A stretch of 40,814 nt of DNA, taken from contig JANMQV010000076.1 in NCBI GenBank assembly GCA_031370645.1, forward strand, positions 1 to 40,814. Direction: 5' to 3'. This document shows positions 1-40,814 of the stretch, piece by piece (the stretch's first letter is position 1; each line of letters opens with the position of its first letter). Source of the DNA: Candidatus Eiseniibacteriota bacterium. Lineage in GTDB: Bacteria; Eisenbacteria; RBG-16-71-46; SZUA-252. The notes under the pieces were generated by a model. It saw nothing but the letters and a program-made list of their open reading frames with translations. It made no database searches and had not been told where the DNA came from. Position numbers and translations under genes: made by a program.

Positions 1-3000
1 CGCGGCGACGTAGACGCGGCCGCTTCCCCCCGCGAGCCCCAAGTCCATGCGCATGTTGGCGGCGGCCGGCGTGTCGCGCTTGCTGATGATGGCGCGCCAG
101 TCGGCGTAGTTCGCGGGATTCACCCACGCGGAGAACGTGAAAGGGACATTCGGAACATCGATGGTCCGGCCCAGAACGACGCGCGGGTCGTTGCCGTCGT
201 TGCCGTCGTCGCTCGCATTGAAGGACAGCGCGTTGCCGTACTTGCCCGCGACCCACGTGGGGGAGTTCGTCAGCGTGCCGGTGAAGCCGTTTCCGGAGAG
301 ATCCGCCGTCGTCGTTCCGGAGCCTTCATCGAGCGGGTAGCTGGCCTTCAGGTCCAACGCGAGCGGAGGCATGATCGGAGTCGTGGCGCTCAGCGGCGGG
401 GCCGAAGGGGCGGACGTATTATTTGCGGCGTCGAAGGCATCGACGGTATAGAGATAGGTCGTCGACCCGCTCAAGCCGGTGTTGCTAGTGGCAGGCACCG
501 TCGTCGTCGCGATCAGGTTGCCGTCACGATAGAGATGGTAGCCGGTCACGCCCACATTGTCGGTCGAGACGTTCCACGTGAGATCGATTCGCGAGAAGGA
601 GACGATGTTCGCCGCGAGTCCGGTCGGCGTGTTCGGCGGCGTGACGTCGGCCGAGACGGTGGCGCTCGCCTGGTTGGACGACGAACTCGTGTTCCCGCCG
701 GCGTCGCGCGCCTGCACCTTGTAGAAATAGGTGCCCGCCGGAACGCCCGCATCGACGTAATTCGTCACCGCGACCGCCCCAACCTTGGTGGCGGGCGACG
801 GCGTGAAGCCGGACGAGGCCGATCGATGGATGTCATACGCGACCACGCCGACGTTGTCGGTCGATCCGGTCCACGCGAGGCTGGCCGATCCGACCGACCC
901 GGTGGCGGTCAGATTGGTCGGCGCGGTCGGCGCCGACAAGTCCTCGGCGGGAGTCGGGAAGCGAATGAACTTCGCCACCGAAGGGACACCGTTCGTATCC
1001 ACAATGAAGAGCATGTACGTTCCGGGCGGAACAACATTCCGACTCGTGGGGGTCTGCACCGTGAGACCACCGCTCACAACCTGGAACGAAAGCGGAACGT
1101 AGCGCTGCTCCGTGTTGATCGCATGCGTCACCGAGCCGAGCCGGATCAGCGACACCTTCGCGATGCGTCCGCCGTCGGGAGTCGTGACCGCGAAACTCGT
1201 CCCGTAATCCGTCGTCGCGGGCGCCGCGGTGATCGTCGGACGCGGACCCTTGAAGAGGTAGGGAGGGGAATAGAACTCGCCGCTCAACTGACTCGGGCCG
1301 AATCGCCCTCCTCCCGCGGAGAGGACGCGGCCGTCCGCCAGAAGAAGCGCGGTCGAGTGATAGAGGCGAGGGGTCACATTGCCGGCCAGCGTTGTGTACG
1401 TCTCGGCGCTCGGCGACCAAAGCTCCGCCTCGAATACGGCGCCCGACTGATCGAATACGTTCGAATTGCGGGACCCGCCTGTCACGAGCACGTTTCCATC
1501 CGGCAAGATCGTGAGGTTGTGTTGGGTTCTCGGGAACGCCATCGGGGCGGTCTGACGCCAGGACGACGGCGATGTCGTCATGTCGAGAACATGCGTCGAG
1601 GCGTTCGCGGGCAAGGCCGGGTAGTCGGCGTTGATCGCCGCGCCGGATTTCATGAACTTCCCGGGCAGATACATGACCGTTGAGCCGCCGTCGATGACGT
1701 TCGGATCTACCGTGGTCCACGTCTGCGTATTGATGTCGAGCTCGAAGGTCGCGATCGGGTCTTCCTGAGTGCTCGTGGCGAGGATCTTACCGTCCGGCAG
1801 CAGGAACATGTGGGGGTAGATCGGGAGATTCTTGACGGCGCCGTTGAGCTGCGACCACGTGTTCGTGACGGGATTGTAAATTTCGGGGATATCGGCGACG
1901 CCGGCGTCCGGGGACCCGGGAAACTTGCAGTCGGGGCAGTTGATCGCGCCAGAAACCGTGAGCACGCGGCCGTCCGAGAGCGTGATCGTCGTCGGATACC
2001 AGCGCGCGTACGTCATGGGGGCAACGGCTGCCCAGGTCTTCGTCGCCGGCGAGAACAGCACGGTCGAGTTGATACCCACGTACGCCGCGGCATGCCCGCC
2101 ATTCACCAAAATGCGGCCGTCGGGAAGCGCGGTATGACCGGAGCAGAACAGATTCGCCGCATTGTAGGTCACCGGCGTAAAGGTCCCGGTCGTCGGGTCA
2201 TAAACGTGCGCGCCGCCGTCCGTCGTGTGGTCATCCCACGTCAGGAAATTGCCGTCTGACATATAGCTAAGGTGCACGGCAACGTTGGGCCAAACGACCG
2301 GAGCCGTCCATTGGCCGACAAGGGCGGGATCGTTCGGATTCAGGTTCGAGACGGTGACCGGCACCCCAACCGAGGTCGTCTGATTCCCGGCCGCGTCCCG
2401 TGCCACTGCGGTGAGCGTGTAGGGGCCGTTCGGGAAGCTCGTGGTGTTGAGCGAGACGCTATACGGCGCCGTCGTGTCCTCGGGGATGATGTTCACGGCG
2501 CCGATTCGGAACTGAACCCCGAATACGCCAGAATTATCGCCGGCGTTGGCCGTGAGCGTCACGGTTCCCGACAGCGTGCTCGATGCCGCGGGCGCCGTGA
2601 TCGAAACCGTCGGGGAAATGGTATCCGCCACGGTCGTGGTGAAGGAAACGGGCGCGGCATCGGTGCCGGGAAGCTTGACGTGATCTTGGTTCACGAGATA
2701 TCCGCCGAGAACGTGAGCGCCGGCGGAAACGGTGACGAATTGATAGGAGCCGTCGAACGTGATGTCCATGACGTCGGGATTGCCGTCGAGCGTGAAGTGG
2801 ACATGGTCGACGCCCGTGAGATTCCCCGCCGCCACATACGAGACGTTCACGGTCGTCCCGCTGATCGTCGAACCGCCGGTGGGCTGCGTGATCGTCAACG
2901 TCGGCGGATTCGAAACCGTGACGGCTACCACGGCGCTCGTCGCGAAATTCCCCGTCGCGTCCCTCGCTACGGCCGTCAGGGTGTGGGCGCCGTCGGACGT

Positions 3001-5469
3001 GAGCGCCGAGTTCCAGACCGTGGAGAAGGGAGCAACGGTGTCTTCCGCTCCGAGGTTGGCTCCGTCGATTCGGAACTGAACGCCGGCCACGACGATGTTG
3101 TCCGTCGCGTTGGCGCTGACGGTCACGCCGGAACCCGACACGGCTCCCGCGGCCGGGGCCGTGAGCGAAACCACCGGCGCTTCCGAGTCGGGAGCGCCGG
3201 CCGGGGTATTCATATCGGTTTGGATCTCGCCGGCGGTCAGGGCGCGGTCGTAGAGCCGAATGTCGTCGAGCAGACCCTTGTAGGGATCGTTGTCTCCACC
3301 GGCCCCTTCTCCGGTGCCGCCGATCACCGTGTTGGCGTTCGTGCCGGTGCCGAGCGTGATCGCGGCGAGCGTCTCCCGGAGGGTACCGTTGACGTAGAGC
3401 TTCGTCCCTCCGGCATCCGCCACCACGGCAAGGTGAGTCCAGGTGTTCAACGTCGGGCTGTAAAGGAACGATCGGATCGCCGTCCCGGCGGCGAGATAGA
3501 CGCGGCCGCTTCCTCCGGAGAGTCCGAGGTCGAGTCGCATGTTCGAAGCGGCCGGGGAATCGCGCTTGCTGATGATGGCGCGCCAATCCGCGTAGCTCGC
3601 CGGATCGACCCAGGCTTCGAAGGTCAGAGGAAGATTCGGGATCGCGAACGTGCGGCCCAGTACCACGCGAGGGTCGTTGGCATCGTTGCCGTCGTCCGTC
3701 GCGTTAAAGGAGAGGGCATTGCCGTACTTCCCGGCAACCCACGTGGGTCCATTCGTCAGCGTTCCGGTCAAGCCGTGACCCGAGAGGTCGGCCGTGATCG
3801 TGCCCGCTCCCTCGTCGAACGCGTACGTGGCCAGCGTGGTGTTGGTGTTCGCCACGGTGACCGACACGCTCGCCGAGGTCGTATGATTTCCGGCGGCATC
3901 CCGCGCCACCGCCATGAGGGCCTGAGTGCCGTTCGGAACGCTCGTGGTGTTGAAGGAAACGCTGAACGGCGCCGTCGTGTCTTCGGGAGTGATGTTGAGA
4001 GCGCCGACTCGGAACTGCACTCCAACGACACCGGTGTCGTCCCCGGCATTCGCGGTGATGGTGACGATCCCTGAGAGCGAGCTCAACGCCGCAGGCGAGG
4101 TGATGGAAACCGTCGGTGGGATCGTATCGGGCGCCGTCGTCGTGAAGGAGATGGGCGCCGCGTCGGTGCCGAGGATTTTCGAGTGATTGGCGCGAACGAG
4201 GAATCCGTTCAGGACATGAGACCCGGCGGCGACATTCGTGAGTTGATACGAGCCGTCGAACGTGAGGTCCATCACCTGAGGATTCGCATCGAGCACGAAG
4301 TGGACGTGATCGACGCCGGTGAGATTTCCGCCGGCGACGTAGGAGACGTTGACGGTGGATCCGCCGATCGTCGAGCCGCCCGTGGGTTGTGTGATGCTCA
4401 AGGTGGGTGGATTCGAGACGGTGACAACGAGCCCGGCACTCGTCGTGCTGTTGCCCGCTGCGTCCCGAGCGACCGCCGTCAGCGTATGGGAGCCGTCGCT
4501 CGCGGACACCGAATTCCATACGATCGAGTAGGGCGCGACCGTGTCTTCCGCTCCGAGAGCGGCTCCGTCGAGCTGGAACTGGACCCCCACCACGGCGATG
4601 TTGTCGGAGGCGTTGGCGCTCACCGTCACGCTCGAGCCGGAAACGCTGCCCGCTGCCGGCGCCGTGAGCGAGACCCCCGGGGGCGTCTGATCCGGCGTGC
4701 CCGCCGGCGTGTTCATGTCCGCCTGAATTTCGGTCTGCGTTAGCGCCCGGTCGTAGAGACGCAAATCGTCGAGGAGCCCCTTGTACGGATCGTTGTCTCC
4801 GCCGGCGCCCTCGCCCGTGCCGCCGATCACCGTATTCGCGTTCGTGCCGGTGCCGAGCGTGATCGCGGCGATCGTTTCGCGGAGGGTGCCGTTGACGTAG
4901 AGCTTCGTCCCCGCGGCGTCCGCCACCACGGCGAGGTGCGTCCAGGTGTTGAGGGTCGGGCTGTAGAGGAACGACCGGAAGGTGGCGCCTGTCGCGACAT
5001 AGACGCGACCGCTCCCGCCGGCGAGCCCCACATCGAGGCGCATGGCGGAAGCCGAGGAAGCATCGCGCTTGCTAAGGATGGCGCGCCAATCGGCATAGCT
5101 CGCGGGATTGACCCAGGCTTCGAACGTCAGGGGCAGATTCGGGACGACGAACGTCCGGCCTAGAACAACGCGCGGATCGTTCGAATCGTTGCCGTCATCG
5201 CTCGCGTTGAACGAGAGGGCGTTGCCGTACTTTCCGGCGGTCCATGTCGGTCCGTTCGTGAGCGTGCCGTTGTTCCCGCTGCCGGAGAGATCGGCCGTGA
5301 ACGTCCCGGATCCCTCATCGAAGGCATAGGTGGCGATGGGGCTGACCGCGGCGAAAAGAGGGGCCGGAGCCGCCGCGAACACAAAAAGCTCCGTGAGGAG
5401 TAGGAGGCGAATGAAATTCTTACAAAGGGACCAACTCAATGGGGGGGAATTGGCCCCGCGATGCGACAC
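1..5469 (-). CDS. Giant secreted multidomain protein, truncated by the window edge (1,823 codons visible): signal peptide, [LamG-Ig-Ig-Ig]x2, galactose-oxidase-like copper radical oxidase (kelch + DUF1929-like Ig), FN3 x2, LamG...
   Basis: Absent from the ORF track because its stop lies outside the window. GTG at 5469 follows AGGAGG (5475-5480). Manual translation starts MSHRGANSPPLSWSLCKNFIRLLLLTELFVFAAAPAPLFAAVSPIATYAFDEGSG. LamG motifs: TFEAWVNP, WTHLAVV, YVNG, DDLRLYDRAL. Big_7-type Ig: VVGVQF, HTLTAVARDAAGN. Oxidase motifs: NLFCSGH, RWYPT, RLYHST, VTHAIN. The same frame reads NMRMDLGLAGGSGRVYVAA at position 1. I did not check every internal codon. Confidence 0.92.
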   Translation of the reverse strand, partial: MSHRGANSPPLSWSLCKNFIRLLLLTELFVFAAAPAPLFAAVSPIATYAFDEGSGTFTADLSGSGNNGTLTNGPTWTAGKYGNALSFNASDDGNDSNDPRVVLGRTFVVPNLPLTFEAWVNPASYADWRAILSKRDASSASAMRLDVGLAGGSGRVYVATGATFRSFLYSPTLNTWTHLAVVADAAGTKLYVNGTLRETIAAITLGTGTNANTVIGGTGEGAGGDNDPYKGLLDDLRLYDRALTQTEIQADMNTPAGTPDQTPPGVSLTAPAAGSVSGSSVTVSANASDNIAVVGVQFQLDGAALGAEDTVAPYSIVWNSVSASDGSHTLTAVARDAAGNSTTSAGLVVTVSNPPTLSITQPTGGSTIGGSTVNVSYVAGGNLTGVDHVHFVLDANPQVMDLTFDGSYQLTNVAAGSHVLNGFLVRANHSKILGTDAAPISFTTTAPDTIPPTVSITSPAALSSLSGIVTITANAGDDTGVVGVQFRVGALNITPEDTTAPFSVSFNTTSVPNGTQALMAVARDAAGNHTTSASVSVTVANTNTTLATYAFDEGAGTITADLSGHGLTGTLTNGPTWVAGKYGNALSFNATDDGNDANDPRVVLGRTFAIPNLPLTFEAWVDPASYADWRAIISKRDSPAASNMRLDLGLSGGSGRVYLAAGTAIRSFLYSPTLNTWTHLAVVADAGGTKLYVNGTLRETLAAITLGTGTNANTVIGGTGEGAGGDNDPYKGLLDDIRLYDRALTAGEIQTDMNTPAGAPDSEAPVVSLTAPAAGAVSGSGVTVSANATDNIVVAGVQFRIDGANLGAEDTVAPFSTVWNSALTSDGAHTLTAVARDATGNFATSAVVAVTVSNPPTLTITQPTGGSTISGTTVNVSYVAAGNLTGVDHVHFTLDGNPDVMDITFDGSYQFVTVSAGAHVLGGYLVNQDHVKLPGTDAAPVSFTTTVADTISPTVSITAPAASSTLSGTVTLTANAGDNSGVFGVQFRIGAVNIIPEDTTAPYSVSLNTTSFPNGPYTLTAVARDAAGNQTTSVGVPVTVSNLNPNDPALVGQWTAPVVWPNVAVHLSYMSDGNFLTWDDHTTDGGAHVYDPTTGTFTPVTYNAANLFCSGHTALPDGRILVNGGHAAAYVGINSTVLFSPATKTWAAVAPMTYARWYPTTITLSDGRVLTVSGAINCPDCKFPGSPDAGVADIPEIYNPVTNTWSQLNGAVKNLPIYPHMFLLPDGKILATSTQEDPIATFELDINTQTWTTVDPNVIDGGSTVMYLPGKFMKSGAAINADYPALPANASTHVLDMTTSPSSWRQTAPMAFPRTQHNLTILPDGNVLVTGGSRNSNVFDQSGAVFEAELWSPSAETYTTLAGNVTPRLYHSTALLLADGRVLSAGGGRFGPSQLSGEFYSPPYLFKGPRPTITAAPATTDYGTSFAVTTPDGGRIAKVSLIRLGSVTHAINTEQRYVPLSFQVVSGGLTVQTPTSRNVVPPGTYMLFIVDTNGVPSVAKFIRFPTPAEDLSAPTAPTNLTATGSVGSASLAWTGSTDNVGVVAYDIHRSASSGFTPSPATKVGAVAVTNYVDAGVPAGTYFYKVQARDAGGNTSSSSNQASATVSADVTPPNTPTGLAANIVSFSRIDLTWNVSTDNVGVTGYHLYRDGNLIATTTVPATSNTGLSGSTTYLYTVDAFDAANNTSAPSAPPLSATTPIMPPLALDLKASYPLDEGSGTTTADLSGNGFTGTLTNSPTWVAGKYGNALSFNASDDGNDGNDPRVVLGRTIDVPNVPFTFSAWVNPANYADWRAIISKRDTPAAANMRMDLGLAGGSGRVYVAA
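2345..5340 (-). repeat. Intragenic tandem duplication of a ~1,503-bp (501-codon) LamG + 3 Ig module
   Basis: Homologous landmarks are offset by 1503 nt (e.g. tcgaaggcataggtggc at 5318 vs tcgaacgcgtacgtggc at 3815). Peptides are near-identical (GPTWxAGKYGNALSFNA, GVDHVHFxLD). A third LamG copy lies at 1-350. Confidence 0.9.
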
Positions 5470-5528
5470 CGGCACCTCCTAGCGTAGCTCGCCCGCTAGC
5501 AGCTCCCAGCGGGGCCCAAGCATGAGGA

Positions 5529-5558
5529 ATTATACCTTATTTACCCTCCTATTTTCAA
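5529..5558 (-). promoter_or_regulatory. Sigma-70-type promoter of the giant secreted protein gene
   Basis: Minus strand reads TTGAAA-N18-TATAAT in an AT-rich patch about 60 nt upstream of the GTG start. Confidence 0.7.
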
Positions 5559-5591
5559 TGCTGGCGGGCGCCAGCACACCGCCGGCAACCT

Positions 5592-5608
5592 ACTGACAAA
5601 ACGTCAGT
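5592..5608. promoter_or_regulatory. Palindrome ACTGAC-N5-GTCAGT, candidate transcription factor site
   Basis: actgacaaaacgtcagt lies about 35 nt upstream of the -35 box. The same CTGAC-N5-GTCAG core recurs at 6972-6986. Confidence 0.4.
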
Positions 5609-5631
5609 TCCGGGCACACCCGGGGGGCCGG

Positions 5632-6939
5632 TTACCCCCGATCGGCCAGCGGCACGTACATCCGTTTCGGCGAGCCCACATAAACTTGGCGCGGGCGGGA
5701 AATACGGAAGTCCGTGTCGCGCCGCATTTCGAGCCACTGCGCGACCCAGCCCGGGAGCCGTCCCAGCGTGAACATCACCGTGAACATGTTCACGGGAATG
5801 CCAAGCGCCTTGTAAATCACGCCCGAGTAGAAGTCGACGTTGGGATAGAGCTTCCGGCTCACGAAGTACTCGTCGTGGAGCGCGACCTCCTCCAAACGCA
5901 TCGCGATCTCGAGAAGTTGGTTCGAGCCGCCCACCCGTTGGAGCACCTCGCCACACGACTTTTTGAGAATCGCCGCGCGCGGGTCGTAGCTCTTGTAGAC
6001 GCGGTGACCGAAGCCCATGAGCCTCGTCGTGTCGTTCTTGTCCTTGGCCTTCGCCAGGAATTTGTCGGCGGTCCCTTCTTCGATCTGAATCCGCTCGAGC
6101 ATTTCGATGACCTGCTGGTTCGCGCCGCCGTGGAGCGGCCCCCAGAGCGCGCTGATGCCGGCGGCAATGCTCGCGTAGAGATTCGCCATGGAGCTGCCGA
6201 CCATGCGCACGGTGCTGGTCGAGCAATTCTGCTCGTGATCGGCATGGAGAATCAGGAGCAGGTTGATCGCGCGGGCGAGGACCGGGTCGACTTCGTACTC
6301 CTCGCACGGCACCGCGAACATCATCCGCAGGAAGTTGGACGCGTAATCGAGCCGGTTCATCGGGTAGTTGAACGGCTGCCCGATCGAGTGCTTGTAGGAG
6401 TAGGCCGCGATGGTCGGCATCTTGGCGATCAGGCGGATGATCGTGTCGTGAATCTGCTGATCGCTCTCCGGTTGCTGATAAAACGTGGCCAGCGCCCCGA
6501 CCGCGGCGGCGCAGACGGGCATCGGATGAGCGTCCTTCGGGAGCGAATCGAAGAACGGGACGAAGTCCTCGTGCAGCATGGTGTGGCGGGTCACTTCGCG
6601 CGCGAATCCCTCGAGCTCCGCGTTGGTCGGAAGCTCGCCGTAGATGAGGAGCCAGGCAACTTCGAGGAAGGTGCTCTTCGCCGCCAGCTCGTCGATCGGG
6701 TAGCCCCGGTAGCGCAGGATGCCCTTCTCACCGTCGATGAACGTGATCGCGCTCTTGCAGGAGCCGGTATTGGCGAAGCCGGGATCGAGCGTGATGGCGC
6801 CCGTGGCGGCCCGGAGCTTCTGAATATCGATCGCGGTCTCATTCTCGGTGCCGACGATGAGAGGGAGTTCGGTCGTGATCCCGTCGATGGATAGCGTGGC
6901 GGTTCGGGCGCGCTTCGGTTCTTCGAGTTTGGTCGTCAT
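5632..6939 (-). CDS. gltA: Citrate synthase (GltA type)
   Basis: Motifs ITFIDGEKGILRYRGYPI, LHADHEQNCSTSTVR, LWGPLHGGAN, LMGFGHRVYK and YPNVDFYSG. ATG at 6939 preferred; GTG at 6951 is an alternative. Confidence 0.97.
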   Translation of the reverse strand: MTTKLEEPKRARTATLSIDGITTELPLIVGTENETAIDIQKLRAATGAITLDPGFANTGSCKSAITFIDGEKGILRYRGYPIDELAAKSTFLEVAWLLIYGELPTNAELEGFAREVTRHTMLHEDFVPFFDSLPKDAHPMPVCAAAVGALATFYQQPESDQQIHDTIIRLIAKMPTIAAYSYKHSIGQPFNYPMNRLDYASNFLRMMFAVPCEEYEVDPVLARAINLLLILHADHEQNCSTSTVRMVGSSMANLYASIAAGISALWGPLHGGANQQVIEMLERIQIEEGTADKFLAKAKDKNDTTRLMGFGHRVYKSYDPRAAILKKSCGEVLQRVGGSNQLLEIAMRLEEVALHDEYFVSRKLYPNVDFYSGVIYKALGIPVNMFTVMFTLGRLPGWVAQWLEMRRDTDFRISRPRQVYVGSPKRMYVPLADRG

Positions 6940-6950
6940 TTCAGTCCCCA

Positions 6951-6987
6951 CCTGACAGACGCGCTGGGCGCCTGACAGACTGTCAGG
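6951..6987. promoter_or_regulatory. Palindrome CCTGACAG-A-CTGTCAGG plus a direct-repeat half-site upstream of gltA
   Basis: Perfect 8-bp inverted repeat at 6971-6987. cctgacagac occurs at both 6951-6960 and 6971-6980. Confidence 0.5.
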
Positions 6988-7117
6988 TCCATTGCTGCGC
7001 CGTTGCGCCCCTAGAGGGAAGCGCCCCTTTGCGTTGCCGCCGCTCTGGCATCCTCAGCGTATTTACTATATTCCATTTATGGCAGGAACAGTGCCGGAAG
7101 GCGGGCCTAGCGAAGAA

Positions 7118-8164
7118 CTACGGTGCGCCCCATCCCAGTTCGAGCACTTCGAAATCATCAGCGGTCAGGCTATGAAACGCGGGATTCAACACGTCGTTGT
7201 CCCATGAAGGATCCATCGTTCCCGAGACGTACAGGTCGGTTCCGTTGTCGGCGACGATCAAGCCGTACGTCTTCATGGCCTGGAACATCTTCCGCACATC
7301 GGCGGGGTATCCGCTGATATCGACGGACGCTTTGAGCCGGAGGCGCGTTCCCATCGGCGGCGCTCCGGTCGTGCCGCCGGCTTGATGCGACGCGGGCCAG
7401 ACGTACCCGTTCGTGGCGCGCGTCGTGACGCGGAATGCGTGGGTGATCGCGCCGGCGGCCGCGACTTCATCGTGGCGAACGAGCCCCGGGAAAATTGCGA
7501 GTCCCGCCGCGTCCGCCGAGGTCCAGCCGTCCGGGCGCTGAGCGTTGCTCGACAAATCGAACGTGGCGCCGGAGCCTGCCTCCCAGCGCGCGGCGGCCGC
7601 GTTCCACTTCGTCGCCCAGGTTTCGTACAGGAGGCCACGCTCTCGATCGATGACGATCAGGTGCCGGTCTCCGCTCGACCCACCTCCGGGAAGGGTGCCT
7701 TCGATGAAGTTGGATTGCGTGATCGCGTCGGAAGGAATCGGGTATCCCGGTGGTTCCCCGGGCGCGCCGGCATCGCTCTGACTTCCGTAGGGCGAGAACG
7801 CGACGAGTTGCCGGGCTTGATTCGCGCCGACCCCGACGTACGGAATCCCAAAGGGCGGGGGGCCGAAATCGGGGTGGGCGATTCGCGTGGCGGTGGGATT
7901 CTGCGGGGTCCGTCCACTGATCCAATCGATGAACGCTTGGGAATTCGGATCAACCGGCGCGCTCGAGACGTCGAGATTCCACCAGTTGCTCGCAGGGAAG
8001 ACTTGTCGCGACGAGAAGTCCTCGAGCAGGGCTACGCTGTCGGTTGCGGACGGACCCGGGCCCGGGCCGAGCATCGACTGCGTCGGATTCGAACCCGTCG
8101 AGCAGCCCGCGACCCCAACGAGGGCGGCCGCCAAGGCGGCCATGTTGATTCGCTTCGGCTGCAT
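7118..8164 (-). CDS. Uncharacterised lipoprotein
   Basis: Lipobox VAG-C after a hydrophobic stretch. Conserved-looking core GDRHLIVID..LYE..SGATFDL..RPDGWTSADAAGL..PGLVRHDEV..ITHAFR. Function unknown. Confidence 0.85.
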   Translation of the reverse strand: MQPKRINMAALAAALVGVAGCSTGSNPTQSMLGPGPGPSATDSVALLEDFSSRQVFPASNWWNLDVSSAPVDPNSQAFIDWISGRTPQNPTATRIAHPDFGPPPFGIPYVGVGANQARQLVAFSPYGSQSDAGAPGEPPGYPIPSDAITQSNFIEGTLPGGGSSGDRHLIVIDRERGLLYETWATKWNAAAARWEAGSGATFDLSSNAQRPDGWTSADAAGLAIFPGLVRHDEVAAAGAITHAFRVTTRATNGYVWPASHQAGGTTGAPPMGTRLRLKASVDISGYPADVRKMFQAMKTYGLIVADNGTDLYVSGTMDPSWDNDVLNPAFHSLTADDFEVLELGWGAP

Positions 8165-8353
8165 GAGGGACTTGAACCTGCAAGAATGCGGCCACCCCTA
8201 GGTTCGCGCCCTGCGCCGGTACCCCGGAGGCGGCGCTGCGGAATGCGCGCCAAACCGTGCGAGACGCCGCACCCACAGGTACACGATCGGGCCCGGGCTA
8301 GGCGTATACTGCGCCAGCGCCGGATTCGGCGTGTAATCTTCACGTCCAATCGG

Positions 8354-8369
8354 TGGCATGCCACTTGCA
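8354..8369 (+). promoter_or_regulatory. Sigma-54 (-24/-12) promoter
   Basis: TGGCAT-gccac-TTGCA vs consensus TGGCAC-N5-TTGCW, with exact GG-N10-GC spacing, 46 nt before the ATG at 8416. Confidence 0.75.
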
Positions 8370-8415
8370 TTCCTATACAGGTTCACCCCAGCACGACAAC
8401 GAGGGCACGAACGGC

Positions 8416-10542
8416 ATGAGCAAGACTTTCGGCACGCTACTCGGATTCGTGGCGCTCTGTGGAGCCCTGATCGGCGCTCCTGAATTGGCGAACGCGCGCC
8501 AGATGTCCTTCGAGCTGACCTCTTCTGTGGCGGGCACCAACTTACCCTTCACAGTGGGGCAAGCGTTCCGGCAAGGGGACGTCCCCTCGGGGAGTGGCGT
8601 CGTCGGGAATCTCAGCACGCTCCAGGTTGTCGCGAAAAACGTTTGGCCGGACGGATCGCTCAAGTTCGCGATCGTCTCGGGGCGGGCGACCTTGGTCGCG
8701 AATGTCCCCTCATTGATTTCGCTCAACGTCGGGAATCCGGGAACGAACACGGACCTCACGACCACGAATCTTCGCGCCACCAACGTCACCGCGTCCATCA
8801 GCGCCGGCACGTTCGGCTCCGCGACGTGGTCGGGAGCGGACTTCGACGCGCCCTTCATCTCCTGGGTGAGCGGTCCCCAGATGAGTTCCTGGATCTATCG
8901 AAAGCCGATCGGAAGCGATCCGCATCTCGTCGGCTGGCTCGAAGTGCGCCTCTACGCCGGCGGCGCCGTCGAGGTGCTGCCGTGGGTTGAAAATGGATAC
9001 CTTCTGGTGGCGAATCCCACCGACAAGAATGCTACCTACATCTTCACGCTCGGTGGAGCGCAGCGCTTCAGTCAGAGCATCGATCTCTTGAATCATCAGC
9101 GCATGGTCCTTGCCAGCGCCTCGACGCTGTCGCACTGGCTTGGGTCGGATCCGCAGATCGTTCCTCAGCACGACGTCGCCTATCTTCAGGCAACCCGGCT
9201 CGTGCCGACCTATGCCGGCGCGACCTCGAGCTCGAGTTCACTCTGGTCGCGCGTCTCGCAGTCGTATTCGCCGCTCGCTCAAGCCGACTATCCGACCTCG
9301 ATGGGAGCGACCGGCTACCACGGCTCGATCGGTCCGCTCCCCGAATGGGACGTGGCGTTCTTGACGAGCCAGGCGGACCCGCGGGCTTACCGCGGCGTCA
9401 TTGTCAACGCGTACAGTGCCGGCCGATACGGCATCCATTTCCGGGACGAGACGACGAATCGGCCTCCGCGCTTCTCTTCGTATCCCAACTTGGTTCTGGG
9501 CGGAAACACGGGGGTCACCGACATCGGCGCCAGCCAAGCCGGTTCGTATACTCCCGCCGCGACCGGCGCGACGCCGCCCACCTGGAAAACGTCTCACCAT
9601 CCCTCCGTCGGCTACATGGCTTACCTCCTGACCGGTCGCTTCTACTTCATGGAGGAGACGGAGTTCTCGGCCACGATCGGTTTCCTGAAAAACAACGACG
9701 GCGGCCCCTACGCGAGCCGGCAGGGTTCGAAGGGGATCCTTCGCTCCGACGCGGGGGCGAACACGACGCGTGGCGCCGCTTGGTCGCTCCGCACGCTCAT
9801 TCAGGCTGCGACCACCACGCCGGACAGCGATCCGTTGCACGCGCAATACGTGACCTCTTTCGAGGAGAACGTGAACTTCTACCACGGGCTCTTCATCGCG
9901 ACCGCGAACAACAACCCGCAGGGAGTCTGCGCGCCTTACTCCGACTACACGACCAGTCCGCCGTACATGCATTCCATTTGGATGGAGGACTTCCTCACCT
10001 TCGCCTTCGGGTACGGGAAGGATCTCGTCGCGCTTTCATCGACGGGCGCGTCCAAGTTGAACGCGTTCCTGGCCTGGAAATTCCAGAGCGTGGTCGGGCG
10101 ATTCGGTGGGGGAGGCTCCAGCGAATTCTGCTATCGCGATGCCGCGCAGTACACGATGGCGGTCTCGCCGGTGGACGGCACCAATTTTGACGGTACCGAC
10201 CCCGCCAGTTCCTGGTATGCGACGTGGGGCGACATCTATGTGGCGACGCTGGGCCATGCGAACGACTGCAATGCGGGGGGGAACCTGCGAGGTACTTCGG
10301 GCGCGGACCCGGTTTCGTTCGACGGCTATTGGGGCAACCTGCGTCCCGCGCTCTCGTACGCCGTCGATCAGGGCGCCGCGGGCGCCGCCGCCGCATACGC
10401 AAGACTGACGGGCGCCTCGAACTACGCGACCGGCGCGGCTACCTTGAACGACCTTCCGGTGTGGGGCGTCCGGCCGCGCACGACCGGCGCGTCGGGGGAT
10501 AACGTCCCGCCCAACCCTCCGGGAAATCTCCAGGCGCGATAG
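8416..10542 (+). CDS. Large secreted hypothetical protein, possibly related to PcRGLX/YetA-like proteins
   Basis: Signal peptide MSKTFGTLLGFVALCGALIGAPELANA. The N-terminal PFTVGQAFRQGDVP..WPDGSLKFA resembles the PcRGLX/YetA-type beta domain (recalled, unverified). Aromatic-rich helical region with RGAAWSLRTL. Start moved from 8353 to the ATG at 8416 after GAGGG. Confidence 0.85.
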   Translation: MSKTFGTLLGFVALCGALIGAPELANARQMSFELTSSVAGTNLPFTVGQAFRQGDVPSGSGVVGNLSTLQVVAKNVWPDGSLKFAIVSGRATLVANVPSLISLNVGNPGTNTDLTTTNLRATNVTASISAGTFGSATWSGADFDAPFISWVSGPQMSSWIYRKPIGSDPHLVGWLEVRLYAGGAVEVLPWVENGYLLVANPTDKNATYIFTLGGAQRFSQSIDLLNHQRMVLASASTLSHWLGSDPQIVPQHDVAYLQATRLVPTYAGATSSSSSLWSRVSQSYSPLAQADYPTSMGATGYHGSIGPLPEWDVAFLTSQADPRAYRGVIVNAYSAGRYGIHFRDETTNRPPRFSSYPNLVLGGNTGVTDIGASQAGSYTPAATGATPPTWKTSHHPSVGYMAYLLTGRFYFMEETEFSATIGFLKNNDGGPYASRQGSKGILRSDAGANTTRGAAWSLRTLIQAATTTPDSDPLHAQYVTSFEENVNFYHGLFIATANNNPQGVCAPYSDYTTSPPYMHSIWMEDFLTFAFGYGKDLVALSSTGASKLNAFLAWKFQSVVGRFGGGGSSEFCYRDAAQYTMAVSPVDGTNFDGTDPASSWYATWGDIYVATLGHANDCNAGGNLRGTSGADPVSFDGYWGNLRPALSYAVDQGAAGAAAAYARLTGASNYATGAATLNDLPVWGVRPRTTGASGDNVPPNPPGNLQAR

Positions 10543-10547
10543 TCACT

Positions 10548-12977
10548 TCAGGCGTCGAACCCAAGTTTCTTCATGAGGGCGCCCCACCGCGGATCGCCGT
10601 GGAGCGGTCGAAACGTCCGCTCCGACTTCGCCTGGGCCACCCCCGCGTCGTGCTCCTGGAACGCTCGCTCGAGCCATGCGAACGCTGCGTCTCGTTCCCC
10701 CCTCGTCGAACGGATCGCGGCGATCTGATAGGCGGAATCGACGGCGTGCTTCGCTTCGAGATCGTGGAGCGCTTCATCCGATTCCTTCATCCGCCCACCC
10801 TTGAAGTGCACGTACGCGAGGGACGTGAGGCGCGCCCAATCCGCCGGCTCCCGACTGGCTTCGGCGAGCGCCTCTTCATTTCGCCCCTGGTCGGCGAGAA
10901 TGATTCCGAGGACGTGCCGGGCGCCGACTCGTTGCGGCGTGAGTTCGATCACCTTTCGGAAGGCGCGTTCGGCGTCGGAAAAGCGATCCATCGAACGGTA
11001 GAGCAGCCCCAGCCCGCTGTACCCCGCCATGCTCAGCGGGTCCTGTTCCACGGCTCGGAGGAGTAGCGATTCCGCCTCCTCGAAGCGGCCGAGCATGTGG
11101 GCCAGAGCACCGGCCGAACCGAGCACCACCGCGTTTCCGGGCGACAGGTGTAGCGCGCGGCGGGCCGAAACTTCGGCGCCCTTCCAGTCCCAATCGTGCA
11201 ACCGCTGAATGTTGGATAGCCGCACGTGAGCTTCGGCGAGGTCAGGGGCCAGCTCCAGGGCGCGCGTCACGGCGTGGCGAGCGTTTCGATATCCCTCCAT
11301 GACCGGCAGCCAGCCGTAGCCGCCAGAATTAGAGTACGCCTTGGCGAGTTCGGCCCACGCCGCGGCATGCGAGGGATCGAGCGCCAGCGCCTCCTTGAGG
11401 TAGCCGATCCCCTTGTTCGTGTCCTCCTCCGAAATTCGATCGACGAAATACTTTCCCTGCAGATAGAGGCGATGCGCCTCTGGATTGTCTCCGTGCCCCC
11501 TCGCCGCGATGGCGACTTCCGCTTTCGCCAATCCGCTCGCGTCCGAATCGGGCGTCGCTCCGAGCAGGGTCGCGCGGAGTTCTTTCACCACCGACTGGGC
11601 GATGTCGTCTTGGACGGCAAAGATGTCGTCGAGCGAGCGGTCGTAGGTCTCGGACCAGAGTTGCTGGCGGTCCGCGGCTTTCACCAATTGTACCGAGATG
11701 CGGACCCGGTTTCCCGACTTCCGTACGCTTCCGTCAAGGAGCGTCGCCACGTTCAATTTCTGCCCGATCACGGCGAGGTCCTCGTTCGTTCCCTTGAATT
11801 GGAAGGAAGAAGCGCGCGCTACGACTCGGAGTCCGCGGATCTTGGTCAGCACGTTGAGCAGTTCGTCGGCAAGCCCGTCGGAGAAGTACTCGTCCTCCTC
11901 GCCGCGGCTCCGATTCACGAACGGGAGCACGGCGACGGAGGGAACCTCTCGCGGTGATGCCGCCGACGAACCGGAGACCGGCGCCGACGTGCTCGCGGGT
12001 GCGGGAGTCGCGAACATCGCCGGCGTGAACGGCGTCGGTGGAGCAGGCATCGGGTATGCCCCCGGCATCGGCGCCAGAGGGGGAGTCGGTGCTGGCGTGG
12101 CGAGCCCGCGTTCGGTCTCTCGTTTCACGTACCGAAGTTCGTTGTATACGTCGCGCGCCGTCTGTACACGATCACGGGGATTCTTTTCCAAGCAGCGCAC
12201 GATGATCCGGTCGAGATCGCGGGGGAGATCGCCGCGGAGACTCAAAACCGGAACCGGCACGTCCCGGAGAATCGCCGAACTTACGTCCGCCGACGTGGTG
12301 CCGGTGAAGGGCCGCCGCCCGGTCGAAAGTTCGTAAAGGATGATCCCGAGCGCGAAGAGATCCGACCGCGCATCGACCGTTTCGCCCCGAATCTGTTCCG
12401 GGGCCATGTAGGGCACCGTTCCGAGAACCTGTCCCGCGCCCGAAATGGGTGCCTGCGCCGTGACCGCGATGGTCGCGCCTTGGGCGGGGGCCTCTTCGGC
12501 GGCAATCTTCGCGAGGCCGAAATCAAGCACCTTGACCCAACCGTCGTGCGTGACCATGACGTTGCTCGGCTTCAGGTCGCGATGAACCACGCCGCGTTCG
12601 TGCGCGGCGACAAGCGCGTTGGCAAGCGGCATGGCGAGTTCGAGAACGCGCGAGAGCGGAAGCCCGCCGGGGGTGACGATACGGTCGAGACTCATCCCTT
12701 CGACGAGTTCCATCGTCAGGAAGCGAACGCCATCCTCGTCTTCCACCGAGAAGAGCGTGACGATGTTCGGATGCTTGAGTCCCGCGACGGTCCGCGCCTC
12801 GCGTTCGAAGCGAGCCAGGCGATCCGGAGAAGCAGCCACCGCCTCGGGGAGGACCTTGATCGCCACTTCGCGGCCGAGACGCGTGTCGCGACCGCGATAC
12901 ACCTCGCCCATTCCCCCCGCGCCGAGGGGCGAGAGGATCTCGTAGGTGCCGAGTCGAGTTCCGGGGGAAAGAGGCAT
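10548..12977 (-). CDS. Hanks-type Ser/Thr kinase, Pro-rich linker, TolB-N/FlgO-like domain, TPR repeats (no obvious TM segment)
   Basis: GAGGMGEVY, VAIKVL, HRDLKPSN, DFG and YMAPE; VAVLPFVNRS..YFSDGLADE; C-terminal TPRs. Confidence 0.95.
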   Translation of the reverse strand: MPLSPGTRLGTYEILSPLGAGGMGEVYRGRDTRLGREVAIKVLPEAVAASPDRLARFEREARTVAGLKHPNIVTLFSVEDEDGVRFLTMELVEGMSLDRIVTPGGLPLSRVLELAMPLANALVAAHERGVVHRDLKPSNVMVTHDGWVKVLDFGLAKIAAEEAPAQGATIAVTAQAPISGAGQVLGTVPYMAPEQIRGETVDARSDLFALGIILYELSTGRRPFTGTTSADVSSAILRDVPVPVLSLRGDLPRDLDRIIVRCLEKNPRDRVQTARDVYNELRYVKRETERGLATPAPTPPLAPMPGAYPMPAPPTPFTPAMFATPAPASTSAPVSGSSAASPREVPSVAVLPFVNRSRGEEDEYFSDGLADELLNVLTKIRGLRVVARASSFQFKGTNEDLAVIGQKLNVATLLDGSVRKSGNRVRISVQLVKAADRQQLWSETYDRSLDDIFAVQDDIAQSVVKELRATLLGATPDSDASGLAKAEVAIAARGHGDNPEAHRLYLQGKYFVDRISEEDTNKGIGYLKEALALDPSHAAAWAELAKAYSNSGGYGWLPVMEGYRNARHAVTRALELAPDLAEAHVRLSNIQRLHDWDWKGAEVSARRALHLSPGNAVVLGSAGALAHMLGRFEEAESLLLRAVEQDPLSMAGYSGLGLLYRSMDRFSDAERAFRKVIELTPQRVGARHVLGIILADQGRNEEALAEASREPADWARLTSLAYVHFKGGRMKESDEALHDLEAKHAVDSAYQIAAIRSTRGERDAAFAWLERAFQEHDAGVAQAKSERTFRPLHGDPRWGALMKKLGFDA

Positions 12978-13024
12978 GGGGAACGAGTCTACCGGCCCTG
13001 CGACTCCCTGTCAGCAGTCTTGGG

Positions 13025-13591
13025 CTAGGGGGAACTCAGTTTGAACGACTCCCGCGCGTAGCCGTTGGCCTCGACGATCGCGAAGACCCTGTCCAGCGCC
13101 TCCGCGGAGAGGGTGGGCGTGCGAGCGAGGATCCAACCGTACTTCCGATCGGGGGTGCCGACGACGGCCCAGCGGTACTCGGCGTCCAGTCCGATCACCC
13201 AGTAATCGCCCCAAAACGGTCTCCATCCGAGAAAACTGACGAAACTCACCTTGAGCTTCGCATCGGTCGCGGAGTCGACGACCTTGGCGACTCCTTTTAC
13301 GCGATCCTGGCTTCCGTCTTCCTTGAAGCATCGGTTCAGAACGGTGATGCGACCGTCCTCGCTCAGCGTGTATTCGGCGGACGTGCCGCGCGCGCACCGT
13401 TTCTGAAAGCGATTCGGAATCTTGGCGATCTCATACCAGCGCCCGGCATAGCGTTCGAGGTCGACGTAGTTCACCGCGGTGACGCGTGGTTTCATGGAAT
13501 CATCGGAGGCCCACGCCAACGTCGGCGCCGAGAGGGCCGAGAGACAGAGAATGAGCGCGACGATCCCGACGACACGCACGGTCAAGTTCAT
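13025..13591 (-). CDS. blc: Lipocalin family protein (Blc-like)
   Basis: VDLERYAGRWYEIAKIP (GxW motif), YWVIGLDAEY and WILARTP; N-terminal signal peptide. Confidence 0.92.
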   Translation of the reverse strand: MNLTVRVVGIVALILCLSALSAPTLAWASDDSMKPRVTAVNYVDLERYAGRWYEIAKIPNRFQKRCARGTSAEYTLSEDGRITVLNRCFKEDGSQDRVKGVAKVVDSATDAKLKVSFVSFLGWRPFWGDYWVIGLDAEYRWAVVGTPDRKYGWILARTPTLSAEALDRVFAIVEANGYARESFKLSSP

Positions 13592-14169
13592 GATGTTCTC
13601 CCGAGAAGTCGCGCTTTGAATTTTGCACCCAGCGACGGCTTCGGGCCCAGGGCGAGCGCGAAGTAGGCATCCGCGAAACCCTTGCCTTTGATCGTTCCCA
13701 CCGACTTCCCATTGATCTCGACGACGGATCCGCTGGCCGGCTGGTAGGTCAGGGTGATTTCATCGCCGCGATGGAAATCGCGCATCCAGGCGCAGAGAGT
13801 CCGAAACTGCGCACGCACTTCATCGCTCGCATCGGGTGAGTTCTCCTCGAGTCCCTTCGTCCAGGCGGAGCAGATCCGCTTGGCGCCGACGCTTCGAAGG
13901 AAATGTGACACATACCGGCGCGGCGAATCGGCGCGGAGAATCTTCACGGGATCGCTCTCGGCCCCGCTCACGTAGAGGCCGGCGACCAGGACCGGAAATC
14001 CGAACTTTCGGTAGAGAGACATCCCGCGGAGTCTGACGACCCCTCGCTCGACCCGGACCGAGTCCGGCATTTCGACGCCCGCGACAGTCCCCGCACGGGC
14101 GGGTGTCGCGAGGAGCAGGGGAGCGAGCAGGAGCCCTGCCGAGATCGAGAATGGAATGCATCGCTTCAT
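13588..14169 (-). CDS. Chalcone-isomerase-like exported protein
   Basis: Signal peptide MKRCIPFSISAGLLLAPLLLATPARA, then TVAGVEMPDSV, VAGLYV and INGKSVGTIKGKGFADAYFALALGPKP. The stop overlaps the lipocalin ATG (ATGA). Start revised from 14325. Confidence 0.85.
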   Translation of the reverse strand: MKRCIPFSISAGLLLAPLLLATPARAGTVAGVEMPDSVRVERGVVRLRGMSLYRKFGFPVLVAGLYVSGAESDPVKILRADSPRRYVSHFLRSVGAKRICSAWTKGLEENSPDASDEVRAQFRTLCAWMRDFHRGDEITLTYQPASGSVVEINGKSVGTIKGKGFADAYFALALGPKPSLGAKFKARLLGRTS

Positions 14170-14286
14170 GAATATCAACGATAGACGTACCAGCAACTTA
14201 CTGACACCGAAATTGACGTTACGCGTCGGGCCATTCGGCGATTGGTAGCGTACGGACCGGAGTAGTCGTCCCGTATACTTCGAGCC

Positions 14287-16302
14287 ATGATCGGTGCTCC
14301 TCGCCAAAACAAGAAGCCCCGCCACGGTGTGCGGAACGCTCCCGGCTCCCCGGAACGGTGGATCGCCATGCTGCCCGCGCTCCTCGTGGTCGTTTTAAAC
14401 CTGCCGAGCCTCCTCCTCGGATACTTCTGGGACGACTTCTACTTTCTCACGTTCAAGGGGAGCGGCGACGTCTGGGCGAACTTGCTTCCCGATGCGCACG
14501 CCGCCTTCTATCGGCCGATCCCGCTCGGCATCTACTTCAAATTCCTCCGTTTCGTGGATCCCGCGAATGGCATTCTCGGCCACGTCGTGAACCTGGCGGC
14601 GCTCCTCGGCGTCGTCGCGCTGCTCGTCTCCCTCGTCACTCGACTCTGCGGTCCTCGCGCGGGGCTTTTCTCGGGGATCGTCTTCGCCCTCTATAGCCAG
14701 GTGCCGAGCCTCGTCGCGTGGGTCAGTTGCAGCCAAGATCTCTTCGCCATCCTCTTCGTGGTCGCGGCGTTTCTCCTTCGGCACCGGGGGAAAAACGTCG
14801 CGGCTCTCGCCTGCGCGACGGCGGGTCTGCTGTGCAAGGAGCCGGCGCTGGCGGCGTTTCCGGTGCTCTTGTTCTGGGATCGTCTTGTGGGACGGGAGGC
14901 CGTCCGCCCGCGTTTCACGTTTCTCGGGTATGGAGCGGTCGCACTCGGCTGGGCGCTGATCCACCCTGGAATTCATCTCCTGGCGGGAAGCGGTTTCAAA
15001 AGCGGCGCGACGGGATACGTGGGGATCGAGCATCCCGAGCGCTGGGGCCTCTACTTCGGGCGCTACCTCATGACCCTGATCAATCTGCCTCCTTCGGGAC
15101 TGTCGACGCCCTGGTGGGTGGAGCGCGCGGGGTACGGCGTCGCGGGGCTGGCGATCGTGGTGGGCGGATTGTGGAGTTTGGATGGGAGGCGGAAGGCCGG
15201 CGTGCCCGACGGCTCTCTCTCTCTCGTCCGTGTCGGCTGGATCACGGCCCTCTTCGTGATCCCCGGTCTGCTCATGCCGACGATCTTGGTCAGGCATTGG
15301 ACGCCCTACTTCGCCTGCCTGCCGGCGCTCGGCGTCGCGATGTTTCTCGGTCCGGTGCTGGCGAAGCAGGGAAGGCTCGTCGCGATCGCCGCACTGGCGG
15401 CGTTCTCACTCCTCGGCATCTGGTCCCGCGGAAGCCGCGCGGAGCGGGAGTGGGTGCTGAGCGAACGCGCCATGGTCGAGGCAGCAAGCGCGGTGCGGAC
15501 GGTGCGCGCGAACGTGAAGAGTCTCGTTCCGAAGTTCCCTCCCGGCGGCCAGGTGGTCCTGTCGTTCGGTACGAGAGGGATTCGGGGGATTCAGAGCGCG
15601 CTCATCGACGGCCAGGCCCTAAGCCTCTGGTATCGAGACCCCACGCTCCGGACGGTCACGACGGCCGAGCGACGTTCGGGCGAGGGCACGGAGTCGTTCC
15701 TCCGCGTGACGAACGACCTCGACGTTATCGCGCTTGATCTCAAACCGTTCGGCGTGCGCTCCACTAGGCCTGGGCCACCCGACCTTGCGGAAATCGATCA
15801 GCCCCTGAACAATTTCGCGCGCGCGCTGGCGGCCGGTGGGGAAACGGAGCGCGCCGTGCATATCATGGAGGGACTGACCCTCATGGAGTCGGGCGACTTG
15901 GTCCTCTACAACCGCCGCCTGATCGCGAGCATGTTCCTGGCGGCGGGACGGCGCGCGGAGGCCGAATCTCTTCTCGCGATCACGGCGCCGTTCCCGAAGG
16001 AAGTGGCGCAACAATTGGTGACGCGCCTCCTCGCGGACGCGAGCGCCAGCGAAGAACTCGACACGGCGGCGTTCGAAGCCTTCGGCCTTGCGGCGTCCGA
16101 CCCCGCGACGCTCCGGGGAATCACGCGGAGCCTTCAGCAATCCGGAGCGCTGGCGCAAGCGGCGTGGTTTGCGGAGAAACTGGAGAACGTCGCGCCGGGA
16201 GACGAGAGCGCCGCGGAGGTTCGGAAGATCGCCGCCGATCGGGGAGTCGCGCCCCGGAGAGAGCCGCCGAGACGCCTCGCCTCGCCGCACGCGAACGGCT
16301 AG
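14287..16302 (+). CDS. Polytopic GT-C-fold glycosyltransferase-like membrane protein with a helical C-terminal domain
   Basis: YFWDDFYF after TM1, FYRPI, VAWVS..QDL and LLCKE; many hydrophobic segments. The true start may be downstream, up to the ATG at 14368. Confidence 0.8.
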   Translation: MIGAPRQNKKPRHGVRNAPGSPERWIAMLPALLVVVLNLPSLLLGYFWDDFYFLTFKGSGDVWANLLPDAHAAFYRPIPLGIYFKFLRFVDPANGILGHVVNLAALLGVVALLVSLVTRLCGPRAGLFSGIVFALYSQVPSLVAWVSCSQDLFAILFVVAAFLLRHRGKNVAALACATAGLLCKEPALAAFPVLLFWDRLVGREAVRPRFTFLGYGAVALGWALIHPGIHLLAGSGFKSGATGYVGIEHPERWGLYFGRYLMTLINLPPSGLSTPWWVERAGYGVAGLAIVVGGLWSLDGRRKAGVPDGSLSLVRVGWITALFVIPGLLMPTILVRHWTPYFACLPALGVAMFLGPVLAKQGRLVAIAALAAFSLLGIWSRGSRAEREWVLSERAMVEAASAVRTVRANVKSLVPKFPPGGQVVLSFGTRGIRGIQSALIDGQALSLWYRDPTLRTVTTAERRSGEGTESFLRVTNDLDVIALDLKPFGVRSTRPGPPDLAEIDQPLNNFARALAAGGETERAVHIMEGLTLMESGDLVLYNRRLIASMFLAAGRRAEAESLLAITAPFPKEVAQQLVTRLLADASASEELDTAAFEAFGLAASDPATLRGITRSLQQSGALAQAAWFAEKLENVAPGDESAAEVRKIAADRGVAPRREPPRRLASPHANG

Positions 16303-16317
16303 GCGCCCACCCGCCGG

Positions 16318-17859
16318 TTAGAACTCGTAGAGATACCGCTGCGACGGCGACGGATCACCCGGACCGAGACGCACGTAAACAGTCATGCGGTCGCTCGCGC
16401 AGATGGTGTTCTTCTTCAATTGGATCCCCGCCAAGAGTTCGTACCGGTGCGTCGAGTCCGCGTCGAAGAACATGAAGTTGTCCGTCTTGGGATCGGGCAC
16501 GGCGTAATCCTTGAACCACGTGACGAAGACCGCGAGGAGCCGGGGCCGGTAATGGGCGAGGTTCTCCGTCAATTTCCTCTGGGGGGAGATGAGTCCCATC
16601 AGATCGACGACGTAGCGTTCGCTGAAATAGGCGATCGCTCCGATGTCGTTCGTCGCCACGATGTCGCCCGGGGCGGTGGCGAGTTTGATGAAGTTCCCGA
16701 GCAGACGTTGCATCTTGTTGATGTTCTGAACATTCCACGCATAGCTCTCGGCCTCCCGCGGCACGTAACTCGCTTGCCACAGGAAGCAGGCGATCGCAGC
16801 CGTCGCCGCGACGGCCGTGGCGCGGCGTCCCCACCGGCGAGCGACGAAGTCGATGGCGATGGTCGAGAGAATCATGGCGAAGGGGATGACATAGAGGATG
16901 TAGCGCTTGTGAGATGCGCTGTGTTCGCGGAACAAGGAGAGCGCGAGCGGAAATCCGATCGCGTAGGCCGCGAGGATCGGCCAGCGCCGAATGGCGACGA
17001 CCGCGCCGATCAGAAGGAGCACGAGGAAGATGATCGGCTCCTCGAGACGGTCGGTGACGCGATAGGGTACGCCCCAAAGCGCGCCCCACTCTCTCATCAT
17101 GTTTCCCGTTCGCCCGACGAGATTGATGCCGAAGTGCGCCTTCGCTCCGACCGTCTGGGGCATCCAATGTCCCCCGATCAGATAGTTGAATCCGAAGTAC
17201 GCGCCGAGAATGGGAAGCGCGATGGCCGCGCGGCGAAGAACGTCGCGTGGCATGGCGATGAGTCCGAGCGCCACGAGAAAGATTCCGTCCGGCCGCGCCC
17301 AGACACCGATACTCCAGAAGAGTACCGCCAGGCCCGGCTTCGCGCGCACGTAGAAGGCGAGTCCGACGCTGACGAGCAGGAGGTAGAGCGGAATCTCCAT
17401 GCCGGAGAGCATCCCCCAGAGAAGCGAGGGGGACGTGACGACCAGGAGCGCGGCGACGAGCGAGAGGAAGCGCCGGCCCGGAAGGAGTGCAAGGACCGTG
17501 GCGTAGATCGCGACGCCCGCGCCGATCTGGCAGGCGATCCCGAAGACCTTGGCGCTCCAGACGACCTCGTGGAACAGCATGTAGAAGAGCGCGATGAAGA
17601 ACGTGTAAAGCGGTCCCGTCGCGCCCGCCACCGGCTCTCCGGGATTGAACGCGAAACCGTGCCCCGTGGCGAGATTTCGCGCCATCACCGCATAGATCCA
17701 GGAGTCGTCGAGCGCGAAGCCCCACTCTTCGGCGATCCGCTTCTCCTGCGTCAAGAAAAGCCACGCCGCGGCGATCGTGAAGGCCGCGATCACGACGGCG
17801 ACGTTCGGAAGCGTCCAGAGGTTGGCGCGCGGCGGGGCTTCCTTCTTCTTACCGGGCAT
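16318..17859 (-). CDS. GT-C-fold membrane glycosyltransferase (AftB/ArnT-like)
   Basis: LDDSWIYAVMARNLATGHGFAFNPGEPVAGATGPLY, SGMEIPL, ARPDG, PQTVGAK and DIGAIAYFS..VDLMGLI. Confidence 0.85.
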   Translation of the reverse strand: MPGKKKEAPPRANLWTLPNVAVVIAAFTIAAAWLFLTQEKRIAEEWGFALDDSWIYAVMARNLATGHGFAFNPGEPVAGATGPLYTFFIALFYMLFHEVVWSAKVFGIACQIGAGVAIYATVLALLPGRRFLSLVAALLVVTSPSLLWGMLSGMEIPLYLLLVSVGLAFYVRAKPGLAVLFWSIGVWARPDGIFLVALGLIAMPRDVLRRAAIALPILGAYFGFNYLIGGHWMPQTVGAKAHFGINLVGRTGNMMREWGALWGVPYRVTDRLEEPIIFLVLLLIGAVVAIRRWPILAAYAIGFPLALSLFREHSASHKRYILYVIPFAMILSTIAIDFVARRWGRRATAVAATAAIACFLWQASYVPREAESYAWNVQNINKMQRLLGNFIKLATAPGDIVATNDIGAIAYFSERYVVDLMGLISPQRKLTENLAHYRPRLLAVFVTWFKDYAVPDPKTDNFMFFDADSTHRYELLAGIQLKKNTICASDRMTVYVRLGPGDPSPSQRYLYEF

Positions 17860-17994
17860 GGGACCCTTTCGGATCGGGCGGTACGACGAATGAGGTCGGT
17901 GCGAATCCTATCAGTACCGGTTTCGCTCCGCCACCGCGACGCCACGGGAGAAACCCGTTGACCCCGCGCGCACCGGCTCCCTAACGTCCCGCGC

Positions 17995-19761
17995 ATGCTC
18001 GGTCGCCTCCGCACGCTCCTTCTCGGGTGTCTCGTCGTCGCGGCCGCCGTCATCCCTTACGCGCGCACGCTCGACTACCGATTCGTGTGGGATGACGGCT
18101 ATGTCGTCGGACCGCACCTCGACGTCCGCGGCCCAGGCGATCTGGTCCGACTCTGGAACCTGCCGTTCGACAAGCTCCTGAACGACCAGGTGATGACGCG
18201 AACCTACTTCCGCCCCTCGGTTCTCTACTCCTTGGCGCTCGATCGCGCGGTTTCCGGAGAGAATCCGCGCGGCTTCCACGTCACAAACCTTCTGCTCTAT
18301 GCGGCGGTCTGTCTCTTCCTCTGGCTCTTCGCGTGGGAACTCTCCGGGCGACCGGTGGCCGCGGCGCTCGGCGCGATCCTCTTCGCGCTTCATCCGACGC
18401 ATCCGGAGAGCGTGGCCTTCATCTCCGGACGAACCGACGTCCAGGGCGCGCTCTTTCTCTTCGCGGGGCTTTGGGCCGCGGTGAGATTCGGCCCCGCGAT
18501 CGCGGAGCCGTCCCGAAAGCTCCTGCCGGCGGCGTTACTCCTTCTACCGGGACTCTTCTCGAAGGAGGTCGCGCTCTTCGGCGCCCCTCTCGTCGTGTTG
18601 GCCTTGTGGATCCGCGAAAGGGATCTCTCCCCCGCGTCACTCGCGCGCGCTTCGATTCCGGTCGCGGCAGTGTCGCTCTTCTATCTCGGCTGCCGTTTCG
18701 CGGTCCTGGGGTCGAATCCGATGCCGACCGTGACGCCAGTCGAGGGCGCCGTGGCGCAGATCCTCACCAGCGTGGCGGTTGTGGCGCGCTACATGCCGCT
18801 CCTCCTCGTTCCCATTCACCTATCGGCACGCCACGAGATCGTGGAAGTCCATCACCCCGACCTTGTATTCGCGGCGGGGTTGTTGTTGCTCGCGGCCATG
18901 GGCGCCGGAACCTGGATTCTGGTGAGGAAGCGCTCGGCGTGGTCGGTGCCGCTCGCGCTCTTCGCGGCGACGCTCCTTCCGGTCTGCTATGTGCGGCTTC
19001 TGTCCGGCGCCATCGTCGCGGAGCGATTCCTCTTCGTTCCGAGCGGCGCCCTCGCGATCGCGATCGCGCTGCTGCCGGCCATCCTGACTCGGCGAGCGCC
19101 CGCCCCGCCTTCGCCCCGAGACGCGGGTGGCGTATTCCTCCTCGCGGGGAGCGCGGTGGCGCTCTGGCTCGCGGTTTTACTCTGGCCCCGGGTATCGGTC
19201 TGGAAGGACGACGGCGGCTTGTTCAACTCGATGCTTCGGGATTCGCCCGAGTCGCCCCACATCCACGCGATCGTGGGCGGCTGGTATTACCGCCAGCACG
19301 ACTTCGAGCGCTCCGCGATCCACTACCGCTGGGCCATTCGCCACGCGCCCGAGCGCGCCGGGGAACTCCTCTTCAATCTCGGCGCCGCGGAAAACGACAT
19401 GGGGGAGGTCGACTCCGCGTTCGTGCATATTCGGGCGGTGAACGCGCTCCGACCCGAATTCGGCCAAGGTTGGTTCGCGCTCGGGAATCTCTATCTCCGA
19501 ACGGACCAGCCCGATTCCGCCCTCGCCGCCTACCGGCGCGCGCTACGCCTGACACCGAGTCTCGCGCAGGCGGAGAACAATAGTGGAGCCATCCACGAGC
19601 GGGCGGGTCGAAACGAGGAGGCGCTGGCGGCCTATCGGCGCGCGCTCTTGGCGCTCCCCGATTTCCCCGAGGCGAGGAACAATCTCAAACGGCTGAGTGC
19701 GGAGATGGGCCGTCCTTCGGGGATCGACTCGCTCGGCGCGCACTCCGCTTCGGGGCGTTGA
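17995..19761 (+). CDS. TMTC-like GT-C glycosyltransferase with C-terminal TPRs (protein O-mannosyltransferase-like)
   Basis: FVWDD, YFRP, FHVTNLLL, HPTHPESVAFISGRTD, LFSKE, AERFLFVPS, VWKDD, followed by TPRs. Confidence 0.88.
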   Translation: MLGRLRTLLLGCLVVAAAVIPYARTLDYRFVWDDGYVVGPHLDVRGPGDLVRLWNLPFDKLLNDQVMTRTYFRPSVLYSLALDRAVSGENPRGFHVTNLLLYAAVCLFLWLFAWELSGRPVAAALGAILFALHPTHPESVAFISGRTDVQGALFLFAGLWAAVRFGPAIAEPSRKLLPAALLLLPGLFSKEVALFGAPLVVLALWIRERDLSPASLARASIPVAAVSLFYLGCRFAVLGSNPMPTVTPVEGAVAQILTSVAVVARYMPLLLVPIHLSARHEIVEVHHPDLVFAAGLLLLAAMGAGTWILVRKRSAWSVPLALFAATLLPVCYVRLLSGAIVAERFLFVPSGALAIAIALLPAILTRRAPAPPSPRDAGGVFLLAGSAVALWLAVLLWPRVSVWKDDGGLFNSMLRDSPESPHIHAIVGGWYYRQHDFERSAIHYRWAIRHAPERAGELLFNLGAAENDMGEVDSAFVHIRAVNALRPEFGQGWFALGNLYLRTDQPDSALAAYRRALRLTPSLAQAENNSGAIHERAGRNEEALAAYRRALLALPDFPEARNNLKRLSAEMGRPSGIDSLGAHSASGR

Positions 19762-19877
19762 CGGGCGCTCCCCGTCGCATGACGGAAATTCCCCGCGGCG
19801 CCCGCCGGGAGGGCATACTCCCCCCCACGAGTGACCGGCGCCGCGCCGCGGCCGCCAGGTAGCGTCCGGGGGGACCG

Positions 19878-22277
19878 ATGGACCCGCTGATCGGGAAGAC
19901 GCTCTCGCACTATCGCATCGTCGAACAGATCGGCGCCGGCGGCATGGGCGTCGTCTACCGCGCCGAGGATGAGCGGCTCCATCGAGACGTCGCGCTCAAG
20001 GTCCTTCCATCCGGTCTCCTTCAAAGCGAGCCCGCACGGCGCCGCTTCCGTCGCGAAGCCCATGCGCTATCCCGGATCTCCCATCCCCACATCAGCACGA
20101 TCCTCGATTTCGATACCGATGCCGGGCACGATTTTCTCGTGATGGAATTCGTCGCCGGCGTGACGCTTGCGAAGAAACTGGAGGCGGGGCCGCTGCCGCC
20201 TGCCGAGGTTCTGGACGTGGGCCGCCAGGTCGCGCAAGGCCTCGAAGAAGCCCATGAGCGAGGGATCGTTCACCGCGATCTGAAACCGGCGAACGTGATG
20301 GTGACGCCGAAGGGGTGGATCAAGATCCTCGACTTCGGCGTGGCGAAACTCACCGGCGTGGCCGAAGAGGCATCCACCGAGCACGCGAGCATCACGGAAT
20401 CGAACGCGGTCGTCGGGACGATCGCCTACATGGCGCCGGAGCAGCTCCAAGGAGGGGAGATCGACGCGCGCACCGATCTTCACGCGCTTGGAGCCGTGCT
20501 CTACGAGGCGGCCACGGGCGTCCGTGCGTTCACCGGCGACAGCGTGGGAACCCTGGTGGAGGCGATCCTCCACCGGCGCCCGGCTCCTCCGAGCAGCCGT
20601 GCTCCGGCGCTCTCTCCCGAGTTCGACCAACTCATCGGGCGCGCTCTCGAGAAGGAACCCGAACGCCGCTTCGCCGACGCCGGAGAGATGGTGCGCGCGC
20701 TCGCCGCCATCGGTTCATCCGGCGGGAGCGGTACGACGACCAGTCCCGGGACCGGTAGACGCAAGCAGAGTGCGCGGCGCCGGGCTCTCTTTGTCGCGGT
20801 GGGTGCGGCTGTCGTCGTGGGCGCGCTCGCGTTTCTGCTCGGGGGCTCTCGCCTGCTCCGTCGGGACGCTCCGAAGCCCGGCCTTCTGGGTATTGCCATT
20901 CTCCCGCTTCAAAACCTAAGCGGGGATCCCGCCGAGGATTTCTTCGCCGAGGGGATGACGGAGGCGATCACGACACAGTTGGCGCAAGTCGCGGGTCTCC
21001 GAGTGATTTCCCCCGGGTCCAGCGCTGCCGCCCTCAAAGCGGGAAAGGGGCTTCGCGAAATCGGAAGCCGTCTCGGCGTGGACGCCCTGGTGGAGGGAAG
21101 CATCGTGCGGTCGGCGACCCGGCTCCGCGTGACGGCGAAACTCGTGGACGCGCCGCACGAGCGCTACGTCTGGGCGCAGAGCTATGAGCGGGAATCGGGC
21201 GACGTGATCGCGCTCCAGGGCGAGTTGGCCCTCGCCATCGCGCAGCAGGTTCGAACCCATCTCTCGCCGGCGGACTCGTCGCGACTTTCGGGAGGCGGCT
21301 CCGTCCGCCCGGATGCCTACGAGGCGTATCTGCGCGGCCGATACTTCTGGAATCGAAGGAGCAAGGAGAGCATCGAGAAGGCGCTCGGCTACTTCCAGCG
21401 CGCGATCGAGATCGACCCTCGCTACGCCGCGGCTTACGCGGGGCTCGCCGACGTCTACGCCGTCTACGATCTTTACACGGGCGCGGCGCCGACATGGTCA
21501 TTCCCGCGGGCGCGCGCCGCCGCGCTTCAAGCGATCGCCCTCGACGGAAACCTCGCCGAAGCGCACGCCGCGCTGGGAAGGGTGCTCCTTCACTACGAGT
21601 GGGACTTTCCTCGCGCCGAGGTTGAATTTCGTCGCGCCATCGAGCTCAATCCCAGCTATGCCACGGCTCATCATTGGTACTCGATCTATTTGCGCGACGT
21701 CGGCCGCCCCGAGGCGGCGATTGCCGAGGCAGGGTATGCCGTGTCGAGGGATCCGCTCTCGCTCATCATCAAGACGAATCTAGGCGACACCTACTTCTAC
21801 GCGCGACGCTTCGACGCGGCGGTGGCTCAGCTTCGCGATGCGCTCGCGCTCGACTCGACCTTCGCGCCGGCCCACCTCTACCTCGGAAATGCGCTCGCGC
21901 AGTCGGGCAGGCTCGCCGAGGGTCTTGCCTCCATCGAGCGGGCCCGCACCCTCACCGAGGACAGCGCCTACGGTCTCGGCGCCCTCGGCTACGTGGCGGC
22001 ACGAAGCGGCGACCGGGCTCGCGCGCGCGGGGTGGTCGCGTCCCTTACGGTGCTTCATGGAGTCGGGCGGGCGCGAGCCCTGGACCTGGCCCTCGTCTAC
22101 GCGGGGCTCGGGGAAGTGGAGCCGGCTCTCGCATGGCTCGAGCGCGCCTACACCGAACGCTCCGGGCTGAACGACCTCGCCGTCGACCCGAGATTCGACT
22201 CGATTCGCCGCGCCGCGCGCTTCCGGGCGCTTCTGGGGCGGATCGGGCTAGAGCCTCAGGTAGTGGCCCACCCATAG
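19878..22277 (+). CDS. Membrane-spanning Hanks-type Ser/Thr kinase with TolB-N/FlgO-like and TPR domains
   Basis: GAGGMGVVY, VALKVL, HRDLKPAN, DFG and YMAPE; TM segment ALFVAVGAAVVVGALAFLL; IAILPLQNLS..FFAEGMTE; TPRs. Confidence 0.95.
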   Translation: MDPLIGKTLSHYRIVEQIGAGGMGVVYRAEDERLHRDVALKVLPSGLLQSEPARRRFRREAHALSRISHPHISTILDFDTDAGHDFLVMEFVAGVTLAKKLEAGPLPPAEVLDVGRQVAQGLEEAHERGIVHRDLKPANVMVTPKGWIKILDFGVAKLTGVAEEASTEHASITESNAVVGTIAYMAPEQLQGGEIDARTDLHALGAVLYEAATGVRAFTGDSVGTLVEAILHRRPAPPSSRAPALSPEFDQLIGRALEKEPERRFADAGEMVRALAAIGSSGGSGTTTSPGTGRRKQSARRRALFVAVGAAVVVGALAFLLGGSRLLRRDAPKPGLLGIAILPLQNLSGDPAEDFFAEGMTEAITTQLAQVAGLRVISPGSSAAALKAGKGLREIGSRLGVDALVEGSIVRSATRLRVTAKLVDAPHERYVWAQSYERESGDVIALQGELALAIAQQVRTHLSPADSSRLSGGGSVRPDAYEAYLRGRYFWNRRSKESIEKALGYFQRAIEIDPRYAAAYAGLADVYAVYDLYTGAAPTWSFPRARAAALQAIALDGNLAEAHAALGRVLLHYEWDFPRAEVEFRRAIELNPSYATAHHWYSIYLRDVGRPEAAIAEAGYAVSRDPLSLIIKTNLGDTYFYARRFDAAVAQLRDALALDSTFAPAHLYLGNALAQSGRLAEGLASIERARTLTEDSAYGLGALGYVAARSGDRARARGVVASLTVLHGVGRARALDLALVYAGLGEVEPALAWLERAYTERSGLNDLAVDPRFDSIRRAARFRALLGRIGLEPQVVAHP

Positions 22278-24170
22278 GGTCATGAATCGCAGACGGTGCT
22301 CTTCACTGCCCGGCGTTTCGGGCGGGCCGGCGGCATCGTGGAATCGAAGCGAGATGTCGAGAGCCAGTTTCGGCCGCAGGTAGTACTCGAAGCCCGCCGC
22401 GATGTTTTCGCCGAACCCCCAGCCCGATTCGAGAATTCTGTAATTTGTGTTCGGCACGCGTTGCCTCGATTCCCATCCGTAGGCGCCGATCCCGACAGAA
22501 GCGTAGGGACGAATGCGTCCCTCCGGTCCATGCACGACCGCCTGGAGCGTAAAGGGGTAGACGAAGAACGTGCCGGCCCCTCGCTCCTCGCTTCGGAAGC
22601 GCTGGTACCCGGCCATCATCTCCAATCCGCCGGCGCGAGCCTTGACCCAGAAGTTTCTCCAGAGCAGGAAGCCGGCCGAGTTTCGGTAGTCGTCGCCGAA
22701 TCGACCGCGCGGAAACGCGACGCTCGCCCCGAGAATGGGAGAACCGATGCCGCGCTCGGCCCAGCCGCTTCGTGGTCCGAGCCCCAAGCGCTCGAGCTCA
22801 TGCCGCTCCAGCAATCCCCGCGAATCGTTCACGAGACGCGGATAGCGGAACGCGTAGAGGTAGTACCAGGGCTGGAAGAGATCTTCGACGTACGACTGAA
22901 TGCGCGGGACGCGCCGCACCGTGAACGACGAGTAGCCGATTCCCGGGGCGGGGCGATTCCACCCCGAGTTGAAGGCGGGTCCGAAGGGCGCGCGGTTTCC
23001 CACGTCGGCCATACGCATGGCGCTCCCGATCGACGGCGCGCTCGGAAATCCCCAGCGCGCCGGGAGAAGAAGCCAGAGCCACTCGCGGAGGACTTCGGGA
23101 TTCTTGCGATAGTCGATGCGACTCGGCTCGGGGGTCAGGACGACGTTGAAGTCGCCATGGTCGAGCACCCGCGTCGATTCGGCATCGGCCTTCGACACGC
23201 TTTCCGTGAAGCCCAGTCCCGCCACGGCCTCCCATTCGCCCGCGTAGGGGTAGTTCCCGTGCGAGCCGGAGTTTCGATCGCCCGTGAGGCGTCGCATCGG
23301 GCCGTTCAAGATCGCGTTGGCCCTCCCGCCGACGTAGACGACCGGATGAGTGCCATCGACGATCTCTGGGGCGTAGTGACCGCTCGGCAGTCGTACGCTT
23401 CGATTGTGGAAAAAGTAATGCACCTCCTCGACCGAGTCGCCGCTTGGGGCGATGACGACGTTGACGTGCTCCCAGTCCCCCTCGTGGTTGCCGAGGTAGT
23501 CGTTGAACGGATAGAAGTACCAGTACTGGATGACGACGCGCCCTTCCGCTTCGAGCGAGGGATGGGCGATGACCGTTGGCGTCCCCCAGGCCGCGCCGTC
23601 CGGGCCGGACCGGATGCCGGCGTACGTCTCCCACCATTCCCGCGGAGTCCTCCCCGGAAAATCGAAGTACCAGACTTTTAATTCATCGATCGGGCTCCGA
23701 TACTCGACCGCCGATTCGAGGAGACGCACAAGCGAATCGGGACTCGCCGATCGAAGATCCACCGCGACCGAGCGGCTGAAGCGATAGGGCGACGCGGCGA
23801 TTTCATCGATGTGGAGCGTGTCGTCGAACAGGCGCGGGTCGGTTGGGATCAGCTGAAATTTCCGACCCGCACGCGATACCTCGTCGCCGCGAGGGAGAAC
23901 CAGCGTCGGGGCGAACCGGCGGACCATCGACTCGAGTTCCGGCCGGCGCGATCGCGCGATGCCATCGCCGTGGTAACTCTCTTCGATGGCGCCGAAGAGG
24001 GAATCGGTGGCTTCACGAGCCATCACCATGGGAGGGCGCTGATCGGGGTGGATGAGTTGCAGGTAGCCGGTGCGTTGATCGCGCGTCGCGGCGCAGCCGC
24101 CGAAGGTGGCGATCGCCGCGAGCGCCAGGAGCCAAGCCGAGGCCGCGCGGGTCCGAAACCTCGTGGACAT
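22248..24170 (-). CDS. Lipoprotein with a Vps62/NPP1-like HEGDWE domain and a probable C-terminal outer-membrane beta-barrel
   Basis: ATG at 24170 after GAGAGGG; lipobox FGG-C; IQYWYFYPFNDYLGNHEGDWEHVNV. Amphipathic C-terminal strands RPYASVGIGAY, FGENIAAGFEYY, LDISLRFH and MTLWVGHYLRL. Confidence 0.82.
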   Translation of the reverse strand: MSTRFRTRAASAWLLALAAIATFGGCAATRDQRTGYLQLIHPDQRPPMVMAREATDSLFGAIEESYHGDGIARSRRPELESMVRRFAPTLVLPRGDEVSRAGRKFQLIPTDPRLFDDTLHIDEIAASPYRFSRSVAVDLRSASPDSLVRLLESAVEYRSPIDELKVWYFDFPGRTPREWWETYAGIRSGPDGAAWGTPTVIAHPSLEAEGRVVIQYWYFYPFNDYLGNHEGDWEHVNVVIAPSGDSVEEVHYFFHNRSVRLPSGHYAPEIVDGTHPVVYVGGRANAILNGPMRRLTGDRNSGSHGNYPYAGEWEAVAGLGFTESVSKADAESTRVLDHGDFNVVLTPEPSRIDYRKNPEVLREWLWLLLPARWGFPSAPSIGSAMRMADVGNRAPFGPAFNSGWNRPAPGIGYSSFTVRRVPRIQSYVEDLFQPWYYLYAFRYPRLVNDSRGLLERHELERLGLGPRSGWAERGIGSPILGASVAFPRGRFGDDYRNSAGFLLWRNFWVKARAGGLEMMAGYQRFRSEERGAGTFFVYPFTLQAVVHGPEGRIRPYASVGIGAYGWESRQRVPNTNYRILESGWGFGENIAAGFEYYLRPKLALDISLRFHDAAGPPETPGSEEHRLRFMTLWVGHYLRL

Positions 24171-24420
24171 GGTCCAACCCTCTCGGCCGCGGCGGCGATG
24201 GATCGCGCTCCGATCCAATGGTCCGCGAGTATAGTACGAGGCGCGAATGCTCACGTCGTTCGTCGACGAGCCCGAGCGGGTCACCACGGTGCAAGTGGCG
24301 GAGCGGCTGGCGGTCCCCACGGATCCGGCCGAGCGGGTGATCGGTGGATCGACTTAGCCTTCAAACTGCTATGCTACATCATTTTAGCTCGTTCATAAGC
24401 GAGAGGTGAAAACGACTCTC

Positions 24421-24449
24421 TTGACCATATTTAACCATTAGGTTAAATT
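24421..24449 (+). promoter_or_regulatory. Sigma-70 promoter overlapped by an ArsR-type operator
   Basis: TTGACC (24421-24426)-N17-TAAATT (24444-24449). Perfect inverted repeat ATTTAACC-atta-GGTTAAAT at 24429-24448. Confidence 0.85.
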
Positions 24450-24458
24450 AACACCGCG

Positions 24459-24824
24459 ATGCAGCCGACCCATGCCGACACCCTCGATGCCACCTTCTCT
24501 GCCCTGGCCCACCCGGCCCGCCGCGCGATCCTCGCGCGGCTCTCCTCGGGGGAGGCTTCGGTGACCGAACTCGCGCTCCCGTTCGAGATGACGCTCCCCG
24601 CGGTCTCCAAGCACCTGAAGGTGCTCGAGCGCGCCGGGTTGATCTCGCGCGGCCGGGACGCGCAGTGGCGGCCATGCCGCATTCATGCGGCGCCGCTTCG
24701 GGACGTTTCGGATTGGGTGGAGCCATATCGCCGACTCTGGGACGAGCGCCTCGATCGATTGGAGATGTATCTTCGCGACCTCAACGCGCAGGAGAAGCAA
24801 GATGACAACAGCGAACCGAAGTAA
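24459..24824 (+). CDS. ArsR/SmtB-family transcriptional regulator
   Basis: FSALAHPARRAILARL..SVTELA..AVSKHLKVLERAGLISRGRDAQWRPC. Confidence 0.95.
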   Translation: MQPTHADTLDATFSALAHPARRAILARLSSGEASVTELALPFEMTLPAVSKHLKVLERAGLISRGRDAQWRPCRIHAAPLRDVSDWVEPYRRLWDERLDRLEMYLRDLNAQEKQDDNSEPK

Positions 24825-25368
24825 TCCGAGCGGTGCGACCGATTCCACATTGAAGCCGTCGTCCGCCCCGGCGTCCGACCGCGAGTTCCTGATCTCGCGC
24901 GTGTTCGACGCACCGCGATCGCTCGTCTTCCGGTCGTGGGTCGAGCCGGCGCGGATGGCGCGTTGGTGGGGGCCCGAGGGGATGACGAATCCGGTCTGTG
25001 AACTCGATGTCCGCCCGGGCGGCGCCTATCGCATCGTCATGCGTTCTCCCGAGGGCGCCGAGTACCCAATCAGCGGGAAGTTTCGCGAGATCGTGGAACC
25101 CGAGCGGCTCGTCATGACGATGGATGTCTCCGAGCATCCTCCAGAGTGGCACGACATGATTCGCCCGAACCGCGCGAAGGGGGACGACAATCCGGCCGGT
25201 GAACTCCTCACGACGGTCCTCTTCGAGGAGATCGACGGGAAGACGAAACTCACCGTTCGCACCTTCTTCGAGACGGCGGCCATCCGGGAGGCGATGGTCA
25301 AGATGGGGATGAACGAAGGGTGGTCTTCGAGTCTGGTGCGTCTCACGGCGCTCTTGGCGGACCGATGA
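24802..25368 (+). CDS. SRPBCC/AHSA1 domain protein
   Basis: ISRVFDAPRSLVFRSW..WWGPEG..DVRPGG..FREIVEPERLV..EGWSSSL. ATG at 24802 after GGAG. Confidence 0.93.
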   Translation: MTTANRSNPSGATDSTLKPSSAPASDREFLISRVFDAPRSLVFRSWVEPARMARWWGPEGMTNPVCELDVRPGGAYRIVMRSPEGAEYPISGKFREIVEPERLVMTMDVSEHPPEWHDMIRPNRAKGDDNPAGELLTTVLFEEIDGKTKLTVRTFFETAAIREAMVKMGMNEGWSSSLVRLTALLADR

Positions 25369-25790
25369 ATACGAGCCGATTCGTGCCGATCGCAACCTTC
25401 CTCCTTCGAGTCGTCGCGGGACTTCTCTTCTTCCAGGCCGGAAGCATGAAACATCTCGGATGGTTCGGAGGAATTCCCGGGTCCGACGGTCATCCGGTCG
25501 CGTTGCTCACTCAGGTGGGGATCGGTGGAGCGCTGGAGTTCTACGGCGGGCTCGCGATTCTCCTTGGGCTCTTCACACGTCCCGTCGCGTTCATCCTTTG
25601 CGGCGAAATGGCGGTGGCGTACTGGCAGTTTCACGCCCCGAAGGGCATGTGGCCGATCCAGAACCACGGCGAAGCAGCCGTCCTGTTCTGCTTCATCTTC
25701 CTCTATCTGGCCATGATGGGCGGAGGGGAATGGAGCCTCGATGCGTTCCGACATCGCGCCGGCAAGCAAGCGAGTCCGGGTAAATCGTGA
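25365..25790 (+). CDS. DoxX family membrane protein
   Basis: LLRVVAGLLFF..G.MK, GGALEFYGG..LGLFTRPVAFILCGEMAVAY, NHGE and GGGEWSLD. ATGA overlap with the SRPBCC stop. Confidence 0.93.
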   Translation: MNTSRFVPIATFLLRVVAGLLFFQAGSMKHLGWFGGIPGSDGHPVALLTQVGIGGALEFYGGLAILLGLFTRPVAFILCGEMAVAYWQFHAPKGMWPIQNHGEAAVLFCFIFLYLAMMGGGEWSLDAFRHRAGKQASPGKS

Positions 25791-25866
25791 CCGCAACGGG
25801 CGCTCCTCAGGTATTCTCCCGTGGTGCGGGCCGGGTATCCCGAGCCGCCAGCCATAGGAGGGTTTT

Positions 25867-26514
25867 ATGAAGAACCTGAATTCGGGTTTCAATTCGAGTC
25901 GCGCCGTGGCCGCCGTCGCGCTCATCGCCGCGTTGGCGAGCAGCGGATGCGGCAAGGGCACCGCGGAGGCGGACAAGGAGAAGTCGGAGACGATCCTCTC
26001 CGGTACGACCATCGTCGCCGCGCTTCAGAACACCATCGACACGGGGTCGAACCATGCCGGCGACAAGATCTCGCTTCGCACGCTCGAGGATGTGCGCGTG
26101 AATGAGATGAGCGTCATTCCCTCGGGCGCCACGATCAACGGCGAAGTGACGCATGCGGAAGGAGTCGGCCGCATCAAGGGAGGCGCGGAGCTGACGCTTC
26201 GCTTCACGGAGCTCGTCATGCCCGACGGAAAGAGCTACGCGATTTCGGCCGAGCCGTTCCGCGTACAGGGAAAGAGTGAAGGGAAGTCGAGCGCGCTCCA
26301 GATCGGCGGCGGTGCGGTGGCGGGCGGCGTGCTCGGCGGCCTGCTCGGCGGTAAAGACGATATCGCCAAGGGCGCGGTGGCCGGAGCGGTCATCGGGACG
26401 GGCGTGGCGATCGCCACGAAGGGCGATCAGATCGTGCTGCCGGCGGGCCAGAAGATGAAGGTCACGCTCAACGCGCCGGTCACGGTGGTCACGAAGCCGG
26501 CGGTCACCTCCTAG
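25867..26514 (+). CDS. Lipoprotein with a VirB10/TrbI-like beta domain and glycine zipper
   Basis: RBS AGGAGG; lipobox SSG-C; IPSGATINGEV..LTLRFTEL; GGGAVAGGVLGGLLGG..GAVAGAVIGTG. Confidence 0.85.
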   Translation: MKNLNSGFNSSRAVAAVALIAALASSGCGKGTAEADKEKSETILSGTTIVAALQNTIDTGSNHAGDKISLRTLEDVRVNEMSVIPSGATINGEVTHAEGVGRIKGGAELTLRFTELVMPDGKSYAISAEPFRVQGKSEGKSSALQIGGGAVAGGVLGGLLGGKDDIAKGAVAGAVIGTGVAIATKGDQIVLPAGQKMKVTLNAPVTVVTKPAVTS

Positions 26515-26545
26515 TCGACGCACAACGGGATTAACGTAGATGTCG

Positions 26546-26577
26546 GGCCCCGGCGGCGAGAGTCGCCGGGGCCTTGT
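26546..26577 (+). terminator. Probable intrinsic terminator hairpin
   Basis: ggccccggcggc-GAGA-gtcgccggggcc forms a 12-bp stem (one G-U pair) with a GNRA loop, 31 nt after the stop. The U tail (ttgt) is weak. Confidence 0.6.
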
Positions 26578-26683
26578 CGCGTTTCACGAAGATCGGGCAG
26601 TTAAGAACAAATTCCTGCTCATTTGTACCCAACAGACACAGCTCTGGATCAACCAAGGCGCTCCCCCGTAACGATTTACCTTC

Positions 26684-26699
26684 AGGCACGTCTCCTGCT
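26684..26699 (+). promoter_or_regulatory. Possible sigma-54 promoter
   Basis: AGGCAC-gtctc-CTGCT with GG-N10-GC spacing, about 100 nt upstream of the protease ATG. Confidence 0.5.
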
Positions 26700-26798
26700 A
26701 TCTACCTTTTCGAAGCACTCTCGTAGCGCGCTCGCGGGGGCGAGTGCGTCCAGCTCTTCGGCCACACACCACGATAGGCAACGAAAGGGAGAGTGGCG

Positions 26799-29700
26799 AT
26801 GCATCTGCGCCGCTTCATTCAAATAGGCTGCCTCGGGGCGGCCGTCGGCCTCATGCCGCCGGCCCGGCCCGCGTCGGCCGCGGCCATCGCCGGCGATGCG
26901 ACTCAGCTCGCCGCGCTCGGCGTCGCGCGCATGTCGCGCGAGACCCCTCAAAAAGTTACCTCTCGGGACGGCAGCGTGAGCGTCCTCCTGTCGCTCGACG
27001 GCGCGAGCGTTGAACTCGCGCTCCATCCCTATTCGCTTCGAAAGGCGAGCGCGCAGGCCTTCGTGGAAGGCCCGGGTGGTGTGCGCACGGCCATCGAACT
27101 ACCGCCGACCAAGACCTACCGCGGCGTGGTGAGCGGCGACGCGACCGGCATTGTGGCGGCCACGCTCGAGGGCGAGGCGCTCCGCGCTCGAATCATCCTC
27201 GACGACGGAAGCGACTGGTATGTCCAGCCGCTCGTGGGCGGACTCGCTGGAGAGCATGCGATCTACCGCGGGGCAGACGTGACCGAATCAGCCGGCACCT
27301 GCGCGGCCGACGGCACGGTCGAGACGACCTCGCGCGTTCCCCTGACCGCCGCCCAGGCTCAATCGAGCGGCTGCGTCGATGCCGACATCGCGATCGAAGC
27401 CGACTACGCCTACTACACGTGGAACGCCAGTTCCTCGACACAGACGATCAGCGACATCGACGCCGTCATGAACTCGGTGGAACTGATCTTCTCGCGCGAC
27501 GCGAAGATCGGTTACAAGATCACGAACTACCTCATCCAGACGACGAGCGGGAAGTACCCCTCGACCGATCCGAATACGAAGATGAATCAGTTCCAAGCGT
27601 GGTGGAATGCGAATCAGGGCTCGGTCGTGCGCGACCTGGCGCACCTGATGACCGGCCCGCTGAACAACGGGCAGCTCGGCGTCGCCTATTATTCCGTCAT
27701 CTGCACCACGAGCCAGGCGTACGGCATCTCGAACTCGACCTGGAGCAACACGTGGGCGAACCGGGTCGGCGTCGTGGCTCATGAACTCGGGCACAATTGG
27801 GGCGCGACGCACTGCAACGGACTTGCCGACTGCTGGCTGATGTGCGCGAACATCGGCAGTTGCGGCAACGACGCGACGAAGTTCAGCCCGAGCTCCATTC
27901 GGGAAATCGAAACGTACCGCACGCAGAACGGCGCTTGCCTTGCGGCGGGGAGCGGCACCGCGACGGCGCTGAATCCCACGGCGCGTGACGATCGCGCGGT
28001 CGTGCTGCGCGGGAGTTCGGGCACCCTCAACGTCCTCGCCAACGACTTCGACCCGAACTGCCAGACGATCACGGTGGGGAGTTTCCCGTCCACCACCCCG
28101 AAAGGCGCGGCGATCACGGCCTCCGGTGACAATCTCGTCTTCACTCCGGCCGCGGGCTTCGTCGGGACCGACACCTTCCAGTACACCGTGCGCGACGCCG
28201 GCGGCGCGCAGAGCACCGCGACCGTCACGGTCGACGTGCAGGATTACACGGCACCCGACGCCGCCACCGGCGCGGTGGCCGGGCTTCAGGCGCGCTACTA
28301 CTACGTGCCGGCGCTCGACGGAAACCTCGGCTCCATGCCGACGCTCTCGAACCCGTTCAAGATCGAGACCGTGCCCTCGCTCCTCTTCGCCACGACGGAT
28401 GGCGCCGTCGGAGAGAGCGGATTGAAGGACAAGATGGCCGCGCGCTGCACCGGCACCATGAAAGTGTCGAGCGCCGCCACGTACACGTTTTACCTGACCG
28501 CGAGCGACGGCGCGAAGCTCTACATCGATAACGTGCTTCGCGTGGACAACGACGGCCTTCACGGAATCCAGGAACGCTCCGCGGGCGTCTCCCTGACTTC
28601 CGGCGCGCATGACATGCGGATCGACTACTACGAAGAGACCGGGACCGCCGGGCTTCGCCTCGAAATCGCAGGCGGTGGAATGTCCCGGATCGACATTCCG
28701 GCTTCCATGTGGGCCTCGCCCGGCGTCCAGATCGCCTACTACCAGCTCGACTCGCACCTGGTGCCGCCGCTCGCGGCGCTCGTTCCCGAGCGGACGCAGG
28801 CGATCACCTCGATCAACTACCCCTTCTCCTGGGGCAACTTCGCGGGAAGCAACCGCTCGCTGGACGTCGGCGCGACCTACGAGGGATTCATCACGGTTCC
28901 GACCGACAACATCTACACCTTTGAGGTGACTTCGGAGGACGGCTCCAAGTTCTCCATCGGCGATCAGATCGTGATCGACAACGACGGCTACCATAACCGC
29001 GTGGCCCTCGCCGGGTCGCGCGCGCTTCGCGCCGGGCCGCACAAATTCCGGCTCGACTACTTCGCTCGCGACGGCGGCTGCGCGCTGGTCCTCAAGGTCT
29101 CGAGCAGCACCGTACCGAGCCAGGTCGTACCGGCGTCGTGGTTCAGCCATCTCACGACGTATCACGTGCCGACCGACTACGCGACTATCGGCGCCGGCAT
29201 TGCGGCAGCGCCGGCGAACTCGATGGTCTGGGTGGCCGCGGGCACCTACACGGGGACGGGGAACAAGAACCTCGATCTGGGGAACAAGGCCCTCACGCTC
29301 CTCGGCGGTGGCGGGCCGAGCCTGACGGTGCTCGACGCTCAGAGCTCGGGTCGCTTGTTCAACTTCGTGAACCATTCGGCGTCCGGCGCGGTCATCGAGG
29401 GCTTCGCGATCACCCGCGGAAGCACGACCTCCGGCGTGGGCGGCGCGATGCTGTTCAGCAATAGCAACCTGACCGTCAGAAACTGTACCATCGAAGGAAA
29501 CATGAACACCGGCCTTGGCGGCGCGCTCGGGTTTAGCGGTACGTCGACGCCAACCTTCGACGGCTGCGTGATCTCCGGCAATCACTCCGACACCGGCGGC
29601 GGCGCCATGTACGCCGACGCCGGGTCTCACCCCTCCTTCGTCGCCTGCACGGTCAGCGGCAATTTCACCGACACGGTCGGTGGCGGCGCGTACGTCGCCA

Positions 29701-30335
29701 ACGGCGGCCGCGTCACGTTCGATCGAAGCATCGTCTGGGGAAATAGCGCGACGACCAACGGAAGCGAGGCCTGGACGGCCGGTGCCACGAGCACCGTGGA
29801 GTTCGCTTGCTCGGACGTTCGAAGCGCCGCGGTCGGAGGAGGCGGAAGCGAAGTGTTCGCCTCCTCCGTCATCATCAGCGATCCGCTCTTCTGCGTTCCC
29901 ATCCCCAGCGCCCAGGCGCCCACGACTTTCGGAAGTTACCGCGTTGTCGGCGGGTCGCCGGTCCTCGCCGCCTCCGTCGCGTGCGGCAAGACGATGGGCG
30001 CTCGCGGGCAAGGCTGCACGACGACCGTGACCGGCGTGGACGACGTGCCGGTGGCGCGCGGCACGAGGCTGGAACAGAACGCGCCGAACCCCTTCAATCC
30101 GGTGACGCGGATCAACTTCTCGATCGAGCACGGCGGCCGGACGACGCTCCGGATCTTCGACGTGGCGGGGCGGTTGGTTTCGACACTCGTGGACCGCGAT
30201 CTTCCGGCGGGGCCGCAGAGCGTCACCTGGCGCGGCATGGATGCGCAGGGCCGACAGATCGCCACCGGCGTCTACTTCTACGAACTCCGAACCGGCGGCC
30301 AGGCGATGACGAGGAGCATGGTGCTGTTGAAGTAG
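26799..30335 (+). CDS. Secreted M12 (reprolysin-like) zinc metalloprotease with Ig/cadherin-like, PA14 x2, parallel beta-helix and FlgD-Ig C-terminal domains
   Basis: HELGHNWGATH (HExxHxxGxxH) with Met-turn WLM; NVLANDFD..FTPAAGFVGTDTFQYTV; two PA14 units (DGAKLYID..DNDGLH, DGSKFSIG..DNDGYH); GGA repeats; QNAPNPFNP..IFDVAGRLV..GVYFYEL. Confidence 0.93.
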   Translation: MHLRRFIQIGCLGAAVGLMPPARPASAAAIAGDATQLAALGVARMSRETPQKVTSRDGSVSVLLSLDGASVELALHPYSLRKASAQAFVEGPGGVRTAIELPPTKTYRGVVSGDATGIVAATLEGEALRARIILDDGSDWYVQPLVGGLAGEHAIYRGADVTESAGTCAADGTVETTSRVPLTAAQAQSSGCVDADIAIEADYAYYTWNASSSTQTISDIDAVMNSVELIFSRDAKIGYKITNYLIQTTSGKYPSTDPNTKMNQFQAWWNANQGSVVRDLAHLMTGPLNNGQLGVAYYSVICTTSQAYGISNSTWSNTWANRVGVVAHELGHNWGATHCNGLADCWLMCANIGSCGNDATKFSPSSIREIETYRTQNGACLAAGSGTATALNPTARDDRAVVLRGSSGTLNVLANDFDPNCQTITVGSFPSTTPKGAAITASGDNLVFTPAAGFVGTDTFQYTVRDAGGAQSTATVTVDVQDYTAPDAATGAVAGLQARYYYVPALDGNLGSMPTLSNPFKIETVPSLLFATTDGAVGESGLKDKMAARCTGTMKVSSAATYTFYLTASDGAKLYIDNVLRVDNDGLHGIQERSAGVSLTSGAHDMRIDYYEETGTAGLRLEIAGGGMSRIDIPASMWASPGVQIAYYQLDSHLVPPLAALVPERTQAITSINYPFSWGNFAGSNRSLDVGATYEGFITVPTDNIYTFEVTSEDGSKFSIGDQIVIDNDGYHNRVALAGSRALRAGPHKFRLDYFARDGGCALVLKVSSSTVPSQVVPASWFSHLTTYHVPTDYATIGAGIAAAPANSMVWVAAGTYTGTGNKNLDLGNKALTLLGGGGPSLTVLDAQSSGRLFNFVNHSASGAVIEGFAITRGSTTSGVGGAMLFSNSNLTVRNCTIEGNMNTGLGGALGFSGTSTPTFDGCVISGNHSDTGGGAMYADAGSHPSFVACTVSGNFTDTVGGGAYVANGGRVTFDRSIVWGNSATTNGSEAWTAGATSTVEFACSDVRSAAVGGGGSEVFASSVIISDPLFCVPIPSAQAPTTFGSYRVVGGSPVLAASVACGKTMGARGQGCTTTVTGVDDVPVARGTRLEQNAPNPFNPVTRINFSIEHGGRTTLRIFDVAGRLVSTLVDRDLPAGPQSVTWRGMDAQGRQIATGVYFYELRTGGQAMTRSMVLLK

Positions 30336-30345
30336 GGCGAGCGGG

Positions 30346-31440
30346 TCAGGCGATCTGCTTCAGCATCGCCTCGTTGGTGGGGAACTGCTCGAGCGCCTTC
30401 CGTAGATCCAGAATCGCCTGCTTCGGCGGAGAGTCGAGCAGCCGGCGGCGGAGGCGGTTCACCTTCTCGATATCCGTCGCGGAGTAGAGGAGCTCGTCCT
30501 TCCGCGTGCCGGTCTTCGCGATATTGATGGCCGGGAAGACTCGCTGGTCCGCGAGCGCCCGGTCGAGCACGATCTCGCTGTTTCCCGTCCCCTTGAACTC
30601 CTCGAAGATCATGTCATCCATTCGCGAGCCGGTTTCGACCAGCGCCGTCGCGAGGACGGTGATCGATCCGCCATTTTCCACGTTTCTCGCCATCCCGAAA
30701 AACTTCCGCGGTATCTCCAGCGCGCGGGAGTCGAGTCCGCCGCTCATCGTCCGCCCTGAATCCGACCCATGCGAGTTGAACGCCCGTCCCATGCGCGTGA
30801 TGCTGTCGACCAGCACCACCACGTCGTGCCCGCACTCGAGCTCGCAACGGACCTGGCCCATGCACATGTTCGCCACGTGCACGTGCTCGTCGAGCGACTG
30901 GTCGCTGCTGCTGGCCAACACCTCGGCCGGCACCTTCCGCCGGAAATGCGTCACTTCCTCGGGCCGTTCGTCGATGAGCAGAACCACCACGCGCGTCTCG
31001 GGCGCGTCGGCATGGATGGCGATCGCGAGGTCCTCGAGCAGCTGGGTTTTTCCGGCTTTCGGCGGCGAGACGATGAGGCCGCGCGTCCCGCGCCCCATGG
31101 GGGCGACGAGGTCGATGATCCGCATCGAGACGTTACCGCCCGTTCCGAGTCGGAATCGCTTATCGGGATTCGTGGCGACCAATTTTGTGAATGGAATCCT
31201 TGCCCGAAATGCCTCGGGGGCCAGACCGCAAATGGTATCGACGCCCTCGAGGCGGGGCCCCTGCTTCGTCGGCTGTGCGGGACCGGTGACGCTCGCGCCC
31301 GTCGTGAGGCCGTAGCGGTTGATGATCGCCTCGGGCACGAAGGGATCGCCGGAGAAGGGTGCGAAGGAGCGGGCGGGATCGCGGAGATAGCCGCCGCCGC
31401 GGTGCATCACTTCGAGAATACCGGAGACGGACGTCGGCAC
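30346..31440 (-). CDS. rho: Transcription termination factor Rho, short form (~364 aa)
   Basis: SPPKAGKT, LLIDERPEEVT, DSITRMGRAFN, SGRTMSGG, FEEFKGTGNSE and FPAINI..TGTRKDELL. Likely GTG start at 31440. Confidence 0.93.
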   Translation of the reverse strand: MPTSVSGILEVMHRGGGYLRDPARSFAPFSGDPFVPEAIINRYGLTTGASVTGPAQPTKQGPRLEGVDTICGLAPEAFRARIPFTKLVATNPDKRFRLGTGGNVSMRIIDLVAPMGRGTRGLIVSPPKAGKTQLLEDLAIAIHADAPETRVVVLLIDERPEEVTHFRRKVPAEVLASSSDQSLDEHVHVANMCMGQVRCELECGHDVVVLVDSITRMGRAFNSHGSDSGRTMSGGLDSRALEIPRKFFGMARNVENGGSITVLATALVETGSRMDDMIFEEFKGTGNSEIVLDRALADQRVFPAINIAKTGTRKDELLYSATDIEKVNRLRRRLLDSPPKQAILDLRKALEQFPTNEAMLKQIA

Positions 31441-31790
31441 GGTGGCGCTTCCAAGGTGGGTGGGTGAAGGGCAGGCAGGTTCTACGCGAGATCGTAACCG
31501 CGCTGCCAAAGGGTAAAGCGATCGTCGCTCCCGCGGGCACAGGCGTGGGGTCGGCGGATCGAGATGATCCTAGATGGTTTGGATGTCTGGCTGCAACAAG
31601 AATGGCCCGGCCCCCTGCGAAGCCGGGTCGGGCCTGCCGCGGGCAAATGGGCGGCCTTTCGGTAGAGCCGCCCCGTCGCGTCCGCCACTGGCCTACCATA
31701 GGGCTCGCGCCCCCTCGCCAATTCCTCTATCCTTTCTTGTCTGCGAAATGCATTCCACACCCCGACGACGAGCACGAGGACCACGCCGAG

Positions 31791-34700
31791 ATGATCGGGA
31801 AGAAGCTCCGCGCCTACGAAATTACCGAAGAGATCGGCTCCGGCGGCATGGCCACCGTTTACCGCGCCTACCAGCCGAGCATGGACCGCCACGTCGCCGT
31901 GAAGGTCATTCGCTCGTCGATCCTCCACGACCCCTCGCTCCGCGAGCGCTTCCAACGCGAGGCTCGGCTGATCGCCCGCCTCGAGCACCCGCATCTCTTG
32001 CCGGTCTACGACTTCGACAGCGATCACGAGCCGCCCTACATCGTGATGCGCTATCTCGAGGGCGGTACGCTGAAGCAGGTGCAGCAGCGGGGCGGGATCC
32101 CGCGCGACGAACTCCTCTACATCCTCCAGCAACTCGCCGGCGCGCTCGACTACGCACACCGCCAGGGCGTCGTCCATCGCGACCTGAAGCCCTCGAACGT
32201 GATGATCGACAAGGAAGGGAACGCATTCCTCACCGACTTCGGCATCGCGCGAGCGTCCGGCGCGGAGAAGGATCTGACCGGCACCGGACTCATGATCGGA
32301 ACGCCTGGCTACATGGCGCCCGAGCAGGCTCGCGGCGACGGACAGATCGACAAGGCCGCCGACATCTATTCTCTCGGCGTGATGGCGTTCGAGATTCTCA
32401 CCGGGCGCCAGCCGTACGAGAGCGAGAGCGCGTTCGACGTGATCCTCGCGCACATGAACAGTCCCATTCCTCGCGCCAGCGAGTGGCAGCGCGACATCCC
32501 GAAGTCGGTCGACGCGGTGCTGGCCCGGGCGCTCGCGAAGGCGAAGGCGGATCGGCATCCGACCGCGACGGCCTTCGTGGAGGAGCTGGCGAAGGCGCTC
32601 AAGCTCAAGCCGAGCAGCGCGCCGGCCGCCCTCCAATCGATGACGCAGACGATTTCCGTCGATCAGCTGGCGGCCCGCCAAGCGAACAAGGACGCCGCGG
32701 AGACGCCGAGTTCCTCCACGCCCTCCGACCAACAGCGGCAGATGACCGCCGTCTCGGTGGACGTTAAGGAGTTCGCCGAGATTCTCTACGAGAGCGGCGC
32801 CGACGCGGAGCGCGTTCGCTCCACGATGGAGTCGCTCTGGAGCGGATTCGCCAAGATCGCGGCCGAATCGGGCGGGGTCATTCACAGCCGCACGGACGAG
32901 ACGGGGCTCGCGCTCTGGGGCCGCGACCGGGCGCGCGAGGACGACTCGGAGAACGCGATTCGGGGCGCGCTCCTCATGCGCGATCGTGCCCTCACCGACG
33001 CGAGGTCGGTCCTCGGCAAGAGTTGGGAACCGAGCGAGGAAAATCCGCTGCCTTTCACGGCGGGGATCACGACCGGTCCCGTGCTCCTCGAGCGGGAGTC
33101 CGACTCCGGAACCTACACCGCGTCGGGCGCGCCGATCACGCTGGCGGGCCGCCTCAAGGAGGCGGCGCCGGCAGGTGGAGTTCTCGTCGCGCACGAAACG
33201 TACACGCTCGTTCGTGGCGTGTTCACGGTCACGGCCGCCGATCCCGTCCGCGTTCGGGGGCGGAAGGAACCGCTCGAAGTTTACCTCGTGACGCAGGTGA
33301 AGCCGCGCGCCTTCCGGCTTCGCGCCCGGGGGATCGAAGGCGTCGAGACGAAGATGATCGGAAGGGAGATCGAACTCCGCCTGCTTCAAGAAGCGCTGAC
33401 GCTGACGCTCGAGGACGGCGAGACGCAAGTCGTGACGGTCGTGGGGGAAGCGGGCGTCGGGAAATCGCGACTCCTCTACGAATTCAGCAGCTGGATGGAT
33501 CTCCAGGAACAGACGGTCTGGTTCTTCCAGGCGCGCGCCACCCAGCCCTCGATGCTCCAGCCCTACTCGCTCACGCGCGATCTCTTCTCCTTCCGCTTCC
33601 GGATCCTCGACTCCGATCCGCTCACCCAGGTGCACGAGAAATTCGTGAAGGGGATCGAGGGTTTCCTCGGCGAGGGGTCGACGCGCAAGGCGTATTTGAT
33701 CGGGCAGTTGGTCGGATTCGACTTCTCCGACAAGCCCGAGGTGGAATCGGCGCTCCAAGACGCCGATTCGTTCCGCCGCACGGCGCAGCAATTTCTCGGA
33801 GAGTTCTTCACATCGGCCTCGAAGACGAATCCCGTGGTTCTTCACATCGAGGACATCCACTGGGCCGACGACCGCTCGCTCGATCTCATCAACACTCTCG
33901 TGCGGGAGAACACGGAACTCCCGCTCTTCGTGCTCTGCATGTCGCGGCCGAGCCTCTACGAGCGGCGCCCGCAGTGGGGCGAGGGGCAGCGATTCCACGA
34001 ACGAATCCAGCTGGAACCGCTCTCGCAGCTCTCGAGCCGCCGCCTCGTTCGCGAACTCCTGAAGAACGTCCCCGAGGTGCCGACGGCGCTCCGCGATCTC
34101 GTCGTGGACCGCGCCGACGGGAATCCGTTCTACATCGAGGAGCTGATCAAAGCGCTGATCGACGATCGCGTGATTCTGAAGGGCGAGGAGGCATGGTCGG
34201 TGGACACATCCCGCCTCTCGACCGTGCGCGTCCCGGCCACTCTGACCGGCGTGTTGCAGGCGCGCCTCGACACGCTTCCGGTGCCGCTCCATCAGTTGCT
34301 GCAGCGTGCCTCGGTCGTGGGGCGAATCTTCTGGGATGCGGCCGCGGTGCGCCTGAGCCAAGAGGCGGCGGGCGTTTCACCGGACGACGTGCACGCGATG
34401 TTGGAAGACCTTCGCGGTCGGGAAATGATCCTGCAGCGAGAGGAGTCAGGATTCGCGGGCACGCTCGAGTACGTCTTCCGTCATGCGATCCTTCGCGACG
34501 TCACGTACGAGACGGTGGTTCCACGACAGCGGCGCACGTTCCACAAACTCGTCGGCGACTGGCTCTTGGAAGTGGGAGGCGAGAGAGCCGGCGAGCACAC
34601 GCTCCTCGTGGCCGAGCATTACGGCCGCGCGGAGGAATCCGCTCTGGCCGCGGCGCAATTGAAGAAGGCGGGGGAGAATTCGTACCTCCTCGCCGCCTAC

Positions 34701-35729
34701 GAGGAGGCCGCCACGCTCTTCCAGCGGGCGCGCGAGATCCTCTCGGGCCCCGAACATGCCGTTCAGCGGCTGGAGATCGAGATCCTGCGCGGAGAACTCG
34801 AGGGGCGCCGCAGCACGCACGCCAAGGCGGTCGAGATCCTGAAGCCCGCGCTGGAGGAGGCGCGGTCGATCGGCCACGAAGTCTTGCAGGCGAATCTTCT
34901 GGGTCAACTCGGGCGAATCGCCTACTGGCAGCGCCAGACGGAGGAATCCGGTCGCTACCTGAACGAAGCACTTGCCATCGCTCGGAAGTCGAACGACAAA
35001 CCGACGCTGATCTTCATTCTCCGCCAGGTCGGCAACTTGACCTATCGCACCGATACGGAGGCGGCCAGGAAGTTACTCCAAGAGAGCATCCAGTTGGCGC
35101 GCACGACCGGTGACCGAAGAAGCGAGGCGACGGGGCTCAACTCGCTCGGCAACCTCCTGGGCTACCTTGACGAATTCGCGGGCGCCATCGAGTGCTACGA
35201 ACCCTCGCGCGATATCTTCCGCGAACTGGGAGATCGAAACTCCGAATGCATGGTGCTCTCGAATCTCTCGTTCCTCCACACCGAGCTCGATGACTTTCAG
35301 GCCGGGGAGCGGGAAGCGAAGACCGCGCTCACGATCCTGCGAGAAATCGGCGGGCTTCAGATGCGGGCGGGGTGCGAGATCAGCCTGGCGAATATCTGTC
35401 TCCGGACGGGCCGAAACGCCGAGGCGTTGAAGTACGCGAATCTGGCCGCGACGACCGGCCGAGAACTCGATGAGCCGTTCTTCTACTTGGGGTTCATGTA
35501 CGGACTCCTCAAGATCCGAAGCGGCGACCGCGCGGCCGGTCTCGCGTGGATGGGCTTCGCCCGGCGGCATGAAACGGAGTTCAACAAGGAAGTGCTTCGG
35601 GACATCCGGCGGCACTGGGACGAGATTCGCGGCGATCTAACCGAGGAGGAAGCGGAAGCCGCGATGAAGGCCGGCGAGGACCTAAAGTTCGAGGAGATCA
35701 CCGCCCAGGCGGCCCGAGAAGCCCCGTAA
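31791..35729 (+). CDS. Ser/Thr kinase, degenerate class III cyclase-like domain, STAND/AAA_16 ATPase, TPR repeats
   Basis: GSGGMATVY, HRDLKPSN, DFG and YMAPE; cyclase-like RQMTAVSVD..AGITTGPV..LAGRL; MIGREIEL, Walker A GEAGVGKS, Walker B LHIEDIHWAD, GNPFYIEE; TPRs. Start revised to the ATG at 31791 (MIGKKL). Confidence 0.94.
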   Translation: MIGKKLRAYEITEEIGSGGMATVYRAYQPSMDRHVAVKVIRSSILHDPSLRERFQREARLIARLEHPHLLPVYDFDSDHEPPYIVMRYLEGGTLKQVQQRGGIPRDELLYILQQLAGALDYAHRQGVVHRDLKPSNVMIDKEGNAFLTDFGIARASGAEKDLTGTGLMIGTPGYMAPEQARGDGQIDKAADIYSLGVMAFEILTGRQPYESESAFDVILAHMNSPIPRASEWQRDIPKSVDAVLARALAKAKADRHPTATAFVEELAKALKLKPSSAPAALQSMTQTISVDQLAARQANKDAAETPSSSTPSDQQRQMTAVSVDVKEFAEILYESGADAERVRSTMESLWSGFAKIAAESGGVIHSRTDETGLALWGRDRAREDDSENAIRGALLMRDRALTDARSVLGKSWEPSEENPLPFTAGITTGPVLLERESDSGTYTASGAPITLAGRLKEAAPAGGVLVAHETYTLVRGVFTVTAADPVRVRGRKEPLEVYLVTQVKPRAFRLRARGIEGVETKMIGREIELRLLQEALTLTLEDGETQVVTVVGEAGVGKSRLLYEFSSWMDLQEQTVWFFQARATQPSMLQPYSLTRDLFSFRFRILDSDPLTQVHEKFVKGIEGFLGEGSTRKAYLIGQLVGFDFSDKPEVESALQDADSFRRTAQQFLGEFFTSASKTNPVVLHIEDIHWADDRSLDLINTLVRENTELPLFVLCMSRPSLYERRPQWGEGQRFHERIQLEPLSQLSSRRLVRELLKNVPEVPTALRDLVVDRADGNPFYIEELIKALIDDRVILKGEEAWSVDTSRLSTVRVPATLTGVLQARLDTLPVPLHQLLQRASVVGRIFWDAAAVRLSQEAAGVSPDDVHAMLEDLRGREMILQREESGFAGTLEYVFRHAILRDVTYETVVPRQRRTFHKLVGDWLLEVGGERAGEHTLLVAEHYGRAEESALAAAQLKKAGENSYLLAAYEEAATLFQRAREILSGPEHAVQRLEIEILRGELEGRRSTHAKAVEILKPALEEARSIGHEVLQANLLGQLGRIAYWQRQTEESGRYLNEALAIARKSNDKPTLIFILRQVGNLTYRTDTEAARKLLQESIQLARTTGDRRSEATGLNSLGNLLGYLDEFAGAIECYEPSRDIFRELGDRNSECMVLSNLSFLHTELDDFQAGEREAKTALTILREIGGLQMRAGCEISLANICLRTGRNAEALKYANLAATTGRELDEPFFYLGFMYGLLKIRSGDRAAGLAWMGFARRHETEFNKEVLRDIRRHWDEIRGDLTEEEAEAAMKAGEDLKFEEITAQAAREAP

Positions 35730-35834
35730 CATCAAATTTTATAGAGTCTTAGACGCCTCGCAGAAGCGCCTCTCCCGACGTCATGATCCCCCCTCCTTCT
35801 GCCGATAACCATCGGACGAAAGGGGGACTCCACC

Positions 35835-37211
35835 ATGACTCGAAGAATCGTTCTGGCCCTCGCGGCCATCGTGATCGCCGCCGGCTGCGCCGGCTCGTCC
35901 AAACTCACCGACAAGAGTGAGGAGAAGCTAGCGGGCGGAAACGCCTGGGGGGCGTGGCAACTCGCGACCCGCGCGCTCGACAAGGAGCCGGGCAATCCGC
36001 GCGCTCGCGCGGCGGCCACCGCGGCCGGCGCTTCGATCGCCCAGGAGTGGCAGCGGAAAATTCACGCGCTCGCGGATCTCGACAGCGTGAACGCGGCCGA
36101 GGAAGTGCTGAATCTCGCCGAGTTCCGGGCGAACGCGGCGCGTTACGCCACGATTCCGGTCGGCGCCGAGTGGCCGGCGGAAGAGCGGGCGCTTCTTGCA
36201 AGCGCGGCCCGCTATCACTATCAGCGCGGGCTCGAGGCTGCGAATTCAAGCCGTCCCAAGAAGGCGTGCGCCGAATTCGCCAACGCCGAACGGTTCGTTC
36301 CCGGTTACCGCGACGTGGCGAAGCGCGCCGATCGCGCGTTGGGCGAGGCGCTCACGCGCGTTGCGCTCGTGCCGTTCCGCGCCTCCTCCGAGGATCCCAC
36401 GCTCGGCGTCAACGTGGCGCAGGCGTGGCGCGACAATCTCTCGCAGAATCTCGCGCCGCCGGCGGCGCCCTTCACGCGCATTCTCGGCGGCGACGCCATC
36501 GAACGCTCCATGACGATCTCCGAACTGGAAGGGCTCTCGCGCGAACAGGCGATTCGCCTCGGCCGGAGGTCGGGTGCCGACCGCGTCGTGTGGGGCTCGA
36601 TCGGCCGCGTTCGCTCGTCCACGAAAATGAACTTCTTCCGTGATTCGGTCGCGCGTCGCGTCACCGAGCGCCAAGCGAACGGCACGGAGACGGATCGCTG
36701 GGTCGAGGTTCCGATCGAAGTCGTCGCGCGCGTGCGCGATGTGACGGTCGGCGTCGATTACGAAGTCATTTCGGTGACGAGCGGCGTTTCGATCGCCCAT
36801 CGCCACGTCGACCGCGCCACGACCGCGCGTGTCGTCTGGACGTCGCAGCAACTCGATGGCGATCCCTCGTCCTACTCGCTCGTTTCGGAAACGGTACGCG
36901 CGTCGAATCCCGACCGGGTGAAGGATGTCGAGACGCGCTGGCGCTCGGTCTGCGGCGACGCGACCACGCTGGCGCAGGTGATTCAGGCGCGCCGCTCGGC
37001 GGGATCGAACGGCCGGTACGCCCGCGAATCGCTGCCGCGGTTCCTGGCGGGCGCGGCGTTCGTCTTCCTCGAAGATCTGCCGCCGGCCGGGGATCTCGCC
37101 TATGCGGCGCTGGCGCAGGGTTCCGCGCCGCTTCGCGACGATCTCCTTCGGCTCGACGCCATCGACGACGTCGATCTGGGCATGGAGGGACTCGACTCCC
37201 GTTCGCGCTAA
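35835..37211 (+). CDS. Uncharacterised lipoprotein (helical/TPR-like N-terminus, possible CsgG/TolB-N-like alpha/beta domain)
   Basis: Lipobox AAG-C; PGYRDV; RVALVPF..AIRLGRRSGADRVVWGSI. Confidence 0.8.
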   Translation: MTRRIVLALAAIVIAAGCAGSSKLTDKSEEKLAGGNAWGAWQLATRALDKEPGNPRARAAATAAGASIAQEWQRKIHALADLDSVNAAEEVLNLAEFRANAARYATIPVGAEWPAEERALLASAARYHYQRGLEAANSSRPKKACAEFANAERFVPGYRDVAKRADRALGEALTRVALVPFRASSEDPTLGVNVAQAWRDNLSQNLAPPAAPFTRILGGDAIERSMTISELEGLSREQAIRLGRRSGADRVVWGSIGRVRSSTKMNFFRDSVARRVTERQANGTETDRWVEVPIEVVARVRDVTVGVDYEVISVTSGVSIAHRHVDRATTARVVWTSQQLDGDPSSYSLVSETVRASNPDRVKDVETRWRSVCGDATTLAQVIQARRSAGSNGRYARESLPRFLAGAAFVFLEDLPPAGDLAYAALAQGSAPLRDDLLRLDAIDDVDLGMEGLDSRSR

Positions 37212-37759
37212 GCCGCGGGAGGCCGCTCGGGGGCGTTCTTAAGCACCTCGAGAAACTGCGTGTAGGCGGCACGGGCTTGATTGAAATCGCTCCGAGTGAG
37301 ATTCATCTCGGTGGCGATGCGGCGAATCTCGCCATCCTCGGCGGATGAGATGCTCTCGTCCGCCGAGGAAACGGCGAAGAGCGATTCCAGGAGCTGCACC
37401 TTCTGCTCCTGGGTGGCCATCTTGTAGAACTCCCGCGTGACCAAGTAATTCTCCGTCGACCCGAAGAGAAGCGTCTGCGTCTTCGCCATCTGGACGACCA
37501 AGATGGCTTCCTCTTCTTCCAGCCCTCCCAACTCGCGGAGGATTCGCTCCATGGCGCGAACTTCGGTGGCACTGATCTCCTGGTCCGCGTTCGCGACACG
37601 GCTCAGGATGTAGGCGAACGAAGCGATGTATCGCGCCCGCTCCGGCTCCAACTGATCCAACGCATCCACGATCTTCCGCACCGTCTCGGGCGCCGACGGG
37701 GAACCGCCTCCACCACCTCCGCCGAGACGATCGAGCCCCAAGAACTTCAAGATCGACAT
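37208..37759 (-). CDS. TerB-family (tellurite resistance / DjlA-N-like) protein
   Basis: Two AD-x-x-IS-x-x-E motifs (VANADQEISATE, VSSADESISSAE); RBS GAGAGG. Confidence 0.88.
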   Translation of the reverse strand: MSILKFLGLDRLGGGGGGGSPSAPETVRKIVDALDQLEPERARYIASFAYILSRVANADQEISATEVRAMERILRELGGLEEEEAILVVQMAKTQTLLFGSTENYLVTREFYKMATQEQKVQLLESLFAVSSADESISSAEDGEIRRIATEMNLTRSDFNQARAAYTQFLEVLKNAPERPPAA

Positions 37760-37784
37760 GTTTCGATGCCTCTCGGTCCCGCGC

Positions 37785-38180
37785 TCATGAATCGAGGATC
37801 TTGTGAAGCTCCTCCGTGACGTCGAGCATATTCACCGTGTGATCGGGCTGCTTCCAGAGCGTCTTGCCGTCGGTAGAGCGGATCACGAGGCCGTGCGACT
37901 TGAAGCCGAGCCCCTTGATCTCGGCGCGCGCCTCGGGCGTCGTCACGTCCACGTTTCGCGCCGTCACCTTTCCCGGAAAGTCCTCTTCGAGCCCGCTCAC
38001 GGCGGGCTTCAGCTGCTGACAAACCATTCAGAGAGGGAGGTAGTAGTAGGTCACGACGACCGCGTCGACCTTGGTCCGGGACGCGCCGTTTCCGCCGCCG
38101 CAGCCCGCGAACACTCCGATCACGAGCAACGCCGCAAGCGCCAATCCCGCCTGCCATGAGAAGTGCTGCCGTTTTGTCAT
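37785..38180 (-). CDS. Probable selenoprotein: thioredoxin-fold lipoprotein with a UxxC motif (131 aa, Sec51 encoded by TGA at 38028-38030)
   Basis: In-frame translation: MTKRQHFSWQAGLALAALLVIGVFAGCGGGNGASRTKVDAVVVTYYYLPL-[TGA]-MVCQQLKPAVSGLEEDFPGKVTARNVDV... Lipobox FAG-C27. The TGA sits at the first position of the Trx CxxC motif and is followed by a SECIS-like hairpin. Confidence 0.85.
37990..38008 (-). other. Candidate bacterial SECIS element
   Basis: The mRNA reads AGCCCGC-CGUGA-GCGGGCU: a 7-bp stem and 5-nt loop with G at loop position 2. The stem starts 20 nt and the loop 27 nt after the UGA. Confidence 0.7.
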
Positions 38181-38311
38181 CCGGGCCCCCAGGGTCTGAG
38201 TTCGGTGACTTTGTCACCGCCAATGCGAGGAGCAGGCTCCCATCCTGCCGACCCTCGGGCTCTCCCGTCAACCGTAGCCCTGCACTCCTGCTTCGAGCCG
38301 GCCAATTCTTC

Positions 38312-38437
38312 GTTGACCGCGCCGCGGCCCTCATCTCGGCGAACAGCCAATCTCCGTTCTTGGTGAACTTCGGTGGCGACCTCTAACGGCTCGGCCACAT
38401 TCTCAATCCGAAAACCGGCTGGCCCGTGGAGGACGCG
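38312..38437 (+). pseudogene. apbE: Remnant of an ApbE-family FAD:protein FMN transferase gene
   Basis: One frame reads VDRAAALISANSQSPFLVNFGGDL*RLGHILNPKTGWPVEDA. These are two ApbE hallmark motifs (VNxGGD and HIxxPxTGxP) joined by an in-frame TAA, with the segment between them missing. Confidence 0.75.
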
Positions 38438-38600
38438 TCTAGCGGACTCCATCGCGATTCCCTGCCAACAGTTCCCCCGCCCCGTGTATCTCAACTCAGG
38501 CTACCGGTCGAACCGGCTCCTCACATTCTGGGGCGCGGGCTTGTAACACGCAGGCCCACCAACGGTTGCGGCCACGGCGGTAGAGTCCGTCTTCGTTACG

Positions 38601-38636
38601 AAATCGCGGCGTAACCTTTCGCCGCGATTTTCCGTA
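38601..38636 (+). promoter_or_regulatory. 11-bp inverted repeat overlapping a possible ECF-sigma promoter
   Basis: aaatcgcggcg-N8-cgccgcgattt (38601-38630). GTAACC (38611-38616)-N16-CGTA (38633-38636) lies upstream of the exporter operon. Confidence 0.4.
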
Positions 38637-38704
38637 CTCTTACCACGAACGGAATCCCCGCCCGTAACACCCAGACTCGGTAGTCATTAGGAGGCCGCAG
38701 AGCC

Positions 38705-39976
38705 ATGAAGAAGAAACCCCTCTTGATCGGGGCCGCAGTCCTTTTGGTCGCCGTCATCGTGACTGGGATGGCCATGCGCGGCCGTGGCGACAAGGCGCCG
38801 GAAGTTCAGACCGCCAAGGTCAGCCGGCAGAAGATCGTTCAGAAGGTGAGCGCGACCGGGAAGATCCAGCCGAAGACCCAGGTCGAGATCAGCGCCGACG
38901 TCAGCGCGAAGATCAAGAAACTCCCGGTCGTGGAAGGACAGCACGTCGAGAAGGGGCAATTCCTGGTCGGACTCGATCGGGAGCGATACGTCGCCGCGGT
39001 GGAGAGCGCCGAAGCGAACGTCAGCTCGGCCCAGGCGAACGCCACCCTCGTGCGCGAGAACATGAACCGCGCCGGGAACGAATTCAAACGATCGAAGGAA
39101 CTCCTCGCGGGCGGCCTCGAATCGCAGTCGGCGTTCGAAGCGAAGCAGGCCGAATACCAGGTTGAAGTCGCGCGCTACAAATCAAACCAGGACAATGTCG
39201 AGCAGGCGAAGGCCGCCCTGAAGCAGGCGCGCGACGACCTCTCGAAGACGACGATCTACGCGCCGATGGCCGGCACGATCAGCTCCTTGAACAAGGAGGA
39301 GGGTGAAATCGCCCTCGGCTCTCAGTTCCAGAAGGACGTGATCTTGATCATCGCCGATCTCCGCGAGATGGAGGCCCAGGTGAACGTGGACGAAAACGAC
39401 ATCGTCTCGATCGTGGTGGGGCAGCCCGCCGAGATCGAGGTCGACGCCATGCTCGATCACAAGCTCGAGGGCGTCGTCTACGAGATCTCGAACAGTGCGA
39501 ATGTGGCTGGGACCGGGACGGCCGATCAGAAGACCGAGTTCGAGATCAAGATCGCGATCAAGAATCCCCCCCCGACGCTTCGCCCGGGCATGACGGCGAG
39601 TTCGGACATCGTGACGAAGACGAACGAGAACGCGCTGAGCGTGCCGCTCCAGAGCGTCGCGGTTCGGACGGTCGATCAGCTGAAGAAGAAGGGCGAAAAG
39701 CAGAAGGACGCCGAAGCCCGCTACAAGGCCGACAAGGACGGCTTCGTCGAAATCGTCTTCTGCGTCGAGGCCGGAAAGGCCGTGGCGAAGCAGGTGAAGA
39801 CCGGCATCCAGAGCGACGACTTGATCGAGATCGTAGATGGGCTGAAAGAGGGAGAGGAGATCGTGAGCGGGAGCTACCGCGCGATTTCCAAGGACCTCGA
39901 AAACGGAGCCGTCGTGACGATCACCAAGGAGCCGAAGAAGGAAGACGGAGGGAAGGCGAGTGCCTCACGAGGGTAA
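38705..39976 (+). CDS. Periplasmic adaptor (membrane fusion protein), MacA/YknX-like
   Basis: RBS AGGAGG; N-terminal [21 protein letters not shown]; coiled coil; [26 protein letters not shown]. Confidence 0.95.
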
Positions 39977-39980
39977 CGGC

Positions 39981-40721
39981 GTGACCGCGGCGCCGACGTT
40001 GCGACTTCGGGACGTGGTGAAGACCTACCCGATGGGGAGCGAGATCGTCCGCGCCCTGAACGGCGTCTCGCTCGACGTCGCGAAGAACGAGTACGTCGCG
40101 ATCATGGGGCCGTCGGGCTCGGGGAAGTCGACGCTGATGAACATCATCGGCTGCCTCGACGTGCCGACGTCCGGCACCTACACGCTGGAGGGGCAGGCGG
40201 TGGCCGCGATGGCCGAAGACCAGCTGGCCGAGATCCGGAATCGGCGGATCGGCTTCGTCTTTCAGACCTTCAACCTGATCCCTCGCTCCGACGTCTTTCA
40301 CAACGTGGAGCTCCCGCTGATCTACGCAGGAGTTTCCCGGCCGGAACGCCGCCGCCGCGCGGAGACGGCGCTTGCGCGGGTCGGGCTCGGCGACCGCATG
40401 AAGCACCGGCCGAATGAACTCTCGGGCGGGCAGCGCCAGCGCGTGGCCATCGCGCGCGCGTTGGTCCACAACCCTTCCATCATTCTCGCCGACGAGCCGA
40501 CCGGCAATCTCGACACGAAGACCGGCGACAGCATCATGGAGATGCTCGACCAGCTCCACGCCGCGGGACAGACGATCATCCTCGTGACCCACGAGGAGTA
40601 CATCGCCGCCTATGCGCGGCGGACCGTCCGGCTTCGCGACGGCTTGATCGAGAGCGATCTCCCGAGCGGCGGAACGCGCGCGGCGGGCGAGCCGCTGCTT
40701 GCGGAGGCGCTCGCGGGATGA
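39981..40721 (+). CDS. ABC transporter ATP-binding protein (MacB/LolD/YknY-like)
   Basis: [44 protein letters not shown] and VTHE. GTG at 39981 preferred; 39960 is an alternative. Confidence 0.96.
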
Positions 40722-40814
40722 GGCCGGCCTACGATCTCATGGAATCACTGCAGATCGCCCTTCAGGCCCTCCGGGCGAACAAGGCGCGCGGCGCGCTCAC
40801 GACCCTCGGGATCA
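40718..40814 (+). CDS. ABC transporter permease (MacB/FtsX family), N-terminal fragment cut by the window edge
   Basis: ATGA overlap with the ATPase stop. [32 protein letters not shown] is a typical MacB-permease N-terminus. Confidence 0.85.

What the first reader, a model, noticed from the sequence alone, without database searches (positions are those of the whole stretch)
37785..38180. Hidden UxxC thioredoxin-fold seleno-lipoprotein with a SECIS-like hairpin
Seen: the ORF track calls only an 80-aa ORF from 38027. In the same frame, 50 further codons upstream encode a lipoprotein signal (FAG-C) and a Trx-like strand (VVVTYYYLPL), separated from MVCQQLKP by one TGA. Read through, this gives U-M-V-C followed by xxLxP, as in the CxxC..(M/L)xP pattern of thioredoxins. 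A GC-rich hairpin with G near the 5' side of its loop lies 20-38 nt after the UGA. Known: bacterial Sec insertion uses such a hairpin just 3' of the UGA, and UxxC Trx-like selenoproteins exist. Inference: this is an extracytoplasmic, lipid-anchored selenoprotein that gene callers would split. The usual cis-Pro position appears to read SHG, hinting at a non-canonical family.
Basis: partly seen in the sequence, partly recalled or inferred. Interest (0 to 1): 0.85.

Follow-up and report, generated by a model that had tools for sequence, protein, structure and literature searches.

The report
Unannotated exported thioredoxin-fold selenoprotein gene
The apparent stop codon inside this small gene almost certainly encodes selenocysteine at the active site of a membrane-tethered thioredoxin-like protein that databases cut in two; it is a real but fairly ordinary addition to a well-known kind of bacterial selenoprotein.

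Summary
One minus-strand gene (window 38180..37785) encodes a 131-residue protein: lipoprotein signal peptide, Gly-rich linker and a minimal thioredoxin fold. An in-frame TGA (38030..38028) sits at the first position of a U-x-x-C motif.

- **Conservation:** The TGA is kept in all 22 strong matches among 61 related genomes. Protein conservation runs across both sides in 21 of them.
- **Cys homologues:** Full-length relatives carry CxxC at the same column.
- **Hairpin:** A 19-nt hairpin 20-38 nt after the UGA meets all four published bacterial SECIS criteria. Its synonymous sites are frozen, and it is missing from the Cys-form gene.
- **Machinery:** The genome has selA, selB, a Sec-containing selD and tRNA-Sec.
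- **Assembly:** Independent contigs keep the TGA.

Public databases hold only the two halves, as "hypothetical proteins". No Pfam-specific or NCBIfam selenoprotein model covers the family.

His96-Gly97 replaces x-cisPro and is a family hallmark. That leaves open a metal-binding rather than purely redox role.

Function is inferred: most likely an extracytoplasmic thiol/selenol-disulfide oxidoreductase. The kind (UxxC thioredoxin-fold selenoprotein) is well known. This scan has already met the same family on other DNA (notes e1-2805386, e1-757312).

The parts
37785..38180 (-). Whole gene: 131 codons including one Sec-UGA, plus the terminal TGA stop (37785..37787)
   Evidence: Relatives match residues 1-131 across the TGA.
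38100..38180 (-). Lipoprotein signal peptide, residues 1-27: K3/R4, a hydrophobic core, and the lipobox V-F-A-G-C27 (C27 = 38102..38100)
   Evidence: Direct reading. A lipobox-type pattern (recalled PROSITE-style regex) is met in the window and in every intact member of the window's family.
38061..38099 (-). Gly-rich flexible linker (residues 28-40), variable in length among relatives
   Evidence: pLDDT about 50-70. Length varies from 17 to 47 residues between the lipobox Cys and U.
37791..38060 (-). Thioredoxin-fold domain, residues 41-130 (b1-a1-b2-a2-b3-b4-a3)
   Evidence: AlphaFold2 model with pLDDT 96-98 over this range. Foldseek probability 1.00 to thioredoxins. VIA-align Z 12.8, rmsd 1.7 A over 87 residues. 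Pfam PF00085 at 24.2 bits against a cut-off of 23.5, spanning the TGA.
38028..38030 (-). Sec codon UGA (residue 51)
   Evidence: Conserved TGA in 22 of 22 strong matches and in 39 of 39 named loci (that search was biased toward Sec forms). Cys sits at this column in homologues.
38019..38030 (-). Redox motif U51-M-V-C54 at the N-terminus of helix a1
37990..38008 (-). bSECIS hairpin AGCCCGC-CGUGA-GCGGGCU; the apical loop is 38001..37997, 26 nt after the UGA
   Evidence: - Meets all four published criteria.
- Synonymous sites are frozen: 5 of 6 codon columns inside the hairpin use a single codon, against 2 of 38 outside.
- The 15-nt core is identical in 36 of 41 unique Sec-form sequences.
- It is replaced by another hairpin in the distant Sec form L041 and missing in the Cys form L106.
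37890..37895 (-). His96-Gly97, replacing the x-cisPro of canonical thioredoxin folds at the start of b3

Best explanation
Window 38180..37785(-) is one gene for a 131-residue selenoprotein.

**How it is made.** During translation the UGA at codon 51 is read as selenocysteine. SelB with Sec-tRNA(Sec) is recruited by the 19-nt hairpin that lies within the coding sequence, 20-38 nt downstream of the UGA. The second TGA, at the end of the gene, has no such hairpin and terminates.

**Where it goes.** The product is exported by its signal peptide and lipid-modified at Cys27. It is tethered to a membrane on the extracytoplasmic side by a Gly-rich linker.

**What it does.** It carries a minimal thioredoxin fold whose exposed N-terminal active-site residue is Sec (U51-x-x-C54). 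Most likely it works as a thiol/selenol-disulfide oxidoreductase on exported proteins or small oxidants, cycling between selenol/thiol and a selenenylsulfide.

**Shown versus inferred.**
- Shown: gene continuity, the Sec/Cys pair, the RNA-level constraint, presence of the machinery, and the fold.
- Inferred: actual Se incorporation, lipidation, redox activity, substrate and electron donor.

**My odds.** About 0.93 that this is a genuine Sec codon. About 0.6 that the activity is disulfide/selenenylsulfide exchange rather than metal binding or something else.
For: 1. **Continuity.** Relatives match both sides of the TGA. Of 61 genomes searched, 24 had a match, and all 22 matches at E <= 1.1e-8 carry an in-frame TGA. 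In 21 of 22 extracted ORFs the motif YY(Y/F)(L/M)P(G/L)-U-x-x-C is in frame. Pfam Thioredoxin aligns to residues 39-86, across codon 51.
2. **Sec/Cys pair.** 19 of 22 full-length database homologues fetched have CxxC at the column. The Cys protein P0136 and the Sec gene L080 are 84% identical (107 of 128). 9 of their 21 visible differences fall in residues 35-52, which hold the U/C motif and the hairpin-encoded peptide.
3. **SECIS.** The hairpin has a 7-bp stem, a 5-nt loop CGUGA and 26-nt spacing, at -12.7 kcal/mol. This fits the criteria quoted in PMC13188914 (passages of section 5 and the Fig. 2 legend).
4. **Frozen synonymous sites.** Codons +8..+13 use one codon in 5 of 6 conserved degenerate columns, against 2 of 38 elsewhere in the same 20 sequences (Fisher p = 1.1e-4; the sequences are kin, so this is indicative only). 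The frozen codons include the non-preferred AGC and GGG.
5. **Hairpin tracks the TGA.** The Sec form L041, at 31% identity, has a different hairpin at the same place. The Cys form L106 lacks the hairpin.
6. **Machinery.** selA scores 532 bits, selB 345 bits, and selD 354 bits with its own in-frame TGA. tRNA-Sec sits beside selD with a UCA anticodon. selD has its own hairpin 13 nt after its UGA.
7. **TGA is otherwise a normal stop.** TGA closes 562, TAG 389 and TAA 160 of the open frames of at least 500 codons.
8. **Not an assembly error.** Contigs of runs X3, X4 and X6 cover 38028-38030 with no difference there. X6 record 8 is a diverged strain, with 19 other differences over 612 bases.
9. **Fold.**
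Against: - There is no direct evidence of Se incorporation or expression. No RNA run was listed (see Tried and rejected).
- Base-pair covariation is thin because the hairpin hardly varies. There is one compensatory change (L032, C-G to U-A) and a few wobble-preserving single changes. Several breaks occur in the three outer pairs.
- Over the whole 76-nt stretch the fold is no more stable than shuffles (z = +0.97).
- Rfam has no matching SECIS family.
- One relative (L040, also seen as L079) has a 1-nt shift directly before the TGA.
- For the redox function: the canonical cis-Pro, which helps bind substrate polypeptides, is absent.
- The x-x dipeptide between U and C is highly variable.
- No conserved redox partner gene lies nearby.
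- Three family members have lost both Cys yet keep H96-G97.
Confidence: 0.85

Rival explanations
1. This is the same selenoprotein, but its job is to bind a metal, metalloid or Fe-S cluster rather than to exchange disulfides. Ligands would be Sec51, Cys54 and His96 (perhaps His114). The natural loss of the cis-Pro opens the active site to metal.
For: - H96-G97 replaces x-cisPro and is near-invariant (H in 37 of 40, G in 39 of 40 members).
- One member has Cys in place of H96 (P0129).
- Mutating only the cis-Pro of human TRX1 allows [2Fe-2S] assembly (PMC6210436 discussion passage summarising Su et al. 2007; the primary paper is not held).
- The x-x dipeptide is variable.
- A TerB-domain gene lies 25 nt downstream in the window's genus.
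- Several predicted metal-handling selenoproteins are known (Table 1 of PMC13188914).
Against: - H96-G97 is kept in the three members that lost both Cys (P0126, P0164, P0165). That suggests a structural role for HG.
- H114 is not conserved across the family.
- No metal-related gene is a conserved neighbour. TerB appears in only 5 of 22 loci, all in one genus.
- No coordinates were available to measure the geometry.
- The motif is CxxC, not the CxxxC of Sco proteins.
Confidence: 0.18
2. The TGA is a true stop. The locus would then be a pseudogene, or two separate small genes: a 50-aa lipopeptide and an 80-aa protein, possibly coupled through the overlapping UGA-AUG.
For: - Standard ORF calling gives two ORFs.
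- In the window, an ATG follows the TGA directly.
- Databases list both pieces.
Against: - The TGA is kept in 22 of 22 strong matches in several genera and in other phyla. A decaying pseudogene would not stay intact at 50-80% identity.
- The codon after the TGA is ATG in only 13 of 21 relatives. The others have CCG, GCG or AGG, so reinitiation cannot be general.
- The thioredoxin fold needs strand b1, which lies upstream of the TGA.
- Cys homologues are continuous.
Confidence: 0.03
3. The UGA is read through or recoded as a standard amino acid (Trp, Cys or Gly) without selenium.
For: Near-cognate readthrough of UGA occurs at low level in bacteria. No Se data exist for this gene.
Against: - TGA is the commonest ordinary stop in this genome.
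- The complete Sec machinery is present.
- A conserved hairpin of SECIS geometry is tied to the TGA and is missing from the Cys form.
- The aligned residue in homologues is Cys, as expected for Sec/Cys pairs.
Confidence: 0.03

Closest known systems
Sec-containing thioredoxin and glutaredoxin (UxxC; PF00085 and PF00462), as listed in Table 1 of PMC13188914
   Same: Thioredoxin fold. Sec is at the N-terminal position of UxxC at the start of helix a1. There is an in-frame UGA with a downstream bSECIS, and Cys homologues exist.
   Different: - These are cytoplasmic and have the cis-Pro. This protein is exported and lipid-anchored.
- It lacks the N-terminal b-a unit of classical Trx and has no WCGPC.
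- It has His-Gly at the cis-Pro site.
- TrxA models score far below cut-off (19.5 against 96.8 bits).
Exported UxxC thioredoxin-fold selenoproteins: thiol:disulfide interchange protein (PF13098), DsbA-like, DsbG-like (NF041057), thiol-disulfide isomerase-like (cd02966), redoxin family (same Table 1)
   Same: An extracytoplasmic thioredoxin-fold protein with UxxC. These are routinely split by gene callers.
   Different: Those families carry helical or CMP-type insertions and a cis-Pro. This one is a bare ~90-residue fold. No NCBIfam model of these families matches any of the 40 members at its cut-off.
SaoT (NF040730) and MJ0307-type small thioredoxins (TIGR00411)
   Same: A small ~85-residue glutaredoxin-like topology with Sec/Cys variants of CxxC.
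   Different: SaoT has no signal peptide and lies in the sao operon. Only 2 of 40 members touch NF040730 (best E 7e-4) and 5 of 40 touch TIGR00411 (best E 4e-5). The window protein matches neither at E <= 1.
Lipoprotein selenoproteins SaoX and SaoC (bioRxiv 10.1101/2022.07.06.499078, passages seen)
   Same: A precedent for Sec in exported, lipid-anchored bacterial proteins.
   Different: Unrelated folds: an ABC substrate-binding protein and a 'dark matter' CC-COOH protein.
Sco/SenC copper chaperones (recalled, plus PMC2757866 passages)
   Same: A thioredoxin fold used to bind metal with two Cys and a His. Exported and membrane-tethered.
   Different: The Sco motif is CxxxC with an extra helix-strand insertion. 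No SCO1-SenC Pfam match appeared among the 40 members at E <= 0.01. That the Sco His is equivalent to H96 is my recollection only and is not tested.

Membership tests
Bacterial selenoprotein (UGA decoded via bSECIS/SelB) | In-frame UGA conserved among orthologues, with coding conservation on both sides | tested here: met
   22 of 22 strong matches carry the TGA. 21 of 22 ORFs are in frame across it.
Bacterial selenoprotein (UGA decoded via bSECIS/SelB) | Cys-containing homologues with Cys aligned to the UGA | tested here: met
   19 of 22 full-length homologues have CxxC there. The Sec/Cys orthologue pair is 84% identical.
Bacterial selenoprotein (UGA decoded via bSECIS/SelB) | bSECIS: 3-9 nt loop, 4-16 bp stem, G in the first two loop positions, 16-37 nt spacing, MFE <= -7.5 kcal/mol | tested here: met
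   Loop 5 nt (CGUGA), stem 7 bp, spacing 26 nt, -12.7 kcal/mol. Criteria taken.
Bacterial selenoprotein (UGA decoded via bSECIS/SelB) | selA, selB, selC and selD present in the genome | tested here: met
Bacterial selenoprotein (UGA decoded via bSECIS/SelB) | Selenium actually incorporated at the UGA | not testable with these tools
   Needs 75Se labelling or mass spectrometry.
Thioredoxin-fold superfamily | Four-stranded mixed sheet with three helices (b-a-b-a-b-b-a) | tested here: met
   Model pLDDT 96-98. Z 12.8, rmsd 1.7 A over 87 residues. Foldseek probability 1.00.
Thioredoxin-fold superfamily | CxxC-type motif at the N-terminus of helix a1 | tested here: met
   U51-M-V-C54; helix a1 starts at residue 52.
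Thioredoxin-fold superfamily | cis-Pro at the N-terminus of strand b3 | tested here: not met
   G97 aligns to the cis-Pro and H96 to the residue before it. This is near-invariant in the family.
Classical thioredoxin TrxA (TIGR01068 / NF047697) | Score above the curated cut-off | tested here: not met
   19.5 bits against 96.8, and 20.7 bits against 140.
Pfam Thioredoxin PF00085 | Score above the gathering threshold | tested here: met
   24.2 bits against 23.5, which is marginal. 19 of 40 members match at E <= 0.01.
Curated thioredoxin-like selenoprotein families of NCBIfam (SaoT NF040730, VPGUxxT NF041383, HUIPC NF047660, GOS_C NF045500, DsbG-like NF041057, Uxx-star NF041212) | Match to the family HMM at its cut-off | tested here: not met
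   None is listed for the window protein at E <= 1. Among the 40 members there are only weak touches: NF040730 in 2 and NF041212 in 1.
Bacterial lipoprotein | Signal peptide ending in a lipobox with Cys at +1 | tested here: met
   K3/R4, a hydrophobic core, V-F-A-G-C27. The regex is a recalled PROSITE-style pattern. Processing by Lgt and Lsp is not testable here.
Sco/SenC copper chaperone | CxxxC motif and a match to the SCO1-SenC domain | tested here: not met
   The motif is CxxC. No such Pfam family appears among the matches of the 40 members.
Rfam SECIS families | Covariance-model match | tested here: not met
   No match at gathering score. Only chance-level hits to unrelated families at E > 4.

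The most novel reading that the evidence does not exclude
The family is a naturally cis-Pro-less thioredoxin fold in which Sec51, Cys54 and the invariant His96 form an extracytoplasmic metal, metalloid or Fe-S site. That would make it a seleno-metallochaperone or sensor tethered to the membrane. Selenium would serve as a soft ligand rather than a redox nucleophile.
Probability: 0.15. Interest if true: 0.7.

Novelty: new member of a known kind. Interest (0 to 1): 0.4.

Why it matters
**Annotation.** The family is common in sediment and soil bacteria labelled Eisenbacteria and Acidobacteriota. Public databases list it only as two 'hypothetical' fragments. A family model would repair hundreds of gene calls: 255 fragment clusters were found.

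**Two features worth a bench look.**
- The His-Gly replacement of the otherwise very strongly conserved cis-Pro bears on what that proline does in thioredoxin folds.
- The SECIS hairpin is almost identical at the nucleotide level across phyla, together with a natural 84%-identical Sec/Cys orthologue pair. This gives a clean system for studying how Sec and Cys forms interconvert.

The decoding mechanism itself is textbook.

Tried and rejected
- **Whole-stretch fold.** Folding the whole 76 nt after the UGA gave z = +0.97 against shuffles. Only the local hairpin is notable.
- **Rfam.** Nothing at gathering score and only chance-level hits at E > 4.
- **Genomic context.** A TerB-domain gene lies downstream in only 5 of 22 loci, all in one genus. 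A 458-aa lipoprotein with no Pfam family is nearby in 8 of 22 loci, in two arrangements. Neighbours in 20 diverse loci were GAPDH, esterases, NmrA, a glycosyltransferase, an M23 peptidase and, in a few, HlyD or ABC genes (53 ORFs scanned). No recurrent partner emerged.
- **P0175.** This protein fuses Trx-like domains to a DsbD membrane domain, but it keeps a canonical cis-Pro, so it says nothing about this subfamily. The genome does have one DsbD_TM gene, which is generic.
- **Multi-domain hits.** Large multi-domain hits such as P0149 are ordinary PDI-type thioredoxin repeats.
- **Transcription signals.** No sigma-70-like promoter and no terminator were found around the gene.
- **Expression.** No RNA holder was listed among public runs, so expression is untested.
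- **Same hairpin elsewhere.** The 13-mer occurs at three other genome sites, none with a suitably placed TGA.
- **Queries that could not be made.** The ESM Atlas would not take the readthrough protein. Su et al. 2007 is not held.
- **Literature.** No paper holds both 'Eisenbacteria' and 'selenocysteine'. One paper holds 'selenoprotein', 'lipoprotein signal peptide' and 'thioredoxin', and it describes other families. Supplementary tables of the large selenoproteome surveys were not examined and may list members of this family under 'Trx-like'.

Full report
**Observation.** The feature lies on the minus strand.
- Standard ORF listing gives an 80-aa ORF at 37785..38027 and, in the same frame directly upstream, a 50-aa ORF at 38028..38180. 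A single TGA (38030..38028) separates them.
- Read with TGA=U, the frame gives MTKRQHFSWQAGLALAALLVIGVFAGCGGGNGASRTKVDAVVVTYYYLPL-U-MVCQQLKPAVSGLEEDFPGKV... It ends at a second TGA, 37787..37785.
- The hairpin AGCCCGC-CGUGA-GCGGGCU occupies window 38008..37990.

**Is it one gene?**
- Pfam's Thioredoxin model aligns to residues 39-86, straight across codon 51. The score is 24.2 bits against a cut-off of 23.5.
- I searched 61 genomes of relatives with the readthrough protein. 24 had a match. All 22 matches at E <= 1.1e-8 span both sides and contain an in-frame TGA. The two remaining weak matches are a 25-residue contig-end fragment and an E = 0.007 hit.
- By genus the gene was found in 6 of 7, 7 of 10 and 8 of 9 genomes of three genera of the window's family, and in 0 of 10 of a fourth.
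- Extracting the ORFs shows YY(Y/F)(L/M)P(G/L)-U-x-x-C in frame in 21 of 22. One low-quality genome (L040) has a 1-nt shift directly before the TGA.
- In the public protein collection, 255 proteins matched at E <= 0.01. The 120 best listed are 74-106 residues long and cover only 52-61% of the query, the part after the TGA. Where a name is given it is 'hypothetical protein', and one is from a MAG labelled Candidatus Eisenbacteria.
- The orphan N-terminal halves (44-50 aa, ending YYYLPL) are also on record (P0151, P0177, P0187, P0209).

**Sec/Cys pair.**
- A search of 1.84 billion cluster representatives found 108 relatives at E <= 1e-3. I fetched 26 of them: 22 full-length proteins and the 4 N-terminal stubs.
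- Of the 22 full-length proteins, 19 have CxxC exactly at the U-x-x-C column. Three (P0126, P0164, P0165) have lost both Cys.
- A profile search of 206 genomes of the phylum does not depend on the hairpin peptide. It found the gene in 24 genomes: 23 with an in-frame TGA and one (G099, locus L106) with an uninterrupted Cys form.
- A pattern-based scan of named genomes returned 39 loci, all with TGA. The pattern that could find them was the hairpin-encoded peptide itself, so this count is biased toward Sec forms.
- Those loci carry labels of Candidatus Eisenbacteria, Acidobacteriota and Thermoanaerobaculia, plus single MAGs with other labels. Some of the other labels sit on sequences identical to loci from the window's family, so I read them with care.
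- The Cys protein P0136 and the Sec gene L080 are 84% identical (107 of 128). 9 of the 21 visible differences lie in residues 35-52, which hold the active-site motif and the peptide encoded by the hairpin.

**SECIS.**
- A 2026 review gives the bacterial model: 3-9 nt apical loop, 4-16 bp upper stem, a G in the first two loop positions, 16-37 nt between UGA and loop, and MFE <= -7.5 kcal/mol (PMC13188914; passages of section 5 and the Fig. 2 legend).
- The hairpin here has a 5-nt loop CGUGA, a 7-bp stem and 26-nt spacing, at -12.7 kcal/mol.
- As a chance control, 84 of 941 TGA trinucleotides in the window pass the criteria and 9 of 941 reach -12.7 kcal/mol.
- The stronger evidence is evolutionary. 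Among 20 distinct Sec-form genes, I left out L041 (31% identity, a different hairpin) and the frameshifted L040. Codons +8 to +13 (P-A-V-S-G-L) use a single codon in 5 of 6 conserved degenerate columns. Only 2 of 38 such columns elsewhere do so, and one of those two is the AAG at the hairpin's base (Fisher p = 1.1e-4; the sequences are related, so this is indicative only).
- The frozen codons include AGC and GGG, which are not the preferred Ser and Gly codons elsewhere in the gene.
- Over 61 loci there are 41 distinct 72-nt segments, because the two locus sets overlap. The 21-mer is identical in 24 of these and the 15-nt core CCCGCCGTGAGCGGG in 36.
- True covariation is thin. There is one compensatory C-G to U-A change (L032) and a few wobble-preserving single changes. 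There are several breaks in the three outer pairs.
- The most distant Sec form (L041) has a different hairpin, CACGA-GUU-UCGUG, at the same place. The Cys form L106 lacks the hairpin.
- Rfam has no matching family.

**Machinery and code.**
- The window's genome has 247 contigs and is 95% complete. It encodes selA (532 bits), selB (345 bits) and selD (354 bits, with one in-frame TGA of its own). A tRNA-Sec sits next to selD, and ARAGORN gives it a UCA anticodon.
- selD has its own GC-rich hairpin with a GGA loop 13 nt after its UGA.
- TGA is the commonest ordinary stop: TGA closes 562, TAG 389 and TAA 160 of the open frames of at least 500 codons. There is therefore no global reassignment.
- Contigs from other samples (runs X3, X4, X6, from two studies) cover the codon with no difference at 38028-38030. 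One of them is a diverged strain. These are contigs, not raw reads, so rare variants cannot be excluded.

**The protein.**
- Residues 1-27 form a lipoprotein signal peptide: K3/R4, a hydrophobic core, and V-F-A-G-C27.
- Every intact member of the window's family has such a lipobox. Many Acidobacteriota members instead have ordinary signal peptides. Export is therefore the shared trait and lipidation is lineage-specific (the pattern is a recalled PROSITE-style regex).
- An AlphaFold2 model built on a 40-sequence alignment is confident over residues 41-130 (pLDDT 96-98). It shows b1(41-47)-a1(52-62)-b2(72-78)-a2(82-91)-b3(97-102)-b4(107-112)-a3(118-130).
- The nearest solved structures are thioredoxins: Foldseek probability 1.00 and VIA-align Z 12.8, rmsd 1.7 A over 87 residues.
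- Near-invariant columns are Y46, P49, U/C51, C54, L64, H96 and G97.
- The profile alignment to thioredoxins puts G97 on the cis-Pro and H96 on the preceding residue. One outlier (P0179) still has F-P-T there.

**What it most likely does.**
- By position, the exposed N-terminal residue of the motif at the N-cap of a1 is the nucleophile in thioredoxin-fold oxidoreductases (established knowledge). The simplest reading is a membrane-tethered extracytoplasmic selenol/thiol-disulfide oxidoreductase. This step is inferred.
- No partner gene is conserved nearby.
- The missing cis-Pro keeps a rival alive. The thioredoxin-fold atlas says this proline is more conserved than the CxxC itself. It adds that the proline may prevent metal binding to CxxC (PMC2757866, passages).
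- Mutating the cis-Pro alone lets human TRX1 assemble a [2Fe-2S] cluster (PMC6210436, discussion passage on Su et al. 2007).
- Against a metal site, H96-G97 persists in the three members without any Cys, and H114 is not conserved.

**Comparison and novelty.**
- UxxC thioredoxin-fold selenoproteins are long known, both cytoplasmic (Trx, Grx) and exported (DsbA-, DsbG- and TlpA-like). Many are catalogued (Table 1 of PMC13188914).
- Lipoprotein selenoproteins are also described: SaoX and SaoC (bioRxiv 10.1101/2022.07.06.499078, passages).
- No NCBIfam model reaches its cut-off for the window protein or for any of the 40 aligned members. Only the generic Pfam Thioredoxin model does, marginally.
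- I therefore file this as a new, uncatalogued member of a known kind.
- Two earlier notes of this scan (e1-2805386, e1-757312) reached the same reading for the same family in Acidobacteriota. They are AI notes and not independent evidence. I tested the claim afresh on this window.
- I did not see the supplementary tables of the published selenoproteome surveys. Members of this family may be counted there under 'Trx-like'.

**Verdict.** The gene is a real selenoprotein gene (about 0.93). The mechanism is ordinary. The family-specific His-Gly and the almost invariant SECIS are the only features of more than routine interest.

Noticed in passing
G000 contig C103:5043 (selD) and C103:6057-6150; C167:16685-16779: selD is itself a selenoprotein (SCAG-U-AAK), with tRNA-Sec directly downstream. 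A second, quite different tRNA-Sec-like gene, also with a UCA anticodon, lies on another contig of similar G+C (Rfam 64.5 bits; ARAGORN calls it tRNA-SeC). It could be a second selC, an allo-tRNA or a binning artefact.
   Followed up: partly
window 37208..37759 (-): A TerB-domain protein gene (Pfam E 6e-18) starts 25 nt after the selenoprotein's stop and is probably co-transcribed. This pairing is seen in only 5 of 22 loci, all in the window's genus.
   Followed up: partly
window 35835..37211 (+): A 458-aa predicted lipoprotein with no Pfam family. It lies near the selenoprotein gene in 8 of 22 loci in two different arrangements: convergent beyond terB here, and divergent and adjacent in L026, L028 and L032.
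   Followed up: partly
L040 / L079 / L104 (one genome): This relative has a single extra base directly before the TGA, so the upstream half is out of frame. It is either a sequencing error in a fragmented MAG or a recent pseudogene.
   Followed up: no
L080 versus P0136: A natural Sec/Cys orthologue pair at 84% identity. The Cys form has also changed the hairpin-encoded PAVSGLE to PDIQALA, and H96 to Q.
   Followed up: partly
window 31359..35729 (+): A 1456-aa Ser/Thr protein kinase with AAA_16 ATPase and TPR domains (STAND-like architecture).
   Followed up: no
window 38705..40721 (+): A HlyD-family membrane-fusion protein and an ABC ATPase (MacAB-like efflux pair) lie divergent from the selenoprotein gene. 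HlyD or ABC genes also lie next to the gene in a few distant loci (L054, L057, L067), but of different types.
   Followed up: partly
P0156 (255 aa): A tandem of two domains of this family in one secreted protein. Each has CPxC. The first has Q-G and the second H-G at the cis-Pro site.
   Followed up: no
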